Shown: one piece after another, positions 1 to 64,000 of the stretch
Position numbering within the stretch: position 1 is the first letter of the stretch
Layout: each line of letters starts with the position of its first letter
Source of the DNA: Naegleria gruberi
Taxonomy: Eukaryota
DNA: 64,000 nucleotides
Assembly: GCA_000004985.1 (NCBI GenBank)
Contig: GG738853.1
Reading direction: 5' to 3' (one strand)
Made by a program: the position numbers and the translations under genes
Notes under the pieces: model-generated
Databases searched by the model: none
What the model saw: the letters and a program-made list of their open reading frames with translations, nothing else
Told to the model about the DNA's origin: nothing

Positions 1-104
1 AAAATAAACTTGAAACTATTTCGAATGTCTTAATGATGTAACCCCACTTGACCTAAATAGATAATTCAATACTGTGATTTTTCTTTTTACAACCAGAAAA
101 AAAA

Positions 105-1691
105 ATGCTTAGCCAAGAAGACCTCAACTCTGTTAATACTTTGAATGACGACTATGAAAAGCGCAGACTCAGCAAGGATCGGATTAAAAAACAAGCTCGG
201 AAGGCTCTAATTGATCATCAAAGATTGAAACATTTCAAAACAAAAAATTTCTTGCTGAGAAGAGTGGTTCTTCCTTTTTCTGAAATTGAAATTGAAAGAT
301 TAGCAATATATATGAATATGGAATTTAATAATTATGAAACAATTTTTGAAAGTGTAAAAATGATTAGATTGTTTTCGGCTGGAACAGATTTGCACTTTTC
401 ATGGATTGTTAAAGCTGGAATTACAAAGTATCTTGTTGATTTTCTTGATGTGAAATATGTCTCAAGGTATTTCAATATTCAAAGCGATGAGAATTTTCAT
501 ATTGATGATTCCTCAATAACAAATAGAATAAGCACAGCACAGTTATTGGCACTTCAATATGAATCTGTGAGGTCTCTTACTAATATAGGCCGCAGAACAA
601 TAGAGTATGTTCAACATATTGTAGACCTAGGATGTGTTCCAAAATTGATTATGCTCGTTAATGCTTGTAATGATTCTGAAATGCAATATCAGTCCATTTT
701 GGCATTAGATAACATTAATCAAAATAGTCACGAAATAATAGAGTTCAGAGATACATTGCTAAGTCATGGCTATTTGGACATACTTATCAATTTTATTAAT
801 TCAAACAATAATCAATTGGAGCGAATTCGAAATGGTATGTGTTTAAAATTTATTATATTCATTAATTTTTGCAGTAACATACTCAATTTCTATTTTATTA
901 TCGAGAAATTACACCACAGCACCTGTACAATATTTTGAAAAGGCAATCCCAATACTTTCCAAAATGCTCCATCAATCTGAGATATCTGATGGTTTTCTTT
1001 GGGATTTTTCCTTACTAACAGATGTAGAACCTGCAATTAATCAATTGGTTATTACATCCGATACCATTTCAAAATTGGTGGCACTCCTCTCCGACAGCTC
1101 TATACATAACCAAATGTAAGTATCACATAGATTCTTTCTACTCATCAATAGTAATACAGACCTGCTTCTCGTACTATTTCAAATATTTGTACAGATAATA
1201 CTATTCAAACAGAAATTGCCTTAAATAGTGGATTATTGGAAAAGGTATCCATTTTCCTTACGAGTGAAAACAATTTACTCATAAGAGAAGCATTCTATAT
1301 ACTTTCAAGTATACCTGCAGAACAAATCGAGGGGGTGGTAGTGAATTCTAAAATAACGCCTCTTTTTTTGGAAACGTCAAAATTTAATGATAATCTCTTT
1401 GTCAAACCTGGGCTGTTTTCTTTCATAGAGACTCTGTGCTGCCGTGGCAACCATAAAATTATTAATCATCTAATCAATCTCAATGTAATTGAAATATTAC
1501 ACTCTGGATTGTGTGATGAATTTCTTAGAGTATGTTTAGAAACCCTTTCCAATATTTTACAAGTTGAAGAGTGCAAAGAAAGGGCCATTCAAGAGATGAA
1601 ACATTTGAACACTTTTGAAAAGATCAAATCAGAGATTCAAAATGCAGACCTTACAAAATCCATTGGTGCTACATTGGCTTCCTTACTTTAA
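105..1691 (+). CDS. Importin-alpha-like armadillo-repeat protein (3 exons: ~105..834, ~875..1115, ~1196..1691)
   Basis: Seen: the ORF 105..938 translation carries ARM-repeat signatures typical of importin-alpha (VRSLTNIGRRTIEYVQHIVDLGCVPKLIMLVNACNDSEMQYQSILALDNI). A GTATGT..TTTTGCAG intron at 835..874 and a GTAAGT..TACAG intron at 1116..~1194 join three open frames (FLWDFSLLTDVEPAINQLVITSD..; ..EAFYILSSIPAEQIEGVV..). The basic N-terminus (KRRLSKDRIKKQARKA) is IBB-like. I could not resolve the exact exon 3 acceptor phase. Confidence 0.55.
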
Positions 1692-1850
1692 ACGTTGTTC
1701 ACTTTTATTAATAACTGGTTTTGTTTATTTACCAATATTCTTGGAATAAGGTAATGAATGGTTGAATGAATCTAACTGAAATAAACATTCTAATAATCTG
1801 AAACTTTCAAGGTTGACTCTATTGGTAAGCCTTAATTTAAGAAAGTGAAT

Positions 1851-1968
1851 GGCTACGGCCATATCACGATGAATGCACCTCATCCCGTCCGATTTGAGAA
1901 GTTAAGCATCGTCGAGCCACATCAGTACTGAGGTTGGAGACAACTTGGGAACCTGTGGTGCTGTAGTC
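1851..1968 (+). rRNA. 5S ribosomal RNA gene (118 nt)
   Basis: Seen: GGCTACGGCCATATCACGATGAATGCACCTCATCCCGTCCGATTTGAGAAGTTAAGCATCGTCGAGCCACATCAGTACTGAGGTTGGAGACAACTTGGGAACCTGTGGTGCTGTAGTC. It contains the conserved 5S blocks CATCCCGTCCGAT, GAAGTTAAGC and GGGAA..GGTGCTGTAG. Helix I pairs 5' GGCTACGG with 3' CTGTAGTC. A T8 run follows immediately. Confidence 0.85.
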
Positions 1969-1976
1969 TTTTTTTG
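1969..1976 (+). terminator. RNA polymerase III oligo-T terminator of the 5S gene
   Basis: Seen: a run of eight T directly after the 3' end of the 5S gene. Pol III terminates on T4 or longer (established knowledge). Confidence 0.6.
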
Positions 1977-2395
1977 GTGAAAAATATCAATTCCTTCTTG
2001 AAAATCTGACCTCTCTGAGGGGAACGGCACTTGTTCACACTAAATTTAAAATATTAAAATTTTTACAATTTTTTTTTGGTCAACCAAGATAATTTACTTC
2101 TTAACTCTAAATATTTTTTGTTACAAACTCCTTCTCCACTCAATACCCTTCCTTAAAATGTAAATAAAATATTTTCAAATTTTTTTTTTTTTTTTTAAAA
2201 TGAAATATTTTCTAGCTCTCTAATTTTAATCGTTGCCTTCCCTATCGATCACTACTTCACTATTTAATAAGGTTATAGCACCTACCTACCAAACAAACTA
2301 TGGAGATTCCGAAAATCAAGTCATTTTTGAAAAATTCATTGAATTTACAGATTTATTTTTACAGAGCTCGACAGTTGACTATACAAAGTGCCAAT

Positions 2396-3529
2396 TTAGA
2401 AACACTTTCTGTGAACGATACCTGGGCCGGCATCCTCATATTCTTCCTTCGTTATCCACATCTGTTGGAATGTTGAAAGTGAGGCTAAAATACTGCCTCC
2501 AATCCAGACTGAGTACTTTCTTTCTGGTGGAGCAACAACCTTAATCTTCATTGAGGCAGGAGCCATAGCAGTCAATTCCTTGGTCATTCTTTCAGCAATA
2601 CCTTCGAACATGGTAGTACCACCAGATAAGACAACGTTACCGTACAAGTCCTTTCTGATGTCAATGTCACATTTACCAATTGAGTTGAAAGTAGTTTCAT
2701 GAACACCAGCAGCTTCCATACCAATGAAATTAGGTTGGAACAAGACTTCTGGACATCTGAATCTTTCATTACCAACAGTGATAACATTACCGTCTGGCAA
2801 TTCATATGACTTTTCAACTGAGGATGATTCAGCAGCAACCTTCATTTCAGCTTCAAAGTCCAAAGCAATATAACAGAGCTTTTCCTTAATATCTCTGACA
2901 ATTTCTCTTTCAGCAGTAGTGTTGAATGAGTAACCTCTTTCCATCAAAATCTTCATCAAGTAATCAGTCAAGTCACGACCAGCCAAATCCAATCTCAAGA
3001 TGGCATGTGGCAAGGCATAACCTTCATAAATTGGAACAGTGTGAGAAACACCATCACCAGAGTCCAAAACAATACCAGTAGTTCTACCAGAAGCATACAA
3101 GGACAAGACAGCTTGAATAGCAACATACATTGCTGGAACTGAGAAGGTTTCAAACATGATTTGAGTCATCTTTTCTCTATTGGCCTTTGGATTCAAAGGA
3201 GCTTCAGTCAACAAGACTGGATGTTCTTCTGGAGCAACTCTCAATTCATTGTAGAAAGTGTGATGCCAGATCTTTTCCATATCATCCCAATTGGTAACAA
3301 TACCATGTTCAATTGGATACTTCAAAGTCAAGATACCTCTCTTTGATTGAGCTTCATCACCAACATAGGCATCCTTGTTACCCATACCAACCATGATGGA
3401 CTTTTGCTTTGGTCTACCAATAATTGAAGGGAAGACAGCTCTTGGAGCATCATCACCAGCAAAACCAGCTTTACACATACCAGAACCGTTGTCAACAACG
3501 AGGGCTTGAACGTCTTCACAGAAGGACAT
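2396..3529 (-). CDS. Actin (single exon, 377 aa, strongly codon-biased)
   Basis: Seen: the translation [36 protein letters not shown]...[40 protein letters not shown] is unmistakably actin. Codon usage is biased to GGT/TCT/ACC/TTC, unlike neighbouring genes, which fits high expression. The N-terminus MSFCED and the [12 protein letters not shown] segment diverge slightly from conventional actins. Confidence 0.95.
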
Positions 3530-3922
3530 GTTTTCGAATAGATTGATTTTTTTTTATGAAGAATAGGATAGATGAGATCGGAAAGGTATTTATACAGTTT
3601 GAGTTTGATGGGTTAAAAATGATGATTTATGTCAAGTTGACAAGATTGATGTGTGAAGTTGATGGACTTATTACAGTTTACATGGCATCATACTGTGTCA
3701 TCAAGTGACTATGAAGAAAGAACATTTTAACACAACATCGCTCATTATTGTTAATCATTCTAATGGAATTAGATTACAATATAAATTATTAACTTGATCA
3801 AATTTTACTGGATTTTTCAATTCCTTCCCTTCAATAAAGAATGGCCATTCTCAGCTCGAAATAATTGTTGTAAAAGAACGTATTACCAGCAAAATGTGGA
3901 AATCAAAAAACTTAAAAAAAAA

Positions 3923-6900
3923 ATGACTGAAAATCTGCACAACACACCTAGCCTCGATCAAGAACAAGGTGATGGAGAAAATCAAATAAATCCTCTCAAG
4001 AGAAAGGCTATCTCGAGGGATGATGATGCTTCTGAGCATGAACAACAACAACAATTAGAAAGGATTCCGAAAAGGTTGAAAAATTATTTTCAAACACGGA
4101 AGGAAGAAATTGAGTACGATGATCGTATAGAGGAGGTTGATTTTTCTTCAAGCCTCTCTAAAGGAACTGAAATTATTAAAACTTGGCACGTGAGAAAGGC
4201 TAGAAATCTCTTGTTAGAACTTGTACAAATAGAGGTCGGAGGAGTTGTACCCAATAGTATTAAAGATGTCCTTGATGATGTATTGAAGAGAAGGGAAGAG
4301 ATTGAATCTCTTTCACTTTATCTTGCTGAGAGGATGGTGATTAAAATCCAGGTCCATTCGACAGATTTTATCAATGATTTGTTGGAGAGTAATAGAATCA
4401 TTTGTCCTGCCAATGAAATTTCACAGGCAAAAATAATGTTTGGAGATGAAAGTGAAGAGACTCTTAGAGAAAATCTTCACAACTGGAAAAAGTACACATT
4501 ACCAAACTTGGTTGAAATTCAAAAACAACTCAATTTAGCCGATGATAATGAACAAGAAGGATTACAAAACCTAGACGAAAATGAAAAGCAAGTAATGAAA
4601 AATTTAATGGAATACGAGGAAATTACCCACGACGACGATTTTGCCTATCATTTGGATAGAAATCACAATCCTTTAGGATATAATTACAATGAAGACGAAA
4701 GACTGGAGCGTTTAAACAGCCTTGACGAAACAGAAATCAAGGAGGTGCATGAAAAGTCTCAATGGAACAATGCCTCTAACACTGAACCAGTTTTCGTTCA
4801 TTTCGACAAGGAATCCAAAGAATATGTTTACACCACACAAGAACTTGAAGAATATGATGGCTTTGTGAATGATGAGGCCTTTTATTTCAAATATCTATTC
4901 GATGAAATGTTGCCCGATGAATCACAAACGAAATATACTGAAAGCCCTTTTGCCGATATGAAATTTTCCCTGGAGCCAAAATATCACAATCCATTCCTTT
5001 TTATTCTTGAAACAACAATGACCATGTTTGAAAAGAATCAGACACCACAAGAACATCACTCGCTTGAGGTTTCTTATTTGAGATTGGCTACTTCCTTATT
5101 TATTTTGAATTGTATTAATACCGAGCTTGTGTATCTTTTAAACCGAGTTTCCAAGAAATCTTATGAATTAATGGCCAGAGCGACAGTGAGAGGAGTAATA
5201 GACTCTTTTATTGATAATAGAAATTTCTCATGCTTTAGAATGGATCACGATATTTACACTTACAGTGTCGTTACTGCAAAAGAGAATGAAATGGTGAAGG
5301 AAATTGAGGAAGATTTAAATTATGTATTGAATGGAGACGATTCTACTCTGAGAGATGATGAAAGTGACAATGAAACCAATGAAACAATTGGTACAATCAT
5401 CAACTCTGAAGAGAAAGATAAGGAAAATGTGGAGCCAACCTTTAATGAAGGTGAAAATGATGCAAACGAAGAGCCAATGTTGAATGAAGACGATGACCAT
5501 GAAGATAATGAAGATGATGAAGATGATAATGAAGGAGACGAAGAAGAAAAAGAAGAAAAAGAGAATCAAGACGAAGAAGATGAAGGATATCTTTCCATGG
5601 ATACAGATACTGATACCGACAGTGATATTGAAAACGATAACTATATGGTTGGGCATCCCTTGTGGGATAACCCTATGGAAATATCCCAGTTCGATATTGA
5701 AGAAATGAACCATTACAAGAGAAAAATGATAGACCCAGTAGCAAAATCTCTTTCGAGCACTTTTGAGTTTCTTAAAAGTGATCACACAGAGACAGAAGAG
5801 GAACTAACCTTGAATGAAGACGGTGAAGAGGACCTCTATGAGGAGAGAAACGTTAGAGAACCTATTGTCAACCAAGAATTGGTGACACAATATTATTCTG
5901 ATGATGGACACTTTGTGAACGATGATAACGCAGAAAATGATGTTTGGGGATCAATGACAATTGCCATTCCATGCGCTGAACACATATTAGATTTTGAAAT
6001 TAGTATGGAATCACAACTTCCAACTAGCAATAGCATTTATCGTGATTTGACCAGATTGATGAGAAGAGGTTCAGTTATGCATGCAGATTCAGGTGCCTAC
6101 TTTGAATCGTTCTTACAACTCAAAGAATATATTCAAGGTGTGGTTGAATGGATTTCCTTGAAAAATACAGAAAAAACTGTCACTGAGGAGGACATGTTGA
6201 ATGCCTTAAAGTTTGTACATAGACCCCATTTCACAGGCGGTCATGGTTCATATGATTTTGAAACTCCTTGTGAGTATGTTAAATGTGAATTTAAATTTGA
6301 TACAAAACCGCAATTCCCTCCAGAAAGTCTAACTGATGTGCAAGTTGAAAGACAATTTTTCTATAATGCACAACCAATAGAGAAAAGGGAAATATTGGTA
6401 GATGAAAGATTTGAAAATAATGATCCTCTTACCGATAACAACCATCTAGCTGATTGTATTTGCCATTTTTTAGGAGACATGTCAGAAATTCCAGGATCTA
6501 ATATCGTTTGTGACACATTTATAGAATTTGAAGATGGAAGAAAATTGGGACTTTATTCACCTCTTATCAAAATAAGATGTCCTATTTTTTTTAATGATTT
6601 TATGAGTGATTCAAAGCAAGGTATTTCCGTACAAACTATTAAGGAGAAATTGCCTCGTGTTAATTTTGATAATCTTTATGAATTTTTTGAATATGTTTAT
6701 CGAGGGGTCACAGATTTAGAAGATCTTGAGGGATCACTACTTGACAGTTATGTTCATGCAATTGAAGCTATGTTTAGAATTGAAGATGGAGAAATGTCGA
6801 AAGATACCACTATTCTGTACAATGATTCGTTCAATTCCTGTTCTACTTTATACAAATTGTGGAAAGATGATAGTACAAAAGATTTTACACTCTTCTTCAG

Positions 6901-7903
6901 AAATGATGGAGATGAGAAGGTTGAAATCAAAGTTCACAAATTTATTCTAGCTTCAAGAATTGAGTTTTTCAGAAAGATTATTATTGAAAACCCTGATTTA
7001 ACATGCTATGATCTTTCAGAAGTGGTTAAGAAAGAGTTGGTATTGGAAAGATTTGGTTTTTATCTCTACTATAATGATCTAAAACTTCAAACAGATAGGT
7101 ATGTTGAAAGCAAAATGGAAGAAGATTTGGAAGGGGTTGAAGAAAATAGCGAAAATGAAGACAAAGAAATGAGTGAAAGTGAGAATTCATCCTCCTTACA
7201 GAGCAAACAAAATGAAGAAAAGGAACCAAGTGAAAATGACGAGAACAATGAAATGATAAAATCTCCAGAAAATTCTGAGAATACTGCCGAAGAGAATGAA
7301 GAGGTTGACGAAATTGAAGATGAGGAAGAACTTACTTTTGATGAGTTTGTAGAACTTTTCAAACTGGCTCACAAATTTAAGGAAAATAATTTATCAAAGA
7401 TTGCTTCTAGAAGTATTACTCATGAAATCAATTATACTAATATTGTAGATTTCCTTACTTTATCCATCGATTGTGAATCCTATGATTTATTCAAAGCATG
7501 TGAATTCATTTTACTTTCCTCTGATAAGGAGCTAGTTGAGCAAGTAACAGAGCTTGAAGATGAGAGAGAATATTTCAATACTTTGAGAGGACCTATTGAT
7601 GAATCGAATGTTATAGAAAAATTGTCCTATGTGATGAGAATTTTGAATGCCCCAAGTTGTGATTTGGACTTTTTATTCATTTATAGTCTTGATGAATTCC
7701 ACAAGAGAAACCTTATTTGGTACATTGTTAGAAATATTTCATATTTGAATACAAAGGTTATCCAATCTCTCCAATTCATTCGAGTAGATGATAAGACAAA
7801 TTGTGCTCAACTGGTTCAATCTTTAGCCAGAAGATACCACTCCTCTCTCGATTCTTTCACTAACATTCCAACAACAGGAGAATCTTTCCAACAAGACGAA
7901 TAA
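3923..7903 (+). CDS. Large acidic BTB/POZ-domain protein (~1326 aa from first ATG)
   Basis: Seen: a long ORF (tool start 3794 is TTG; first in-frame ATG is 3923). A BTB-like segment DFTLFFRNDGDEKVEIKVHKFILASRIEFFRKIIIENPDLTCYDLSE lies near aa 1050. There are two long Asp/Glu-rich tracts (nt ~5440-5640 and ~7130-7330). Confidence 0.55.
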   Translation: MTENLHNTPSLDQEQGDGENQINPLKRKAISRDDDASEHEQQQQLERIPKRLKNYFQTRKEEIEYDDRIEEVDFSSSLSKGTEIIKTWHVRKARNLLLELVQIEVGGVVPNSIKDVLDDVLKRREEIESLSLYLAERMVIKIQVHSTDFINDLLESNRIICPANEISQAKIMFGDESEETLRENLHNWKKYTLPNLVEIQKQLNLADDNEQEGLQNLDENEKQVMKNLMEYEEITHDDDFAYHLDRNHNPLGYNYNEDERLERLNSLDETEIKEVHEKSQWNNASNTEPVFVHFDKESKEYVYTTQELEEYDGFVNDEAFYFKYLFDEMLPDESQTKYTESPFADMKFSLEPKYHNPFLFILETTMTMFEKNQTPQEHHSLEVSYLRLATSLFILNCINTELVYLLNRVSKKSYELMARATVRGVIDSFIDNRNFSCFRMDHDIYTYSVVTAKENEMVKEIEEDLNYVLNGDDSTLRDDESDNETNETIGTIINSEEKDKENVEPTFNEGENDANEEPMLNEDDDHEDNEDDEDDNEGDEEEKEEKENQDEEDEGYLSMDTDTDTDSDIENDNYMVGHPLWDNPMEISQFDIEEMNHYKRKMIDPVAKSLSSTFEFLKSDHTETEEELTLNEDGEEDLYEERNVREPIVNQELVTQYYSDDGHFVNDDNAENDVWGSMTIAIPCAEHILDFEISMESQLPTSNSIYRDLTRLMRRGSVMHADSGAYFESFLQLKEYIQGVVEWISLKNTEKTVTEEDMLNALKFVHRPHFTGGHGSYDFETPCEYVKCEFKFDTKPQFPPESLTDVQVERQFFYNAQPIEKREILVDERFENNDPLTDNNHLADCICHFLGDMSEIPGSNIVCDTFIEFEDGRKLGLYSPLIKIRCPIFFNDFMSDSKQGISVQTIKEKLPRVNFDNLYEFFEYVYRGVTDLEDLEGSLLDSYVHAIEAMFRIEDGEMSKDTTILYNDSFNSCSTLYKLWKDDSTKDFTLFFRNDGDEKVEIKVHKFILASRIEFFRKIIIENPDLTCYDLSEVVKKELVLERFGFYLYYNDLKLQTDRYVESKMEEDLEGVEENSENEDKEMSESENSSSLQSKQNEEKEPSENDENNEMIKSPENSENTAEENEEVDEIEDEEELTFDEFVELFKLAHKFKENNLSKIASRSITHEINYTNIVDFLTLSIDCESYDLFKACEFILLSSDKELVEQVTELEDEREYFNTLRGPIDESNVIEKLSYVMRILNAPSCDLDFLFIYSLDEFHKRNLIWYIVRNISYLNTKVIQSLQFIRVDDKTNCAQLVQSLARRYHSSLDSFTNIPTTGESFQQDE

Positions 7904-7964
7904 TTTATTGTTAGTCAACCAATAAATAATCCAACAAGATCCTAGGAGTTCTCAACTTGAAAAA

Positions 7965-8438
7965 ATGCAACAACAACAAGGAAATAAACCTTCACCTAAT
8001 CGACATGTTGTGGAATCATCGTGTGATTTGGAGACGGGAGCTGATGAAACACTCTTTACCTTCAGGAGTGACAAGGCTGAGAAGAATAAACTCAGAGCCT
8101 TCATCAAGTCTTCCAACAATGATGAAGAGGAGAGAATGAAATATTTAGATGATGATCGGGTAGGATTTGATGATGAGAGTACGCTCACCGATGATTCATC
8201 AAGACTCATAACACCAATTACTATGGGTAATAAACAATCGTATGGAGGAATTGGAGATCAACAGCATCAACAACAACAACAACAGGATAATGTTACAGTG
8301 ATTTCCTATGTGGCAAAGCCTAATCTAGGAGGAAGGAGGAGATTTCTTCACAGGAGAACACTTAGTAATAATACAACATCGAGAAGTATCAAGAGCAATA
8401 ATAATATTGGTGCTGGCATAATAATAATAATACAGTGA
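7965..8438 (+). CDS. Hypothetical Gln/Ser-rich protein, possibly the 5' part of the next ORF
   Basis: Seen: an ATG-initiated 157-aa ORF that ends in a TGA embedded in an (ATA)n/(ATG)n microsatellite. The next ORF starts at the overlapping ATG 8438 in another frame. Confidence 0.3.
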   Translation: MQQQQGNKPSPNRHVVESSCDLETGADETLFTFRSDKAEKNKLRAFIKSSNNDEEERMKYLDDDRVGFDDESTLTDDSSRLITPITMGNKQSYGGIGDQQHQQQQQQDNVTVISYVAKPNLGGRRRFLHRRTLSNNTTSRSIKSNNNIGAGIIIIIQ

Positions 8439-9112
8439 TGATGAAGGAACCACCAGTGTTGAATGTAAATAGTGGTGGTGCTGGTAATGGTACAAATATG
8501 CAATTAATGATTCACAAAAATCGAAAGAGGAGATGGCAGTACATGTGTATTGCAGCATCAATAATGGCATTCTTAATTTCCTTACTTATTTCTATTACAA
8601 TAGTTATATTTTATGTTTTTAGATCGCCATATGTATATATTGACCAATTGTCAATTACCAAATTACCGACCGCAAGTTTCAGAACAGACACTGATAGCCC
8701 ACATGCTATTTTAGGATTTAATTTGAATTTTATTATTTATAATATGAATATTCAAGATTCACTACTTACCGATATTTGCATTGAAAAGATTTCTATCAAG
8801 GATATTGTAGCTCAAACATCATATGATTTAATATCAACCCCATTTGATTGGAATTATGAAAATAATGGAACTAGTTTGAATTTGAGAGGTTGGAGAGAAA
8901 CATCATATACTTTACCAATTTCAATTGATTTCACACAACAGGCACTTTCACCAGCAGTCATCAAGACAATTTCTGATTTAATATTCAGTAGTCTTCAGTC
9001 AAATCACTCTGTCAAGTGGATTATCAAAGGAACTGCTAGAGTTAAGGTTGGAAATTTAATTTATAGAGTGATTGACTTGTCTAAAAATCAACAATACTTT
9101 TCATCAACTTAG
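8438..9112 (+). CDS. LEA-2 / NDR1-HIN1-like single-pass membrane protein
   Basis: Seen: a basic stretch RKRRWQY is followed by one TM helix (MCIAASIMAFLISLLISITIVIFYVF) and then a ~150-aa beta-rich domain. This layout is typical of the LEA14/Hin1 water-stress family. The assignment rests on architecture only. Confidence 0.4.
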   Translation: MMKEPPVLNVNSGGAGNGTNMQLMIHKNRKRRWQYMCIAASIMAFLISLLISITIVIFYVFRSPYVYIDQLSITKLPTASFRTDTDSPHAILGFNLNFIIYNMNIQDSLLTDICIEKISIKDIVAQTSYDLISTPFDWNYENNGTSLNLRGWRETSYTLPISIDFTQQALSPAVIKTISDLIFSSLQSNHSVKWIIKGTARVKVGNLIYRVIDLSKNQQYFSST

Positions 9113-9127
9113 GAGTTTCAATACTGT

Positions 9128-9565
9128 TCAATCTTTATTTACTTTAACAATGAGATTGGCAGGTTTTTTAGCATATAATTGTTTCCATTTAGCCCAACCA
9201 CCTTCCAGATATTTCACTTTCAGAAGAGAAGATTCTGAATCAGTACTAGTACCAGCAGCATCATTGATAGTATCAGCAAATAGCTTGGCAGCAGCTGGTC
9301 CTCTAATCGTACAATAAAAACAATGGAAGATTACAGTATCAATCTTAACTTGTCTCGATTGATTGGCAAACACAATTTCCTTCAACAAATTACTAGCTTT
9401 ATCCTTGTTAAAATATGGAACATTCCTCGATCCGACAATTGATTCTCCCTTGTGATCCACATCTCGAACATCTATTATCATAAAACTCGATGATTTTCCA
9501 TCCAGAATATCTTTCGCCAATTCTTGTGCTTGAATAATTTCCACCGTCGTGTTATCTTGTGACAT
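9128..9565 (-). CDS. Rhodanese-fold Cdc25/Acr2-like phosphatase or arsenate reductase
   Basis: Seen: IIDVRDVDHKGESIVGSRNVPY...VIFHCFYCTIRGP carries the HC(X5)R active-site loop (C-FYCTI-R). Overall it resembles plant CDC25/ACR2 and yeast Acr2. Confidence 0.7.
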   Translation of the reverse strand: MSQDNTTVEIIQAQELAKDILDGKSSSFMIIDVRDVDHKGESIVGSRNVPYFNKDKASNLLKEIVFANQSRQVKIDTVIFHCFYCTIRGPAAAKLFADTINDAAGTSTDSESSLLKVKYLEGGWAKWKQLYAKKPANLIVKVNKD

Positions 9566-9780
9566 TTTTTCTATTTTTTTGAATTTGAACCTTTTTCAAA
9601 TGTATAATTAAAAATTATATCATATTGTTCAAATTCGAGTTAGATCCATAAATTGTAATTGAACTGTAAAATTTTTAACACAATTCATTGTTCCCATAAG
9701 AAGCAAAACCCGCAAAACGGAATGTCTGTTCCACTGTTGTAAACAAGAAAAAGCCACAACGTCCCCATAAAAAAAATAGA

Positions 9781-10929
9781 ATGTTGCCAACAACGAGCGA
9801 TTTAGATGACTTTTTCAACAGTTTCCCTACACCGGTTCAGCTTGTGGAGAAGGAACGAATTACCTTTTGCAATATTTTAGATGATATTCCTGCAGAGAAG
9901 AAACCAACAAGTCCTCCGAAGAGAGACAAGGACATGGCAACCTTTATTCAGGATATCTATGAAGACATCATCATGAAGACGAATTTGGTTGAGACTGAAG
10001 AATTTGAGAATGATCAAAATAGAGTGTCTTTGAGAAGAAGAAAACTTGCCTTGTCTAAAAAAAGTGGAATTTCACAATATGGAGACATTGATAATTTGGA
10101 AATATTCTTGTTTGGTGTTGATGAGAGTCAAAAAGACAAAGTTTGTAAGATTATTGGAGATACAGATATTAAGAAATCTTCTGGCTCCTTGGACATTAAG
10201 AGTTGCAAGACAATTCATAGTGTGATGAAGAAGTGTGAAAAATGTCGATTGATTTTATGGATTTGTACGAAAGATAACAAGGAAATATTGCAGTTATTGG
10301 TTTGTACAAAGGTTTATCCAGTTACCAATGAAAAGCTTGATCCCTCTGAATCCAGAAAGAAAGTAAAGCGCAATAGTCAACCAGGAGAAGCTTCATCTTC
10401 TGGAATAGACGCAGCCAGTACTGATTTGGTGTCTCAACTTGACCTTGCTTTTGCAAATAATTCAAACACTAATAGCTTGCAATCAGCAAGCACAACCATT
10501 CAAAATAATCCTATTCCACATGAAAATAGTCAACCTCTTTCTCAGCCAAAGGTAGTATATAAATCCCGCCCAGCTGAACTTGCCCAAATGTCTCAAGAAG
10601 ATCTCATAGCCAAAATTATTCGATTGGAAGGCATAATAGAAGACAGAGACAATACCGTTGCTTCTACCCATCAACATTACAATGTTAAAATTTCTGAAAT
10701 GGCTCTTGCTCACTTTAACAATATCCAAGAACTGTTCCAACAGATCAATCGTCTTAATAAGGAAAATTGCGATCTCAAATGTACTTTGAATCCACAAGAT
10801 ACAATTGCACACAAGCAACTTTACATTGAACAATTCGAAGATGCAAAAGAAGTGGTCAATCACCAAGAAAATTTAGATTTGTTTGATGGTGAAACTTCTG
10901 ATGACGTTTATAATAACCTTTTCAACTAG
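9781..10929 (+). CDS. Hypothetical protein with C-terminal coiled coil
   Basis: Seen: a 382-aa ATG ORF with no recognised catalytic motif. The C-terminal third has a heptad-like pattern (EDLIAKIIRLEGIIEDRDNTVAS..IQELFQQINRLNKENCDLK). Confidence 0.45.
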   Translation: MLPTTSDLDDFFNSFPTPVQLVEKERITFCNILDDIPAEKKPTSPPKRDKDMATFIQDIYEDIIMKTNLVETEEFENDQNRVSLRRRKLALSKKSGISQYGDIDNLEIFLFGVDESQKDKVCKIIGDTDIKKSSGSLDIKSCKTIHSVMKKCEKCRLILWICTKDNKEILQLLVCTKVYPVTNEKLDPSESRKKVKRNSQPGEASSSGIDAASTDLVSQLDLAFANNSNTNSLQSASTTIQNNPIPHENSQPLSQPKVVYKSRPAELAQMSQEDLIAKIIRLEGIIEDRDNTVASTHQHYNVKISEMALAHFNNIQELFQQINRLNKENCDLKCTLNPQDTIAHKQLYIEQFEDAKEVVNHQENLDLFDGETSDDVYNNLFN

Positions 10930-11083
10930 TAAAACTTACTTCAAAAATTGAGTTTAATGTGTTATAAATTTATTTCCCTTACCTACTTGTTTCTGGCCAC
11001 ACAGGTAGACATAATCGTTTCTGGTTTTAATGCTACAGAACCCAATCTTTGGCATAATAGAAAATCTCCTAAATAAATTAGAT

Positions 11084-12070
11084 CTATTTATTCTTGATAT
11101 TATTGTAAAAATCTTGTAGTGATTGCCAATACTCAAATGGTAATCCTGTATCGTGCCGTGAAGCATCTCTAACAAAAACACCAACCATATCTCCACGTTC
11201 AATAGTGGGACACATAGCTTCTCTTAAATTAAGTTCACCATTATGAAGTTTTCCACATTTCCAATTTTCTCTCAAATGGGTAAACACTTCATAGGTTAAA
11301 ATGTCAATGCCAAAATAGCAGACAACATCATTTTCATTCTTACATGTTCTCTCCACTTCAAGCATTTGTAACTCCTCCTCTGTTATATAGAGATTGTGAT
11401 TTTCACATTGAATCTTGTTCGGTTTCTCAATAGTAGTCAGAATGGACGTATAAACAACCTCACTCTCCTTCTCCAATACTTGTCCAATCTTTAGCACACC
11501 ATTTGCATACGTATGTTTTTCTGAAATGGTATCCAATGTGACAATAGCCTTATTGAACTTGTTAAAAGCTCTAACAGCATACTGCAAACAACTTTTTCCA
11601 CTTTGAGTCCTCGATGTATAGATATGATCTCCCAACAAGACAATAAATGCCTCATTCTCCTTAATGAATTTATCAGCACAACACAACAATGCATGTCCAA
11701 ATCCAAGTTGTTCCTCCTGTACAATAAAAGTCAGAGTTTTTGAAATTTTCTCAATCATTCTCATCGAATCTTGAATTTCCTTTGCTTTTCCTTCCATAGA
11801 AAAAGCACAAGGCGCATTGAAAAATTCCTCTATAATACTCCTCTGATTTTCCTGCATGACAATACAAACTTGAATATCATCCCATCCGATTTCTGGTTGT
11901 TCTGCAAGTAGCGCCTCCACTGCATGTTCAATAATTATTAATAAAATAGGCTTGCAAAGTTTATCTTTCGGATCAAGGATTGGAAAGAGAGCCTTTGGCA
12001 TGACTTTTGATGCAGGAAACATTCTCGTGCCGTGACCTGCAATAGGTATGATGACTTTGGTGATTGCCAT
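11084..12070 (-). CDS. UTP--glucose-1-phosphate uridylyltransferase, bacterial GalU type
   Basis: Seen: the N-terminus KVIIPIAGHGTRMFPASKVMPKALFPILD matches the GalU/nucleotidyltransferase signature (A)VIP(A)AG(L)GTR(F)LPATK..PKE(M)LP(L)VD almost residue for residue. Further matches are LGFGHALLCC (GalU GLGHAVL) and LLGDHIY. It is single-exon. Confidence 0.75.
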   Translation of the reverse strand: MAITKVIIPIAGHGTRMFPASKVMPKALFPILDPKDKLCKPILLIIIEHAVEALLAEQPEIGWDDIQVCIVMQENQRSIIEEFFNAPCAFSMEGKAKEIQDSMRMIEKISKTLTFIVQEEQLGFGHALLCCADKFIKENEAFIVLLGDHIYTSRTQSGKSCLQYAVRAFNKFNKAIVTLDTISEKHTYANGVLKIGQVLEKESEVVYTSILTTIEKPNKIQCENHNLYITEEELQMLEVERTCKNENDVVCYFGIDILTYEVFTHLRENWKCGKLHNGELNLREAMCPTIERGDMVGVFVRDASRHDTGLPFEYWQSLQDFYNNIKNK

Positions 12071-12224
12071 TTTTTTTAAATAATAATTAATTATTAAATT
12101 ATTAATAAATATTAAAGATTACAAATATTTAACAATATTTAAATACTAATTTGTAAACCACGTACTAATATTACACTGTAATATTATTACATTCAACCAT
12201 GTTCCGATTTCTTCTATCAAAAAA

Positions 12225-13157
12225 ATGTCTCTCGATCAAACTTCATCTCCACCACCTCCAGAATCCAACAATTTACTCTCCTGTTGTTCCTTCAATGTTC
12301 ATCACTTCTCCACTGCATACGGAAGGAGTAACCTCACCGAATTATACAAATATTTGCATAAAAACAATTTCGACATTGTCTGCCTGAATGAAGTTTATGA
12401 AGATAGCGAGTATTCTCATCCTCTGAGAGATTTGGTTTATGCATTGAATTCATCATTACCTGAGGAGGTGGAAGTGGCTCGGCCCTATCAATATCGATCT
12501 GGACCCACTAATTATGAATCGAATATTATTCTGAGTAAATATCCAATTCTATTTCAGGAAAAGAAGGATGTTGGAAGAGGTGAAAGATCAGTACTTGGTA
12601 TTAAAATTGATCATCCATTGGTGAGGAATGTATTTGTGACTCATTTGGATCATGTGAGTGAAAATAAGAGAGTGTTACAATTGAAGAGAGTCTTGTCTTT
12701 TATGAAACACTTTATTGATAGGAAATTGGTGGATTATCCAAATGATGAGAATAAGAATTTCATTCTTCTTGGAGATTTTAATTCAATGAGAATGGATGAT
12801 TATACGGATAAGTTTTGGGATTATCTCATTAAGCAGAGAATTCAATATGGTTGGGAAGCTCCAGATACCCAAGTTACCTCCCTATTATTTAATGAACCAA
12901 CAACACCAGAAAGTCACTCCACAGAAGAAGCTGACGAACCTAAACTAAAAATGCCACTCGTGGATTGTTGGAAAGTTTTAAATCCAGATATCATATTTGA
13001 GGGAGAGAAAGGAACTGGTTCTTCAAGACTCGACACTCGAATTGACTATGTCATTAGTAATACTGAATTGCAGCCATATCTCAAACAATCATGGATTGAT
13101 TCCGATGCTTCTGGTATTTCAGATCACCTTCCTGTCGTTGTATTATTTGAGTTTTAA
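12225..13157 (+). CDS. Endonuclease/exonuclease/phosphatase (EEP) family protein
   Basis: Seen: FDIVCLNEV near the N-terminus and SGISDHLPVVVLFEF at the C-terminus are the two hallmark EEP motifs (catalytic Glu and the SDH motif). Confidence 0.6.
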   Translation: MSLDQTSSPPPPESNNLLSCCSFNVHHFSTAYGRSNLTELYKYLHKNNFDIVCLNEVYEDSEYSHPLRDLVYALNSSLPEEVEVARPYQYRSGPTNYESNIILSKYPILFQEKKDVGRGERSVLGIKIDHPLVRNVFVTHLDHVSENKRVLQLKRVLSFMKHFIDRKLVDYPNDENKNFILLGDFNSMRMDDYTDKFWDYLIKQRIQYGWEAPDTQVTSLLFNEPTTPESHSTEEADEPKLKMPLVDCWKVLNPDIIFEGEKGTGSSRLDTRIDYVISNTELQPYLKQSWIDSDASGISDHLPVVVLFEF

Positions 13158-13213
13158 TATAAAATAATTTTGAATCAAAGTAAATTCGATATCAGATACT
13201 GTCAAAAAATTTT

Positions 13214-13294
13214 CGCGGTCTACAGGATTCGAACCTGTGCGGGTCGCCCCAATTGATTTCTAGTCAATCACCTTAACCACTCGGTCAAGACCGC
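13214..13294 (-). tRNA. tRNA-Ser (anticodon AGA)
   Basis: Seen: the reverse complement GCGGTCTTGACCGAGTGGTTAAGGTGATTGACTAGAAATCAATTGGGGCGACCCGCACAGGTTCGAATCCTGTAGACCGCG folds as a cloverleaf. It has a 7-bp acceptor stem, a GGTTCGAATCC T-arm, a CTAGAAA anticodon loop and a long variable arm (class II). A poly-T follows on the coding strand. Confidence 0.85.
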
Positions 13295-13539
13295 TTCTCA
13301 TTGCAAGGTATGTATTAAGGGATTCGTTCCGGAATATTCCTGCAACACAAAAATTCAATCAATTTGCCAAATGTGAAAAAACATTTCTCAAAAATAATAC
13401 TCCTCAATCAACAGATTCAGACTGCGGATCGTGATATGAAGACCTGAAAATCATTTTGGATGGGAACAATTTTCCTCTCATTAGAAGTAAACAGTTCTTG
13501 CTTTTTACTGAAGGAATAGCATAAAATCAAAATTTCAGA

Positions 13540-13620
13540 CGCAGACTGCAGGATTCGAACCTACGAAGGTTTCCCCAACAGATTTCAAGTCTGTCGCCTT
13601 AACCACTCGGCCAAGTCTGC
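13540..13620 (-). tRNA. tRNA-Ser (anticodon UGA)
   Basis: Seen: the reverse complement GCAGACTTGGCCGAGTGGTTAAGGCGACAGACTTGAAATCTGTTGGGGAAACCTTCGTAGGTTCGAATCCTGCAGTCTGCG has a CTTGAAA anticodon loop, a long variable arm and a GGTTCGAATCC T-arm. Confidence 0.85.
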
Positions 13621-13900
13621 TTCATTTCACAGTAATATTAAGGCATTTGTGGAAAAATGTCCTTTCAGCAATTCAAACTCTAACTTTTTTTTGATAGAGG
13701 TCATTTATTGGTCAATCTGAGAAGAGGAAATTAGAATAGCAGAAGAATTGAGAGGTTTTGATGAATATACCTCCATTTCAACCAACTCATTTCATAATTG
13801 TTACCTTTGTGAAGGAAACAAATAAATACCAAAGTGTGCTAAAATAATATGAAATAAAACAATTGTTTCAATCTCAATTTATCTTCAAAGTATTTTGAAA

Positions 13901-14791
13901 ATGCACCTTCCTTTACCATGTGGTTTAAAAATTACCCGAATAGGAAAAAAAATGGCAACAACCGAGAGTACTTTATCATCCACAGAAAAGTGTTGTTGTG
14001 GAGGTGATGATTCATCATCAATGAGCACTTCTTCAACTCCATCAAATAGTATTAGCACAATAGTTGAGCCACACATGGTTGAATACAACTCCCTAACAGG
14101 ATGTAAGGAATTATTTTCTACCAATCCAAAGGTTGTTGTTCCTGGAGCAATCTACATTAAAAACTACATTTCGGAAGAGGAAGAGGAGAGAATTATGAAA
14201 TTAATTGACTCTAAGGCATGGTGCCATGAAATTTGTAGAAGAACACAAATGTATGGCTATACCTATTATCATACAAGACATAATCTTCCAACAATGCAAC
14301 CAGTTAATGAGAGCTCTTCCAATTATCAACATTTGGATTTGAAGGAATTTGATTGGCTTATTGAAAGACTTGTGGAACGGGATGGACTGTACAAGACTGA
14401 TTATGGAAATCCAACACAATGTCTTGTGAATGAATATATTGGAACACAGGGAATTAGTAGTCATGTTGATAATCCTGGTCCGTTTGGAGATATCATCACA
14501 CTGGTTTCACTCAACAAACCAATTTACATGGTTCTGAAATTGGCATCCAATGAGAATATTCAAACTAAGATTCTACTCGAACCAAGAAGTTTATTTGTAA
14601 TGAAAGACGATTCCAGATTCAAATGGAAACATGGAATTACCCATATGAAACAAGTCTACGTCCCAAGCACTGGTGAAACATTAATAAGGGATGAAAATTA
14701 CAGAAGAGTGAGTCTCACCTTTAGATTTATCAAAACAGATGGAACGAAGAAAGTTACAAATGAAGATCCAAACGCTGATGCCTTGTGGTAA
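13901..14791 (+). CDS. AlkB-like 2-oxoglutarate/Fe(II) dioxygenase
   Basis: Seen: GISSHVDNPGPFGDIITLVSL (HxD iron ligands), then KHGI (second His) and RRVSLTFR (2OG-binding Arg). This pattern matches the AlkB/ALKBH double-stranded beta-helix fold. Confidence 0.55.
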   Translation: MHLPLPCGLKITRIGKKMATTESTLSSTEKCCCGGDDSSSMSTSSTPSNSISTIVEPHMVEYNSLTGCKELFSTNPKVVVPGAIYIKNYISEEEEERIMKLIDSKAWCHEICRRTQMYGYTYYHTRHNLPTMQPVNESSSNYQHLDLKEFDWLIERLVERDGLYKTDYGNPTQCLVNEYIGTQGISSHVDNPGPFGDIITLVSLNKPIYMVLKLASNENIQTKILLEPRSLFVMKDDSRFKWKHGITHMKQVYVPSTGETLIRDENYRRVSLTFRFIKTDGTKKVTNEDPNADALW

Positions 14792-15114
14792 CAATCAATG
14801 ATGTTCGACAATAAACCAAGTTAGTTCATATCTCTGTGACTCTATTTCATTATCTAGGAAGTTGGGAACAATGGTATGATCTCAAATATCAAATGCAGGA
14901 CTTCCATTGAAGAGGATCTTCCTGACAAAAATAATAACTCAACTGTCACTAACAAAATCTTCTGCATTCTTCTTCATCTCAATATTTAACCTTCTTCTAT
15001 TAATTAATTTAATTACCTTTACTACAATTTATTATTACTGTAGTCTTGGACTAATTTGAAATAGCAAAACAACCCTTTCAGTAAAGAGTTAAATAATCCA
15101 GCGACACTTCTGAA

Positions 15115-16788
15115 ATGTCCATTCATGCCTTTATCACTCTCGGTGATTTTCAAATGCATAATTATCCAGAAATAACATCAGTGGATTCATCACCAGCCAA
15201 AAACTGGTCAAATATCGACCACTCTCATCAAGAGTACTACTCCCTTTCGAATATTATTAATTTTAATAGTAACACCTCGGAAACTTTTGCTGATGCTCAT
15301 CATCAAGAATTTAATTACCATTATCATCATCATCAGGAAGAGAATAATTATCAGTGTCGTACCACTCGTGCTATTAATAAGACCCGAATCATTCCCTTCA
15401 CTGATAAGGATGGAAGCATTAACAATAGAAGTAATATAGGTAGCATGGAAGAATTTCCATCATCACCATCATCATCAGCTCATCTACAACCAATCTCCTA
15501 TTTATCATCATCAGAGAGTTGGAATTATTCATCATCAACAATATCAACTGAAGAAAATTGCCTTGATGACTATAGAGTAGAATCACCAACAAGTTATTCT
15601 TACTCAACTAATACCGAAGAAGAAGAAGACTGCAACGATAGTTGTTTTGCATCATCATCAACATCATTCTATTATACTACCAGTAACGAGAGTTTATCTG
15701 CTGTTTCGTCAATAGTTTCTCTTGAAGAATTAAGTAATACAATGCCAATTCAAAAGAATAGTTCAAACTCCAACTTTGTACAAAGTGGTGACAGTTTTGA
15801 GGATTTGTCAATTCTCAACGATTCAGATATCATGGTTAGGGAAGAGGAAGATTGGATGTGTCTTCTTTTTCAAGATGGATTAAGAATGATTGATATTGAA
15901 TCGAGAGAATGGATTTTGGAACAAGTTGACTTTGATCAAGATTGGCAATATGTTGCTTGTTCGAATGTCTATTCAAAGAAAAAGTCAACCAACTCACAAC
16001 TTGAAAGAACTAATGTTTCAATGAATTTGAAGAATTTGAAGGATTATATTGATTGGAAGGAGTGTAAACAAGTCACTCATGTAAATAAGTATTCCAAGTT
16101 TGCCAAAACTGCTGGTAATATTCAATATTACAAACCAGCTCAACCAATTGTGAAAAAGAGCAAACTAAGCAAGGGTGTAATGGACTTTGTTTCGTCTGAG
16201 AATTTTGGAATGGCCACCATGTTGGTTTGTCCTCCTTTAATACTCGCTCATTGGTATGCTGTTTATCAAAAGGAAAGTATAGAATTGAATAGTGCCCAAT
16301 ATTTCGAATCTGAATGGGTATTCAATAATAGAGAACAATGCCTGGAATCAGTTGCCATTCTAAAGAGTTATCCTAAATACATTCAAAAACATATCAACCG
16401 ATACAGTCAAGAAGAATTAGACAAAGTCTTTCCAAAGAAAATTATTTCCAAGAGAATTGCCTACGACTATATTCGAAAGCACGGATTTAACATTGAAAAA
16501 GTTGAATCCAAAACTGGATCTACCACTCCTACTTTCTGTATCAAGTGTGGATCTGAAATTTTAATCGAGTTCATTTCCTCATTCCAATTTTGCCTTAACC
16601 TTATCAAGTTGTTTACTTTCATGTCAGTTTCATTCATTTCAAGAACTATGGCTCTTTCAGTCAATATTCTGTATGAACAATTGAGACGTGTCAATGAAGA
16701 AACTTCACACAATGAGGAACCTTTACAATCATCACCAGATGGAGAAGCCATTCTTTATCATACAAAGTTAATTTATTCATGTGAATAA
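15115..16788 (+). CDS. Hypothetical Ser/Asn-rich protein
   Basis: Seen: a 557-aa ATG ORF. The N-terminal half is low-complexity (poly-H, S and N) and the C-terminal half is globular. No recognised motif. Confidence 0.45.
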   Translation: MSIHAFITLGDFQMHNYPEITSVDSSPAKNWSNIDHSHQEYYSLSNIINFNSNTSETFADAHHQEFNYHYHHHQEENNYQCRTTRAINKTRIIPFTDKDGSINNRSNIGSMEEFPSSPSSSAHLQPISYLSSSESWNYSSSTISTEENCLDDYRVESPTSYSYSTNTEEEEDCNDSCFASSSTSFYYTTSNESLSAVSSIVSLEELSNTMPIQKNSSNSNFVQSGDSFEDLSILNDSDIMVREEEDWMCLLFQDGLRMIDIESREWILEQVDFDQDWQYVACSNVYSKKKSTNSQLERTNVSMNLKNLKDYIDWKECKQVTHVNKYSKFAKTAGNIQYYKPAQPIVKKSKLSKGVMDFVSSENFGMATMLVCPPLILAHWYAVYQKESIELNSAQYFESEWVFNNREQCLESVAILKSYPKYIQKHINRYSQEELDKVFPKKIISKRIAYDYIRKHGFNIEKVESKTGSTTPTFCIKCGSEILIEFISSFQFCLNLIKLFTFMSVSFISRTMALSVNILYEQLRRVNEETSHNEEPLQSSPDGEAILYHTKLIYSCE

Positions 16789-16794
16789 ACATTT

Positions 16795-17349
16795 TCAAAA
16801 TTCCATTCTCAAACTTCTATACTTTCTTACTATTTTTCCAAGTATATATCCAGAGCAAATTCCTAATAGCAAACTAGTCTTGTCTCCACTGATAAATTGT
16901 AATGCAAATGCTGCGAAACCAATTTCAATTTCTGATCTAGTTTTAAGATAGGAGAGATAGCCCAAAATGATATTACCAAAACCGAGCATGTGTCGATGTT
17001 GGAAGATCTTTCTCGATGGATCTGCAAACATCTTTTTGAAAATCAAATCAATGCAGACATTCACCATCAATAGACTGATCGTGATAGCAATCACTGTGAA
17101 AGATGAATATTCTCTTCTTTGGAAGAGCTTTCCTGATAACCAGAGACCATACAAGCAAATAAGAAGATGAACAACATTCCGATGAAACAAGACACTGCTC
17201 AACACCTTAAAATAATCTCCCTTTTCATAAATTTCAAAATAATTGTGTCCCACCTCATGTTCAATCGGTACAAAGGTGAATAGAATGATCAGTACGACGA
17301 TCATAAACCAAACAAAACTCAAATTTTTCATTTTTTGCCTTAATTTCAT
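16795..17349 (-). CDS. Polytopic membrane protein, rhomboid-like, possibly catalytically inactive
   Basis: Seen: FHRNVVHLLICL aligns to the rhomboid TM2 motif HxxxxHLxxNM. MLGFGNIILG sits where the GxSG nucleophile motif lies, but the Ser is Gly. LGICSGYILG sits where the TM6 AHxxG His lies, but His is absent. This is inference from motif spacing only. Confidence 0.3.
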   Translation of the reverse strand: MKLRQKMKNLSFVWFMIVVLIILFTFVPIEHEVGHNYFEIYEKGDYFKVLSSVLFHRNVVHLLICLYGLWLSGKLFQRREYSSFTVIAITISLLMVNVCIDLIFKKMFADPSRKIFQHRHMLGFGNIILGYLSYLKTRSEIEIGFAAFALQFISGDKTSLLLGICSGYILGKIVRKYRSLRMEF

Positions 17350-18371
17350 GTACTGGTAAGATGATACAATGATCCTCCAAATATTAGAAAAAATATTACC
17401 TCATATTATGATGATCGTTTGTCTGGATTAATTGATGATTGCGAGTATTTAGGGTGGTGGTTTAAAAAACATCTTGATTGTGAGCATACCATCATTGTAG
17501 AAGTATCGGTTCTTGATTTGTTTACTTATATGGAAATCGAATTCGATAAACCATACAATACTCATGAAGAACGTGAGAAGAATGAAACCTCACAAGATTG
17601 TAACGTGTCCATCCACGAATTTAGTGCAGAGGAAATCCAAGAAACGAAAGAATCAAAGATATTTGTGTTACTAGCTCTAAGTGGAGCTGGTTAGAGCCAT
17701 TCTCTATTCTATTTGAATACTAGCAACACAGCATTCACCCGTCCAATTGATTTCGGGTCTATTGAGGACAAACCCGTTCTACTGTCGAATCTTTAGAATA
17801 TATAGTCAACCAAGTTAAAAAGTTAAAACCAAACATAGATACGGATGAAGAAATCCAAAATGAAAACCAGATATTTGTTAATAATATTCAAGCAGTGCTG
17901 CAAGCTCTAAATACAAAAGTCTGTACTCCCAATGGAAAGAACGATTACGTTTTCTAGTGAAAATAAGAGATCAAAATATTTATTCTGGTGAGGAAGGTAA
18001 GGAATTTGAAGATCCCAGCCTGAGAATAGTATTTGACTATACTTTTGAGAATATTCAATTATTTAATCAATATAAGGAAAAAGTCACAACTAGTGATGTT
18101 GTAATTCTATTCAGTAAGGCTAATAATGTTGTTATTAATTACTTCAAAACAACATTTCCATTAATTTATGCAGCACTTAACGAATTCAACCATTAAATAT
18201 ACTACTACTAATTACAAGTGAGAAACTTCATTGCAAAAATAATAAGATTTCCCGCCAAAATTATTATTCCTGTTAAAGAGAATCACGTTTTGCAATTTTG
18301 GGTAATCAAGGCAAGGTTTTTTGTGACGTGTAAATTTCTCACACTTGACATTTGTAGCTTTTCAAAAAACA

Positions 18372-21300
18372 ATGACCCAACAACACTTCAGCAGTATTCA
18401 TCATTTCTTCACTTTGTTTCTTCTGCTCGTGATTATTCTTTCCACTACTACTAATATTACTTTCGTTTCCGGTCAAGCTGTTTACACTAGTTCTGTTATC
18501 GGTGGAACATTGAACGAAACAAGAGCCATCCATGCCAAAATTATTATCTTTGACAATTATGTTGGTCGTCAATTGGCTATCTCTGCCAATGGTGATATGT
18601 ATACAACTTTGGGTAGAGGAACTGTTCGTAAAATTACTTCTGATGGATTATTTGTTCCATCGGTTGCTGGAATTGAGACCAGTTATGGATTTAGTGGTGA
18701 TGGTGGGTTGGCAATTCATGCACAACTGTCATATTCGCTGGGTATATCTGTTAATCCAATGAATGGAGATGTGTACATATGTGACATAAACAATCATAGA
18801 ATTAGAAAGGTGTCGTCTGATGGTGTTATTTCTACCATCGCTGGAACTGGTAGAACAACTTTAAATCCCATCTCTCCAAATACGTACCGTCAAGAAGGAG
18901 GTTACAATGGTGATGGATTGGCAACCGCAACAGATCTTAATTATCCGAAATATGCTCAAGTTGACTCAAAGGGAGATGTCTATTTTGCTGATACATATAA
19001 TGGACTAATTAGAAAGGTTTCCAATGGATATATTACAACAATTGCAGGTTCAAAGCAAAATAGTACAGTTAATACATTTGGTATGGCCCTTAATACTACA
19101 TTTGGAGATTTGAAATCTTTTTCAATGAATTTGAATACTGGAGATTTGATGATTTATTCAAATAAGGGAATATTTAGAGTATTTTCAAACGGTACTGTTG
19201 TAGTAATACGAAACAGTTTGCTTATTTCCAATAATTATTTTGTTGACATTACATTCAAATCTGATACAGAAGTTCTTTTTGGATTGACCAATTCTATTAT
19301 TTCTTACAATTTAGTTACCAACACTTCCACTGTATTGGTAACAGTTATTTATTTATCAGGATTTACAATTTATAGAGATGAGATTTACATTACTCAATCT
19401 TCAAGAAATCTTGGACAAATCAAAAAGTTATCAATTATTGAAGGAAAAGTTAAAATTATACCAATTGCAGGAATTGAAGATGAAATGTTAGATCCATCCT
19501 ATTCCGGTCCTGTTCAAAATGTTTCTCTTCTCAATGCTAATAGAATTACAGTTAGTTCCTCAAATGAAGATGTGTATTTTAGTGAAACATATTTTAACAT
19601 TGTAAGAAGGATATCATTAAGAACAGGAATTATCTCAACAATGACTGGAACTGGTGTCTGTGGTTACATGTCAGATGAAGATGTTGCAACACAAGCTAAA
19701 TTGTGCAATCCAGTTGGATTAGCAATCAATGATTTGAATGAATTATTCATTGCAAATTCTAATTATCCTGCAATTGTCATGGTAAACAACAGTAGAATTG
19801 TTCCAATTTGTGGAAATGGAGAGTATGGTAGGTCTGTAGATGGTATTTTAGCAGTAGATTCCAAGCTGGTCAATCCTACTGAAATTTCCTTAAATCCCTT
19901 AACAGGTGAACTTTATATTTTGGATGATTACAAGGGAGCTGTAAGGAAAATATTCAAAAATGGAACAATTACTAGCGTAATTACAAAAAATTCAGGTTCT
20001 AGTGAATCTATTGACTATATTGCAGTCAACCCAAAGAGTGGTGAATTTTATTTTCTTTCCAATTCAATACTTTACAAAATGACAACCAAAGGAAGAATAG
20101 CTGTTGCAGGATCAGGTACATCATATGAAGATGGTGTTTTGGCAAAGAATTCTAAATTCAATTCTCCAAAATCAATCGCTTTCAATCCAGTAACGAATGA
20201 CATTCTAGTTACAAGTGACAATTCTATTCGAATCATATTAAGCAATGGAACAATTACAACTTTGAAATATACCAATACTGATCCATTTCCACTTTCTTCT
20301 TTAGAAGGTATTGCTGTTAGCTCAAGTGGTGATATCTATATAGTAGATGCAGGGAATTATGCTATTAGAAAGTTGACACAATGTCCAAATGGATGTTTTT
20401 ATGGACAGTGCAAAACTCCAAATATTTGCACTTGTGATAATGATCATTATGGAATTGATTGTTCGAATAGAATTGATTGGGAATCAAGAACTGCTGTCAT
20501 TATTGCACCAATTCTAGTTATATTACTTATGGGTATTATGATTATTGTAATTGTATTAATTATTTTGATTTATTATTTTAGAAAATCTATTTCAGTTAAA
20601 ATCCAACAAGTTTATGATAATTTAAAACCAAAACAAACAAATATTGAATTGAATCAATCATTGTTGGATTATCAACAACCACAATTGTTTAAAACTAATA
20701 ACATTTCAATAGAGGAAGGATTAATGAATGAAAATGATGATAGTGACGATCCTGTTAATAGATATGAGATTTTGGAAAGAATAGGAAGAGGAGGATTTGG
20801 TTCTGGTAAGTTTATTGGAAATATTTTTATTCGAATCTTTTCCTTATTAGTTTATAAAGTTAAATATATTCAAGATGGTTCGATTAGAGCCCTTAAAACA
20901 CTCAAATATGCTAACATTGAAGAGTTGAATTTAGCAATGAAAGAAGGAACCCAACTAATGAATTTATCACATCCAACCATTTTACATGTGAATGACATTT
21001 TTGTGGGTAAAAATAATTTGATATACATTGATATGGAGTATTATGAACAGGGAGATTTATGTTCTTTAATTTCAAAATCAAATGAACCTTGTAAGGAAGC
21101 AATCATTCTTCAAATTATGAATCAAATTTGTTCAGCTCTTCATTATGTTCACACTCAATTGAAATCCATTCACAGAGATGTTAAACCAAATAATATATTT
21201 ATCAAATCAGTCCATGATAATTCAATTCAGGTTATTTTAGCTGATTTTGGAATGGCTAAACAAAATCAAGGATCTTCAAATAACTCATATGCAGGCACTC

Positions 21301-21608
21301 CATTATTTATGAGTCCTGAACTTGCAATGGGATCTAAATATTCATTTAATACTGATATATTTTCATTAGGAGTAACTATTTATCAAATAATGACCAAGGA
21401 TAGTTCTATTTCTGTTGGTCAATTGCACCTTTGTAAAGATTCTACAAGTGTTAAGGAGATTCTAAGAAATAATATGAGTCAAAGTGGAATGTATTCGGAT
21501 AATTTGATTGAAATTGTAATTATGACTTTAGAGAAAGATCCTCAAAATAGAATTGACTCTTCTCAATTATTGGAAAAGATAAAGATGATGGAATCAAGTC
21601 ACCAATAA
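18372..21608 (+). CDS. Receptor-like protein kinase: signal peptide, NHL-repeat beta-propeller ectodomain, EGF-like module, TM helix, Ser/Thr kinase domain. Two exons: 18372..20805 and 20851..21608.
   Basis: Seen: signal peptide MTQQHFSSIHHFFTLFLLLVIILSTTTNITFVSG, then repeated Y/F-x-x-D-x-x-N-x-x-I-R-K-V NHL-type blades. A Cys-rich EGF-like module follows (CPNGCFYGQCKTPNICTCDNDHYGIDCS), then a TM helix (IIAPILVILLMGIMIIVIVLIILIYYF) and a kinase with GRGGFGS|VYKV, HRDVKPNN, DFG and SPE motifs. A 45-nt GTAAGT..TTAG intron (20806..20850) is in frame and so is read through by the ORF track. Confidence 0.7.
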   Translation: MTQQHFSSIHHFFTLFLLLVIILSTTTNITFVSGQAVYTSSVIGGTLNETRAIHAKIIIFDNYVGRQLAISANGDMYTTLGRGTVRKITSDGLFVPSVAGIETSYGFSGDGGLAIHAQLSYSLGISVNPMNGDVYICDINNHRIRKVSSDGVISTIAGTGRTTLNPISPNTYRQEGGYNGDGLATATDLNYPKYAQVDSKGDVYFADTYNGLIRKVSNGYITTIAGSKQNSTVNTFGMALNTTFGDLKSFSMNLNTGDLMIYSNKGIFRVFSNGTVVVIRNSLLISNNYFVDITFKSDTEVLFGLTNSIISYNLVTNTSTVLVTVIYLSGFTIYRDEIYITQSSRNLGQIKKLSIIEGKVKIIPIAGIEDEMLDPSYSGPVQNVSLLNANRITVSSSNEDVYFSETYFNIVRRISLRTGIISTMTGTGVCGYMSDEDVATQAKLCNPVGLAINDLNELFIANSNYPAIVMVNNSRIVPICGNGEYGRSVDGILAVDSKLVNPTEISLNPLTGELYILDDYKGAVRKIFKNGTITSVITKNSGSSESIDYIAVNPKSGEFYFLSNSILYKMTTKGRIAVAGSGTSYEDGVLAKNSKFNSPKSIAFNPVTNDILVTSDNSIRIILSNGTITTLKYTNTDPFPLSSLEGIAVSSSGDIYIVDAGNYAIRKLTQCPNGCFYGQCKTPNICTCDNDHYGIDCSNRIDWESRTAVIIAPILVILLMGIMIIVIVLIILIYYFRKSISVKIQQVYDNLKPKQTNIELNQSLLDYQQPQLFKTNNISIEEGLMNENDDSDDPVNRYEILERIGRGGFGSGKFIGNIFIRIFSLLVYKVKYIQDGSIRALKTLKYANIEELNLAMKEGTQLMNLSHPTILHVNDIFVGKNNLIYIDMEYYEQGDLCSLISKSNEPCKEAIILQIMNQICSALHYVHTQLKSIHRDVKPNNIFIKSVHDNSIQVILADFGMAKQNQGSSNNSYAGTPLFMSPELAMGSKYSFNTDIFSLGVTIYQIMTKDSSISVGQLHLCKDSTSVKEILRNNMSQSGMYSDNLIEIVIMTLEKDPQNRIDSSQLLEKIKMMESSHQ

Positions 21609-21959
21609 ATGAGCTATTTCACCATTTTTTTAATCTTTATCTTCAAGATTTTATTCAATTAGTAGAATGTAGAGAGTAATGGAATATGTAGAAGCAAATT
21701 GTAAACATCAAATAATATCCATTCTCACAAAAATCTCATAACTAAAATCCATACAAATCCATTTCTACATATTAGGAAAAGTAATCGTCAGCATTATCTT
21801 GATGGTCACATGGTCACTGTCATCTGGAATTTCCAGCACATACTGCGTGAGCACTTTCCTTTCAACATCTAACATCTCTGATTATTATCATCATTGAGGC
21901 TATTTAAACTTTCCATATCGAATACATGCACAAACAACATTCAAAAAAAACAAACAAAA

Positions 21960-22851
21960 ATGGTGCGACATGCAGTTGGTGTTGGAATGAGTGTCATGAT
22001 AGTTCTCTTGTTGGTTATTGTTGTGATGATCAATGTGATGGTCGAGGCTCAGAATATTGATCACTTGTTTCCGTTGATTGAATCATTGAAGGAAGAAGAT
22101 GAATTAGACTTGAGAGGAATGAAATACAACGAAACACAAGTAAGTATAGAGTTGATTGTGTTGGATAATTGAACTCGCTCCAATAATAATGATTACTATT
22201 GAACGATATTGATGATAATAGCCTATTGTTAAAAATCCAAGTGAATTTACTGGATATCGTGTTGGTTTGATTGCTTCTCATTGTTTTGAAGAATGCGAAT
22301 TGACCTTCCCTTATCTCTATTTTGCTGCTCGTAATGCCACATTGGATGTTATTGGACCATGGTGGGTAAAGGATGGAAAAATTGCTAGTTGTGAATTTGT
22401 TAGAGTAACCAGATATGCCAAGAGGAGCTTTGATTTCAAACAAGCTCTCTCTCAAAAGTATGACGCCTTGATTGTGGTGGGTGGAATATGGTCTTCAACT
22501 GTTGTCAGAAATGATGGAGATGCTATGGAATTGATTAGACAACAAGCTGCTAGTGGAAGATTATTGGCTACTGTTTGTTCTGGATCTACAGTTTTGATTA
22601 ATGCAAAATTGATTAAACCTGGAATGCAATTGACTGGTAGTCCTTCCATTGCTATTGATTTGGAAAATGCAGGTGCCAAGTATTTGGATGTTCCAGTGGT
22701 GAAAAGTACTACCAATTTAATTACTGGTCGTTCTCCAGGTGGTTTGGATAATTTACTTTTCACTGAGGAAATTGCCAAGCATTTGAAAGCTCAAAAGAAA
22801 TTGAACAAATTGCTCAAACAATTTAACAAGCTCTTGAATAAGCAAAATTAA
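21960..22851 (+). CDS. DJ-1/PfpI-family protein with N-terminal signal or anchor peptide (exons 21960..22139 and 22222..22851)
   Basis: Seen: exon 1 MVRHAVGVGMSVMIVLLLVIVVMINVMVEA is hydrophobic. An 82-nt GTAAGT..AATAG intron joins it in frame to the DJ-1/PfpI domain (GLIASHCFEECELTFPYLYF.., ALIVVGG, and nucleophile-elbow LATVCSGSTVL with its Cys). Confidence 0.55.
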
Positions 22852-22971
22852 ATTCTCGAAAGTCTGACATCTCACGTTCCTCTTTTATATTTGAAATGAT
22901 GTTTTGAATTTGTGTGAAAGTCAAAGAGAGTATTTAATTTAAATAATTGTTGAGATTAAAAAATAAACTAA

Positions 22972-23784
22972 ATGCTAATAAGCCAAAGGTATCGGAAAAT
23001 ATTCCATCACACAAACAAATTGATTGCCCAATCAAACAACATTCAATTTGACAATAAGAATCAATCATTTCAAGTTCACCACACAAATATTCATAATTTA
23101 AATAATTTAAATAAAAAAATGTCTCAAGATCATCAAGAAAAGACTACTAATTCTCATAATGAATTAATTGAAGTCTTTACAAGTGCTGGAGAACCAACAG
23201 GAAGAGGGGAACCAAGATCTAAAATTCATTCCGAAGGTATTTGGCATAATACTGTTCATACATGGGTGTTGGAAACAAGCACTGGCAAATTGTTGGTTCA
23301 GAGAAGATCACCAAACAAGTTAAATCATCCAAATCAATGGGATACTTCATCTGCTGGTCATATTTCTTTTGGACAATCTAGTGATGAAGCAAGTGTTAGA
23401 GAAATTGAAGAAGAATTGGGTATTTCTGATGTCACTATAGAAGAATTGGACAAGTTTGGTACCATTAGAGTACAATTGGTTTTGAATAATGGAACTTATT
23501 TGGATAATGAATTTATTGATGTTTATATTGTAAAGAGAGATCACATTGATTTAAACAAGTTGACTTTGCAAGTTGAAGAAGTTTGTGGAGCTGACCTAAT
23601 TCATTATCGTGTATTGGAAAGATGTTACGAATTGAAACATCCAGATTTTGTAAATTTACCAGATAGTGAGGAAACAAGAAGAAGATTTTTCACTTACATT
23701 GCTAAAGAGCTAGGAGAAGAAAATAGAGTTTATAGTGAAGAAGAAATTCAAGCACTATGGCCTGCATTTGTACCAAAATTGTAA
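22972..23784 (+). CDS. Nudix hydrolase
   Basis: Seen: the Nudix box GQSSDEASVREIEEELGI matches Gx5Ex7REUxEExGU. The true start may be the downstream ATG of MSQDHQEK. Confidence 0.65.
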   Translation: MLISQRYRKIFHHTNKLIAQSNNIQFDNKNQSFQVHHTNIHNLNNLNKKMSQDHQEKTTNSHNELIEVFTSAGEPTGRGEPRSKIHSEGIWHNTVHTWVLETSTGKLLVQRRSPNKLNHPNQWDTSSAGHISFGQSSDEASVREIEEELGISDVTIEELDKFGTIRVQLVLNNGTYLDNEFIDVYIVKRDHIDLNKLTLQVEEVCGADLIHYRVLERCYELKHPDFVNLPDSEETRRRFFTYIAKELGEENRVYSEEEIQALWPAFVPKL

Positions 23785-24331
23785 ATGAAGATGTAACTCT
23801 GATAAAGAGATAATCAATTAATTTATTATAATTTTCTACTCGTTATGATTATATATCATTATTATTTGTGAACTAGTTGAATTATTATTCTATTTGATAA
23901 TTATTACAATAATAATGACAACCGATCAGTTTACCCATTAGACCTCTTAGAAACGATTCTTACCAATCGCCTGGAATTAGATATTTTCTAATTCATTTTC
24001 AATTTATTGAGAAACAGGATCGGTTATTGTTAGCAGAAAACTTTGAAATGCTCATCTCCTCTCTCTTGCAAAATTTCTTCTAAAAAAAATCATTTTAAAA
24101 CATTTAAAACACAATCTTCAACGCATTGGTGATATTATTATCCACTAAATATTTCAAAGAAAGGAGGATAAACGATATCCAATACAGAGGTTGTTCTGGT
24201 GATTGGGATTGCTTTGGGGTATATTTTCGCAAGAAGTTGGTTGCTAGGAGGATTTTAGAAGAAATTTTGCTTTCAATAGTAGGAATAATTTAATTATTTT
24301 GTCACCACAAGTACATTATTGAATAATTGTG

Positions 24332-25999
24332 ATGATGTTGGCGAATATGGAGGATTTTACTAACCATAATATTGTGGAAGAGGAAAATAGCCAATCTACA
24401 TTTAAACAACCTAGGTTACAATCCATCAGTGATCTCAAGTCGGAACCAAATTACTTGAATCATAAAGCAAATTCATTGTCCTGTATGGACCATACACCAA
24501 GTAGGAAAATATCTAGAAAATCGAGTATTGGAAGTCAGAGAACAAGTCAAGATAAAACTCCCATAAAACCTTCACCATCATCAAATCATAGAAGGTCTCA
24601 AAGTTTGGTCGTTGAGGAAAAGGATGATTTTATTGAGGAAATGAGAAGAAATTCAGAGGAATTCGACAAGATTTTCAATGAAATATTTACTTTGGATTTG
24701 GAAGATGAATTACATGGCAATTTTGATGATCATTTCCCAGCTGTTTACGTTCATAAGCCAATTAACAAAAAGAGAAAATGGTTAAAAAAATTATTAAGTT
24801 TTAAAACTAAACCAGTAATAGATGATAAATACCATTTACAGAAATCTTCATCTATGGAGGCTTTCCACAACCACATTAATGTAAATAATAGTACAATACG
24901 TAGAGAATCATTTGATGTATTGCCACAGGTTGGCAATGAAAAGAATATTTTCATTATGCGTAACCCTAATAAGGAAAAGGCTTTAATAGTCGATCCAGTT
25001 GCTAATTATTTTGAACAAGATTTTACAACACATAGTAATGAAATTTCTCAAGATGAAGAATCAATCATTGAGTTGGGAGAAAAACCATTCTACCACCCAG
25101 TAACACCAACCAAAGAGGATCAAGACACAATCAAATCACACAGTATGAAAATGGAATTGGAACATTTTTATGATAGAAAGAATGGCCAAATTTTAGGAAT
25201 AGGAATGCCTTTTGTTATTGTTAAAGAGATGGGAACCAACAATATTTGTCTAGGATTGCAAGGCCCAAAGAGAATGGACTCATCAGTTATTATTGATTCA
25301 TTACTCTTTGTACTTGGATCATTCATCTTTCCACCACTCTTATTAATTGCCATTCCATTTGCTCTCTACAGGATTTATGCATACTACAAGAAGAAGCGAA
25401 GAGAGCAAAGTCTGACCAGATATCTGGTATTTGATCATCATACATGTAAAATTGAGAAACGTCTCTACACTAGTGGTAATAGAACGATCTGTTACAAGGG
25501 TATTATTCCAAAAGAGGCTGATATTTCTAGCCCAGTACCAAATCAAGTAACCTACTATCATGAATCATCACCAGATAATACCCTAGTGTACAGAAATATT
25601 CACATTGGCAAATTGCCTCACACTGATGAAAAGATTGATTTTATTGACTTTAATGACATTAGCAGCTTTGACATTGAAAAGGAAGGAAGTGGAAATGAAT
25701 TCGATGAATTATATTTTGTTTGTTGTGTCTTACAGAATGGAAAGAGAATCAGATTGAATAATGAAGAAACCAATTCCATAGATATTAGTTTCAGAAAAGT
25801 CAGACAACTCAAAGCAGCACTCGAGAAGAGTAAAGTAGCTGCCAAGACGAATTTGCTTTCTCGAGGAAAACAAAGTAGCAAGAGAAAGACTACCAACAGC
25901 ATGTCCATGAGAAATTTAGATAAATTATTAGATGAGGAACCAATTGAGGATGCATACCCAACACTAAGAAGATCCATTAGTTGGACCGCTGCCAACTAA
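24332..25999 (+). CDS. Hypothetical membrane protein
   Basis: Seen: a 555-aa ORF with an internal hydrophobic segment LLFVLGSFIFPPLLLIAIPFALYRIYAYY. No enzymatic motif recognised. Confidence 0.4.
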   Translation: MMLANMEDFTNHNIVEEENSQSTFKQPRLQSISDLKSEPNYLNHKANSLSCMDHTPSRKISRKSSIGSQRTSQDKTPIKPSPSSNHRRSQSLVVEEKDDFIEEMRRNSEEFDKIFNEIFTLDLEDELHGNFDDHFPAVYVHKPINKKRKWLKKLLSFKTKPVIDDKYHLQKSSSMEAFHNHINVNNSTIRRESFDVLPQVGNEKNIFIMRNPNKEKALIVDPVANYFEQDFTTHSNEISQDEESIIELGEKPFYHPVTPTKEDQDTIKSHSMKMELEHFYDRKNGQILGIGMPFVIVKEMGTNNICLGLQGPKRMDSSVIIDSLLFVLGSFIFPPLLLIAIPFALYRIYAYYKKKRREQSLTRYLVFDHHTCKIEKRLYTSGNRTICYKGIIPKEADISSPVPNQVTYYHESSPDNTLVYRNIHIGKLPHTDEKIDFIDFNDISSFDIEKEGSGNEFDELYFVCCVLQNGKRIRLNNEETNSIDISFRKVRQLKAALEKSKVAAKTNLLSRGKQSSKRKTTNSMSMRNLDKLLDEEPIEDAYPTLRRSISWTAAN

Positions 26000-26015
26000 A
26001 TTAGTAACTTAAAAA

Positions 26016-26666
26016 ATGTCTGAAAAGGAGTACATTTTCATCACGATAGATATTGTCAGAGATTTTGTTTGTGAGGAGGGAATCTTCTGCAAAGCTTTTG
26101 GATATGATGATGTGAGTAATATCATCAATGTAAAGGAAAAGGTGTTGGAGTGCTTGAATTATGTCAAGGATCAAGCTTCCGAAAACATTACAGTTCATCA
26201 CTCTATCTGTTGCCAATCTGTGTATAAACACAAACAATTCAAATCAGCTGGATTGGAAGATTTGTGTGTAACAGAGCAAGGACAAGAATGCATCATTCCC
26301 GATGATTGTTTTGATTATAGAGTAGTCAAGACAACTAATTCTATATTGGATTTGATCAAATGTGAGACAATTGTCAGCACTACTGATGATGATTCAAAGC
26401 AAATTCTAACTCCAAAGGATGCATTCATCAAACTCCTTTCTCAATATAAGCATAGAAAGAACTTGTTCATTATTCTGTTGGGCGTCACAACGAATTCATG
26501 TGTAAAGACCTCTGCTCTCAATATGACCGAAATGGGATTCAATGTTATCATTCCATTGGATTGTGTTGCCTGTAGAAAATCAACAGAACCATCAGCAACT
26601 AGTTTTCTGAAGAAAACACCATCTGTTGCTACTGTTTCATCATGGACCGATTTATTTTCTAATTAG
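26016..26666 (+). CDS. Isochorismatase-like cysteine hydrolase family protein
   Basis: Seen: N-terminal IFITIDIVRDF (catalytic Asp region) and C-terminal LLGVTTNSCVKTSALNMTEMGFNVIIPLDCVA match the isochorismatase pattern VxGxxTxxCVxxTxxDAxxxGY.VxVVxDA. Confidence 0.55.
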   Translation: MSEKEYIFITIDIVRDFVCEEGIFCKAFGYDDVSNIINVKEKVLECLNYVKDQASENITVHHSICCQSVYKHKQFKSAGLEDLCVTEQGQECIIPDDCFDYRVVKTTNSILDLIKCETIVSTTDDDSKQILTPKDAFIKLLSQYKHRKNLFIILLGVTTNSCVKTSALNMTEMGFNVIIPLDCVACRKSTEPSATSFLKKTPSVATVSSWTDLFSN

Positions 26667-26814
26667 AAAAATTGAATGCAATTCCTAGGTTGACCTTGTG
26701 CATTTGTGAATGTGAATAAATCGATTTTGCATGCAAATAATAATTAAATTGATATTTAAATAAAAACAATAGAGTAATGATTAAATAAATTTAAAGATTT
26801 TGAAATTCAAAAAA

Positions 26815-27936
26815 ATGTCTGAAAGCAACAACCATAGTGAACCTTCATCATCATCATCATCTGATAATTCCAATGCAAACAATAACAACCAAAAACAACA
26901 AACTTCGGATCAAGATTGGGACACTATTCGTTCCATGACCATTGAAATGAAACCAATAGGTATCTTTCACTCTTGTTATAAATTCAAGAATGCCACACCA
27001 AGACAAGGAGCCTTGGCACCAATCGGAAGAGGACGTCTCAAGATTCAATCACCTCTATTTGCCATGAACAATCAACATCACTCTCTGATGGGAATTGAAC
27101 AATTTTCTCATGTTTGGCTTGTTTATTATTTCCATGATAATAATAATATGGAGAAATTAAATACAATTCATCAGAACAATACTACTAACAATACTACAAA
27201 CGATAGTAATAGTGATAATAATAATAATAATAGTCAGAACAATAATAATAACAGTGAAGAAGAACAAGGCTTGATTCGTCCACAAGTTAAACCACCCCGA
27301 TTGAATGGAAAGAAGGTTGGATTGTTTTCTGTTCGTTCTCCTCATCGTCCTAATCCAATTGGCCTAACATTGGCCACTATTGAACAAGTTGATTTGAAAA
27401 AGGGTGAATTATTATTGAGTGGAGTGGATTTAATTGATGGAACACCAGTTCTAGATATTAAACCATATATTTCAAGATATGATTCAGTATTTGGTGGTGT
27501 TGATATTTATGGAAGAAAGGCAACTGGATATGAAAACAATGATGAGAAGAAGGTTGAATATAAAGAACCTGAATGGATTGATTTGGATCCAGTTGTGGGA
27601 CATATTAATAGTGTAGAATTTACTGAGGAAGCAATTACTCAAATTAAAGAATGTTCAATCGAATTGGATATTGAAAAACAATTTGGATATAAGAATTGGA
27701 TAGATGTTAGAGAGGCCATTGAACAAATGCTCATTCTTGACCCAAGAAGTATCTATAGAAGAAAGAAGTGTGAAGATAAGGTCTATTGGTTCCACTTTGA
27801 TGATTTGAATCTGAGTACAACAATTAAAACAGAGGGTGATAAGACTGTTGCTACAGTTTTCAAATGCGAGATTTGGAGTAAGATTGTAGCATCACTGACA
27901 GAGGAAGAAAAGAGGATTCACCACATCACCAAATAG
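26815..27936 (+). CDS. TsaA/YaeB (TrmO)-like tRNA methyltransferase family protein with Asn-rich insertion
   Basis: Seen: GIFHSCYKFKNATPRQGALAP, HVWLVYYFH, GLFSVRSPHRPNPIGLTLATIEQVD and LSGVDLIDGTPVLDIKPYI are the conserved blocks of the TsaA/UPF0066 fold. A ~60-aa poly-N/T insertion is encoded by an (AAT)n microsatellite. Confidence 0.65.
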   Translation: MSESNNHSEPSSSSSSDNSNANNNNQKQQTSDQDWDTIRSMTIEMKPIGIFHSCYKFKNATPRQGALAPIGRGRLKIQSPLFAMNNQHHSLMGIEQFSHVWLVYYFHDNNNMEKLNTIHQNNTTNNTTNDSNSDNNNNNSQNNNNNSEEEQGLIRPQVKPPRLNGKKVGLFSVRSPHRPNPIGLTLATIEQVDLKKGELLLSGVDLIDGTPVLDIKPYISRYDSVFGGVDIYGRKATGYENNDEKKVEYKEPEWIDLDPVVGHINSVEFTEEAITQIKECSIELDIEKQFGYKNWIDVREAIEQMLILDPRSIYRRKKCEDKVYWFHFDDLNLSTTIKTEGDKTVATVFKCEIWSKIVASLTEEEKRIHHITK

Positions 27937-28121
27937 TTATTCGATACTCCTCGTTGTAATCAAAGATCGTGCATTCCTGATTTACATTCTCTAGTACTAT
28001 TTAAATTGAAAGCTTCAGTATTAGTACATCATAACACCTCAATGCATCTCATCTCCCAAATCTTTCGTTTAAGTTATTGCTTTCACTCTTCCATCTCTGC
28101 TTATTAGCAAATTACAAAAAA

Positions 28122-29470
28122 ATGGTTGGTTTCCTACATAGCTCTGGAAATAATGGAGATGATCTTCAGGAACCTAAATCACCAACCCGAACCAATTCAA
28201 ATGCCAGCAACAATGCTCAAACACAGAGGAAGAAGTCGACTTTTCTTTCTCCTACTCAAGTAGCAACCAGTTTGGCAGATATGAGCGAAGGAAAGAGAAG
28301 AAGTAGTCTTGTTCCAGAAACTCCAGAAAGTAATAAATTGAGAATTGTATTGATAGGAGGTGGTGGTAAGTTATGCATTAGAATTATCGAATAACACATT
28401 GTATTTCTTCAAGGTTCCGGAAAGACAACCCTCTTTAAACAGAGAAAACTTGTGTTAGGGGGCGGTTTTAGTGGTAAGTTTTAATGAGAGATGAGAACCA
28501 TCTAAATTGCATTTCATCACTACACTTCAGAGAGAGAATATGAACAAGCAAGACTCATTGTTCATACAGAGCTTCTTCATGTCATGTACAGTTTGGCATA
28601 TGAATTGTATAATGGCGATTTTGTGTCAAATGAAAATGTAAAACAAATAGCTCACGATTTCTTGAAGATAGTATCGGAGAAGTGTAATCATAACGAACAT
28701 GCTCTCATCAATTGTATTGAGCATATTATTGAAAAATCTCAACTTTGGAAAACATTCTTTACGAAGGAAATATTCAAGCAAGTTATGGAATTTAATCCGA
28801 AATTTTCATCACTTTTTAATTTTTCTGTGGATCCTTACTTTTCAGAATATGATAGAGTAATGCATATGGATTTCAAACCTCTCGAAAAAGATCATATAGT
28901 ATTTCAGAAAAAGACAACAGGTATTGTCGAGTCAAGTTTCGAATATATGAATTCTTTCATTGTTCATCTGTAAGTAACTCATTCTATTAGAATTCAACTA
29001 GATCTATTACCTTTAGATTCGACTCTGGAGGACAAAGAAATGAACGTAAAAAGTGGCCAAACATGTTCTCTCAACCAGTTGATAGCGTTTGGTTTGTTGG
29101 TTCTCTATCCGATTTCACCAAGATGTGTTACGAAAACAATACTCTTAATCGTTTCGAGGACTCCCTGGCAGTATTCAGTGATTGGATTGATTCTAATACT
29201 ACAAAGAATATTAGAGATTTTAGACTTATTCTAACTCATGCTGATGAGCTTGAAGAAATGCATATTAGCCCAGAAACTATCTCATTCCTCAAGTCAAATC
29301 TTATTCCACACGGAAATGCCAAGGAGATTATCGATGGCATCACTGCCAAGTATCAACTCTTAGATAAGAATAACAGGTTGACCCAAGTTTCTGTGATTAA
29401 TTGTACTGATACAGAACAAATTAGAGACTATTTAACCACAACTCTAAATAGTATTATTGATGGCAGATAA
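28122..29470 (+). CDS. Divergent heterotrimeric G-protein alpha-like subunit (4 exons: 28122..28365, 28414..28473, 28531..28969, 29017..29470)
   Basis: Seen: the spliced product has a P-loop LRIVLIGGGG|SGKTTLFKQ (canonical GAGESGKST), switch I FQKKTTGIVES, switch II FDSGGQRNERKKW and a G5-like INCTDT. The NKxD guanine-specificity motif is replaced by LILTHADEL. All three introns are GTAAGT..AG. Confidence 0.65.
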
Positions 29471-29553
29471 ACCATCAATCTATATTGTCCAAATTTGTGT
29501 GAAGATTAGTTCACATTTTATCTGTATTATAATTTTGTGAGAGTAATTTACAA

Positions 29554-30993
29554 TTATTTCTTATCCATTTCCTTCTTGAGGATTGGACAACATTTCTCAA
29601 TAAAGAATTTTGTGTTAAATGTTGTAGATTCGTATAATTCAAACCGAGAAAGTCCATCATCAGATTGAATTAAATGTTTGGAACAAAATTCCATAATCTT
29701 TTTCTGTATCTTCTTACTTGTTGATGGTTGATCCTCGTTAATCTTATCATAAATTGATACAAGCAATAAGAATGCCTTCTTTTCTTCATGATTCCTTATT
29801 GGTTTATCCCCTTCAATCATTTGCAAAACAAGAAATTCCCTAATTAGTTAAAATTTAAGAATAAAAATTTCTCTGTAGTGATATTTGTTTGCTACTTACA
29901 GTGTCTTCTTATAGATTGTAAGGGATTTAATCTTCTTAATCTCTCTTGTATTGAAGAATAATTCTCTATAAAATAAGAATGCTTCTTCTTCCTTTCTTTT
30001 AACACTTTTTGGAATTTTGGCAAGTTTTTCACCATTCTTTGATGATATTCTTCTAAACATTGACATGTCGTTCATGATACACCATTGCCAAGTTTTCAAA
30101 TAATCAACGCTCAGTATCAGGTTGAGTAAACTGACAAGTTGATAATATCTCTTATGAAGGAGTGCTTGTTTCTTTTCCAGAGATTCGTCCTGAAGTACTG
30201 GAAGCGCTGATCGTGGGCTCAGTACCCCTTGTTTCAATCTCTTAAAATTGAAATGTTGTTCACCTAGAAGAAACACATCAGGATTCTCCACAACAGGTGA
30301 AGTTGGAAATACAGTTCCTTCCACCAGTGACGTTGGTGAAACAATCTTCTTCTTTGCCTTCTTACACACTTTTATAAACTCTTCACACTGCCTAGAGTAT
30401 TGCAACATTAATGGAACAGCAATCTGAGTACTATGTTTACAAAAATCATGTAAATCAATCACTTTTAAAACATTATTTTGAAACAGCTTGTCAAACATTT
30501 CACTTGAAAACAACAAGGATTCCTCCTCTGATGTCTCTGCACTCTGTGTAATCTGTGCAATGGTTTTATAATTAAATATAAACGATAGCATGGCATCTCC
30601 TCGTCCAATATTCCTCCTATAAATTAAATCCAATGAATAGTCTTCATATTCCCTCGAGAGTGGTAAAATACATTTCAATAGAGTTTCATCATCAATAAAA
30701 TTCTCCATCATGTAATGAACAACCTCTCTCGGAATCAATCGAAATTGTCTATAATTATTCTTGATAATAATTAAATCAATTGAATCAAAATTAGGATTCT
30801 GATGACATTCTGTATCCATCGATCCAGCATCTGAATACGCTGACTGATCAACAATTCCTCCTCCTCCCAATAACAACGCACCACCACCATTATTACTATT
30901 ATTATTAGTACCACCAACAATATCCGAGGATGAATCAAAGACTTTGGCAAATGAAACATCATTCTCCTTGTTGTTGCCTGGCGAAAAGATCAT
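29554..30993 (-). CDS. Hypothetical protein (2 exons: 29900..30993 and 29554..29839)
   Basis: Seen: ORF 29896..31005 ends at a TAA that overlaps a GTAAGT donor. A 60-nt GTAAGT..AATTAG intron (29840..29899) joins it in frame to ORF 29554..29826 (..IYKKTL|EFLVLQMIEGDKP..). The first ATG is at 30993. No domain recognised. Confidence 0.45.
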
Positions 30994-31162
30994 TTTTTTT
31001 TTCAAAGTACCAAGTTCATAATTTTTGCGTGATGATTTTTGATGATTTTTCTGTTTTTATGAAAAAATTTGTAACAATGGATGAAAATTGTAAACATTTA
31101 AGAAGTTGTTGTAAAGTGGAAAGTTAAACGTTGGTTCATTAGAATGCATTCGTGTTGAGTGG

Positions 31163-31692
31163 TTGTTTATTATTAGTTCAACAAACTTTACAAAAAAAAA
31201 AATGGGTAATTTATTTAGTGTTAATCCACCTGCTACTGAGGCACCATCTATACAGCAGGGAAATAGTTCTCATTCAAATTGTATCAATGAACGCATCATC
31301 AACATTCCAGAACATGCAATTACAGTTTCTAGATCTATTTCATTAATTAACTCAATTGGTAGTAAGAATGCATTCCATAGAGAAACACTTCCTGATCTTC
31401 GAGAATTATTCACGAATTGCCTGAAGAAGTTTTAATGATTGAAATCTTTTCCTTTTTACCACTTTCAGAGTTACCTAAATTATTGGTTCTTTCCAAAGAT
31501 TTCGAAAAGAAATTGAAACAACAGGATGAATTATTCTCTCGTTACTTTTTGCAAGCAAGAATTATCAATGAAAGAACATCAAAAAGAATGACCACTTACA
31601 ATGAATTGAAATTGGTAATTGAACAAGAACTCACATTGAAACAAATGACAGAACGTATATCAAGAATGAAAGAATGTAATAAGGTGTTTTAG
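31163..31692 (+). CDS. F-box protein whose reading frame is interrupted by an apparent +1 shift
   Basis: Seen: ORF 31163..31435 (MGNLFSV.., a possible N-myristoylation start) stops at TAA. An overlapping ORF in the +1 frame encodes a clear F-box (LPEEVLMIEIFSFLPLSELPKLLVLSKDF). No GT..AG intron can join the two. Confidence 0.35.
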
Positions 31693-32006
31693 TTAAAATT
31701 GAATCATAGAAAAGAACATTGTAGATCTTATCTATTGAAAATTAAGTGCACACCATAAATGGTCAGTCATACTTTCGAATTGCTTTTAGTCAAAAGTTTC
31801 TAAAAAAGAATAAATTGTCAGCATACTCGCTTTATGGAAGGACCTTGTTATTCTTTCAACAAGAAAAACCAAACAACAACTTCTCTCATAATCTTCCTCT
31901 CTGGTTGCCTGCCTCTACACTTTCGAATAGTTTCCTCCACAATTTTCAAACATAAAGAAAGTTCTCTAACACACAACTTTCATCACACTAAAAGAATAAT
32001 CGAGAA

Positions 32007-35000
32007 ATGTTCATTCCCTTCCTTCTTCAATTCTTTCTGTGTTGGTTTGTTGTGTGGTGTGTTCAGACTTTTCTCCCGCCACCCGACAAGACTCCAAACA
32101 ACACTTCCTCTACTGTAAATAATAATTATCAACAACACAAAGAAAACAACACGAAGGAATTACATAGAAATGATGAAGGAAAGTTATTGTTTTTGTGTGA
32201 GTTGAGAGAGACGAGGGAGGCTTTGCAAAAGGATTTGGAGGAATTAATTAATACTAATAATAATAATATTCATCATGATGATGATGATGACGATAATTTA
32301 GTAATACAAAAAGAAGAGGATAATGTAGAATTAATATCTAAATTATCAAATAGTGATGAGAAGGAAATATTAATGGAATGTAAAGAAGAATTCGGATTGG
32401 AGACAATTAGTAATGTAATTCAAGACGATCATCATTCTAGTCTTCAAAATACTACTACTGAAGACGAAGAAAAACTTGCCGAATTTATTCAGGCCATCAT
32501 TCATGCTCATGACAGCAATAGACACCTACGAAACCAATATCATTCCATTGAATTGATCGGACAAGTGTGTAGGAATTATTTGGAAAGGAAGGAACACGAT
32601 CAAGAAAGAAACAGTCTCACCAATTTACAATCATTGATTAAAAGAAGATTTAATCAACAGGTTATGAAGAGTGATTTGGAAAAACTAAACTTAGTGACGG
32701 GTTTTTTGCATTCCAAGCAGATACAGTATCGTATTGCTGAGGAGATTGTCATGTTGAGAATGATTCAATCAGTCATTAGAGGAAATTCACAATATTGTGA
32801 TTTCAAGAACCAAGTTAATTGTACTGTTATGGTGCAAAGTCGCTGGAAGTCTGCATATTTGAGAAGGGAGTTTGATGAGATGAAAGAAACTTGTCAAACA
32901 GTTCAGAGTTTAACAAGAGGAAGAACTCTAAGAGCTCATTTCACACAATTTGTACAAAATGCTAGTTTTATTCAAGGTATTATCAGAAAATATCAAACTA
33001 ACAAGCTTGTCAAGGATAATTTGGCAATTATTGAAGTAATTCAATCTTGTATGATTGGTAGAAATGCAGTGAATTCTTTTGTAAACTCAAAAACTTGTAT
33101 TGAGGCTATTCAAGCATTTTTAATTGGAAAATTAGAAAGAATCAGAACTAAAGAATTGGAACATGAGAAATGTAAAGTGGATTGCACATCCACATTACAA
33201 GCCACAATGAGAGGAAATTTAGTGAAGAGAGAAAAGGAGTTTCAATTATCAGCTGCTGAATGCATTCAAGCAACTATTGTAGGTGCCTTAGAGAGAAAGT
33301 TACTTCATCAAGCTTTAACAGAGCAATCATTCTTAACCGATGTTACTTTAATGCAAAGTTTAATTAGAGGAAAAATCGAACAAGATGCAATTGAAAAATG
33401 TTGGAATTTAGTAATATCACTGCAGAGTTCTTTAAGAGGTTACAAGGAAATACAACAATTCGCAACCTCCTTGCAGTCTACGGAGATTATACAGTCTCTG
33501 GTTAGAGGGGCTTGTGAGAGGAGAAAATACTCAACTGCTGTTCAAAATATTGACACGTTGCAAACCTTTTTCAAAGCTCAAATAATCAGGAGCGAATTAT
33601 CCCAATACCAGAATTCTTCTCTTTTACTAGGAGCTTTCTTTGAGAAACATTCAGCCAAAAGGAAATTCAGAGAAGAGAAGCAATCATTGACAAATATTCA
33701 AGCGATATTGAAAGGACATCTTTCTAGAGAGAACTATGCAAGCTCGATATGCAGTGTAATAACTCTTCAAGTTAATCTCAGATCAGCCCTTACAGCCAGA
33801 GAGGTCAGCAAAGAAATGGACGAAATAACCACAATTCAGGCATTTCAAAGAGGTAGTATCTGCAGAAGAGAAGCATCCTCTAGTTTGGCATCAGTTTACT
33901 ACTTGGGAGGATCAATTATTGGAAAAATTGAACGTTCTACCTTTTTGAAATGTTTATCCTCGGTTTATGATATTCAAGCTTCAATAATTGGCTCTATTAA
34001 AAGAAAGAGATTGAAACATATATACGCTCTAGTAGAAAATATCTTAGCTCTAAGAGAAAGAAAGATTGAAGAAGAGCTTTTGCAAAGCAGTATTCAAAAA
34101 ATTACTATTCTCCAATCTATTGTTAGAAGAAACAATGTCCTTACACCTAACGTTGCATTAACAATACAATCGAATGTCAAGGGATATCTTATCAGAAGAG
34201 AAAAACATGAGGCAACGGAGAACATTAAGACTCTATCAGGCTTTCTTCAATCATCTCAATCAAGAAAGGTCCATCAAAGCAAATTGACACAAATCATTCA
34301 ATTGCAAGCAATTATTCGTGGAAATTTATCTAAAAAGTATAGAGATCAAAGGAAATCTGATCTATTATGTTTACAGGGCTTAATAAGAGGTTATTTGTGG
34401 AGAAATGAATCCTATTTGTATATTCCTAATACTAGCTTGGCAGTTGCTCCAATTTCTGTCACTGAAACCATCAAGAGAATATTTGAAGATGAAATCACAG
34501 AGGATTCATCAGATAGCAGTCCTACTGAAGTTATTCCTCCAACCAGTAGAAGAGTTCCATCGTTTGATGCAGTAACAGGAGGAAGATCTAAACTTTCCCA
34601 ACTTATTAAGGACAAAGTTACAAAGTCACCAGTTCTTGATCTTTCAAATATGAATATCGAATCTCTTCCACCAATAGGAACAGACTGTTATCACATAACG
34701 GATTTGAATCTCTCCAAAAATATGTTAGTAACCTTACCAGAGTGGTTCTGTGACAAGTTTCCGAACCTTAAAAGGTTAAATTTGAGTGGAAACAGATTTT
34801 TCGATACTAACAAGTTACTTTCAGAAAATTTATCACCAATTTCTCAAACTTTAACCTTCCTTGATTTGAGCAAGAATAGATTAGAGTACTTTGAATTGCA
34901 TTACATTGATGAAAATGATAACGTTATGACCACAAATTTCCCAAACCTAACTAGTTTGAATTTGAGTTATAACCAACTTTTGAATGTTTCCAGTGAAATG

Positions 35001-38000
35001 TTTGAGCTCGTCTCTTTAAACAAACTTGAAAATCTAGATCTCTCACATAACCAATTGCTTACTTTTCCTACTTTGAAATCTTCTGATCTATTAAAGAGAT
35101 GGAAGGATTTCAAGGTTATTAATTTGGAACACAATTCTTTCCTCCAATCTGAAATTGGTAAGATATTTTACATGTTCAAAAAGCGTCCAGACTTGTTGAA
35201 ACAATTGAAAGGTCAGCTCTATAAGCGAGGAGCTGCCAAGGAGAGTGAATCAAAGCAAGTAATGGATGATTTGGAAATTAATGCAGAGATTGGCGCTCTA
35301 ATGGAGGAGGAAACTCAAACGGAAATGACAGAAATGGCTTATCATGATCAATTCAAATCCAACCTCACCTCACTAGGAAGTATAAGAACTATCAACACTA
35401 ATAGTGACTATGATTCAGAAGATGATGAATTGATGACTGATAGATCTTTCTACAGCTCTACATCTAATTTATCTTCTGGAGGAATTAGTCCTAGATTTAG
35501 TTCTCCAGCTCTTCCAAGAAAGAACAGAGCTAATTCAGCATCTCCATTCTTGTTAGGTCAAACTCCAAAACATAGCAATAATACAGAAAGTACAGAAGGT
35601 TCACCAAGAACTGATCTGGAAAAAGATACCCCAGAACTAGATTCTCCAAAGACACCAAGATTAGAACTTTTAGGACAACCAAAGCCAATATCAATCAATG
35701 TTTTGACTCCAATATCAGGTCAGGCCAAATATAGCTTTATTCAAGATATTCCAACAGTGCAATCAACAAACACACCAACTACTTTCACTCCTCCTGATTA
35801 CGAAACTAAAACTGTAAATATTCCAAAGCTCAATTTGAACTCAGCTCCATCACCTAATACTCCAAACAATCAATTAACTTTGAATGCTGACAATTTCCTT
35901 TCCGCTCGTTCTGCGTCTTCTGATAATATGAGTACACCTAATTCTTCATTGGCAAGTCCTGTTGTTGAATCTGAAAATTTGATCTTTATTCTCAATACTG
36001 AAGCTCTCAAAGACTCTTTCAAAGATTTCTGCGAAAAGGAACACTCTGGAGAGTCTATCGAATTTTATGATGCTGTTTCTTCATTCAAGAAACTCTCTAA
36101 CCCAGTCGAAGTTAGAGATCTTGCCTGTAATATTTATGATTTATTCATAAATCCAATAGGAAAACACGCCCTTAATATAAATAAGAAACAAATAGATAAG
36201 GTAAAATTGGATCTATTCAAAGAGGATGGAACACTCACAGAAGTGGTTTCAACTGGAACTTTTGATTCTTTATTATATTATGTAAAAATGAATTTGATGG
36301 ATCCTCTGAAAAGATACAAGGCAACAGAGGAATTTAAAAAGTTGGATGAATTTGTCAAGATGCCACCTGTGGATATTCCACTACCAAGACCAAAGTGGGG
36401 CACAGCAAGACATCCACTTTTGAAGGTTGGAGAATCTAAAAAACAATTCAGAAGAAAGAAAATTCCATACCTTTCAACTCCAAAACCTTCCACAACCAAC
36501 AGTAATAACAGTACTAGTGAGGACAGAACACCTACTATTCAAGGAAGTATTTCTCCAATCCCAGAGAGAAAGAGTATCAATATCAAACAGATGAAGAATA
36601 GAATTAACAACCTTATGGAAATTTTACACTCCGAGAGAAAGTACCTCTCGTTTCTCATAGATTTATGGGAAATGTATTACATGCCTCTCGTGGATAACAA
36701 ATATTTGAAAGGAACTGAACAACCTGTTTCTAAAAAGAGAAAATCCACTTCTGAGCCACCAAGCACAAGCGAAGATTCGACTCTCAAAAGAAAAATCTCG
36801 TTCATTGATAAGATTTTCAACAAGCAAAAGAGTTCTTCCTCATTAAAGGATGAAGATAAGAGATTGGTCGGTAAGAAGGATGCTCTCGAGATGTTCCCAG
36901 CCAATTTATTTACCATTATCACTTTCAACAAGAGCTTTTTAGTTTCATTGGAGGAGAGATTTGCACTATACAGCGAGGAGCAAGAAGGTTCAATTATTCC
37001 AAGAATGTACAACATGATGATTGGAGATATATTCGAAAAGAGTATTCCATACTTTAGAATTTATGAAAATTATTTGGAAACTTATGAAAGTTGTATGAAC
37101 AAAATTAGACAAGTCAGAGCTCAAAACAAGGAATTTGACACCTGGATTAAGAAACGTAAATCTCACCCAAGAAGTAGAAATTTGGAAATTAATTCACTAC
37201 TTGTGGTTCCTGTTCAAAGAGTTGTCAGATACAAACTCTTAATTGAAAATCTTATTGAAACAACTGAGGAAGATCATCCAGACCATATTCACTTACTTAA
37301 AGCTCTGGATATGATTGTGGATGTTGCCAACCAACAAAACAATAATATTCGTCTTACTAATAACCGTGTCAAGGTGAGAATGTTGACACAACTCTTTGAT
37401 TTTTATGAACAATTGGGAGCTTCCTCAATTTCTTCAGGAGGTGTTGTAGAAGATAATTTATTAATTAGAGAAGGAGATGTAGAGATTCAAATAATGAAGG
37501 ATGAAAAATCCAGTCCAAAACGATCCTACAAGGTTCAGAGAGCATACCTCTTTACTAATGTCATTATATTTGTGGAAAAAACCAAACAAGTTGACAAACA
37601 AATTACACAAGAAGAAAATACCAAATCATCAGAAAGCTCACAAGGTGAAACAAATACCAATATGGAGTTGAGAAAATCCTCATCGTTCGTTATGAGAAAA
37701 TTAAAGAAGAGTGGATCTGAAAATAACCTTACCAACTCACCACCTATGCACAAGTCAATCAAGGTAGAGAAGAAGCATTTCCGTTTGGAGGATGCCTTTG
37801 TTTCAGGAGGATCAGCACTTACCATTGAAATTCGTTTCACAACACCATCCATTCACTCCCTCAAGTCATATTCAACCAATGATTTGACATCTGTTGGAAA
37901 TTTTAATATTGGATCAACAATCAACTCGGCACGTAGTGCAAAATCATCAAACAGTACAGAAGATATGCCAGATTCTGCCAGAAAACGATCTTTCAGTCTT

Positions 38001-38195
38001 TTTGGGAAATTGACAGGCAAACACAAGAAACAAACCAATATTTCCAAAGATCAAACAGTTGCAGTATTGAGTTTTGATTCCTCTGAATTGAAGAATGAAT
38101 GGCTTTTTGATTTGGAATCATCTATCAAGGAAGCCAAACAACGAGCAGCCAACAAGGCAAGCAAACTCCAAATTTCCTCATCCTTTACAAATTAA
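32007..38195 (+). CDS. Giant signalling protein, 2062 aa: IQ-motif array, leucine-rich repeats, RGS domain, DH (RhoGEF) domain, PH-like region
   Basis: Seen: aa ~170-780 hold about 20 IQ-like repeats (IQxxxRGxxxR, e.g. IQSVIRGNSQ, IQGIIRKYQ, LQATMRGNLVKR). aa ~880-1040 are LRRs (LDLSNMNIESLPP.., LNLSGNRF, LDLSKNRL, LNLSYNQL, LDLSHNQL). aa ~1330-1450 are an RGS domain (SGESIEFYDAVSSFKK, ACNIYDLFINP). aa ~1530-1750 are a DH domain (RINNLMEILHSERKYLSFL, NSLLVVPVQRVVRYKLLIENL). A C-terminal PH-like region follows. There is one continuous ORF. Confidence 0.7.
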   Translation: MFIPFLLQFFLCWFVVWCVQTFLPPPDKTPNNTSSTVNNNYQQHKENNTKELHRNDEGKLLFLCELRETREALQKDLEELINTNNNNIHHDDDDDDNLVIQKEEDNVELISKLSNSDEKEILMECKEEFGLETISNVIQDDHHSSLQNTTTEDEEKLAEFIQAIIHAHDSNRHLRNQYHSIELIGQVCRNYLERKEHDQERNSLTNLQSLIKRRFNQQVMKSDLEKLNLVTGFLHSKQIQYRIAEEIVMLRMIQSVIRGNSQYCDFKNQVNCTVMVQSRWKSAYLRREFDEMKETCQTVQSLTRGRTLRAHFTQFVQNASFIQGIIRKYQTNKLVKDNLAIIEVIQSCMIGRNAVNSFVNSKTCIEAIQAFLIGKLERIRTKELEHEKCKVDCTSTLQATMRGNLVKREKEFQLSAAECIQATIVGALERKLLHQALTEQSFLTDVTLMQSLIRGKIEQDAIEKCWNLVISLQSSLRGYKEIQQFATSLQSTEIIQSLVRGACERRKYSTAVQNIDTLQTFFKAQIIRSELSQYQNSSLLLGAFFEKHSAKRKFREEKQSLTNIQAILKGHLSRENYASSICSVITLQVNLRSALTAREVSKEMDEITTIQAFQRGSICRREASSSLASVYYLGGSIIGKIERSTFLKCLSSVYDIQASIIGSIKRKRLKHIYALVENILALRERKIEEELLQSSIQKITILQSIVRRNNVLTPNVALTIQSNVKGYLIRREKHEATENIKTLSGFLQSSQSRKVHQSKLTQIIQLQAIIRGNLSKKYRDQRKSDLLCLQGLIRGYLWRNESYLYIPNTSLAVAPISVTETIKRIFEDEITEDSSDSSPTEVIPPTSRRVPSFDAVTGGRSKLSQLIKDKVTKSPVLDLSNMNIESLPPIGTDCYHITDLNLSKNMLVTLPEWFCDKFPNLKRLNLSGNRFFDTNKLLSENLSPISQTLTFLDLSKNRLEYFELHYIDENDNVMTTNFPNLTSLNLSYNQLLNVSSEMFELVSLNKLENLDLSHNQLLTFPTLKSSDLLKRWKDFKVINLEHNSFLQSEIGKIFYMFKKRPDLLKQLKGQLYKRGAAKESESKQVMDDLEINAEIGALMEEETQTEMTEMAYHDQFKSNLTSLGSIRTINTNSDYDSEDDELMTDRSFYSSTSNLSSGGISPRFSSPALPRKNRANSASPFLLGQTPKHSNNTESTEGSPRTDLEKDTPELDSPKTPRLELLGQPKPISINVLTPISGQAKYSFIQDIPTVQSTNTPTTFTPPDYETKTVNIPKLNLNSAPSPNTPNNQLTLNADNFLSARSASSDNMSTPNSSLASPVVESENLIFILNTEALKDSFKDFCEKEHSGESIEFYDAVSSFKKLSNPVEVRDLACNIYDLFINPIGKHALNINKKQIDKVKLDLFKEDGTLTEVVSTGTFDSLLYYVKMNLMDPLKRYKATEEFKKLDEFVKMPPVDIPLPRPKWGTARHPLLKVGESKKQFRRKKIPYLSTPKPSTTNSNNSTSEDRTPTIQGSISPIPERKSINIKQMKNRINNLMEILHSERKYLSFLIDLWEMYYMPLVDNKYLKGTEQPVSKKRKSTSEPPSTSEDSTLKRKISFIDKIFNKQKSSSSLKDEDKRLVGKKDALEMFPANLFTIITFNKSFLVSLEERFALYSEEQEGSIIPRMYNMMIGDIFEKSIPYFRIYENYLETYESCMNKIRQVRAQNKEFDTWIKKRKSHPRSRNLEINSLLVVPVQRVVRYKLLIENLIETTEEDHPDHIHLLKALDMIVDVANQQNNNIRLTNNRVKVRMLTQLFDFYEQLGASSISSGGVVEDNLLIREGDVEIQIMKDEKSSPKRSYKVQRAYLFTNVIIFVEKTKQVDKQITQEENTKSSESSQGETNTNMELRKSSSFVMRKLKKSGSENNLTNSPPMHKSIKVEKKHFRLEDAFVSGGSALTIEIRFTTPSIHSLKSYSTNDLTSVGNFNIGSTINSARSAKSSNSTEDMPDSARKRSFSLFGKLTGKHKKQTNISKDQTVAVLSFDSSELKNEWLFDLESSIKEAKQRAANKASKLQISSSFTN

Positions 38196-38580
38196 TAATA
38201 TTATTCAATTTTTCAAAAATTACTATTATTTAATACTATTTACAAAAAAAGAATTTAACAATCATTCTGATGAGTGAAGAGTGCATGATTATGATGTTTT
38301 AAAAAAAGATAGCAAGAACCAAACAATTCCGATTAATAATATGACACCCACTGATATCAAGAAGAGAGTTTGTTGCTCCTTAAATTTGGCATTCTCCACA
38401 TTATTGAAAGCTGTTGAAGAAGCTGAAGACAAAAAGGGAAAACTGTATATTTCCAAGCAGCATCAACAGTAACCTCAACTCCTTATTGCAGCTGAGTTAA
38501 TATATAATACTACAGTAAGCTCAAAAATAGTCAGACGAGCACTAAAAAGCGAAGGCTGAGGCGAGTCTGTAAAAACATCT

Positions 38581-38599
38581 TATAAAAAAACAACTCAAC
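38581..38599 (+). promoter_or_regulatory. Candidate core-promoter element TATAAAAAAACAACTCAAC (copy 1, ~20 nt upstream of the 38621 ATG)
   Basis: Seen: the identical 19-mer recurs at 45781..45799, upstream of another gene. Related AAAAAAACAACTC strings lie upstream of the 44626 and 48588 genes. It is TATA-like. Confidence 0.3.
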
Positions 38600-38620
38600 A
38601 ATAGAGTATAAAATCAAAGT

Positions 38621-39934
38621 ATGATGGGAAGGTTGAGCTATTCTAAGGGCGTACTCTTGATGGCTCTTTTGGTCATTCTCGCTGTGATTGCATGCAGTGA
38701 TAATGTCCATGCTGCTCCAGCTACACCAGCTGATCCAACAAGGAAACAAACAAAGCCAGTTGCAGCTTCCCCAGCCACACCAGCTGCTAAACAAACCAAT
38801 TCATCCATTACGGAAATTTTCACATGTTTTGGAATCAAATCTGATGATAAGAAGGTTTGTAATGGTTTAGGAACTTGTATTGGAAAAGATAAATGTCGTT
38901 GCATGCCTGGAAAAGCTGGTCCAGAATGTAAACACAGTGGCGGTTTACCTCCAAAACCACAACCAAAGATTATCAATTCTCTATCCAAGAATAACTCTAC
39001 AAAGCCAGTAATTAAACCAGCCTCTATTACAGATCCATCCACTAAGAAAAAGGAAATTTTCACATGTTTTGGAATCAAATCTGATGAAAAGAAGGTCTGT
39101 AATGGTAAAGGAACTTGTATTGGAACAGATAAATGTCGCTGCATGCCTGGAAAAGCTGGTCCAGAATGTAAACACAGTGGTGGTTTACCTCCACCAAAAC
39201 CAAAACCCCAACCAAAGATTAAACCAGCCTCTGTTACAGATCCATCCACCAAGAGTAAGGAAATTTTCACATGCTTTGGTATTAAGTCTGACGAAAAGAA
39301 GGTTTGTAATGGTTTAGGAACTTGTATTGGTAAAGATAAATGTCGCTGCATGCCTGGTAAAGCTGGTCCAGAATGTAAGCACAGTGGTGGTTTACCTCCA
39401 AACCCAAAACCACAACCAAAACCACAACCAAAGATTATCAATTCTCCATCCAAGAATAACTCTACAAAGCCAGTAATTAAGCCAGCATCTATTACAGATC
39501 CTTCCACCATTGGTTTACCAATTCCACCAAAACCACAACCAAAACCTTCTCAACAAAAGCGGAAAGAATCTTTAATCAATAACACCATTAAACCTAAAGA
39601 AGTTGAACCAAAGAAGGATATCAAAATAGATGAAAATCCTGAAAAGAAAGAAGACGAAAAGAATAATGAAAAAACAAAAGAGAAGAGTTCACAAAACAAG
39701 AAACTCAAGAGATGTGGAAAGAAAAAGTGCCAGAAGAGAAAGAATAAGAAGGAAACAAATCAAACAACCACCGAAAAGCAAAAGCTTGACACTATTATTA
39801 ATATGATTAGAAAATTGATTGCTTCAAAGAGAAAGCCAAGTCCACAACCAAATCAAACACCTGTTCAATCTGCTAATGGTCAAAAGTCATCTGTAAACAT
39901 TTCCAATATTATTAATGTTGAAAACGAGCATTGA
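38621..39934 (+). CDS. Secreted protein with three tandem EGF-like Cys modules, a Pro/Thr-rich N-terminus and a Lys/Glu-rich C-terminal tail
   Basis: Seen: signal peptide MMGRLSYSKGVLLMALLVILAVIACSDNVHA. The six-Cys module EIFTCFGIKSD(D/E)KKVCNG(L/K)GTCIG(K/T)DKCRCMPGKAGPECKHSGGLPP.KPQPK occurs three times (EGF-like CxC..G..G..C ending). The tail is basic (KKKCQKRKNKKE). Confidence 0.6.
   Translation: MMGRLSYSKGVLLMALLVILAVIACSDNVHAAPATPADPTRKQTKPVAASPATPAAKQTNSSITEIFTCFGIKSDDKKVCNGLGTCIGKDKCRCMPGKAGPECKHSGGLPPKPQPKIINSLSKNNSTKPVIKPASITDPSTKKKEIFTCFGIKSDEKKVCNGKGTCIGTDKCRCMPGKAGPECKHSGGLPPPKPKPQPKIKPASVTDPSTKSKEIFTCFGIKSDEKKVCNGLGTCIGKDKCRCMPGKAGPECKHSGGLPPNPKPQPKPQPKIINSPSKNNSTKPVIKPASITDPSTIGLPIPPKPQPKPSQQKRKESLINNTIKPKEVEPKKDIKIDENPEKKEDEKNNEKTKEKSSQNKKLKRCGKKKCQKRKNKKETNQTTTEKQKLDTIINMIRKLIASKRKPSPQPNQTPVQSANGQKSSVNISNIINVENEH
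38813..39520 (+). repeat. Three near-identical tandem DNA repeats (~207-250 bp units starting 38813, 39053, 39260) encoding the EGF-like modules
   Basis: Seen: the units are over 90% identical at nucleotide level (gaaattttcacatgttttggaatcaaatctgatga.aagaaggt.tgtaatggt..aggaacttgtattgg...gataaatgtcg.tgcatgcctgg.aaagctggtccagaatgtaa.cacagtgg.ggtttacctcc). The repeat also creates a spurious long antisense ORF (38638..39510). Confidence 0.75.
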
Positions 39935-40098
39935 TATTAATAAATATTACTTAACAGGATTGTAAAGTTTGATCCCCATCTTGTAAAATATTAGCAAAAG
40001 AGATGTAGTGGTCTACTGACCGGGGAATTTTCATCATCTCACAAACTTTATTATCACAATTGAGTATATCTTCAATAAACTTTTGTTATTGAAAAAAA

Positions 40099-40908
40099 AT
40101 GCAACACGGCCAAGAGCATCCAGTTTCTCTCTCACTTGTTGATTTTATTTTCTTTCGTGATGAAGATCACTCCACACCATCATTGGAACAATTTCAAACT
40201 CTGATCCGTAATTTCAAGAGGAAAATTAGTGAACCTAGAAGTAGATTTTCCACTAAACAAATCGAAAATTTTGATGATTTACCAATTAAGGAAGAATTAT
40301 TGAGAGGAATTTATGGAAATGGATTGGAAAAAATGTCAGAAATTCAAAAGAAATGCATCTTGCCAATTATTTCATCAGAACCGCCTGTAGATGTACTAGT
40401 TGTGTCTGGAACTGGAACTGGAAAGACATCAAGCTATTGTATTTCAATTATTCAAAGATTGGATACTAGTCGAAAGTTGACTAAACTTTGTCCACAAGCA
40501 ATAGTAATTGTTTCATCGAGGGAATTAGCTTATGGAGTTTCCAGAGTAGTTGAAAATTATGGGAAATATCTGAATGTGAAATCTAAACCTCTAGTTCTCT
40601 CACCAACCAAAGAAATAGATGACAATTGTCATGTGCTTGTAGGAACAGCAGGAATCACGTTGGCTTATCTCAAAAATAGAAAGCTGGATGTTAATCAGTT
40701 GAAAATTCTAATATTTGATGATATAGATGATTCAATATCTGGAAATCAAATTTCATATGACAATATTTGTGACATTTTCAAAAAACTCAAGAAAATTAAT
40801 TTACAAATTTGCATCTATTGTTGTGGAGTGATATCAGAAAAAACACAAGAATTGATTGAAAAAGAGCTTAGAGACCCAGTGATTATTAAACAGGATATTA
40901 GAAAGTGA
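40099..40908 (+). CDS. Truncated, degenerate eIF4A-like DEAD-box domain-1 protein (269 aa, no helicase domain 2)
   Basis: Seen: the Q-motif region FDDLPIKEELLRGIYGNGLEKMSEIQKKCILPII closely matches eIF4A [30 protein letters not shown]. Walker A is VSGTGTGKTSS. Motif Ia is SSRELA (PTRELA) and Ib is GTAGI (GTPGR). Motif II DEAD is IFDDIDD and motif III SAT is CCG. The ORF stops where domain 1 ends (RDPVIIKQ). No downstream exon encodes a domain 2. Confidence 0.55.
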   Translation: MQHGQEHPVSLSLVDFIFFRDEDHSTPSLEQFQTLIRNFKRKISEPRSRFSTKQIENFDDLPIKEELLRGIYGNGLEKMSEIQKKCILPIISSEPPVDVLVVSGTGTGKTSSYCISIIQRLDTSRKLTKLCPQAIVIVSSRELAYGVSRVVENYGKYLNVKSKPLVLSPTKEIDDNCHVLVGTAGITLAYLKNRKLDVNQLKILIFDDIDDSISGNQISYDNICDIFKKLKKINLQICIYCCGVISEKTQELIEKELRDPVIIKQDIRK

Positions 40909-41060
40909 ATATTTATTGGAAAGTGATTATTGGAATCTCGAATGCTTAATGATTCTATTGTAGATCCAATGGAAGCAACAAAAGACATGACTCGGTTATT
41001 TATGGTGTTTCTTTTTTTAGATAAACATAGCAAGACTAGCTGGTGGAGTTGATTTAAAGT

Positions 41061-41084
41061 GACCATCCCAGCGCTGGGATGGTC
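41061..41084. repeat. Perfect 24-bp GC-rich palindrome GACCATCCCAGC|GCTGGGATGGTC
   Basis: Seen directly: a 12+12 perfect inverted repeat with no spacer, 75% GC, inside an otherwise AT-rich intergenic stretch between the eIF4A-like gene and the next gene. Confidence 0.9.
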
Positions 41085-41205
41085 GATTGCCGCCAAAAAT
41101 CCCGTTGCCACTGTAGTTCATTGTAGTGTTGAACACTGATCCAGTCCTAATTATAGATTTCTTTCAAATTCTGGAAAGTTTGAGAAAACAGTTGTTAACA
41201 AAATA

Positions 41206-43071
41206 ATGCCACAACTGGCTGTAATAAATGTCACAGATCTGCCACCATTTCATCAAATACCATCATATAAATTCCAAAATACTGACTATTATCGTATAAA
41301 TGATGTTATTAATTCATACTTTGTTAAAAAATCAAATCATTCACCTTCCAAAATATTAGGAACTGTGTTTTGGGGAAGGAGCCATGTAGTTCCCTCCAAG
41401 GAGGCTGGAAAAGAAATCGGAATGGCAATTGATAAAGGACCAGAAACTATAATTGACCTAGCTGCTGTATTTTACTTGATCATGAATGTGACAAGTAGTA
41501 ATAAGGAAACTCAAAGTGTTGTTTTCAATCATATCATCTCCACTCTCAACCCTCCAATTAATAACAATGCTACTCTTCAAGAAATTCCTTCTGAACTTGG
41601 TTCCTGTGATTCGTATTTTGGATTAGAGGAGTATTTTGATGATGAAGAGGATGAAGATGAATCCGATTCCAACTCTTCGAATAAACCTCAATCGACTCAA
41701 AATAACGATTCAATTAATCAAGAAGATATTATGTTAGATGAGGGAAGGGTTAATTCAGATTCCTTACCACCAAATAATCAACGAAATGAAGAATTTCTCC
41801 CCGAATATGTTGTTGTTGAGCAAAGCAATACCCCAATGTCAAATAATTTTATTAACCGTCTGGAATATGATTCGTATTCATCTGCTATTTCTCAAATAAC
41901 AGAAATAATCAATACTCAAAATTTTAGTCACTTCGATCAATTAAGCAATCCATTTTCAAACGTGTGCAGTTACTTTGGAAATAATTTTTCAGTTTCACAA
42001 TTCAATTCAAATAGCCTCTCTCAATTTAGTCAACCAATATTTTCTCAAATACCAACAAATTACACAGAAACATCATCAAGGGTTCCAGTTGACCAAATCA
42101 TCGAAAAAGAGATTGAAAAAGTTATCATCAATGGATTTTCATGTTCACACTGCAATAACCCTGCATCAGTGTACTTTTCAGGGAAGTATTCAGGTATAGA
42201 TAGTCATGATTGTTTTTCAAAATATTCAAGAAACAGATGTAGAATGGATCTAGATTGCTTTGAGAAACTCCTTAAGGCACAAAATCATGATTTGTATCTT
42301 TGGTTTGAATGTTTGTTAAAAACCAGAGAAGGAAGAAAAAAAGTATTTGATATTTTAAATAATGAAGACAGTGAACGAATTAAGGTGCTATTTAAGGAGA
42401 GAAAGCAAACACGTAATGTGGATGATGTGATGTATTGGAAAGATAATAATTTAGTTTCTTTCAAAATTGTGAATAATTTAAGAAAAGAATGTACGCTTAG
42501 TGATGAATTACCACCAACAAAAGATATGAAGACACGAAAGAAAATTATTGATGAAGAAGTGGAAAAAATCTTCAAAATTATTGCTCCCTCAAACGGCATT
42601 GTTGGTTTTATTGCTGATCTACATGTGTCAGTTGAGCAAATCTTGAAATTATATAGATGTCTTGGCGGGAAACAATTACCAAAAACAGTTTATTTCAAAC
42701 TGTGTGTAGATGGACGAGAGATTAATGGCAAGAAACAAATTGCAATTGCCCTTGTTCCTCTTAATCTACGAGATATATTTCCAACTCAAGCAGTCTCATC
42801 TGTTTTCTATATTGGGCTATTTCTTGGATCAGAAACTAAAAGTTCATTACCTGAAACAGTTGGTTCTTTATCGGATAGTCTAAAATTCATCAGCTCAACA
42901 ACATTCGAAAATTCAAACATTAATTTTTTGAAATTCAAATATTTGAAAATGAAGAATTTATTAGATACTATTTATCCAAACAAAACCACAGTCAGAAGTA
43001 GAAGAAGCAATCTTCTTTTGGATCATAGTGGTCATGTATACATGGTAGACATCTGTGTGAGTATTCAATGA
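41206..43071 (+). CDS. Hypothetical protein with an acidic tract and a Cys-containing C-terminal domain
   Basis: Seen: a 621-aa ATG ORF with a DDEEDEDESDSNSS acidic stretch and a low-complexity Ser/Asn/Gln middle. The C-terminal region carries CSHCNNP..C..C. No confident family assignment. Confidence 0.4.
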   Translation: MPQLAVINVTDLPPFHQIPSYKFQNTDYYRINDVINSYFVKKSNHSPSKILGTVFWGRSHVVPSKEAGKEIGMAIDKGPETIIDLAAVFYLIMNVTSSNKETQSVVFNHIISTLNPPINNNATLQEIPSELGSCDSYFGLEEYFDDEEDEDESDSNSSNKPQSTQNNDSINQEDIMLDEGRVNSDSLPPNNQRNEEFLPEYVVVEQSNTPMSNNFINRLEYDSYSSAISQITEIINTQNFSHFDQLSNPFSNVCSYFGNNFSVSQFNSNSLSQFSQPIFSQIPTNYTETSSRVPVDQIIEKEIEKVIINGFSCSHCNNPASVYFSGKYSGIDSHDCFSKYSRNRCRMDLDCFEKLLKAQNHDLYLWFECLLKTREGRKKVFDILNNEDSERIKVLFKERKQTRNVDDVMYWKDNNLVSFKIVNNLRKECTLSDELPPTKDMKTRKKIIDEEVEKIFKIIAPSNGIVGFIADLHVSVEQILKLYRCLGGKQLPKTVYFKLCVDGREINGKKQIAIALVPLNLRDIFPTQAVSSVFYIGLFLGSETKSSLPETVGSLSDSLKFISSTTFENSNINFLKFKYLKMKNLLDTIYPNKTTVRSRRSNLLLDHSGHVYMVDICVSIQ

Positions 43072-43641
43072 CACAAAGAGCTTGTCAGCAACACATCGAT
43101 ACTCTGCTTCTCTGAAATATTCTGGAATAATTCCCCCTAACCCTTCGAATTGACTTGCAAGCTCTGACACGTCAACTATGGTGTAATATTTAGTCCAGGA
43201 TGGCTTGGAAAAACTTGGAAAATGAGGATAGTTAAATTCGTACACGATATGAGAAATGTGACCATCTTGTTCTCTAGTTGAGTATGGTGTGTATTCTTCT
43301 TTTCTAATGTACAAATGGGGTGGCATGGTGGCTGACATATAGGTATCGAATACATCTTCAGCACATTCTCCAATAGCAGTTCTTTCAAGTGCCTTTCCAT
43401 GAAGTGGAATGTTGTGGTCATCACAATAGCTTCGGATCTTTCTTTCCATTTTCTGTGCAGCCTCTGTCCTGGATTTGGTGGAGAAGAATGGATGGTTGGT
43501 AGTGAGTGGAGAAACATATGTGGTGACAGGTACCTCATCTGTATACACGAATGGATCAAGTGGATGAGCACGAGGTTTGTAGGTGTTCTTTGCTTTGTTG
43601 GCAGTCTCCTTCTTGGTGCTTCTTGATGTGTGTTTAGGCAT
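42961..43641 (-). CDS. Hypothetical protein, strongly codon-biased (likely highly expressed)
   Basis: Seen: a 226-aa ATG ORF with a basic N-terminus (MPKHTSRSTKKETANKAKNTYKPRAHP). Its C-ending codon bias resembles the actin gene. Its last ~110 nt overlap the 3' end of the convergent 41206..43071 ORF. No recognised motif. Confidence 0.4.
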   Translation of the reverse strand: MPKHTSRSTKKETANKAKNTYKPRAHPLDPFVYTDEVPVTTYVSPLTTNHPFFSTKSRTEAAQKMERKIRSYCDDHNIPLHGKALERTAIGECAEDVFDTYMSATMPPHLYIRKEEYTPYSTREQDGHISHIVYEFNYPHFPSFSKPSWTKYYTIVDVSELASQFEGLGGIIPEYFREAEYRCVADKLFVSLNTHTDVYHVYMTTMIQKKIASSTSDCGFVWINSI

Positions 43642-44625
43642 GATGATTGTGTGAGTGTGTTGATTGTGTGTTGTTTGATTGACCGGTAAGTGGTCTATGT
43701 GTAATTGGATGTTTTGGTTTTTGTTTTAATGATGATGAACCAACCGACATTGTAGCTTCCACGTTTTATATTTTTTTTTTCACTCCATTAAACTAATTCT
43801 AGGCAGCCATTCATCGAAGCTCCTGTCTTGCTATGTCATTGCCATAACTCTGAATTCGAAACTTATTACAATGTGGTACATACAAAACAATTATTCAAGC
43901 AATCAACAAACCAATTTAGAAATAAAAAATGATGTGTAATGATCCATTTGAGACAATTTCAAAAGTTGTTTGCAGATGCAACAATTACAACTTTGTAGTT
44001 TCGAATAATATAAAAACCTAATTTTACAATTTAGAAGAGATGATTCAACATTTATGTAACATGTGCATTTCACAAATATTCTTGGAAGTTATTACTGTAT
44101 TCACATCAAATTACTATTATTTAGGAATTCAATTCTGACATATTCTTTCATCTCTGAATCCATTGAACTTTGACTAGAGACAGATGGGGAATGATTCCTG
44201 ATAAATTTTTTTAATCCCATCACTTCTTAAATTACAAATCATTTGCCGCTTAAAAATTGTCGAATTACAAAAAGGGTAAAGTTGATTAATTTTAGATAAT
44301 GATGTCTGACAGTATGGCAAATGACGGAACTTGTAACAACTATTTTTTGTGTTGGGTCATCAACATCCAGAATTGTCAGAGTAATCAAGTGGAACAAATC
44401 TCTTCAGGGGCAATCAAAGACTTTGTTTGGATATTCCTTTAATGAATAGCATGTTCTATTCTCGTTGATTGCACAATTGAGTAACAACAACATACTATGG
44501 TGGAACAATAAAACATTTCCCATTAGCATCATCTAGAAAAAAAACAACTCGTTATTACTACCTTGTTGTATACTAAACGAAACTAAACTCTAGTCCTCTA
44601 ATACCACTGCAATCTAGATTTTATA

Positions 44626-45552
44626 ATGACCATGCAATCATCACAATACACTTCACCATTCCTACAATTCAAATTGTCCAAACCGAGCAAAGTTGAGAAA
44701 CCTCAACATCAAATGAAACAACACAATTCACATGTCTTTGTGCACCAAGAACATGTTGCTCCACAACCAAAATCTTCCAATTCATCCAATCCACCAATGA
44801 TGATGCAAAACTATCATTATATACCACCTATTTTTGTGAATAATTCACCTCCTCCATCTCAAATTAGCTCTCAAATCCTTCCTCCACCACAAGAAGCACT
44901 TCAACATCAATTCACAATGTCATCATCTCAGCCACAATATCATCATCAATTCATGACACAACCTGAAAAGAAGGTTAAAAAAGCAAAGAGAACTCAATCA
45001 CCTCCTGTACCTGCTTCACAACAAGCAACTCAACCTGCCTATATTCATTGGAAATTCAATGAAAGTTTCGATAATTCTCCTCAACAATCAACCTCAACAT
45101 CTAGTCTCCCTTCTTCTAACAGCACTGTTGGAAAAAGTACAAACTCTAAAAGATCTAAGAAAGTGAAATATGGTTGTCTGGCATTTTCTCTCTCAGACTG
45201 TACTCTTGTAAATAATATAAATTATCAAAGACCCCATCACAATACTAATAATAATTGGTTACCTTCTTCAAATATCCCAAATTGTAACATTATCCAATCG
45301 AGTCAACCAACATTTCCAATAGAATCCAAAGAATCGAATATACCTTCTAATAATTCCAACAACCAACTTCATGGTATCCTTAATTATTCCAACAACAGCG
45401 AACATTCACTTCACATTGCCAAAAACCAAGAAGCAAACATGGTCAAGAATCAAGAATCGCCATTGACAACCGTTGAAACTTCTCTCTCTCCAAACCAAGT
45501 CTCTCCTAGAGTAATAAGGACAAACATCTCAATAAAAGACATCCTGAATTAA
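44626..45552 (+). CDS. Low-complexity (Ser/Pro/Gln/Asn-rich) putative nuclear protein ending in ..SIKDILN
   Basis: Seen: a 308-aa ATG ORF with poly-Q/P/S composition and a basic patch KKVKKAKRTQSPP. The IHWKF motif and the C-terminal KDILN* are shared with the 46148 gene. Confidence 0.45.
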   Translation: MTMQSSQYTSPFLQFKLSKPSKVEKPQHQMKQHNSHVFVHQEHVAPQPKSSNSSNPPMMMQNYHYIPPIFVNNSPPPSQISSQILPPPQEALQHQFTMSSSQPQYHHQFMTQPEKKVKKAKRTQSPPVPASQQATQPAYIHWKFNESFDNSPQQSTSTSSLPSSNSTVGKSTNSKRSKKVKYGCLAFSLSDCTLVNNINYQRPHHNTNNNWLPSSNIPNCNIIQSSQPTFPIESKESNIPSNNSNNQLHGILNYSNNSEHSLHIAKNQEANMVKNQESPLTTVETSLSPNQVSPRVIRTNISIKDILN

Positions 45553-45780
45553 CGTTTTCAATTGTAAATGGTGTTTGCTTTGGCAATAAGGCTGTCAAAT
45601 ATCGTGCCGATAATATGCCATTAGTGGCCCCAATTTGTTTTTTAAACAACTTTGGGTAGAGAAAGAGGACATGGTGCACAGAATATTCAGTCCTCAATTG
45701 GCAACCAACAGTTGCGTCAATAGCTCACTTCGCTTTGTTTTGTTAAAAACTGCCAAATTATCTAGTCCTCACACACACTT

Positions 45781-45799
45781 TATAAAAAAACAACTCAAC
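45781..45799 (+). promoter_or_regulatory. Candidate core-promoter element TATAAAAAAACAACTCAAC (copy 2)
   Basis: Seen: identical to the 38581..38599 19-mer. It lies in the intergenic region upstream of the 46148 gene. Confidence 0.3.
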
Positions 45800-46147
45800 T
45801 AGATCTTACTGGTTTCCACTCATTCATTAGAACAATAAGAGCCTATCAATAATATTATATTATTAGCATTATCATTGAAGGAGGATAAACATCATATATT
45901 AATAACCATTGTACATTCTAAAAATTGCTCCAGACCAAACAAAGATAGGATATTTCGAATTAATACCCTCTTATCTCTCTTGTCTTCCGCAAACCAAAGT
46001 CCTCCCCTACGACAGTCCTACATTAATTTTGAACGTTGGTTAATATATTTAACACGTTATCAACTGATAAAGGCTATTCACACGAAACTTTCCATTATTA
46101 TAACGTGTTGAAAAAACGTGCTAGTTGATTCCAAAAATTCCCCACAA

Positions 46148-47587
46148 ATGCCCAACGAAGAATCTCAGGAAATTTTTCACAACAACTCAACCCACAAAGA
46201 AATGACTTTACATCCAACCATGAGTTGCAGTACATCATCTTCCAGTTCTTCATCGGCAAAGATTCACAATCCTCCTAGTAAGATTGAAAAGAGGAGAGGT
46301 AGACCACCAAAAATCACTTCTCCATTAAGTTATCCTGTCAGATGGCAATTTATGAAAGAAGAGGGAGATGTACATGTTTCAAAAAAACAATCAAATAGAA
46401 ACCGTTATCACAATGATATCAGTATAGTGAATTGTTATGATATGTTTAAAGAAGGAGCTTCTCCAAGAACAGAATCCCCTTCATGCTCTTCTTCCACTTC
46501 ATCACTTGCTCAAACTAACTCTCCTTCATCAATTTCACAACAAACTAGAACGAGTTTTCAACTAACTGAATCATCTAACATGTTGATTGGCTCCCATCCT
46601 CTTCCTCCTCCAACTGCCACAATGTTAAATAATTTCACAAAATCAAATTCTGCTCCATCATCATCACAATATTCTCCAATGAATGATACAACTGCCAATA
46701 CTAATCTACCTAATTACAACAATAATATTAATAATTATAATACTAGTAGTAGCAGAGCATGTCAATATCCAGAACAGCCATCACCTGAATCCTACTTTCT
46801 TAACAATGCTCCTAAGCAACAACCTCCTTTCAATTCATCTCTTCCTCAACAATCATCTCCACTTGTAATACCCTCCTATCCAATGCCAAATACTAATAAT
46901 AATAGTCATTACTTTCCTCCATATTGTACAATACCTCCTCCTCAACAACAACAACAACAGAATATTCAGAATATTAACCAATTTCCAACTCCTATTCAAA
47001 CAAGCCAATTTTCCACTCCAAAGAAACAAGTTTCCCATTCTCCAAAATCAACTCCTTCACCAAGTGCCTCTGTATATCATTCGTGGAAGGTAGATTTGTC
47101 TCCATCAACTTCCCCTTATCAAAAACATGGTGAATTATCCTTCTCTCTGAATGATACTATTCAAGTTAATTCGAACAATTATAAGGTATCAATGACCTCA
47201 AAGAAACCCTCACCTTCCTCATCAGCCACCACCCACTCATGTAATAAGATTTCACCTCCCAAGTTTACAAATCAAATCACAACTACTTCCACAGTAATGA
47301 ATCAGTTCTCAACATCTTCACCACAGAATAATACCATCAGCACCACAATTACTAATACTGCTGAGAAAATACTCTCACCAGCTACAGCAACAGCAGCAAC
47401 ATCGAGTAGTACTTCATTTGTAATACATGATAATTATGTTGAAGAAATTCCATCAGTGGCAGCCACAACAGTAGGAGTGAATAGTTCGACGACCAGTGAT
47501 CAATCAACCACCAACATCTCTTCATCCTCACCTCATCAGAAAACCAGGAGAAGCTCCATGCCTAGCCTTAAAGATATTTTAAATTAA
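46148..47587 (+). CDS. Low-complexity AT-hook-containing putative nuclear protein ending in ..SLKDILN (paralogue of the 44626 gene)
   Basis: Seen: an AT-hook KRRGRPPKITSP, a VRWQF motif (compare IHWKF), poly-Q, S/T/P/N-rich composition and the C-terminal SLKDILN*. The tool ORF starts at GTG 46118; the first ATG is 46148. Confidence 0.45.
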   Translation: MPNEESQEIFHNNSTHKEMTLHPTMSCSTSSSSSSSAKIHNPPSKIEKRRGRPPKITSPLSYPVRWQFMKEEGDVHVSKKQSNRNRYHNDISIVNCYDMFKEGASPRTESPSCSSSTSSLAQTNSPSSISQQTRTSFQLTESSNMLIGSHPLPPPTATMLNNFTKSNSAPSSSQYSPMNDTTANTNLPNYNNNINNYNTSSSRACQYPEQPSPESYFLNNAPKQQPPFNSSLPQQSSPLVIPSYPMPNTNNNSHYFPPYCTIPPPQQQQQQNIQNINQFPTPIQTSQFSTPKKQVSHSPKSTPSPSASVYHSWKVDLSPSTSPYQKHGELSFSLNDTIQVNSNNYKVSMTSKKPSPSSSATTHSCNKISPPKFTNQITTTSTVMNQFSTSSPQNNTISTTITNTAEKILSPATATAATSSSTSFVIHDNYVEEIPSVAATTVGVNSSTTSDQSTTNISSSSPHQKTRRSSMPSLKDILN

Positions 47588-48587
47588 TAAAAAAAAATAA
47601 GGCAATTTTAAATTTAAATTTTCTTGATGATTAATTTTTATGATTTGGTTTTTGCTCAAGCCTTTGGAAGTTTATTTATTAACTTGGGATTGATGATAAT
47701 TCAAGAGAGATGAATTAAATGGTTGAGGTTTTGAATATAATAAGGCTTTTTCTCAAACCTATTGAAAACTTCACTGTAGATTGGAATTAAAAATCGGAAT
47801 CAAGCTTGCAACTCTATCTCTACGAAATCGTACATATGATCAGCGAACGCAAATTGAAAATGGTGTAGTAGTAGCAGCACGATATTCACAAATTTCTATT
47901 CTGAATCAAATTGGCCCTCCTTGTTCAATTTAGTAGACACCAACACCATACGAAAGTGCTCACAAAAAGAACGGCCTTTTTAATACTTTATAACTGCGTC
48001 TTTGTTACAACAGAAAACCAAGCCATAATTAACAATACAATGTGCCATCTACAACTTTCATGTATTGTCTTTTTGAAAGCAAAGGAGATAGAAAATCATT
48101 CCTGAAAGTATGTTTTGGGATTTTTCAATTTCCAAACTCGAAACACTTTCTCTCATGGAAATCACTCATAATTGATGCTGGTGAATCACCTACTCTTGCC
48201 GGCAGTAAAACAACATCAATTTTAATTGAGGAGATACGGTTACCTAAACAACTCATTCATACAAATTTTCAGCTCCCCTCACTAATATAATTGTAAAGAA
48301 TAACAGTCAACAAATGTCAACATGGTTCAATAATATTAATTAGTGATGATACTCCAGAGTGGCACCTGCGACCTTCACTTGTTGTCAAACTAAATATCGA
48401 CCAAGTGGTATTTATGGTTGGGTAGAGAACAATTTCAATCAAACAAAACAGCATCAAAAATCAAAAAAAAACAATCAGTCCGAAGAACAGTCTCTGATTC
48501 TCATTTTACGGCGTCACTTGTCTTTGTAGCGTATTATTGCACCTTTTAAAACTTGTGGCATCAAAATAACGCAAAAAAAACATCAAG

Positions 48588-50309
48588 ATGCTATCTTTTA
48601 AAGATTTGATCAAGTCCACAACTTCCCATCATGAAGAAGTGAAGGAACAAGAAAGTATTCGAAACCATCACTATAATCAACAAACAATTTTACCATCACA
48701 ATCACATCACCAATCAATAGTTCACCATAATGATAGAATAGAGAACAACAGCACCACTGGTTCACTTTATCAATCCCCGCCACCACCATCACCATTCGAA
48801 AGCTCATCAAATGGCTCCAACAGAAATTTCAATGAAAAGTTCAATCTACCAAGTATTGATACTCTATTGAATTCCAAACCACCAACTTTCTCATCACATT
48901 TGTATAACAACACAGTTTCTAATAACAATTTGGCAACTACCACTTCCACAACTAGATCACCACATCATCATCAACACTATTCAATACCCAACAATAACGG
49001 CACTATCCAACAACAGCAACACTATCAAACAACTGATATCCAAATGCAACGCTCTTATTCATCTTCTTCGGTACAACAACTCGGCACTTCAAACAAGTCT
49101 TATAACCATTATCCACACTCTTCGAATTCTTACAGTGATGCATCTCCTCCTACAAGCAGCAACTTTCTACAACATACCCAATATAATAGTAGCGTAACCC
49201 CAACGATATCTGCCACCACTGAGGGTTACTATCATTCTTCAAAGGGTTTTCCAAATTCATCTAATAATGCCGGTAGAAATTCTGAATTTGGGCAGGGTGT
49301 GTGTCCATCACATTCGAATAATGGTCATAATTATACTGGTTGGCAAAGCACTTCCAAAGAAGTTTCTCCTCCTCCTAGAGTAGTTACATCCTTAACAAAC
49401 ACAGCTTCCTATCCTAATCATCCTCATTACAATACTAATAGAGAAGCAAGACTAAATAGTAGTTTACCCTCACAACAATCCATGTACACTACGGCTACTA
49501 CAGCAACTAGTGAACCAACCCAGCAACACAATACAGCAACACCTTACCACCACTCAACTATTAGAGATTCCATTCCACAATCAAACCAACATGCTGACCA
49601 CCAACAGAAACCAAGATTTGAACATAATCTTTCATTAATACCTTCTTCCTCGCCACATCAATCATTAAGAGGATCATCCACCATACTTTCAACACTCAAT
49701 ACTACAGCTCCCAACAGTACTCAAGCAAATGCTTCCCAACAACAATCATCCCCCATGATGAATGGAAACATGGATGATGAAGAAGGTTTTGATGAAGCTG
49801 GTGGTTCTGGAACCTATCGTTTCAGAAAGGGATGGACAAAGGATGAACACATTCGTTTCCTCATAGGTGTACATCTCTTTGGTCGAGGCAATTGGAAGAA
49901 TATTTCAAAAGTCATTGCAGGTAAATCTCCAAAACAAGTTCAATCACATGCTCAAAAGTATTTCCTCAGACAGGAACAAACTTCCAAGACTAAACGTTCT
50001 ATTCACGATTTCAATCTTGAAGATTTGATAGAATTGTTAAAAGACGCCACTTATAGAAATACCATTCGAGAAGATACCACACAGAAGGGAAGAGATTTGG
50101 AAGATTTAGTCAACCGATTTGAATCTTCTTATTACAAAGACCAGACAAAGAATAATAGTAGTACCAGTAGCTCAGGAGGTGCTTCTGGATCACCATCATC
50201 ACCACATTCACCTGTAACAAATAGTCAATTGGGACGTGTTGATAACTCAACTGGTAAACAACTTGTACCAAATTCCAGAATCAACAAACCAAAAAACAAA
50301 CCTTATTAA
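48588..50309 (+). CDS. SHAQKYF-class single-repeat Myb/SANT transcription factor with long Gln/Ser/Asn/His-rich N-terminus
   Basis: Seen: the Myb-like domain GWTKDEHIRFLIGVHLFGRGNWKNISKVIAGKSPKQVQSHAQKYF has the diagnostic SHAQKYF motif. Confidence 0.65.
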   Translation: MLSFKDLIKSTTSHHEEVKEQESIRNHHYNQQTILPSQSHHQSIVHHNDRIENNSTTGSLYQSPPPPSPFESSSNGSNRNFNEKFNLPSIDTLLNSKPPTFSSHLYNNTVSNNNLATTTSTTRSPHHHQHYSIPNNNGTIQQQQHYQTTDIQMQRSYSSSSVQQLGTSNKSYNHYPHSSNSYSDASPPTSSNFLQHTQYNSSVTPTISATTEGYYHSSKGFPNSSNNAGRNSEFGQGVCPSHSNNGHNYTGWQSTSKEVSPPPRVVTSLTNTASYPNHPHYNTNREARLNSSLPSQQSMYTTATTATSEPTQQHNTATPYHHSTIRDSIPQSNQHADHQQKPRFEHNLSLIPSSSPHQSLRGSSTILSTLNTTAPNSTQANASQQQSSPMMNGNMDDEEGFDEAGGSGTYRFRKGWTKDEHIRFLIGVHLFGRGNWKNISKVIAGKSPKQVQSHAQKYFLRQEQTSKTKRSIHDFNLEDLIELLKDATYRNTIREDTTQKGRDLEDLVNRFESSYYKDQTKNNSSTSSSGGASGSPSSPHSPVTNSQLGRVDNSTGKQLVPNSRINKPKNKPY

Positions 50310-50714
50310 AGTTCTTTAAACATTCACTTCAGAAATTGAACTGTCATTTGACAATCATTTCAGGATAATTTTTTTTCAATATTAGCCGAAAGTGAGTAAG
50401 ACAATACTTGGCAAATATTTTGATAAAACATTAACATTGACTAACAGCCATTATGTTTTGTCATCCAAACAAGCCTTACTCTTCCTTGCTCGGATCAAAA
50501 CTCTGTTTACCTGTCAGCAATTAATGTCAACAGTCCATTTTCATCATAAAAAAAATTCTTGCTACCTCCACTTCATTCTACAAACCGTTAAAAACAGAGT
50601 TTCGAACTTGAGTTACAATTCCTCTTCCAACAACTGTTATCCTATATCATTGACAAGTTTCGAATAAACAATCGAATAACAATCCATCACATTCTAATAA
50701 TATAACACTTCAAC

Positions 50715-52243
50715 ATGGGAGCTTTTGCATCAAAGAAAGATAAAACAGATAACCCTAAAAAACCCCGAAACTCTTCAAATTCTCAACCAACAAATTCCTC
50801 AACAAGTGGTGTCAACAACAATACATCAACTTCATCTTTATCATCTAATTCTTCTACTGGACCTGTGGTAAAGAATTCACTTTCTGTTTTATTGTTGGGA
50901 ACGGGTGAAACTGGTAGGTTTTATATCTCATAGTTTAGTTTGAATAATTAATTGTTTCGTATAAATTTATTCGAAATTAGGTAAATCAACATTATTTAAA
51001 CAACTTGAATTGATTAATGGAGTGGGTATCATTAAAGAAAATGAAAAATCAATGTGGGCTACTCTAATTCATGGCAATGTAATTTCTGACATGAAAACTT
51101 TGATTGGAATTGTTGAGGAAATGGATGTTCAAGAAGTTTCGGATGAAATGCACGAATTAATTCAAGAAATATTAGAATTACCTGATCAAAATGTTACTAT
51201 TAATGAAGAATTATGTGAAAAGTTGAAGAAACTGTGGAATTATGAAGTAGTTAGGGAAGCTTATGATAATAGAGATCAAGCTTTGGATTCTGCTGAATAG
51301 TAAGTTTCTAATAATTTATAGTAATTTAGACGATTTGGGTTTTTAACATTTTCATAACATGAATTTCTCTAATTGTTGTTGACCTTTCGAATAATTATTC
51401 TTTTACAGTCTCTATAATAATATTGATAGAATTGCCAAGCCAGATTACTCACCAACAGTTGATGATGTTCTTCATTGTCGTGTAAAGACACTTGGTGTGC
51501 ATCATGTTGAACTCATGATGGATGGAAACTTTAAATTTAAATTGATTGATGTTGGTAAGTAGTTTCTATAAATGGATTTTGAGAATATTTATTGATTTGT
51601 TTACAATAATTTTTCTATAATTATTATTATAATATTTATAGGTGGTCAACGTTCTGGTAAGTTTTGATGATTTTTCTTGGTAGAATTTAACATTTAAAGA
51701 ACGAAGAAAGTGGCTTGAACGTAAGTTTTTTTATTCGAATTGGATATTTATAGTAATTTAATATTGGAAATGAATAATTGAATGATTGGAATATTGAAAT
51801 AATTTCGAATTGGATGAAAAATAGTCATGTCAGAAGTTGATGCTGTCATTTTCATGACATCTTTAGCTGAATTTGATCAAGAATGTTATGAGGAAAAAGG
51901 ATTTAAACGTGTTGTTGAATCTTTGGAAACATTTGAAAAGGTCATTAACAACAAACTCTTCCAAAAAGTTCCATTCATTCTCATGTTAAATAAGCGTGAC
52001 TTATTCGAGAGGAAGATTGCAAAGAAGAGTTTCAAGAAATATTTCCCAAATTATACAGGTGATGAAAAGAATCCCCAACAATGTATTGATTTCATTTCGA
52101 AAATGTTTTTGGGTAAATGTAAGGAACGATCAACTGATACCATTCTAGTTCAACCTCATTGTGCTATCAGTAAGGAAGAAACAGAACAAATGCTGCAACA
52201 TGCAAAGAACTTTGTAATAGGTCAATACTCAAAGAAGAAGTAG
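50715..52243 (+). CDS. Heterotrimeric G-protein alpha subunit (6 exons: 50715..50913, 50981..51299, 51409..51554, 51642..51656, 51700..51720, 51825..52243)
   Basis: Seen: MGAFASKK (Gly2 myristoylation-type start), an S/N-rich linker, the P-loop LLLGTGETG|GKSTLFKQ, DSAEY|LYNNIDRIAKPDYSPTVDDVLHCRVKT, DV|GGQRS|ERRKWLE|LMSEVDAVIF (switch II split over 15-nt and 21-nt micro-exons), LMLNKRDLF (NKxD) and a C-terminal HCAI (TCAT-like). Every intron is GT(A/G)AG..AG. Confidence 0.75.
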
Positions 52244-52303
52244 AGCTGATAATAGAATAAATGATTTGTGTTTTATTTAACAATTTAGTGTGAATTAGAT
52301 AGT

Positions 52304-54370
52304 TTATCCACCCTTTGGTTTAACGAGAATTCTCAAAGCAAGGAAACCAATGATTCTGTAAGCGAGTGCCAAAGCAAAACAGAGACCAACATTGATCCAT
52401 ACATTGGACATGACACTAGTCATTTCCAAGTTTTCAATGACAGCTTCACCAGTTGGGAAAGCACATACTCCTGTTGATGGGCAAACAAACTTTTCACCAA
52501 TAAATTCATTCAGAACAAGGGCCTCAAATCCAAAGTGGAATAGAGACGTCCAATAAATCCATACAGTATAGTTTGGTAAATTGTTCACATTTCTGTAGAA
52601 GCCACCGAAAAGCATGAGCACAGTATTTACAAGTGGAATAATAGCCATAGCAACACCCATATTTGGCATCAATGTACCAATCATCAAACCAAGAGATTGA
52701 CCAGTCAAACCAATTACACCCAATAAGAACATGAACATGAAAAATCGTTCAATATTAGGATTAAGGTTCGTCATCCAATACACTATAGCACCAAACAATA
52801 GAGGGAAGAAAAACATGGTTGGCATTTCGGCAACACTTCTGGCAAGGAAATAACTACTGACTTTGTACATTTTTGCACCTCTTTCTCTCAAAAAGATTGG
52901 TTTTTCATCGTACATCATTGAAACTGAGGACATGGCAGAGCCCAAAAATTGATTTGTTAAAATGAAAAATAGCACACCGATTCTGTCTTGAACATTGGAT
53001 TGTTCATACCCCAGTTGTAAAAAGATCAGACCCACAAACAGAGACATGACAATATTCTGCACAAACTTGGCCATTGTCACCTTCTTATCTCTGATAATGT
53101 TAATGAACGCTCTCATAGTAAGCACTGTAAATTGTGCAAACCAACTGGAATTGTACGATGAAAATCTCTTAAGGTTACTATCTAATTGTTGGGTAGGTGG
53201 AATTTCTAATTGTACATTTTTGGAATAATGGTTCAAAACTCCTTCAATTCTTTCATCTTGTCTCTTCTTCTTTTCAAGATTGTCACCTGTGAGGGCAGCA
53301 TTTTCTGTAATAACATCCATCAAAAAGTCGGCAGGATTGTAACCAACTGGGCAAGGGTGTCCAATATCAGAAAAGTATGGCACAGCATCCTTAGCATTTC
53401 CGAAATAAGCAACACGTCCTCTAGAGAGAAGTAAAAGTTTGTCGAAAATTTCATAAATATTAGATGAAGGTTGGTGAATTGTCAAAACGACAGTACGTCC
53501 GTGAGTAGCCAATTTGGAAATTGTTTTCATGACATTGTAACTGGTCTTTGAGTCCAAACCAGTTGTAGGTTCATCCAAAAATAAGACACTAGGTTCAGTC
53601 AAAAGTTCAATACCAATACACAAACGCTTTCTTTCACCTCCTGAGATACCCTTTGTAAAACCAGGAATACCAACCTTAGTATCAGCAGCCTTTGAAAGAC
53701 CTAATTCCTCAATAATTGTATCAACTCTAGTCATTCTTTCTTTAAGTGGAATTTTACTGTCCAAACGCAACATGGCAGCATAACGTAATGATTCTCTTAC
53801 TGTCAAGTTGCCCATCAAGACGTCATCCTGTTGAACGAAAGCAGAAAGTGATCTAAAGGCCTTTCCTGCCTTTTCTCCGTTTGCTCTAATTTCACCTCCA
53901 GAAGCTTTAACTCTTTGTGAGAGAATATTCACTAATTCCGATGATTAATTTCAATCAATTTCATATCAATACTTACACAATGAAGTTTTACCAGCACCTG
54001 ATGGACCCTATATAATAGTTGAATTAGTCATTCCATTCATTATGTGTGTGACAAAACTTACCATAATAGCGAGGACAGAACCAGGGGCAACATAACCAGT
54101 CATTGGATGAAGAATTTGCTTTTCAACCTTCTTAAACATGTTACTCATTGTAAATTTGAATCTTTCCTTAGCAGTTAATAAATTGGAAGGTGCTGGAGCT
54201 TTAACCTTGACTTTATATTCCAAATTGTGCCATTCCAACTGAATAGGAGGCGATCTTCTAATAAACTTTTTATCATCAACAGGGCTGCTATTACTCAAGC
54301 TAACAATAGTCTCCTGCTGCTGAGGAATTGTATCAACAATTACATTATCGGGTAATTCAATATCAGTCAT
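52304..54370 (-). CDS. ABCG (White-type) half-transporter, NBD then TMD (3 exons: 54062..54370, 53977..54007, 52304..53931)
   Basis: Seen: exon 1 ends ..ILHPMTGYVAPGSVLAIM. The 31-nt exon 2 encodes GPSGAGKTSL (Walker A). Exon 3 continues LNILSQRVKASGGEIRANG.., the ABC signature ISGGERKRLCIGIELL, Walker B VLFLDEPTTGLDS, then 6 TM helices. Introns of 54 and 45 nt are GTAAGT..AG. The first ATG is 54370 (MTDIELPDN). Confidence 0.8.
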
Positions 54371-55193
54371 GATGATTCCCAAGCAAGTATTATTATTTTG
54401 TATATATTAATCGATTATCTACTACAATTTATGTTTCCTTCTATTAAAAACACGTGATGATGTATTGTTCCTTTTTGCTCAAAAAACTAAAAGGTGTTGA
54501 GGTTTTTTTTTCTGTTTGTTTGTTGATGAATAAGATGAAATGTTGCGCTTCTTCTTAATCTCTTTGATGGAATCAGTGCGCCACCGTTGACGGAGTTTTT
54601 AAACAATGATAAAGTGCAACAGTATATTGTGAGCAGCGTTGTTTTTAAGATATTGCATGACGATGAAAGAATGAGAAGGAATATTTATTAATAAACAATT
54701 ATTGGGTGAAGGAATGATATTAAAGAGTGGAAGATCAACTGGGTGATATGTCCGCTAAGAAGAAGATGGTGGATATTTTGAAAGGTCCGTTATTAAAGAA
54801 ATCTTCAGTAATTGTTGCATTGAGGAAGAGAGGATTATTTATGATAGTTATTTTGATTAGAAGTGGTTGGGAAGAGGAATCGATGGATTGATGGTCCATG
54901 TGAGAGATGAGGCATTTGACTTGGAATGATGTTTACAAGAGTTCACTAAAAAATCAGAAACTGTAGTCAGTAAGGACACAGTTTGTATTTTCAATTGGAG
55001 AAATGCTCATGTCCAATAGTTTAGGTTGGAGATGTGGAGTCAATTTTGAATTTTGGTATTGTTACAGACCTTTGAATGTTCCAATATGTCAGCTCAATTA
55101 AAAATAAATATTTATATTCAACTTGGATTGAGTAATTATTTATTTTGATAATTATCTGCAATATTTGATTATTGTAAACAGGTTTCAATTAAA

Positions 55194-55598
55194 TTATAAA
55201 TCATCTAATTTCAATTTCTTTTGATAATATTTTCCAAAACGAGAGAATTGTCTAAAATCCTTTCTATCCTTCATTTCATAATTCTTCTTATGATCCTTTC
55301 TACAATATCCGACATTTCTAGAAATAAATCCACTGACAAATCTTCGTTCTTCAAAATGTTTCACTTCACTACAAAGAGAAACTTCATGATCCTTCTCAAT
55401 CAAATGACCATGAATTGAAACAGCCAATCTATCCTTTAAATTCTTATTAATATCCTTTCTATATTCCTTATCATTATTATAACGTTCTTTAATATTGATT
55501 TCAGAGGCATGGGCACGACATTTCCAACTGGTGCAAAGAGGGCACTTTTTAATGGTTTGATTAGAGGCTACATTAAATCTGACTCCGTCTCTCTTCAT
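55194..55598 (-). CDS. Hypothetical small basic Cys-containing protein
   Basis: Seen: a 134-aa ATG ORF, Lys/Arg-rich, with CPLCTSWKCRAH. No family recognised; weak. Confidence 0.3.
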   Translation of the reverse strand: MKRDGVRFNVASNQTIKKCPLCTSWKCRAHASEINIKERYNNDKEYRKDINKNLKDRLAVSIHGHLIEKDHEVSLCSEVKHFEERRFVSGFISRNVGYCRKDHKKNYEMKDRKDFRQFSRFGKYYQKKLKLDDL

Positions 55599-55748
55599 CT
55601 GTTGTGTGTTCTTTCGAGTTGTTTTTTTTTAGCTTGGAATTTTAGTGAAAGTTCTTCTGCGCAGGAATTTTTAAAGTTTTTTCAAAATCTAAAAATAAAA
55701 CAGTTTACAATATTTTGAAGTGTTACAATTTTTAAAAAAATATCTTGA

Positions 55749-56663
55749 ATGAATATGGAGGAAGTATTGAATTTTTCAGATTCGTTTGAAATTATTAGAA
55801 AAATTGGTTCGGGAAGAAAAAGTCAAATTTTTGAAGGAATTTATGTGAAATCAAATCTTGATGAAAAATGTGTCGTTAAGATTTTTACAAATTACAACAA
55901 TTCAGAAGAGAGCAAGATTAAAAGACAAGTTAAAATACTTGAAAAACTGGGTGATGGACCGAATATTGTAAAATTGAAAGATGTGATTTGGGATTTACCT
56001 AACAAGGCAATTGTTTTGGAATTTTGTGAAAATTGCAGCTTGAATTCATGTGGAAAGTTGACCGATATGGAAATTAGATATTATATGAGGGAATTATTGA
56101 AAGGTGTGGAGTATTGTCATTCTATGAGAGTGATTCATAGAAATATAAAACCAAAAAGTGTACTAATTGACCAAAAGAATAAGAAATTGACATTAATCAG
56201 TTGGGGTTTAGCTGAATTTTATCATGATGGAAGAGAATTGAATACCAGATTGTCAACTAGATATTTCAAAGCTCCAGAATTATTATTGAACGTGAAAAAT
56301 TATGATTATTCGATTGATATGTGGAATTTGGGATGTGTTTTTGCAAAATTGATTTTTGGAAAGGAACCATTCTCTCCTGGAAGAGATAATTTTGATCAAA
56401 TGGTGAAAATGATAAAAGTGCTAGGAAGTGAGCAATTATTTGAATATTTGGAAAGATACTCAATTGAATTGCCTTCCTATTTGGAAGGATTGAAATCATA
56501 TGAAAAACAGGAATGGAGAAATTTTGTAAAAGATGAAGAATTTGTGAATGAGCTAGCTCTTGATTTTTTAGATAAATTACTAAAATATGATCCTAAAGAA
56601 AGAATGACGGCAAAGGAGGCACTGCATCATCCCTATTTTGCATCATTCCCCAATGATGACTAA
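55749..56663 (+). CDS. Casein kinase II alpha-like pseudokinase (catalytic Asp residues replaced)
   Basis: Seen: collinear with CK2alpha across the whole kinase domain (FEIIRKIGSGRKSQIFEG, VVKIF, IRYYMRELLKGVEYCHS, GLAEFYH, TRYFKAPELLL, DYSIDMWNLGC, FDQMVKMIKVLG, LLKYDPKERMTAKEALHHPYF). The catalytic loop reads HRNIKPKS instead of HRDVKPHN (Asn codon 56142..56144). The metal-binding triad reads SWG instead of DWG (Ser codon 56200..56202). The VAIK Lys is retained. Confidence 0.8.
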   Translation: MNMEEVLNFSDSFEIIRKIGSGRKSQIFEGIYVKSNLDEKCVVKIFTNYNNSEESKIKRQVKILEKLGDGPNIVKLKDVIWDLPNKAIVLEFCENCSLNSCGKLTDMEIRYYMRELLKGVEYCHSMRVIHRNIKPKSVLIDQKNKKLTLISWGLAEFYHDGRELNTRLSTRYFKAPELLLNVKNYDYSIDMWNLGCVFAKLIFGKEPFSPGRDNFDQMVKMIKVLGSEQLFEYLERYSIELPSYLEGLKSYEKQEWRNFVKDEEFVNELALDFLDKLLKYDPKERMTAKEALHHPYFASFPNDD

Positions 56664-56855
56664 TCTATTACAAACTAGTTTAAATTAGAATTTTAACAAA
56701 CTATTGTAAACTAATCATTTGATTCATTTTTGGAATTTTTTTCCTTTTCGAATGATAACTATATCAGAGAAACGAAATCCATTAATTCGTAACAGTTTCA
56801 GTACAATAAATTGACTTGTTGTAAACTCGACCTTCAATTTCAATCTTTAAAAAAA

Positions 56856-57908
56856 ATGCGCAAAAAACGAAGACCAGCCAAACCAACTCGATTTATTGCA
56901 AAAACACTAATATATGCCGATCATGACGACAGTGATGATGATGCTGATGATAATAACATTTTCATTTCTAACCAATTCCTCAACGATGATGTGATTTATG
57001 AAATTTTATCATTCGACAATGATTTTAAATTTATTGTAATGAATTGTGCACTGGTTTCAAAACAGTGGTTTCGAGTCATTTTGGAGAGATTGAAACAACT
57101 TGCAGTTCGAATTGATATTGGGAAAATGTCAAGGGTGCAAGGTCAATTTTTGGAAAATATTGCAAGTGTGAAAGCACTTAATGCGATTAATCATTTAATA
57201 CAGTATCGTGATGCCTTTAAGTTGATGAAAGGATTGACTACATTTGATATTTCTTACACTTATGTTCATGATCGAGAGGCCAAAATTATTAGTGAAATGA
57301 CACAATTGACTTCTCTTAATGTTAGTAATAGTATTAGGATTAAGAAAAGTATTGCATATTTTAGAGAAATGAATAATTTGACTTGTTTGAACATTGGCAA
57401 TAATGGTATTGGAGTTGAATGTGCCAAACACGTTAGTGAAATGAAACAATTGACCATTCTTCATATTTGTGGAAATGGTATTAAGTTTGAAGGGGCTAAA
57501 TTTATTAGTGAACTGCAACAGTTGACCAAACTTGATGTTAGTAGCAATAATATTGGAGAGCAAGGGGCTAAATATATTAGTCAATTAAAACAATTGACTA
57601 ACCTTGATATTTATTCAAATCGAATAGGTGCGCAAGGGGCCAAACATATTAGCGAAATGAAACAGTTGACAAGACTTAACATTTCTTACAATGATATCAA
57701 TGTTGAAGGTGCCAAATATATTAGTGAAATGAAACAATTGATTAATCTTAATATTACCAAAAATAATATTGGTGATGAAGGTGCTAGACACATTAGTGGA
57801 ATGAATCAATTGACTAATCTTTTTATTGGGAACAATAATATTAGCAATGCTGGATTTCAAAACATTTGTGTGTTCTTGGTTGATACATTCGTATTTCTAA
57901 GCGAATAA
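56856..57908 (+). CDS. F-box-like / RNI-type leucine-rich-repeat protein
   Basis: Seen: an N-terminal acidic stretch, then an F-box-like DVIYEILSFDNDFKFIVMNCALVSKQWF. About 10 RNI-type ~24-aa LRRs follow (NNIGxEGAKxISEMKQLTxLNIxxN). The tool ORF starts at TTG 56811 and the first ATG is ~56856. My own index count disagreed with the tool by 1 nt here. Confidence 0.55.
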   Translation: MRKKRRPAKPTRFIAKTLIYADHDDSDDDADDNNIFISNQFLNDDVIYEILSFDNDFKFIVMNCALVSKQWFRVILERLKQLAVRIDIGKMSRVQGQFLENIASVKALNAINHLIQYRDAFKLMKGLTTFDISYTYVHDREAKIISEMTQLTSLNVSNSIRIKKSIAYFREMNNLTCLNIGNNGIGVECAKHVSEMKQLTILHICGNGIKFEGAKFISELQQLTKLDVSSNNIGEQGAKYISQLKQLTNLDIYSNRIGAQGAKHISEMKQLTRLNISYNDINVEGAKYISEMKQLINLNITKNNIGDEGARHISGMNQLTNLFIGNNNISNAGFQNICVFLVDTFVFLSE

Positions 57909-57971
57909 TGATTTGAAATAATCATTTTTGATCCATTTATGTACATTAAAATATTAAAAAGTTTTAACTTT

Positions 57972-60900
57972 CTAATTCTTTGTTGGTGTGCTCTCAGTAG
58001 GGTTACTTTCAGAATTGGTTGCGCTCTTATTGGATGGATTGTGGTTGACTGCCTTGAGCTGATTCTCAATGAATTGAGTGTGTTTGATAGTGACCTTTCT
58101 CGATTTGCTATCTCCAATAATACTCTTCAGTAAGCTACTCTTCTTTTCGCTGACTTGTGGATTCTTATTTGCTTCAGCATTGGCTTTAACTTTCATCAAT
58201 TGCTCCATCAGCTCACTATTCACTTGACCTGGAGCAAGAGGTGAATTATTGTTCTTCTCAGTGCCATTGTTGCTTGTGGAAGATCCACCGCTGGTCGAAG
58301 TTGATGAAGTTGGTGCCTTGAAAGATAATTCTTCACCATATTCACATCCAAATACATGTTTGAAAGCTTCTTTTTCCTCGTGAAGTAACTTGAGAGCAGT
58401 TTTATCCTTTTGTTGCAAATCTTGCCACAATGTTGTAATCTTGTCACGGACTTGAACCTTTTCTTCCTTAATTACGTCAAGACGTTTTTCTTTATCTTGC
58501 TTTTCCTGTTCGAGGTCCGCAATTTCACGTTGGAGAGCAGCCAACAATTCCTTCTTTTGTTGAATCTCATTGCTCACCTGAACAGTTCTTACTTGCAAAA
58601 GCATTTGTTCCTGTTGGATTTGCTGATGGAACTTGAGATTTTCTTTAGCTTGGGTATGCACTGCAGCTCTTTCCTTTCCCAATTTGTACATTTCTGAAGA
58701 ATTTTGAAGACTAAGTCCTCTGTTGGCGTATATTTTAACATTGCAAATGTCAGAAATACAATTACCAAGTGATTCTTTCCATTCATCTCTGTCTCCAGTG
58801 GTACTTGTTGTGAGAATGTATTCATATTGAGAACCTTTAGTAATGACACGAATTGGAATGTCACACTCATCAATAACATCATAAAATCCTCTTTTTGGTG
58901 GAGGCACAGGTAAATTCCTTCCTCCACTGGTTGTGATGTTTAGATTGTTGCTATTGTTCCCAAAGAAGGTATCAGTATCAATAAAGTGGAAGAAAATAAA
59001 GTGTAAATTCTTTCCGACAGTTAATGTTAGTTGATGATATTTAGATTTGGTTGAATCTGAATTGGTTGGGGTATTTGATTGTTCCTTCTTCTTTCCAAAC
59101 ATGGTTGCCTTTCGAGTAAAGGATTGGAAAAGTGATGAAGAACCTTCATCAGATTCATTCTTTTCCTCAAGTAATACCAACATGTCAGTAAATTGATAAA
59201 TTGTAAATCTTCCCTCATTGTATTGTGGTTTCAGATTCTTTGAACCAGCCATCTGAGCCAATACATTAGAGAATGTATCACCTTGTTTTCCAGGAACAGG
59301 AGGTGGTAAAACTCTCTTACCTGTACTCGATACTGTAGCTGCAGTAGAAGTTGTTTTTGTTGGAACAGATGGTAAACTTCTTGGAGTCACGGATCCTGAG
59401 TTTTTGGAGTCATTACTTGGTGGTGTTGGCAGTGCTACGGAATTTCTTTGTGACTTCACTTGTCTATACTTGACATGGAAGGAGGCCTTTCGCAGGAACT
59501 TTCTGTTTGGTTGGACAAAACCAGGATAAATTGGTTCGATCATTCCATAAATTTCGTACATGTATCTCACATTATCAAAGTTTCTCTTTTGTTCATTAAT
59601 GTAGGAGGCAATCTTTTCAATTTCATTCACAACTTTTTGTAAGTTTTCAAATTCGGTATGTTCTTCAGGAGTATTAGACAAAATTTCAGAGAGCAACATT
59701 TTGTATCTTGGAATTCTTTGAATTGGTAAAATGAGGAAACTACAGAAATCTGATTTGATTCCCTTTTGCATTTGATAGCACTCTGTTAAAAATTCCTTAA
59801 ATTTCTTATTGGATTTTTTCATCTTGTCAAACATTTCAGTTGCTCTATCGTGGTTATTAATATAGGTTGTGTAAACTTTCAAAAATGGAACAAGATGACC
59901 GAATGGTTTACCGATAGAATCATAAATTCTGTATGATGAAGGTTGATTCTTCTTTTTAAGATTTGGGTCATCTTTTCTCTTGATGACAAACCCAACAGTT
60001 CTTGGACTAGTTAATTCACCAGAACCATTTGGAGTGGATGTTGAGTTGTTTGAAACTTGAGAGGATATGCTGGAGGTTGGAGATGGGAGAGATTCTTCTT
60101 CCTTGATTTCAATTTTGACTTCAGGATTTGCCTTTTCCAAATCATTCAATAATGTTTGATTAATGTTTGAAATTTGGTTAATGTTGGCAAACAGGACTTG
60201 AATCTCTGATTGACCTTTAAAAACACCTTTTCCGTGGTCTCTATTTTCAATTAGTGGTTGATAGTACAAATTAAGGAAGGACTTGAGATTTTGAACGTAG
60301 GTCTTTTCTGTCTCGATGGTCTCCTTAATCAACTCTTGACGTTTTCTACCCTTTTTAAGAGATGGATCTCTACGTATAAAATTGAAGAATCTAACACGTG
60401 TGAATAATTGTGGAATACGTTCTCCCAAAATTGAAATAGCCTTATCCTTGTCAAGTGTCGCCTTTGGTGTGGAAACAGTACTAATCTCGTCATCCTCTAC
60501 TACAGAAGATGATTCAGTAGTTTCGTCATCATCAAAATTAATAATTGATGGTGACTGTAATGTTTCCTCAAGATCTAGCTTTGGAATAATAGGTGAATCT
60601 AAACTATTCGAAACTCCAAAACTTCCATTACTGCTTATACTTTCATGAATAGTTGGAGATGAGCTGCTATTATCTGTACTGTCCATATCAGAAGTAGATC
60701 TCTTTCTAAAATGACTATCCGAAACTGAACCTAAAGCTGTCAAATTACTCAAACTAAATTTTGTTTCAAAATTCTCCAAACTATCAGCACTTGTTATTCT
60801 TGAATGAAGATTATTTGGGCTGTCAATCGATAGAATGACCTTTTCTTCATTACCACTTTCTGATTCAGCAAGAACATTCGAATCCAAATTACTTTCTTGG

Positions 60901-61103
60901 ATTTCATCATGATCAATATTATCTGTTGATGTGGATGATGGTGGTGAAGTATCATTATTAGCCTCTATTGTTGGTGGTGATGTTACACTGTTACCTCCTT
61001 TCCCATACATCAAGGAAGACAATTTTGGAGGAGGTTTAGGTGGTTGATTACTATACACCCTTGATGGTTTCATTGGTGGAGGTGTAGGAGGAAGATTAGA
61101 CAT
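57972..61103 (-). CDS. RhoGEF: Pro-rich N-terminus, DH domain, PH-like region, C-terminal coiled coil
   Basis: Seen: DH motifs RQELIKETIETEKTYVQNLKSFLNLYYQPL and CSFLILPIQRIPRYKMLLSEIL. The N-terminus is PPTPPPMKPSRVYSNQPPKPPPK. The C-terminus is heptad coiled coil (QQEQMLLQVRTVQVSNEIQQKKELLAALQREIADLEQEKQDKEKRLD). Confidence 0.65.
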   Translation of the reverse strand: MSNLPPTPPPMKPSRVYSNQPPKPPPKLSSLMYGKGGNSVTSPPTIEANNDTSPPSSTSTDNIDHDEIQESNLDSNVLAESESGNEEKVILSIDSPNNLHSRITSADSLENFETKFSLSNLTALGSVSDSHFRKRSTSDMDSTDNSSSSPTIHESISSNGSFGVSNSLDSPIIPKLDLEETLQSPSIINFDDDETTESSSVVEDDEISTVSTPKATLDKDKAISILGERIPQLFTRVRFFNFIRRDPSLKKGRKRQELIKETIETEKTYVQNLKSFLNLYYQPLIENRDHGKGVFKGQSEIQVLFANINQISNINQTLLNDLEKANPEVKIEIKEEESLPSPTSSISSQVSNNSTSTPNGSGELTSPRTVGFVIKRKDDPNLKKKNQPSSYRIYDSIGKPFGHLVPFLKVYTTYINNHDRATEMFDKMKKSNKKFKEFLTECYQMQKGIKSDFCSFLILPIQRIPRYKMLLSEILSNTPEEHTEFENLQKVVNEIEKIASYINEQKRNFDNVRYMYEIYGMIEPIYPGFVQPNRKFLRKASFHVKYRQVKSQRNSVALPTPPSNDSKNSGSVTPRSLPSVPTKTTSTAATVSSTGKRVLPPPVPGKQGDTFSNVLAQMAGSKNLKPQYNEGRFTIYQFTDMLVLLEEKNESDEGSSSLFQSFTRKATMFGKKKEQSNTPTNSDSTKSKYHQLTLTVGKNLHFIFFHFIDTDTFFGNNSNNLNITTSGGRNLPVPPPKRGFYDVIDECDIPIRVITKGSQYEYILTTSTTGDRDEWKESLGNCISDICNVKIYANRGLSLQNSSEMYKLGKERAAVHTQAKENLKFHQQIQQEQMLLQVRTVQVSNEIQQKKELLAALQREIADLEQEKQDKEKRLDVIKEEKVQVRDKITTLWQDLQQKDKTALKLLHEEKEAFKHVFGCEYGEELSFKAPTSSTSTSGGSSTSNNGTEKNNNSPLAPGQVNSELMEQLMKVKANAEANKNPQVSEKKSSLLKSIIGDSKSRKVTIKHTQFIENQLKAVNHNPSNKSATNSESNPTESTPTKN

Positions 61104-61783
61104 TTTATCTATCTATCTGAATATTTGAATATATGAATATTTGGGTGTTTGAATGTATGAAACTCTTTTAAAACTCGTCAAAAATTACAACAACAATTGT
61201 TGACCGTATATTATTTGCGTTGTCGGCACGGACAGAATATGATATGATCAAACACTACTCTGAAATAATTTACGGGATGATATTTTGCTGCAATCTTCAA
61301 ATCGCCGTAGAAATGAGCGGGATGTTGAATGTTTTTTTTTTGGTTTTTTGTTTGCTGAAAGATGATCGCCTGGAAACGCTTCGTTTGTGTGTGGTTTTGA
61401 TGAGTTTTTCAAAGAGATTTGCGATGATTGGTAATTAGTGTTGGATATTTGAGGATACCTTTTAAGGATGGAGTTATTTCCTTCAGGTTTCTGTATAGAT
61501 TAGTTTAGTTTCCTTAACAATAGGATATTGGAAAGGTGGGAAGTGATATCTCTGAAATTATATGGAGGTGTCTGCTTTATTAGAATTTAAAAAAGTGTAA
61601 AATCTTTTAAAGTTGTACAGTTGACTAAAGATTGTGACAAATTCGTATTTTTTTGAATAAATGGTTTCTTTTAAATTTTGTTCGAAATAGTTTCGAATAG
61701 TTCTACCATGTTCACAGAATTTCTCCCTATTTAAAGATTTTGTAATCAACCATAAAAAAAATAAGATATTTAACAAAAAAAAA

Positions 61784-63931
61784 ATGTTAACTGTTCGACT
61801 TCCCAAGGAGCCGACAGTTGACTTTAATCAAATTCGTGATGATTTAATTAAATCTGATGAATATCTTTGCTCTGGAAATTTACAAGATTACGTTCTGACA
61901 AAATATCAAAATTGTGAAGAGTTTGTTCGTGAATGGATTATTGAAGATTTGCAAAACAAGAAGAAAAATGTTTATTCGAAACATGAAGAAATTATCAAGT
62001 TGAAAGAACTCCATGATGATTTAAAATATGAAATTATTCAATTCATTCCGACATGTTCATCCACTTTCAAAGACGAAACTTCTCCCCTATTCGACACTCA
62101 ACTAATCACCCTTCACAAAATGAGACTAATCTCCAAAAAATTCAATTCAATAATGATTCACAGAATTCTCACTCTTTCTCACATGGAAATTGATTTATCT
62201 CACCCATTAACAAAATCACATTTTTACAATTTGTTAAATGCTCAAGCTGAGTACAAATTAGAACAAAATAATTTCAATTCTCAAGAATTACTCTTAATCA
62301 AAAATCAATTGGAACAAGAAACAAATCGAACCATGGGTTTAGGTTTTCAATCTCCATTGAGTTTTGAAAATTATCCTGCATTGCCCTTTACACGTGAAGA
62401 ATTGAAAGAATATAAGAAAGCACTCTGCCAAACATTCAAGAAACCAATTAATAATAATAATAGGGTTGAACGTTACAAAATTAAGAATGTTAATACTACA
62501 ATTGAGAGTCTGGTTGTGGAAATAAGTATGAATCAATTATCATCTATCGAACAACATGGTGATGAATTTTCATCCATTGCTGATAATTGCAAACATTTGA
62601 AAAAGCTCTATGTAGTTTCTGATAGATTTAGCGTACCTGATGATTGGACAGTATTTGAATCTTTGGAGGAAATACATTTTTGCAGTAGCGTTTCAGTACT
62701 TGATTTGAATTCTGAAAATGTAAAGAGTTTTTTGAATTTCCTATTTTCTGAATGCCCAAAACTCCACTCCATTACATTTTCTCCTTTCATCCAAAACTAT
62801 CCAATTTCTAAACTTGAGAAGTATTTAAACCCCCAAAGATGGCATAATCGCAGCTTTAAAAAGATGAATATTTTCATTAAGGAAGAGAATGGTGAGAATA
62901 CTCTAGTCAAATCATTCGACAGCCCTTCAGAATATTTAAAAAAAGAGGTCAGCATCTTTCTATCGTCCAAGTCATCACACTTAAGCAAGAATGTTTTCAG
63001 AGAATTGGAGAAAATCTATGGTAATTCATTTATAAGAAAACAATTTCCAGGAATGCTTTTTTCATCCTTTTTGGATCCATCCTCATTTGAAGAATTGAGA
63101 AAGTTTAGAGATTTGTGTGATTATGCTTTCAAAGAAAGATGTATCCCAATTCAATATTTGGATTTGTTGAATTTTTGCACTACTTGTTTTATACAACCTT
63201 TCATGATTCAGTATATTTGCTATCTATGCAATGAATATCAAGAGTCTCGATTATTTGTCATAGAATTGATGCAAGATACGCATATGAATACCTTTTCACA
63301 TGCTTTGAGATTCATTAATTTTGGATGGGATTTTAGAAAGCCAAAGGCACTTAATAACCTAGTTCAATTATTTACTAATGTTGATACAATCATACCCATT
63401 CTTGATAACTTCCCAATCAATGATGAAACCCTATTGAGATTATTAAGAAAGTTTATCATTGGTTCATTTGGCTCAGTTTATCAACATGAACATCAGGACC
63501 AAATTAATCTTTTCATTTGTCATCTTCTTTCTCATAATCCAAGAAGGCTTTGTGAATATTTGGTTGAAGAAAGAATCCATTTCACATTGCTATCCAAACC
63601 ATGCAGTATTCCATTACTTGCTGCCTTGTTCTATACCCGCACCTCTCACTTCCTTTATGCCATTATTAAGGAAATGGATCAAGACATATTCAACAGATTG
63701 GGTGTGAACGAAAGAGGAGATTCCATTCTTCATCTCCTTTTATATTTGAGAGATGATTCCTTTTCTTTGGATTATAGTCTATTGTGTGAAATTGTAAAAA
63801 AGAATTCAAATTTGTTGAACTTGGAAAATGCCAAATCCCAAACACCTCTCCAAATCATGACGAAAACAGAACAAACAGCAAAATTGGTCTTGAAGGAACT
63901 CAAACGTACTATTAAGGATGTGAAATTTTAA
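61784..63931 (+). CDS. Hypothetical protein (715 aa)
   Basis: Seen: a long ATG ORF with typical codon usage and no recognised catalytic motif. It is divergently transcribed from the RhoGEF gene across a ~680-bp intergenic region. Confidence 0.4.
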   Translation: MLTVRLPKEPTVDFNQIRDDLIKSDEYLCSGNLQDYVLTKYQNCEEFVREWIIEDLQNKKKNVYSKHEEIIKLKELHDDLKYEIIQFIPTCSSTFKDETSPLFDTQLITLHKMRLISKKFNSIMIHRILTLSHMEIDLSHPLTKSHFYNLLNAQAEYKLEQNNFNSQELLLIKNQLEQETNRTMGLGFQSPLSFENYPALPFTREELKEYKKALCQTFKKPINNNNRVERYKIKNVNTTIESLVVEISMNQLSSIEQHGDEFSSIADNCKHLKKLYVVSDRFSVPDDWTVFESLEEIHFCSSVSVLDLNSENVKSFLNFLFSECPKLHSITFSPFIQNYPISKLEKYLNPQRWHNRSFKKMNIFIKEENGENTLVKSFDSPSEYLKKEVSIFLSSKSSHLSKNVFRELEKIYGNSFIRKQFPGMLFSSFLDPSSFEELRKFRDLCDYAFKERCIPIQYLDLLNFCTTCFIQPFMIQYICYLCNEYQESRLFVIELMQDTHMNTFSHALRFINFGWDFRKPKALNNLVQLFTNVDTIIPILDNFPINDETLLRLLRKFIIGSFGSVYQHEHQDQINLFICHLLSHNPRRLCEYLVEERIHFTLLSKPCSIPLLAALFYTRTSHFLYAIIKEMDQDIFNRLGVNERGDSILHLLLYLRDDSFSLDYSLLCEIVKKNSNLLNLENAKSQTPLQIMTKTEQTAKLVLKELKRTIKDVKF

Positions 63932-64000
63932 GTCAATTATTTAATTTTGTAAAATGTTTTAGAGATTTTATTCTCACAACAATTCAAATGATGATTCCTA

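What the first reader, a model, noticed from the sequence alone, without database searches (positions are those of the whole stretch)
18372..21608. Receptor Ser/Thr kinase with NHL beta-propeller ectodomain, and a 45-nt in-frame intron inside the glycine loop
- **Seen:** signal peptide, many NHL-like blades, an EGF-like Cys module, one TM helix, and an intact kinase (Lys, HRD, DFG and SPE all present).
- **Seen:** an intron at 20806..20850 is GTAAGT..TTAG, exactly 45 nt with no stop, so an unspliced transcript would insert 15 aa between GRGGFGS and VYKV.
- **Inference:** retention of this intron could act as an on/off switch for kinase activity, since it disrupts the ATP-binding loop.
- **Inference:** the NHL-ectodomain receptor kinase architecture is uncommon outside a few protist lineages.
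Basis: partly seen in the sequence, partly recalled or inferred. Interest (0 to 1): 0.5.

Follow-up and report, generated by a model that had tools for sequence, protein, structure and literature searches.

The report
Naegleria receptor kinase with unannotated intron
This is an already-deposited Naegleria gruberi gene for a membrane receptor kinase with a beta-propeller sensor; the 45-base piece in its ATP-binding loop is almost certainly an ordinary short intron that the public annotation missed, and nothing supports it being a switch.

Summary
The window is Naegleria gruberi NEG-M. The gene at 18372..21608 is public as XP_002680487.1 / UniProt D2V611, "serine/threonine kinase", 1078 aa.

The protein has an N-terminal hydrophobic leader, about twelve NHL blades modelled as two propellers, a six-Cys EGF-like module, one TM helix and a kinase with all catalytic motifs.

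The splice call is well supported:
- Removing 20806..20850 (GTAAGT…TTAG, phase 1) restores GRGGFGSVYKV.
- All relatives and NEK2 then align without a gap.
- The Pfam kinase score rises from 143 to 166 bits.
- Well-supported neighbouring introns are 47–82 nt, all with GTAAGT donors.
- This is the only sense-strand GTAAGT inside a long open frame in 64 kb.

The public model reads through the intron, so it carries 15 spurious residues.

The "on/off switch" is unsupported. A 3n, stop-free intron of this size is expected by chance in about 11–15% of cases. The intron is absent from all four relatives whose DNA I could read. No transcript data were reachable.

The kinase is NEK-like, not TKL. The NHL–TM–kinase architecture is a Naegleria-lineage family, with the domain order reversed relative to bacterial PknD. 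This is ordinary biology plus an annotation correction.

The parts
18372..20805 (+). Exon 1 of the receptor kinase gene (N. gruberi XP_002680487.1 / D2V611): residues 1-811 plus the first base of codon 812
   Evidence: Continuous ORF. Exact match of the read-through translation to the public protein.
18372..18473 (+). N-terminal leader: probable cleavable signal peptide (MTQQHFSSIHHFFTLFLLLVIILSTTTNITFVSG|Q)
   Evidence: Kyte-Doolittle peak at residues ~5-34. AF2 helix 8-22 followed by disorder. The cleavage site is inferred and was not run through a predictor.
18549..20375 (+). NHL-repeat region, residues ~60-668: about 12 four-stranded blades, modelled as two six-bladed beta-propellers (66-366, degenerate blades 4-6; 389-668)
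   Evidence: Pfam NHL and TEN_NHL. AF2 pLDDT 74 with ~47 strands. Foldseek hits to teneurin-like protein, teneurins, SOQ1, NHLRC2 and LRP6. phmmer hits to teneurin-like protein (3e-45), TRIM2/3 NHL and PknD 1rwi (7e-6).
20382..20462 (+). EGF-like six-cysteine module (CPNGCFYGQCKTPNICTCDNDHYGIDC)
   Evidence: Cys spacing read from the sequence. Pfam EGF_PEAR1L is only E 0.05, below the cut-off. Relatives P0056, P0320 and P0181 carry EGF-type Pfam hits at the same place.
20493..20579 (+). Single transmembrane helix (residues 708-736), followed by RK
   Evidence: Kyte-Doolittle 19-residue mean up to 3.7. It is the only internal hydrophobic segment.
20580..20762 (+). Cytoplasmic juxtamembrane linker (residues 737-797)
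   Evidence: Lies between the TM helix and the start of the Pfam kinase match.
20763..20805 (+). Start of the kinase domain: beta-1 strand and glycine-rich loop GRGGFGS
   Evidence: Pfam Pkinase profile positions 1-14 align only in the spliced product.
20806..20850 (+). 45-nt phase-1 GT-AG intron (GTAAGT ... TCTTTTCCTTATTAG), in frame and stop-free, not annotated in the public gene model
20851..21608 (+). Exon 2: rest of the kinase domain (VYKV... K827, E843, HRD 919-921, DFG 943-945, SPE 966-968), C-terminus and TAA stop at 21606-21608

Best explanation
The locus is a two-exon Naegleria gruberi gene for a type I single-pass receptor-like Ser/Thr kinase.

Domain order: signal peptide, two NHL beta-propellers and an EGF-like module outside the cell, one TM helix, a ~60-residue juxtamembrane linker, and a C-terminal NEK-like RD kinase inside the cell.

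The 45-nt segment 20806..20850 is an ordinary short U2-type intron. It is normally spliced out, giving a 1063-aa protein with a canonical GRGGFGSV glycine loop. Because the intron happens to be a multiple of three with no stop codon, the reference annotation read through it. The deposited 1078-aa protein therefore carries 15 intron-encoded residues.

Inferred, not shown: ligand binding or clustering at the propellers controls kinase activity across the membrane, by dimerisation and activation-loop phosphorylation as in other single-pass receptor kinases.
For: Shown:
1. Identity of the locus and of the public unspliced model: exact look-ups of seven window proteins, including the 1078-aa read-through product. 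The spliced form is absent from the collection.
2. Six Naegleria relatives that cover the G-loop have no insertion at this point. Ten further family members carry an uninterrupted GxGxFGxV.
3. NEK2 aligns ungapped across the junction of the spliced form.
4. Pfam Pkinase scores 166.3 bits over profile positions 1-259 when spliced. The annotated protein scores 143.4 bits over positions 15-259.
5. In an AF2 model of the unspliced kinase (pLDDT 87), the only segment with pLDDT below 50 is the G-loop tip plus most of the inserted residues.
6. The intron matches the local style. Other GTAAGT introns in the window are 48, 57 and 47 nt in a G-alpha-like gene, each restoring conserved G-alpha motifs. 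One of 82 nt reproduces the annotated XP_002680488.1 exactly. A 43-nt candidate lies in a second G-alpha gene. A 44-nt candidate at 1116-1159 comes from the ORF-joining scan only.
7. Only one of the 23 GTAAGT hexamers in the window lies on the sense strand inside a stop-free frame of at least 600 nt, and it is this one. The hexamer is depleted overall: 23 observed against 43±6.6 in shuffles.
8. The intron is 22% GC; the CDS is 31.5%.
9. Topology and domains.
Against: - No transcript or peptide evidence could be reached. No near-identical transcript-derived protein is in the collection, and N. gruberi gene positions are not indexed.
- The official model, for whatever reason, is unspliced.
- The annotated mean intron length in N. 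gruberi is 203 bp (PMC8296547), so 45 nt lies well below the mean.
- The intron is not positionally conserved in the four related loci examined, so conservation cannot support it.
- The signalling mechanism is inferred from architecture alone.
Confidence: 0.8

Rival explanations
1. Regulated intron retention, an exitron-like switch. Both mRNAs are made. Because the retained form is in frame and stop-free, it escapes nonsense-mediated decay. It is translated into a receptor whose glycine loop carries 15 extra hydrophobic residues, giving a kinase-impaired or decoy isoform whose proportion is controlled.
For: - The segment is 3n and stop-free, so a retained transcript would be translatable.
- The insertion lies exactly at the ATP-binding hairpin, while the rest of the domain still models as a confident kinase fold.
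- Intron retention is reported as the dominant form of alternative splicing across eukaryotes, N. gruberi included (PMC6142364).
Against: - The 3n stop-free property is expected by chance in about 11-15% of introns of this size and composition.
- The segment has intron-like rather than exitron-like features: lower GC than the flanking CDS and a perfect consensus donor. Exitrons are described with higher GC and weaker splice sites (PMC4484396).
- The intron is absent from the four related loci with readable DNA, and no relative carries a homologous insertion.
- There are no transcript data.
Confidence: 0.1
2. It is not an intron. The 15 residues are a genuine lineage-specific insertion in the glycine loop, as in the public annotation, and the splice-like ends are coincidental.
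For: - The deposited gene model is unspliced.
- The frame stays open.
- AF2 still folds the remainder of the domain with the insertion looped out.
Against: - A perfect GTAAGT donor, a pyrimidine-rich tract and a TAG acceptor sit exactly where excision restores GxGxFGSV.
- No relative has any insertion there.
- The Pfam match loses 23 bits and profile positions 1-14.
- GTAAGT is otherwise absent from sense-strand long open frames in 64 kb.
- GC drops to 22%.
Confidence: 0.07

Closest known systems
N. gruberi paralogues XP_002675547.1 (D2VK55, P0005) and XP_002678153.1 (D2VCE7, P0056), within the wider Naegleria/Willaertia receptor-kinase family
   Same: The NHL-repeat ectodomain, single TM helix ~80-100 residues upstream of the kinase, and a C-terminal kinase 46-53% identical, with the same motifs HRDVKPSNIFIK and AGTPLFMSPE.
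   Different: Overall identity is only 33% with D2VK55, so there is no close orthologue. Their annotated G-loops are uninterrupted. Blade numbers and extra modules differ, and some family members lack NHL altogether.
Mycobacterium tuberculosis PknD and PknD-type bacterial kinases (sensor domain PDB 1RWI/1RWL)
   Same: A Hanks-type Ser/Thr kinase joined through one TM helix to an extracellular NHL beta-propeller sensor. The ectodomain matches 1rwi at E 7e-6. PknD's sensor is proposed to switch the kinase (PMC6107167).
   Different: The domain order and topology are reversed: bacterial proteins have the kinase at residues ~12-270 and NHL at the C-terminus. The window gene has two propellers plus an EGF-like module. 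Its kinase is closer to eukaryotic NEK/STE20 than to bacterial StkP (106 against 85 bits).
NEK family kinases (NEK2, NEK1, NEK7)
   Same: These are the best solved-structure matches to the kinase domain, at E 2e-29 to 2e-27. They share NIF(I/L) after HRDxKxxN and GTPxxMSPE.
   Different: NEKs are soluble, with the kinase at the N-terminus. The margin over STE20 kinases is only ~12 bits, so orthology is unproven.
Other protist and plant single-pass receptor Ser/Thr kinases, such as Entamoeba TMKs (PMC2880585) and plant RLKs
   Same: Type I layout: ectodomain, one TM helix, cytoplasmic kinase. Lineage-specific expansion.
   Different: Different ectodomains (CXXC/LRR and others) and different kinase groups. 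Plant RLKs are TKL/IRAK-like, whereas here Pkinase outscores PK_Tyr_Ser-Thr at 166 against 115 bits.
Exitrons (Marquez et al. 2015, PMC4484396)
   Same: Relative to the public annotation, this is an intron inside an annotated coding exon, of 3n length and without stop codons.
   Different: Exitrons are defined by alternative splicing, which is untested here. They are described with coding-like composition and weak splice sites. This segment has lower GC than its exon, a perfect consensus donor, and encodes residues with no counterpart in relatives.
Teneurin / teneurin-like protein NHL domains and LRP5/6 propeller-EGF ectodomains
   Same: Extracellular six-bladed propellers followed by EGF-type modules. 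These are the top Foldseek and phmmer PDB hits.
   Different: They have no kinase. LRP propellers are YWTD type, not NHL.

Membership tests
Eukaryotic protein kinase superfamily (Pfam PF00069), catalytically competent | Full-length match to the kinase profile above the curated cut-off | tested here: met
   166.3 bits against a cut-off of 31.7, profile positions 1-259 of 263, spliced form.
Eukaryotic protein kinase superfamily (Pfam PF00069), catalytically competent | GxGxxGxV loop, VAIK Lys, alpha-C Glu, HRD, DFG and APE-type motifs | tested here: met
   G805-V812 (only after splicing), K827, E843, HRD 919-921, DFG 943-945, SPE 966-968. Activity itself was not tested.
NHL-repeat beta-propeller | Repeated NHL motifs above the Pfam threshold and a propeller fold | tested here: met
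   PF01436 scores 59.9 bits (cut-off 20). PF25021 scores 77.4 bits (cut-off 27.1). The AF2 model is all-beta with ~12 four-stranded blades. PDB hits are NHL proteins.
U2-type spliceosomal intron | GT-AG ends with the organism's consensus donor, a pyrimidine-rich 3' end, and a length within the local range | tested here: met
   GTAAGT...TCTTTTCCTTATTAG, 45 nt. Well-supported neighbouring introns are 47, 48, 57 and 82 nt, and scan or reading candidates are 43 and 44 nt, all with GTAAGT donors.
U2-type spliceosomal intron | Excision restores the conserved protein sequence | tested here: met
U2-type spliceosomal intron | Spliced junction observed in RNA | not testable with these tools
   RNA-seq PRJEB23822 exists (PMC6142364) but could not be read. 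No transcript-derived protein was found.
Exitron / regulated retained intron | Alternative splicing, with both isoforms present | not testable with these tools
   No transcript data.
Exitron / regulated retained intron | Coding-like composition and weaker splice sites than ordinary introns (PMC4484396) | tested here: not met
   GC is 22% against 31.5% in the CDS, and the donor is a perfect GTAAGT.
NEK kinase family | Kinase domain groups with NEKs to the exclusion of other groups | tested here: inconclusive
   NEK2, NEK1 and NEK7 are the best PDB matches at 106-99 bits, but STE20 kinases follow at 94-92 bits. No phylogeny was built.
NEK kinase family | Soluble protein with an N-terminal kinase domain | tested here: not met
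   The kinase is C-terminal to a TM helix and an ectodomain.
TKL group receptor kinases (plant RLK, TGF-beta receptor type) | Kinase domain of TKL type | tested here: not met
   PF00069 scores 166 bits against 115 for PF07714. No TKL kinase appears among the best 60 PDB matches.
PknD-type bacterial receptor kinase | N-terminal cytoplasmic kinase, TM helix, C-terminal extracellular NHL propeller | tested here: not met
   The order is reversed here. Six bacterial or metagenomic NHL kinases all have the kinase at ~12-270.
EGF-like domain | Six cysteines with EGF spacing, plus a profile match | tested here: inconclusive
   The spacing C-x3-C-x4-C-x5-C-x-C-x8-C is present. Pfam EGF_PEAR1L is E 0.05, 14.1 bits against a cut-off of 37.5. 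The AF2 pLDDT is below 50 in this region.
Type I single-pass membrane receptor | Cleavable signal peptide, one TM helix, N-out topology | tested here: inconclusive
   Two hydrophobic segments only, RK after the TM helix, sequons enriched in the ectodomain, and an extracellular-type EGF/NHL region. No signal-peptide predictor or experiment was available.

The most novel reading that the evidence does not exclude
The in-frame, stop-free intron in the glycine loop is retained in a regulated way, for example during the amoeba-flagellate-cyst transitions. Naegleria would then make both an active receptor kinase and a G-loop-disrupted decoy from one gene. That would be an exitron-like protein-level switch in a deeply branching eukaryote.
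Probability: 0.07. Interest if true: 0.55.

Novelty: new member of a known kind. Interest (0 to 1): 0.25.

Why it matters
The practical value is an annotation correction. The reference protein XP_002680487.1 / D2V611, and everything derived from it, carries 15 intron-encoded residues inside the ATP-binding loop. That would mislead kinome classification, modelling and inhibitor work.

It also points to a general blind spot. Short 3n, stop-free introns in Naegleria can be silently read through by gene callers.

Biologically, the gene belongs to a lineage-restricted family of single-pass receptor kinases with NEK-like catalytic domains, many with NHL propellers. Members were found in Naegleria gruberi, N. 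fowleri, N. lovaniensis and Willaertia. I found no description of this family in the searchable literature. It is a candidate environmental or prey-sensing system, including in the pathogen N. fowleri. The splicing-switch idea would be interesting only if transcript data showed regulated retention.

Tried and rejected
- Exact look-up of genomic positions for the window protein and for N. gruberi paralogue P0005 failed, because N. gruberi is not in that index. Intron positions in N. gruberi paralogues therefore could not be checked.
- A search with the cytoplasmic part for transcript-derived (Logan/ENA) near-identical proteins, which would have shown the splice state, found none.
- The single metagenome scan with the kinase-family alignment used generic HRD/DFG patterns. 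It returned only ~30%-identical, mostly bacterial-type kinases and did not even recover L001, so it was uninformative.
- I considered whether TTCGAAT near the 3' end of several short introns is a branch-site-like signal. The word is over-represented across the window (44 observed against 12 expected) but also occurs in exons, including this gene's, so it was not used as evidence.
- I considered horizontal transfer of a bacterial PknD-type gene. I rejected it as a whole-gene event because the domain order is reversed and the kinase scores higher against eukaryotic NEK/STE20.
- I considered the alternative acceptor at 20859 (54 nt, also 3n). I rejected it because it would delete VYK, which is conserved in relatives.
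- The literature searches for a described Naegleria NHL receptor kinase or kinome returned nothing relevant. The genome paper itself is not held.
Full report
**What the window is.** Exact-sequence look-ups of seven translated ORFs from the window hit Naegleria gruberi NEG-M proteins, six of them (including the target ORF) on a single 695,587-bp scaffold; the actin is on other contigs. The hits include actin, a UDP-glucose pyrophosphorylase, a phosphatase, a RhoGEF protein and the target ORF itself. Window GC is 33.8%, which matches the published 33% for NEG-M (PMC8296547). The read-through translation of 18372..21605 (1078 aa) is identical to XP_002680487.1 / EFC47743.1 / UniProt D2V611, "serine/threonine kinase". 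The gene is therefore public, but as the unspliced model.

**Check of the observation.** The coordinates are exact: ATG at 18372 and TAA at 21606-21608, in one frame.
- Pfam on the spliced protein gives Pkinase 798-1053 (1.1e-48, 166.3 bits, profile 1-259 of 263) and PK_Tyr_Ser-Thr (115 bits).
- It also gives NHL (three stretches) and TEN_NHL (four stretches), plus a sub-threshold EGF_PEAR1L hit at 671-699.
- A hydropathy scan finds only two hydrophobic segments. These are an N-terminal leader (about residues 12-25) and a strong TM helix at 708-736 followed by RK.
- Ten of the 15 N-glycosylation sequons lie in the ectodomain.
- The Cys spacing at 671-697 is C-x3-C-x4-C-x5-C-x-C-x8-C, which is EGF-like.
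- All catalytic motifs are present: K827, E843, HRD 919-921, DFG 943-945, SPE 966-968.
- The 45-nt segment is GTAAGTTTATTGGAAATATTTTTATTCGAATCTTTTCCTTATTAG. It is phase 1, with codon 812 split as G|TT, and has no stop. Read through, it encodes GKFIGNIFIRIFSLL.

**Ectodomain structure.** An AF2 model of residues 1-706 has mean pLDDT 74 and is all-beta from 66 to 668 (34-sequence alignment).
- It has about 47 strands, which fall into two sets of roughly six four-stranded blades: 66-366 and 389-668.
- Blades 4-6 of the first set are degenerate and partly low-confidence, with residues 283-325 below pLDDT 50.
- I infer two six-bladed propellers. I could not inspect the coordinates.
- Foldseek against the PDB returns a teneurin-like protein, SOQ1, teneurins, LRP6 tandem propellers and NHLRC2.
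- Sequence search of the PDB returns the teneurin-like protein (3e-45), Pizza designer propellers, TRIM2/3 NHL domains and the PknD sensor 1rwi (7e-6).

**Is the 45-nt segment an intron?** Seven independent lines of evidence say yes.
1. In an alignment with eight family kinases, every one of the six that cover the G-loop lacks the 15 residues and reads GxGxFGSV. Ten further family members from the exhaustive search also carry an uninterrupted motif.
2. Human NEK2 aligns without a gap across the spliced junction.
3. The annotated unspliced protein loses profile positions 1-14 and 23 bits on the Pfam kinase model: 143.4 bits over positions 15-259, against 166.3 bits over 1-259.
4. In an AF2 model of the unspliced kinase domain (pLDDT 87.2), the only segment below pLDDT 50 is fragment residues 22-37. 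This is the G-loop tip plus most of the inserted residues.
5. The segment matches the local intron style.
   - A G-alpha-like gene at 28122..29466 needs three GTAAGT introns of 48, 57 and 47 nt to restore LIGGGGSGKTT and FDSGGQRNERKKW.
   - The adjacent DJ-1-like gene needs an 82-nt GTAAGT intron, and that model reproduces the annotated XP_002680488.1 exactly.
   - A 43-nt candidate in a second G-alpha gene was read by eye.
   - A 44-nt candidate at 1116..1159 comes from the ORF-joining scan only.
6. Of the 23 GTAAGT hexamers in the window, only this one sits on the sense strand inside a stop-free frame of at least 600 nt. The hexamer is depleted overall, at 23 against 43±6.6 in shuffles.
7. 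GC falls to 22%, against 31.5% for the CDS.

Against this, the official model is unspliced, and 45 nt is far below the annotated mean of 203 bp. I could not reach any RNA evidence. I put the probability of a real, normally spliced intron at about 0.8-0.9.

**Is retention a switch?** Nothing supports it.
- Simulated 45-nt introns with fixed ends are stop-free in this phase 33% of the time using local intron composition, and 43-45% of the time using this intron's own composition. With the one-in-three chance of a 3n length, that gives about 11-15%. Among the thousands of N. gruberi introns, many such cases are expected by chance.
- The segment has none of the coding-like properties reported for exitrons, which are higher GC and weak splice sites (PMC4484396).
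- The intron is not shared by the relatives I could read.
  - An environmental NHL-TM-kinase gene (L001) has a contiguous G-loop, with an intron about ten codons upstream.
  - A N. fowleri relative (L002) has a contiguous G-loop.
  - N. fowleri P0320 (L083) and N. lovaniensis P0181 (L084) have intron-less kinase regions.
- There is therefore no conservation signal for the intron, let alone for its frame.
- A retained transcript would be translatable and would escape nonsense-mediated decay, so a minor aberrant isoform is plausible. Regulation is pure conjecture.

**Kinase class.** The best solved-structure matches are NEK2, NEK1 and NEK7 (106-99 bits), followed by STE20-group kinases (94-90) and then bacterial StkP and ULK1 (about 85). 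Pkinase outscores the Tyr/TKL-type profile. The motifs HRDVKPNNIFIK and AGTPLFMSPE are NEK-like; that comparison rests on my own knowledge of NEK motifs. I call the kinase NEK-like and not TKL. Group membership is unresolved without a phylogeny.

**The family and its distribution.** An exhaustive HMMER search with exon 2 found about 25 representative clusters at 37-54% identity.
- In nearly all of those that are not bare kinase fragments, the kinase is C-terminal and lies roughly 70-150 residues after a single TM helix.
- About half have NHL-like ectodomains.
- In N. gruberi the NHL members are D2VK55, D2VCE7, D2VUG2, D2VNU7, D2VPM5 and D2VGC0, plus this gene.
- In N. fowleri there is A0A6A5BWY7. 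In N. lovaniensis there are A0AA88GH69, A0AA88KKA5 and A0AA88GEU9.
- A Willaertia magna member shares the kinase type, but no NHL was detected in it.
- The named members are all Vahlkampfiidae.
- Bacterial and metagenomic proteins that combine Pkinase and NHL all have the kinase at the N-terminus, which is the PknD arrangement (PknD sensor 1RWL as cited in PMC6107167).
- I found no paper describing this Naegleria family.

**Mechanism (inferred).**
- The N-terminal leader directs the NHL/EGF part outside the cell.
- The propellers bind an unknown ligand or surface.
- Signal transfer through the single TM helix most likely works by oligomerisation and activation-loop phosphorylation of the RD kinase, as in other single-pass receptor kinases and as proposed for PknD.
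- None of this was tested.

**Verdict.** It exposes an error in the reference annotation. The switch hypothesis is unsupported and is explained by chance. The architecture is a lineage-specific member of the broad class of single-pass receptor Ser/Thr kinases. Interest is low to moderate at 0.25.

Noticed in passing
window 28122..29466 (+); introns 28366-28413, 28474-28530, 28970-29016: A G-alpha-like gene needs three short GTAAGT introns (48, 57, 47 nt). The first splits its P-loop (LIGGGG|SGKTT) and uses an AAG acceptor. My 398-aa spliced model is not in the public protein collection, so the reference model there probably differs.
   Followed up: partly
window ~50900..52240 (+); micro-exons 51642-51656 and 51700-51720: A second G-alpha gene appears to have 15-nt and 21-nt micro-exons separated by a 43-nt GTAAGT intron. 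They lie inside the switch II motif DVG|GQRS|ERRKWLE. This was read by eye from the sequence only.
   Followed up: partly
whole window: GTAAGT is under-represented, at 23 on both strands against 43±6.6 in mononucleotide shuffles. On the sense strand of long open frames it occurs only at 20806. This suggests selection against donor-like hexamers in exons.
   Followed up: partly
whole window, e.g. 20830, 51386, 51734, 51804: TTCGAAT occurs 44 times against 12±3.5 expected. It sits 16-23 nt upstream of the 3' splice site in several short introns, but it also occurs in exons. Its meaning is unknown.
   Followed up: partly
L002 (N. fowleri VFQX01000038.1) ~225-245: The kinase ORF of a family member has a one-base frameshift in a T-run. 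The annotated protein P0138 starts downstream at MDYYENGDL. This is either an assembly error or a pseudogene.
   Followed up: no
P0328 / P0215 (N. gruberi D2VGC0), residues ~1915-1925: This family member's annotated G-loop reads RIGSGRTFKV, which is shortened and lacks the FGS. That may be another mis-modelled splice site at the same hot spot.
   Followed up: no
L001 (JGI metagenome 3300002220, contig MLSBCLC_10311507) 1269..3301: This is an environmental relative with a compact form of the same architecture: leader, one NHL propeller, TM helix and a kinase 52% identical. It has an intron just upstream of the G-loop, and a frameshift coinciding with an imperfect tandem repeat of about 9 nt between the NHL and TM parts.
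   Followed up: partly
P0123/P0125; a 9198-bp N. gruberi contig: A small second contig duplicates the UGPase gene and the first 277 residues of this receptor kinase. It is probably an unmerged haplotype in the NEG-M assembly. P0123 is the cluster representative, and this hid the full-length protein from the first homology search.
   Followed up: no
window 38621..39934 (+): This is a secreted-looking protein with three near-identical Cys-rich EGF-like repeats separated by Pro/Lys-rich linkers, and a highly basic tail (annotated D2V619, predicted protein).
   Followed up: no

What the first reader, a model, noticed from the sequence alone, without database searches (positions are those of the whole stretch)
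28122..29470. Divergent G-alpha with NKxD replaced by THAD and a GGGGSGKTT P-loop
- **Seen:** after splicing of three GTAAGT introns the product has recognisable G1 (GGGGSGKTT), switch I (KKTTGIVE), switch II (DSGGQRNERKKW) and G5 (NCTDT) motifs.
- **Seen:** the G4 guanine-specificity motif NKxD is LTHAD.
- **Established knowledge:** NKxD Asp/Asn contacts the guanine base, and Ras/G-alpha mutants at this site change nucleotide specificity (e.g. to xanthine nucleotides) or lower affinity.
- **Inference:** this is an atypical G-alpha with altered nucleotide handling, or a pseudo-GTPase.
- **Context:** it sits 2.5 kb upstream of the RGS-RhoGEF gene and 20 kb from a canonical G-alpha.
Basis: partly seen in the sequence, partly recalled or inferred. 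Interest (0 to 1): 0.6.

Follow-up and report, generated by a model that had tools for sequence, protein, structure and literature searches.

The report
Divergent Naegleria G-alpha with altered nucleotide pocket
This is a real, conserved gene of the amoeba Naegleria gruberi for a G-protein alpha subunit in which the residues that clamp and hydrolyse GTP have been replaced together, so it probably loads GTP by itself and hydrolyses it poorly; it is an uncharacterised variant of a known protein family, not a new kind of system.

Summary
The window is Naegleria gruberi NEG-M. The four-exon model (28122-29470, +) gives a 398-aa protein that matches Pfam G-alpha at 1.6e-60 and folds as a G-alpha. 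G4 reads THAD instead of NKxD. No alternative splicing can restore NKxD, because the motif lies inside one long exon.

The gene is already annotated as "predicted protein" EFC47748.1.

The switch-I catalytic Arg is Gln. The P-loop Glu is Gly. The helical-domain Asp that pairs with the G4 Lys is Phe. The G5 Ala is Cys. There is no N-terminal MG or alphaN helix, and the C-terminal tail is short.

All phosphate/Mg2+ ligands, the guanine-specifying Asp and switch II are intact. The syntenic N. lovaniensis orthologue (43% identity, THLD) shares the pattern, as do four paralogues (TNxD). Together they form a robust clade.

Best reading: a low-affinity, fast-exchanging, intrinsically GTPase-poor G-alpha that is not receptor/Gβγ-coupled. 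Changed base specificity is unlikely, since the Asp is kept and LRRK2's Roc domain also uses THLD. Deviant catalytic motifs in some Naegleria G-alphas were already noted in the literature. Interest is moderate.

The parts
28122..28365 (+). Exon 1: start codon, 70-aa S/T/N/P-rich N-terminal extension, beta1 and the first part of the P-loop (…LIGGG|G)
   Evidence: In-frame stop upstream and no earlier ATG. AF2 pLDDT is below 50 for residues 1-63, with no alphaN helix. There is no MG start.
28366..28413 (+). Intron 1 (48 nt, GTAAGT…AAG), phase 1 inside the P-loop Gly82 codon; absent in N. lovaniensis
   Evidence: Unspliced reading gives GGGGKLCIRIIE* (P0077). Splicing restores GGGGSGKTT. 7 of the 12 intron differences from the second strain lie here.
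28414..28473 (+). Exon 2: rest of the P-loop (SGKTT) and alpha1
28474..28530 (+). Intron 2 (57 nt), position conserved in N. lovaniensis (after GGFS)
28531..28969 (+). Exon 3: all-helical domain, switch I (FQKKTTGIVE, 28902-28931; Gln227 replaces the Arg finger), beta2-beta3
28970..29016 (+). Intron 3 (47 nt), position conserved in N. lovaniensis. The database model EFC47748.1 uses an acceptor 15 nt earlier (29001/29002).
29017..29470 (+). Exon 4: switch II DSGGQRNERKKW (29021-29056), switch III, G4 THAD (29234-29245), G5 INCTDT (29396-29413), shortened alpha5, stop codon

Best explanation
The gene encodes a functional, lineage-specific G-alpha subunit of Naegleria (N. gruberi EFC47748; positional orthologue N. 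lovaniensis C9374_004820; probably N. fowleri 'Nf Gα12'). Its nucleotide pocket has been remodelled in a coordinated way. The phosphate/Mg2+ half of the pocket is intact (P-loop GxxxxGK[ST], switch-I Thr, DxGGQ), and so is the guanine-specifying Asp. It should therefore still bind guanine nucleotide. The residues that clamp the base and ribose and close the helical domain over the nucleotide are all replaced: G4 Asn→Thr and Lys→His, its helical-domain partner Asp150→Phe, the P-loop Glu43–Arg178 pair→Gly/Gln, and G5 Ala326→Cys. Each of these changes in other G proteins lowers affinity or speeds nucleotide release. Loss of the intrinsic Arg finger slows hydrolysis. The inferred behaviour is a 'self-activating', mostly GTP-loaded switch with a poor intrinsic GTPase. 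Any switching off would depend on RGS-type GAPs, since the RGS-contact residues Thr182, Gly183 and Lys210 and the switch II surface are conserved. It lacks the myristoylation start and the alphaN helix, and its alpha5 tail is about 7 residues short. It is therefore probably not part of a receptor-coupled Gαβγ heterotrimer. Shown here: gene structure, family membership by sequence and fold, the substitution pattern, its conservation, and clade monophyly. Inferred: every kinetic and partner statement.
For: Family and fold: Pfam G-alpha E 1.6e-60. The best PDB sequence hit is N. fowleri Gα7, 6NE6. The AF2 model has pLDDT 83, and the top Foldseek hits are Gαq/i/t at TM 0.82 normalised to the target.

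Substitution pattern against 128 other G-alpha representatives, in Gαi1 numbering. Changed in all six clade members: E43→G, D150→F/C/N, T177→F, R178→Q/V, N269→T, K270→H/N, L273→E/R and C325→N; A326 is C/S/V in four members and stays Ala in two. Kept in all six: G40, G45, K46, S/T47, T181, T182, G183, D200, G203, R205, E207, R208, K209, K210, W211, R242, D272 and D328. Q204 is kept in the window protein and its orthologue.

Orthology and selection: the orthologue is 43% identical and syntenic, with the same pattern (THLD, FQKKTTGIVE, GSGGSGKTS). Against a second strain, exons differ at 0.9% of sites and introns at 7.9%; 4 of the 11 exon differences change an amino acid.

Clade: monophyletic in 50/50 NJ bootstraps, and in 30/30 with the signature columns removed.

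Ends of the protein: no clade member starts with MG, against 91/118 of the others. The tail after the G5 Asp is 18-20 residues, against a median of 26.

Precedents: LRRK2 Roc uses THLD. The P-loop Glu–Arg finger pair is implicated in exchange control, and self-activating Gα with RGS GAPs were shown in N. fowleri (PMC9283941). PDB 1BH2, the A326S mutant of Gαi1, is among the fold matches; that it is a fast-exchange mutant is my own knowledge. The N. lovaniensis orthologue has Ser at this position.
Against: No biochemistry or transcript data could be consulted here. Expression and splice junctions rest on comparative evidence only. XLG2 of plants also lacks the Arg finger and binds nucleotide 100-1000 times more weakly, and it is argued to act nucleotide-free, so the same could apply here. 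The paralogue subclade (TNxD) has also lost Q204 or G202, which shows that the lineage tolerates loss of catalysis. Effects of single substitutions in Ras or Gαi need not add up in a co-evolved pocket. Absence of an alphaN helix in an AF2 model is weak evidence against Gβγ binding.
Confidence: 0.5

Rival explanations
1. Nucleotide-independent pseudo-GTPase or 'decoy' G-alpha, as proposed for plant XLG2. [quoted passage not shown]
For: It has lost the Arg finger, the G4 Asn and Lys, the P-loop Glu, the interdomain Asp and the G5 Ala. XLG2 has a comparable loss of the Arg finger and G5 Ala, yet keeps RGS and Gβγ binding. A review states that deviant catalytic motifs in some Naegleria Gα suggest reduced or lost nucleotide-dependent activity.
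Against: Unlike XLG2, which lost the P-loop Gly and Lys and the DVGG motif, this protein keeps every phosphate/Mg2+ ligand, Q204 and the guanine-specific Asp. These are identical in an orthologue that is only 43% identical overall, which implies selection for nucleotide binding. THLD in LRRK2 Roc is compatible with guanine-nucleotide binding (2ZEJ).
Confidence: 0.22
2. Altered base specificity: the THAD motif makes the protein use XTP, ATP or another nucleotide instead of GTP.
For: G4 is the base-recognition motif, and two of its three conserved residues are changed, as is the G5 Ala. G4 variants such as NLxD/NxxE in YchF/OLA1 go with ATP use.
Against: The specificity switch in Ras and Gα mutants comes from changing the Asp (D→N). 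Here the Asp is invariant in all six clade members. The ATP-using examples have lost or changed that Asp or its context. LRRK2 Roc (THLD) is a guanine-nucleotide binder.
Confidence: 0.06
3. An ordinary receptor-coupled G-alpha in which the substitutions are functionally near-neutral.
For: The overall fold, the switch II/III sequences and the helical domain are canonical. N. gruberi has a very large Gα repertoire with lineage-specific diversification.
Against: R178 is Arg in 124/128 other representatives, and N269 and K270 are each conserved in 123/128. Nine positions around the nucleotide change together. There is no MG start, no predicted alphaN helix, and the alpha5 tail is short.
Confidence: 0.1
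4. Decaying pseudogene or mis-assembled exon set.
For: It is annotated only as 'predicted protein'. No transcript evidence could be retrieved.
Against: The ORF is intact in two strains and in a syntenic orthologue. Intron positions are conserved. Exon divergence is about 9 times lower than intron divergence. The functional motifs are identical across species.
Confidence: 0.02

Closest known systems
Naegleria fowleri Gα subunits (Bosch, Jeck & Siderovski 2022, PMC9283941), especially self-activating Nf Gα5/Gα7 (PDB 6NE6) and the uncharacterised 'Nf Gα12' (NF0047740)
   Same: Same genus and same family; 6NE6 is the best PDB sequence hit (E 5.4e-32). Fast exchange with RGS-driven hydrolysis is documented in this system. 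NF0047740 lies 5 gene numbers from Nf RGS-RhoGEF NF0047690. That matches the 5-gene spacing in N. lovaniensis, so it is probably the orthologue.
   Different: Nf Gα7 has canonical NKxD (Asp275) and the Arg finger (Arg181). The window protein has THAD and Gln. Nf Gα12 was neither cloned nor assayed, and I could not obtain its sequence, so the orthology is inferred.
Plant extra-large G proteins (XLG2), the best-studied atypical Gα
   Same: It is a Gα-fold protein without the Arg finger and with a changed G5 Ala, a long non-canonical N-terminal extension, and weakened nucleotide binding, either measured (XLG2) or predicted (here).
   Different: XLG2 has also lost the P-loop Gly and Lys and the DVGG motif; these are intact here. 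There is no Cys-rich/NLS N-terminal domain. The origin is independent: this clade nests with Naegleria sequences.
LRRK2 Roc domain G4 motif THLD (PDB 2ZEJ)
   Same: It has the identical T-H-x-D replacement of NKxD in a natural guanine-nucleotide-binding domain.
   Different: It belongs to an unrelated GTPase family (ROCO) with no helical domain and no Gα switch architecture. The resemblance is limited to one motif. That Roc has micromolar affinity and needs no GEF is from my own knowledge and was not checked here.
Disease and laboratory mutants of Ras and Gα at the same positions: Gαs R201C/H and Gαi1 R178C (GTPase-deficient), Gαi1 A326S (fast GDP release), Ras N116/K117 (fast exchange), Ras D119N and Gαo D273N (xanthine specificity)
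   Same: The natural substitutions here fall on exactly these positions, except for the Asp. The structure of A326S Gαi1 (1BH2) is among the fold matches.
   Different: Those are single changes in an otherwise canonical pocket. Here at least eight co-occur and are evolutionarily fixed. The mutant phenotypes are cited from established knowledge and were not tested here.

Membership tests
Heterotrimeric G-protein alpha subunit (Pfam PF00503) | Significant match to the G-alpha profile over its full length | tested here: met
   205.5 bits against a cut-off of 48.8, E 1.6e-60, profile positions 17-331 of 333
Heterotrimeric G-protein alpha subunit (Pfam PF00503) | Ras-like domain with an all-helical domain inserted between G1 and switch I | tested here: met
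   The AF2 model has helices 102-211 between beta1/alpha1 and switch I, with pLDDT mostly above 85. The top Foldseek hits are all Gα, TM 0.77-0.88 normalised to the target.
Heterotrimeric G-protein alpha subunit (Pfam PF00503) | G1 P-loop GxxxxGK[ST] | tested here: met
   GGGGSGKTT. G40, G45, K46 and S/T47 are kept; the acidic residue E43 is Gly.
Heterotrimeric G-protein alpha subunit (Pfam PF00503) | Intrinsic catalytic Arg in switch I (Gαi1 R178) plus the Mg2+-binding Thr181 | tested here: not met
   The Arg is Gln227 (Arg in 124/128 other representatives). Thr181 and Thr182 are kept.
Heterotrimeric G-protein alpha subunit (Pfam PF00503) | G3 DxxGQ with catalytic Gln and the conserved switch II RxERKKW | tested here: met
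   DSGGQRNERKKW
Heterotrimeric G-protein alpha subunit (Pfam PF00503) | G4 NKxD | tested here: not met
   THAD. Asn and Lys are each present in 123/128 other representatives. Only the Asp is kept.
Heterotrimeric G-protein alpha subunit (Pfam PF00503) | G5 TCA[TV]D with the guanine-contacting Ala | tested here: not met
   INCTDT. Ala326→Cys (Ala in 113/128) and Cys325→Asn.
Heterotrimeric G-protein alpha subunit (Pfam PF00503) | N-terminal lipidation site and alphaN helix for Gβγ and membrane binding; C-terminal alpha5 tail for receptor coupling | tested here: not met
   It starts MVGF, whereas 91/118 others start MG. Residues 1-63 have pLDDT below 50 and show no long helix. The tail after the G5 Asp is 19 residues against a median of 26. 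This is a sequence-level test only.
Heterotrimeric G-protein alpha subunit (Pfam PF00503) | Binds and hydrolyses GTP; binds Gβγ in the GDP state | not testable with these tools
   Requires recombinant protein assays
Plant-type extra-large (XLG) atypical Gα | Cys-rich/NLS N-terminal domain fused to a Gα-like domain that has lost the P-loop Lys and DVGG | tested here: not met
   The N-terminus is a 70-aa low-complexity stretch with no Pfam domain. The P-loop Lys and DxGGQ are retained.
Naegleria T-[HN]-x-D Gα clade (defined here) | Shared signature E43G, D150 non-acidic, T177F, R178Q/V, N269T, K270H/N, C325N, together with monophyly | tested here: met
   All six members carry it. NJ bootstrap support is 50/50, and 30/30 without the signature columns.

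The most novel reading that the evidence does not exclude
The T-[HN]-x-D proteins are a Naegleria-specific class of G-alpha that has left the receptor–Gβγ cycle altogether. They would be soluble switches, GTP-loaded by default, whose signalling state is set only by RGS-type GAPs or by a partner that supplies an Arg finger in trans, as in small GTPases. One of them may be wired to the neighbouring RGS-RhoGEF to control the actin cytoskeleton.
Probability: 0.2. Interest if true: 0.55.

Novelty: new variant of a known kind. Interest (0 to 1): 0.38.

Why it matters
If the inference holds, Naegleria carries a small family of G-alpha proteins that evolution has moved to an extreme: fast exchange, no intrinsic Arg finger, and no receptor or Gβγ coupling. 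That would be an independent parallel to plant XLGs. It would also be a natural experiment on which pocket residues set nucleotide affinity and which set specificity. The N. fowleri orthologue belongs to a pathway proposed as a drug target (PMC9283941) and has not been characterised. Practically, the public N. gruberi gene model appears to carry a 5-residue insertion caused by a wrong acceptor site. The result does not open a long-standing question, and deviant Gα motifs in Naegleria have been remarked on before.

Tried and rejected
1. Wider orthologue survey for THxD. Two word-indexed protein searches returned only the N. lovaniensis orthologue, one paralogue and one more clade member (P0223). 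They missed sequences known to be in the collection, so absence there is not informative.

2. The exhaustive representative search found no clade member outside Naegleria or Naegleria-like environmental contigs among the best 150. Any N. fowleri orthologue could be hidden inside the 50% cluster of P0001.

3. The metagenome contig scan returned 9 loci. Every one that aligned across the G4 region has a canonical Asn there (NKKD or NRSD), and the rest are ordinary Gα at 27-36% identity. This was a dead end.

4. Transcript evidence. Neither the exact 398-aa product nor any spliced contig is on record. The 1.4-1.6 kb contigs that carry the gene are unspliced genomic DNA from a metagenome.

5. No paper mentions the gene identifiers.

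6. Anantharaman et al. 2011 reportedly first noted deviant Naegleria Gα motifs, but the paper is not held. I rely on a review's summary of it.

7. The first NJ run used a distance cap that produced invalid logarithms. It was repeated with a proper cap.

8. The pseudogene reading, and the idea that alternative splicing could restore NKxD, were both rejected; reasons are given under the observation check.

Full report
**Source and gene model**

Exact-sequence look-ups of four single-exon ORFs from the window return Naegleria gruberi NEG-M proteins. They include the 2062-aa 'rho guanine nucleotide exchange factor' EFC47749.1 at 32007-38195.

The three introns are 48, 57 and 47 nt, all GTAAGT…AG. 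The ATG at 28122 is preceded by in-frame stops.

The locus is already annotated as EFC47748.1 / XP_002680492.1 / D2V616, 'predicted protein', 403 aa. That model differs only at intron 3. It uses an acceptor 15 nt upstream and inserts SITFR into strand beta3 immediately before DSGGQ.

The N. lovaniensis orthologue has an intron at the same position and no such insertion (VVKV|VDTGGQ).

Intron 2 is also positionally conserved. Intron 1, inside the P-loop, is specific to N. gruberi.

A metagenome run (ERR1078381) contains a second N. gruberi-like strain that covers 27948-29584 at about 98% identity. Differences fall at 12 of 152 intron sites but only 11 of 1197 exon sites, and 4 of those 11 change an amino acid. 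That pattern is expected for real introns and a coding sequence under constraint. No transcript-derived sequence could be found.

**Family**

- The protein matches Pfam G-alpha at 205.5 bits (cut-off 48.8) over essentially the whole profile.
- Its best solved relative by sequence is N. fowleri Gα7, 6NE6.
- An AlphaFold2 model built on 64 homologues has mean pLDDT 83. It shows a Ras-like domain plus an inserted helical domain, and residues 1-63 are disordered.
- Foldseek against the PDB returns only Gα chains at the top (Gαq, Gαi, Gαt; TM about 0.82 normalised to the target).

**The substitution pattern**

I aligned the protein with human Gαi1 and 132 of the closest representatives from an exhaustive HMMER search. 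I then read the columns in Gαi1 numbering.

Conserved residues:
- Phosphate and Mg2+ ligands: G40, G45, K46, S/T47, T181, D200, G203.
- The catalytic Q204.
- The RGS-contact residues T182 and G183.
- Switch II: R205, E207, R208, K209, K210, W211.
- Switch III R242, and the guanine-specifying D272.

Changed residues:

| Gαi1 position | Window protein | Note |
|---|---|---|
| N269 | T | Asn in 123/128 others |
| K270 | H | Lys in 123/128 others |
| R178 | Q | intrinsic Arg finger; Arg in 124/128 |
| E43 | G | P-loop partner of R178 |
| D150 | F | helical-domain residue; Asp or Glu in 116/128 |
| A326 | C | G5; Ala in 113/128 |
| C325 | N | |
| T177 | F | |
| L273 | E | |

The AtGPA1 counterpart of D150 forms a salt bridge with the G4 Lys.

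**Conservation and clade**

The top homologue, N. lovaniensis C9374_004820, is 43% identical. It lies in a conserved gene order that includes the upstream genes, the minus-strand neighbour and the LRR-IQ-RGS-RhoGEF. It is the positional orthologue.

It carries GSGGSGKTS, FQKKTTGIVE, DTGGQRNERKKW, THLD and NSTDT. That is the same pattern, with Ser at the A326 position.

Four further proteins share E43G, a non-acidic D150, T177F, R178Q/V, N269T and C325N. In them K270 is Asn (T-N-x-D), and three of the four have also lost Q204. One is from N. lovaniensis and three are from environmental contigs. One of those three comes from the same metagenome as the N. gruberi-like strain.

The six proteins form a clade in 50/50 neighbour-joining bootstraps. 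Support is 30/30 after the signature columns are removed.

None of the six starts with MG, against 91/118 of the other Gα. Their N-terminal regions are 78-226 residues long, against a median of 39. Their tails after the G5 Asp are 18-20 residues, against a median of 26.

**Mechanism (inferred)**

- Retention of every phosphate/Mg2+ ligand and of Asp272, across an orthologue pair that has diverged at 57% of positions, argues that nucleotide binding is still selected for.
- The residue that determines guanine versus xanthine specificity is the Asp (established knowledge: Ras D119N, Gαo D273N). It is unchanged.
- T-H-x-D is the native G4 of LRRK2 Roc (THLD, 2ZEJ).
- A change of base specificity is therefore unlikely.
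- The replaced residues are those that hold the base and ribose and lock the helical domain over the nucleotide.
- The P-loop Glu–Arg finger pair is implicated in control of exchange (PMC9283941).
- The E48–R190 and D162–K288 salt bridges stabilise the AtGPA1 pocket and are missing in XLG2.
- Gαi1 A326S, Ras N116 and Ras K117 substitutions accelerate nucleotide release (established knowledge).
- Loss of the Arg finger (Gαi1 R178C, Gαs R201C/H) slows hydrolysis by about two orders of magnitude (established knowledge).

Taken together, these points predict a low-affinity, fast-exchanging, GTPase-poor protein. It would be an exaggerated form of the self-activating behaviour measured for Nf Gα5 and Gα7. 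It would be turned off, if at all, by some of the very numerous Naegleria RGS proteins.

The missing lipidation start, the absent alphaN helix and the shortened alpha5 tail suggest it is not coupled to receptors or Gβγ.

The main rival is a nucleotide-free decoy of the XLG2 type. I rate it lower because XLG2 has lost the P-loop Lys and the DVGG motif, and this protein has not.

**Context**

- The RGS-RhoGEF 2.5 kb downstream is real (LRR, IQ, RGS and RhoGEF domains). The arrangement is syntenic in N. lovaniensis.
- In N. fowleri the RGS-RhoGEF is NF0047690, and 'Nf Gα12' is NF0047740. That is five gene numbers apart, the same spacing as in N. lovaniensis. Nf Gα12 is therefore probably the orthologue.
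- Nf Gα12 was listed as expressed but was not cloned or assayed. Only Nf Gα2 and Gα3 were shown to bind the RGS-RhoGEF.
- The whole neighbourhood is syntenic, so adjacency is not evidence of a functional link.
- A second Gα at about 50.8-52.24 kb keeps NKRD, the Arg finger and an MG start.

**Novelty**

- The gene is in public databases, though unnamed.
- N. gruberi is known for a very large, lineage-specifically diversified Gα set.
- A review, citing Anantharaman et al. 2011, already states that some Gα of Dictyostelium, Naegleria and plants deviate in conserved catalytic motifs and lack N-terminal membrane-tethering residues.
- What I did not find described is the specific coordinated signature, its conservation in a defined clade, or any biochemistry.

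I therefore classify it as a new variant of a known kind, of moderate interest.

Noticed in passing
window 28970-29016 (alternative acceptor at 29001/29002): The public model EFC47748.1 (403 aa) uses an acceptor 15 nt upstream. This leaves a 32-nt intron and inserts SITFR into beta3 just before DSGGQ. The N. lovaniensis orthologue has no such insertion, so the public model is probably mis-spliced.
   Followed up: partly
window ~29556-31005, minus strand: The gene between the Gα and the RGS-RhoGEF has a borderline Pfam hit to the CYRIA/CYRIB Rac1-binding domain (23.0 bits against a cut-off of 23.1, E 5e-5). It is conserved at the same place in N. lovaniensis (L001 11570-13083). A possible Rac-binding protein next to a RhoGEF may be worth a look.
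   Followed up: no
window ~50800-52240, plus strand: A second, multi-exon Gα starts MGAFASKK (myristoylation-type start). It keeps the Arg finger and NKRD, but has Leu in place of the RGS-contact Thr182 (RVKTLG) and a G5 of HCAIS. It also has an intron within or next to the P-loop.
   Followed up: partly
L003/L004 (metagenome run ERR1078381) against window 27948-29584; L002 from the same sample: An environmental metagenome contains an N. gruberi-like strain about 98% identical to the window. The same sample holds an intronless 548-aa paralogue of the T-N-x-D subclade (P0078) that has lost the switch II Gln and one Gly (DLAGVRTERKKW).
   Followed up: partly
L001 13449-16546 against window 31005-32007: N. 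lovaniensis has three extra genes, one of them Nt_Gln_amidase-like, between the minus-strand neighbour and the RGS-RhoGEF. They have no counterpart at this position in the N. gruberi window.
   Followed up: no
window 26800-27936, plus strand: The gene immediately upstream encodes a TrmO-like tRNA methyltransferase (Pfam TrmO_N 2.7e-34 and TrmO_C). It ends 186 nt before the Gα start codon.
   Followed up: no

Follow-up and report, generated by a model that had tools for sequence, protein, structure and literature searches.

A eukaryotic eIF4A paralogue with a single RecA-like domain in Naegleria gruberi, probably a non-catalytic half-helicase, and its kin in Willaertia

The analysis concerns a stretch of 64,000 nucleotides from Naegleria gruberi NEG-M, which as a whole is called the window below. 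At 40099-40908 on the plus strand it contains an intronless open reading frame of 269 aa followed by TGA, which we refer to as the half-helicase. The ATG lies in an A-rich start context similar to that of the neighbouring genes, and an in-frame TGA is located 9 nt 5' of it. Two upstream neighbours are exact matches to annotated proteins, EFC47749.1 (RhoGEF, 32007-38195) and EFC47750.1 (EGF-repeat protein, 38621-39934), and on the other side the next ORF begins 297 bp 3' of the gene. The sole public annotation at the locus itself is EFC47751, a partial model of 74 aa, and the full 269-aa product was not found in a collection of 15 billion proteins. The features of the locus are collected in Table 1.

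Table 1. Features of the half-helicase locus, in positions of the window
Feature	Position	Strand	Evidence
Complete intronless CDS, domain-1-only eIF4A paralogue	40099..40908	+	ORF list, upstream stop, codon score, Pfam DEAD E 6e-20
N-terminal extension, aa 1-53, low-confidence/flexible, with conserved element LSLVDFIFFRDED at 40129-40167	40099..40257	+	AF2 pLDDT 39-72
EFC47751.1 / XP_002680495.1, 'predicted protein, partial', 74 aa, equal to ORF aa 53-126	40255..40476	+	100% identity (P0138)
RecA-like domain 1, eIF4A type, aa 54-263	40258..40887	+	PDB sequence match, AF2, Foldseek
Q motif GLEKMSEIQKKCI, with Q conserved and M in place of the canonical P	40321..40359	+	alignments, motif table
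SSEPPVDV, heterolobosean eIF4A-specific insertion of three residues	40372..40395	+	alignments
Motif I / Walker A SGTGTGKT, with GKT intact and SGT in place of AQS	40405..40428	+	alignments
Motif Ia SSRELA (canonical PTRELA)	40513..40530	+	alignments
Motif Ib TAGIT (canonical TPGRV), GG loop before it deleted	40645..40659	+	alignments
Motif II DDIDDS (canonical DEADEM), catalytic Glu lost	40717..40734	+	alignments
Motif III CCG (canonical SAT)	40819..40827	+	alignments
C-terminal end DPVIIKQDIRK + TGA, domain 1/domain 2 linker	40873..40908	+	aligned to eIF4A DPIRILVKKEELTLEG
Intergenic spacer without domain-2 coding capacity	40909..41205	.	stops in 3/3 forward frames, no tblastn match

The flanks of the gene show some further features. 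A perfect GC-rich palindrome of 24 bp, GACCATCCCAGCGCTGGGATGGTC, is located at 41061-41084, within the spacer that separates the half-helicase from the ORF downstream; it occurs as a single copy in the window, none of 100 shuffles gave such a palindrome, and it matches no Rfam family. Structured RNA was also considered in the flanks, where the sole match, to mir-31, reaches 19 bits, below the gathering score of 51, and is taken as chance. Further downstream, two long ORFs, 41206-43071 (+) and 42961-43641 (-), share 111 bp on opposite strands. Pfam gives no match for either, and their exact products are absent from the protein collection.

Several searches agree in placing the half-helicase with eIF4A. 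In Pfam it matches DEAD (PF00270) with 72 bits against a cutoff of 26, while the ORF has no match to Helicase_C (PF00271). Its best sequence match in the PDB is the DEAD domain of human eIF4A-I (E 1.4e-27, residues 54-263). A profile made from the ORF and a paralogue also ranks eIF4A-I (151 bits) above eIF4AIII, Dbp5 and DDX6, with 127 bits for yeast eIF4A, 117 for eIF4AIII and 102 for Dbp5. The AF2 model has a mean pLDDT of 86, with the core mostly above 90, and its best Foldseek matches are the eIF4A DEAD domains 5zbz, 2g9n and 3bor (TM 0.85-0.94 on the target); the enzyme fold is accordingly a predicted one, and it is predicted to be retained. Within the N-terminal extension a helix is predicted at 29-43. 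The protein is basic, with a pI of 8.3 compared with 5.9 for eIF4A domain 1.

The motifs of the DEAD-box helicases are preserved in part. The Q motif is recognizable (F58 ... GLEKMSEIQ, in which Q is kept and P is changed to M), and GxGKT is intact in the Walker A sequence, whose first residue is Ser instead of the Ala of AxxGxGKT. Motifs II and III, as they would be found in an active helicase, are replaced by DDID and CCG. The RNA-binding motifs are altered as well, with SSRELA for PTRELA in motif Ia, TAGI for TPGR in motif Ib and the GG deleted, and the motifs IV, V and VI of a second RecA domain are missing. Since motifs II, III, Ib and GG all deviate and domain 2 is lacking, the half-helicase falls outside the active DEAD-box helicases. 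Pseudoenzymes have been defined by sequence, structure and functional assay (PMC9539457); in the half-helicase the catalytic residues are gone and the homology is still evident, as expected of a pseudoenzyme at the sequence level.

The reading frame ends with ...DPVIIKQDIRK*, a few residues past the boundary between domain 1 and domain 2, and this end aligns to the linker DPIRILVKKEELTLEG of eIF4A. Six full-length eIF4A-family proteins and the eIF4A of Willaertia magna were compared by tblastn with both strands of the whole 64-kb window, the queries including eIF4A and FAL1, and no credible match for domain 2 was found. At the half-helicase locus only query residues about 10-238, which correspond to domain 1, aligned. 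One marginal 'domain 2' match at 20745-20801 (E 0.23) was rejected, because there the RIGRGGFG of a kinase glycine loop mimics the HRIGRxGR of motif VI. In addition, none of the three forward frames of the 297-bp spacer is free of stop codons. A preliminary description of this DNA had proposed an eIF4A-like frame restricted to domain 1, with strong similarity through the Q motif and Walker A and SSRELA, TAGI, DDID and CCG in place of the canonical motifs, which ends at the domain boundary and is followed by no domain-2 exon. The Pfam and PDB matches, the alignments and the search of the window bear out this picture.

We then present an overall view of the proteins that share this architecture. 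The closest protein to the half-helicase is EFC40029 of N. gruberi (P0001, NAEGRDRAFT_72190; 233 aa), with about 43-44% identity, and a second paralogue in the same species is EFC40005 (P0126, NAEGRDRAFT_72139; 214 aa). Both have the DEAD domain only, and both lie on one scaffold of 333,733 bp. EFC40005 and EFC47751 were found by an exhaustive profile search, which also brought up the two 235-aa W. magna proteins described next, while a word-indexed protein search missed EFC40005 and EFC47751. The truncated form was also sought in related species, and W. magna proves to have three domain-1-only loci, all of them intronless (P0136, P0271, P0300). Their genes are KAL9649299 and KAL9657223, of 235 aa each, and ABK040_007789, of 247 aa, and tblastn with full-length eIF4A detects no domain 2 within 6 kb on either side of any of the three. 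The two 235-aa genes lie on separate contigs (L002, JBEGDK010000096.1; L004, JBEGDK010000021.1), differ at 8 of 708 nt and share a neighbourhood of LARP4-like, PARP_regulatory, DEAD and U-box genes; they are probably haplotigs or homeologous copies rather than separate paralogues. As for the window copy itself, a protein search found no orthologue in another strain or species, where those of N. fowleri and N. lovaniensis might hide in 50% clusters, and no mention of these gene identifiers was found in the literature that was searched.

Metagenomes were scanned with the family profile, which retrieved ordinary two-domain eIF4A loci alone, at 29-41% identity; as a control, domain 2 adjoins domain 1 in 79 of the 80 metagenomic eIF4A-like loci fetched in this way. 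One metagenome contig (L001) encodes a 270-aa version of EFC40029 (P0295), about 97% identical to it and with the same stop position, and the L001 gene stood in for the genomic DNA of EFC40029. The N-terminal extension of P0295, VSLIDFRIILED, is homologous to aa 1-53 of the half-helicase, and the ATG at 40099 is thereby supported. A segmental duplication was considered and rejected, as nothing in the window corresponds to the gene lying upstream on L001.

Compared across the six members, the catalytic motifs turn out to be lost in different ways. Motif II reads DDID, DEFE, DRTG and, in three members, DQLD, so DEAD is lost in all, and SAT is likewise lost in all, with CCG, SQD, GD, SLQ (twice) and SGLN at motif III. 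The stop follows DP(I/V) by 3-12 residues in every member. EFC40029 has in addition lost the Q of the Q motif (Q to H) and the P-loop Gly (GTGKT to GTSKT), and the window copy alone has the GG-loop deletion and an insertion of two residues after motif II. The members share the fold and the hydrophobic core, together with the ELLRGIY helix and portions of motifs I and Ia, and the half-helicase is 31-44% identical to the others. Judged from these comparisons, the paralogues of N. gruberi and W. magna, all of them 'predicted' or 'hypothetical' proteins, constitute the actual family of the window gene, and the 'ATP-dependent RNA helicase' labels that paralogues bear are misleading.

An intact eIF4A, which the preliminary description had proposed to look for, is present elsewhere in N. 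gruberi. It is the 407-aa protein P0389 (XP_002676412), the single eIF4A listed in the Naegleria eIF4A literature (PMC5862402). This canonical protein and those of W. magna (P0301) and Acrasis kona (P0408) have an insertion of three residues, giving TTSEPPADV or TTSNPPADV, while the eIF4As of insects, fungi and others lack the SEPPxDV insertion. The insertion is found in all six domain-1-only proteins, as SSEPP(V/I/L)DV in Naegleria and as SSLPANV, SSPPANV and SNPPANV in Willaertia. This shared insertion indicates that the domain-1-only family descends from heterolobosean eIF4A itself. An origin from Dbp5/DDX19 was also considered, since 'EPPxN/D' looked Dbp5-like, and was ruled out by the profile scores (151 bits for eIF4A vs 102 for Dbp5) and by the presence of the insertion in canonical heterolobosean eIF4A; the likeness of the insertion to Dbp5/DDX19 is thus coincidental.

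In domain 1, the canonical eIF4As of N. gruberi and W. magna are 86% identical, and the half-helicase is 37% identical to the eIF4A of its own species. Among the domain-1-only proteins the identities are 36-44% within Naegleria and 31-35% between the genera, and to canonical heterolobosean eIF4A they are 36-39% for the Naegleria members and 43-50% for the Willaertia members. A neighbour-joining tree supports the domain-1-only clade of Naegleria with 99% and that of Willaertia with 100%, and the two are joined with 71%. A single ancestral truncation is favoured on this sequence evidence; long-branch attraction may have raised the 71% for the two together, in which case the truncation could have happened twice.

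The coding signal of the half-helicase is that of an ordinary gene. The codon log-odds are 0.28 bits/codon in frame, as against -0.57 and -0.76 off frame, and eighteen long ORFs of the window score 0.20-0.44 bits/codon; the N-terminal 53 codons by themselves have a coding score of 0.35. The GC3 of 0.23 is at the low end among the genes of the window. An open frame of 269 codons would arise at random, at this base composition, with a probability of about 9e-10. No stops or frameshifts are present in the 269 codons, and the indels relative to the paralogues are all in-frame, so the usual marks of a pseudogene are missing from the frame.

Neutral evolution, another mark of a pseudogene, is not observed either. 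The Nei-Gojobori method gives the W. magna homeologues, of whose 8 differences about 5 are synonymous (binomial p 0.009), a dN/dS of 0.16. The ratio rises to 0.35 in the comparison of P0136 with P0300 (dS 0.59) and to 0.46 in that of the window copy with L001, the last being an upper estimate because its dS of 1.1 is near saturation. The range of 0.16-0.46 describes the family as a whole, within which the window lineage is not isolated, and the values of 0.35-0.46 correspond to weak constraint. In relative-rate tests of Tajima with eIF4A as outgroup, the window copy and the paralogues show 33:30 and 26:29 unique changes, neither significant (p about 0.7). Therefore, the codon, dN/dS and rate results together point to a coding family under relaxed but real purifying selection, in which the window copy is not long dead.

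The same evidence bears on the possibility that the window copy is a non-functional relic, either a recently silenced member of the family or a truncated eIF4A duplicate, whose frame has not yet been broken. Such a relic would fit a public model which is merely a 74-aa partial fragment, the absence of the full product from the protein collection and of an orthologue among the strains and species searched, the low GC3, and the GG-loop deletion and two-residue insertion seen in this sole member. However, the copy has diverged to about 44% identity with its nearest paralogue without acquiring one stop or frameshift, in a frame far too long to be expected at random, and its relative rate equals that of both annotated paralogues. 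It uses codons as normal coding sequence does, even in the N-terminal extension, which is moreover conserved with P0295, and in Q and GKT it keeps more canonical residues than EFC40029 does. We hence consider a relic unlikely. The preliminary description had offered a decoy or regulatory paralogue and a decaying pseudogene side by side; the kin copies, the dN/dS below 1, the rate and the codon usage favour the paralogue and speak against the pseudogene.

Alternatively, the half-helicase might be one half of a split DEAD-box helicase, with a separate RecA2-only protein pairing in trans to rebuild the enzyme, and the Q motif and GKT of the window copy as well as the domain boundaries, cleanly preserved in all members, would fit this reading. 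Yet every member has lost SAT and has DDID, DEFE, DRTG or DQLD for DEAD; GG and Ib are eroded in the window copy, Q and the P-loop Gly are lost in EFC40029, and domain 2 is found neither in the 64 kb here nor within 6 kb of the three W. magna loci, which makes a split helicase very improbable. It can hardly be maintained either that faulty assembly or gene modelling has cut short a two-domain helicase of the normal kind, one or more 3' exons having been overlooked, being set apart by a long intron or having disappeared at an assembly break. The genes of N. gruberi average about 0.7 introns (PMC5862402), and the public model at the locus is partial, but no domain-2 similarity is seen at E<=10 on either strand of the entire window and the next gene follows after just 297 bp. 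The same stop position, furthermore, recurs on an independent metagenome contig of the EFC40029 type and at three independently assembled W. magna loci.

Taken from the sequence comparisons, the most probable reading is thus that of an intact gene for a heterolobosean eIF4A paralogue with a single RecA domain, catalytically inactive and most likely working by binding. As half-copies have been kept in both Naegleria and Willaertia, the product is probably a working non-enzyme protein and not the trace of a dead gene. The family to which it belongs is small and fast-evolving, N. gruberi having three of its genes and W. magna three loci, and is under moderate purifying selection.

With neither domain 2, and hence motifs IV-VI and the arginine fingers, nor the catalytic Glu, the half-helicase is presumably neither an ATPase nor a helicase; it would be expected to perform no ATP hydrolysis and no RNA clamping of the eIF4A style. 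Since the window copy keeps GKT and the Q motif, which recognizes adenine, it may still bind an adenine nucleotide. Nucleotide binding is not a requirement of the whole family, because EFC40029 has lost Q and the P-loop Gly. Binding would be the most economical function. We infer that the protein most likely acts by mimicking the N-terminal domain of eIF4A, be it as competitor, adaptor or scaffold. Such a mimic would occupy or titrate the partners of the eIF4A-NTD, namely MIF4G/MA3-type proteins (eIF4G, PDCD4-like factors) or RNA, and in this way it would modulate eIF4A-dependent steps. A decoy role of this kind is put forward as a hypothesis. No conserved 'new' active surface was identified, as the catalytic and RNA-binding motifs vary from member to member.

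It is of interest to compare the half-helicase with known systems. Its best match in sequence and fold is canonical eIF4A of the eIF4A-I/Tif1 type, specifically that of heteroloboseans. Both have SEPPxDV and the ELLRGIY helix, and of the helicase motifs the Q motif, GKT and, within motif Ia, REL are common to them. From canonical eIF4A it differs by the absence of RecA2, by the loss of DEAD, SAT, GG and TPGR and by the added N-terminal extension of 53 aa. Utp25/Def and the C-terminal cassette of Brr2 are similar in that a helicase fold with degenerate catalytic motifs has a presumed non-enzymatic role as scaffold, cofactor or regulator. However, Utp25 and the Brr2 cassette keep both RecA domains, whereas the half-helicase family has RecA1 alone, and unlike the ancient, conserved, single-copy pseudohelicases it is lineage-restricted, multi-copy and fast-evolving. 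Pseudohelicases have rarely been described, Utp25 being called only the second one proposed (PMC9539457), and the known ones have both RecA domains.

An eIF4A-type RecA1 that has no RecA2 to match it, and whose motifs are often degenerate, occurs also in Paramoeba atlantica (P0199), Stomoxys calcitrans (LOC106083760) and Calicophoron daubneyi (P0123). None of these proteins carries the SEPP insertion, and the tree places them apart from the Naegleria/Willaertia group, which shows that they are of independent origin, and the Paramoeba protein, unlike the half-helicase family, retains DExD and SAT. The Stomoxys protein (P0125, UniRef A0A1I8Q043) has 8 degenerate copies of eIF4A domain 1 and no domain 2, that of Calicophoron (CAL8078821.1) has 4 copies and one domain 2, and an eIF4A-15-like protein of Camellia sinensis (P0124) has 2 copies and one domain 2; these tandem proteins may be genuine, with true repeats, or may result from the fusion of gene models. 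Further stand-alone eIF4A-type domain-1 proteins are found in unrelated protists and metagenomes, namely P0199/P0292 of Paramoeba atlantica (an MMETSP transcript and an 18,990-bp contig), P0181, P0155 and P0210. That such unrelated proteins end at the same domain boundary suggests a repeated origin of the half-helicase architecture. On metagenome contigs of up to 10.9 kb there is in addition a full-length eIF4A-like protein of 390 aa (P0003), with DELD for DEAD, FSCC for SAT and an eroded domain 2, which may be a two-domain pseudo-eIF4A of a eukaryote.

What appears to be new here is that the window copy is no lone relic and has kin half-copies in N. gruberi and W. magna. For the annotation of N. 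gruberi, the partial model EFC47751 should give way to the 269-aa CDS. A wider possibility, which we regard as rather doubtful, is that heteroloboseans such as Naegleria and Willaertia keep a family of rapidly diversifying, stand-alone pseudoenzymes of the eIF4A-NTD, which would modulate translation initiation by competition for eIF4A partners of the eIF4G/PDCD4 type or act as host-pathogen decoys, with analogues of independent evolution that may exist in other protists such as Paramoeba and, in the form of tandem arrays, in the animals Stomoxys and Calicophoron. A decoy role over the translation machinery in host-pathogen conflict would account for the multi-copy, fast-evolving pattern, and these proteins, if this is true, would represent a new class of single-RecA 'half-helicase' regulators. 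More generally, a conserved, multi-copy family built from the RecA1 of eIF4A, with dead motifs, would be an example of a halved DEAD-box core persisting as an independent protein, and would offer a natural tool to find out which of the functions of eIF4A, such as the binding of partners and nucleotide, belong to its N-terminal domain.
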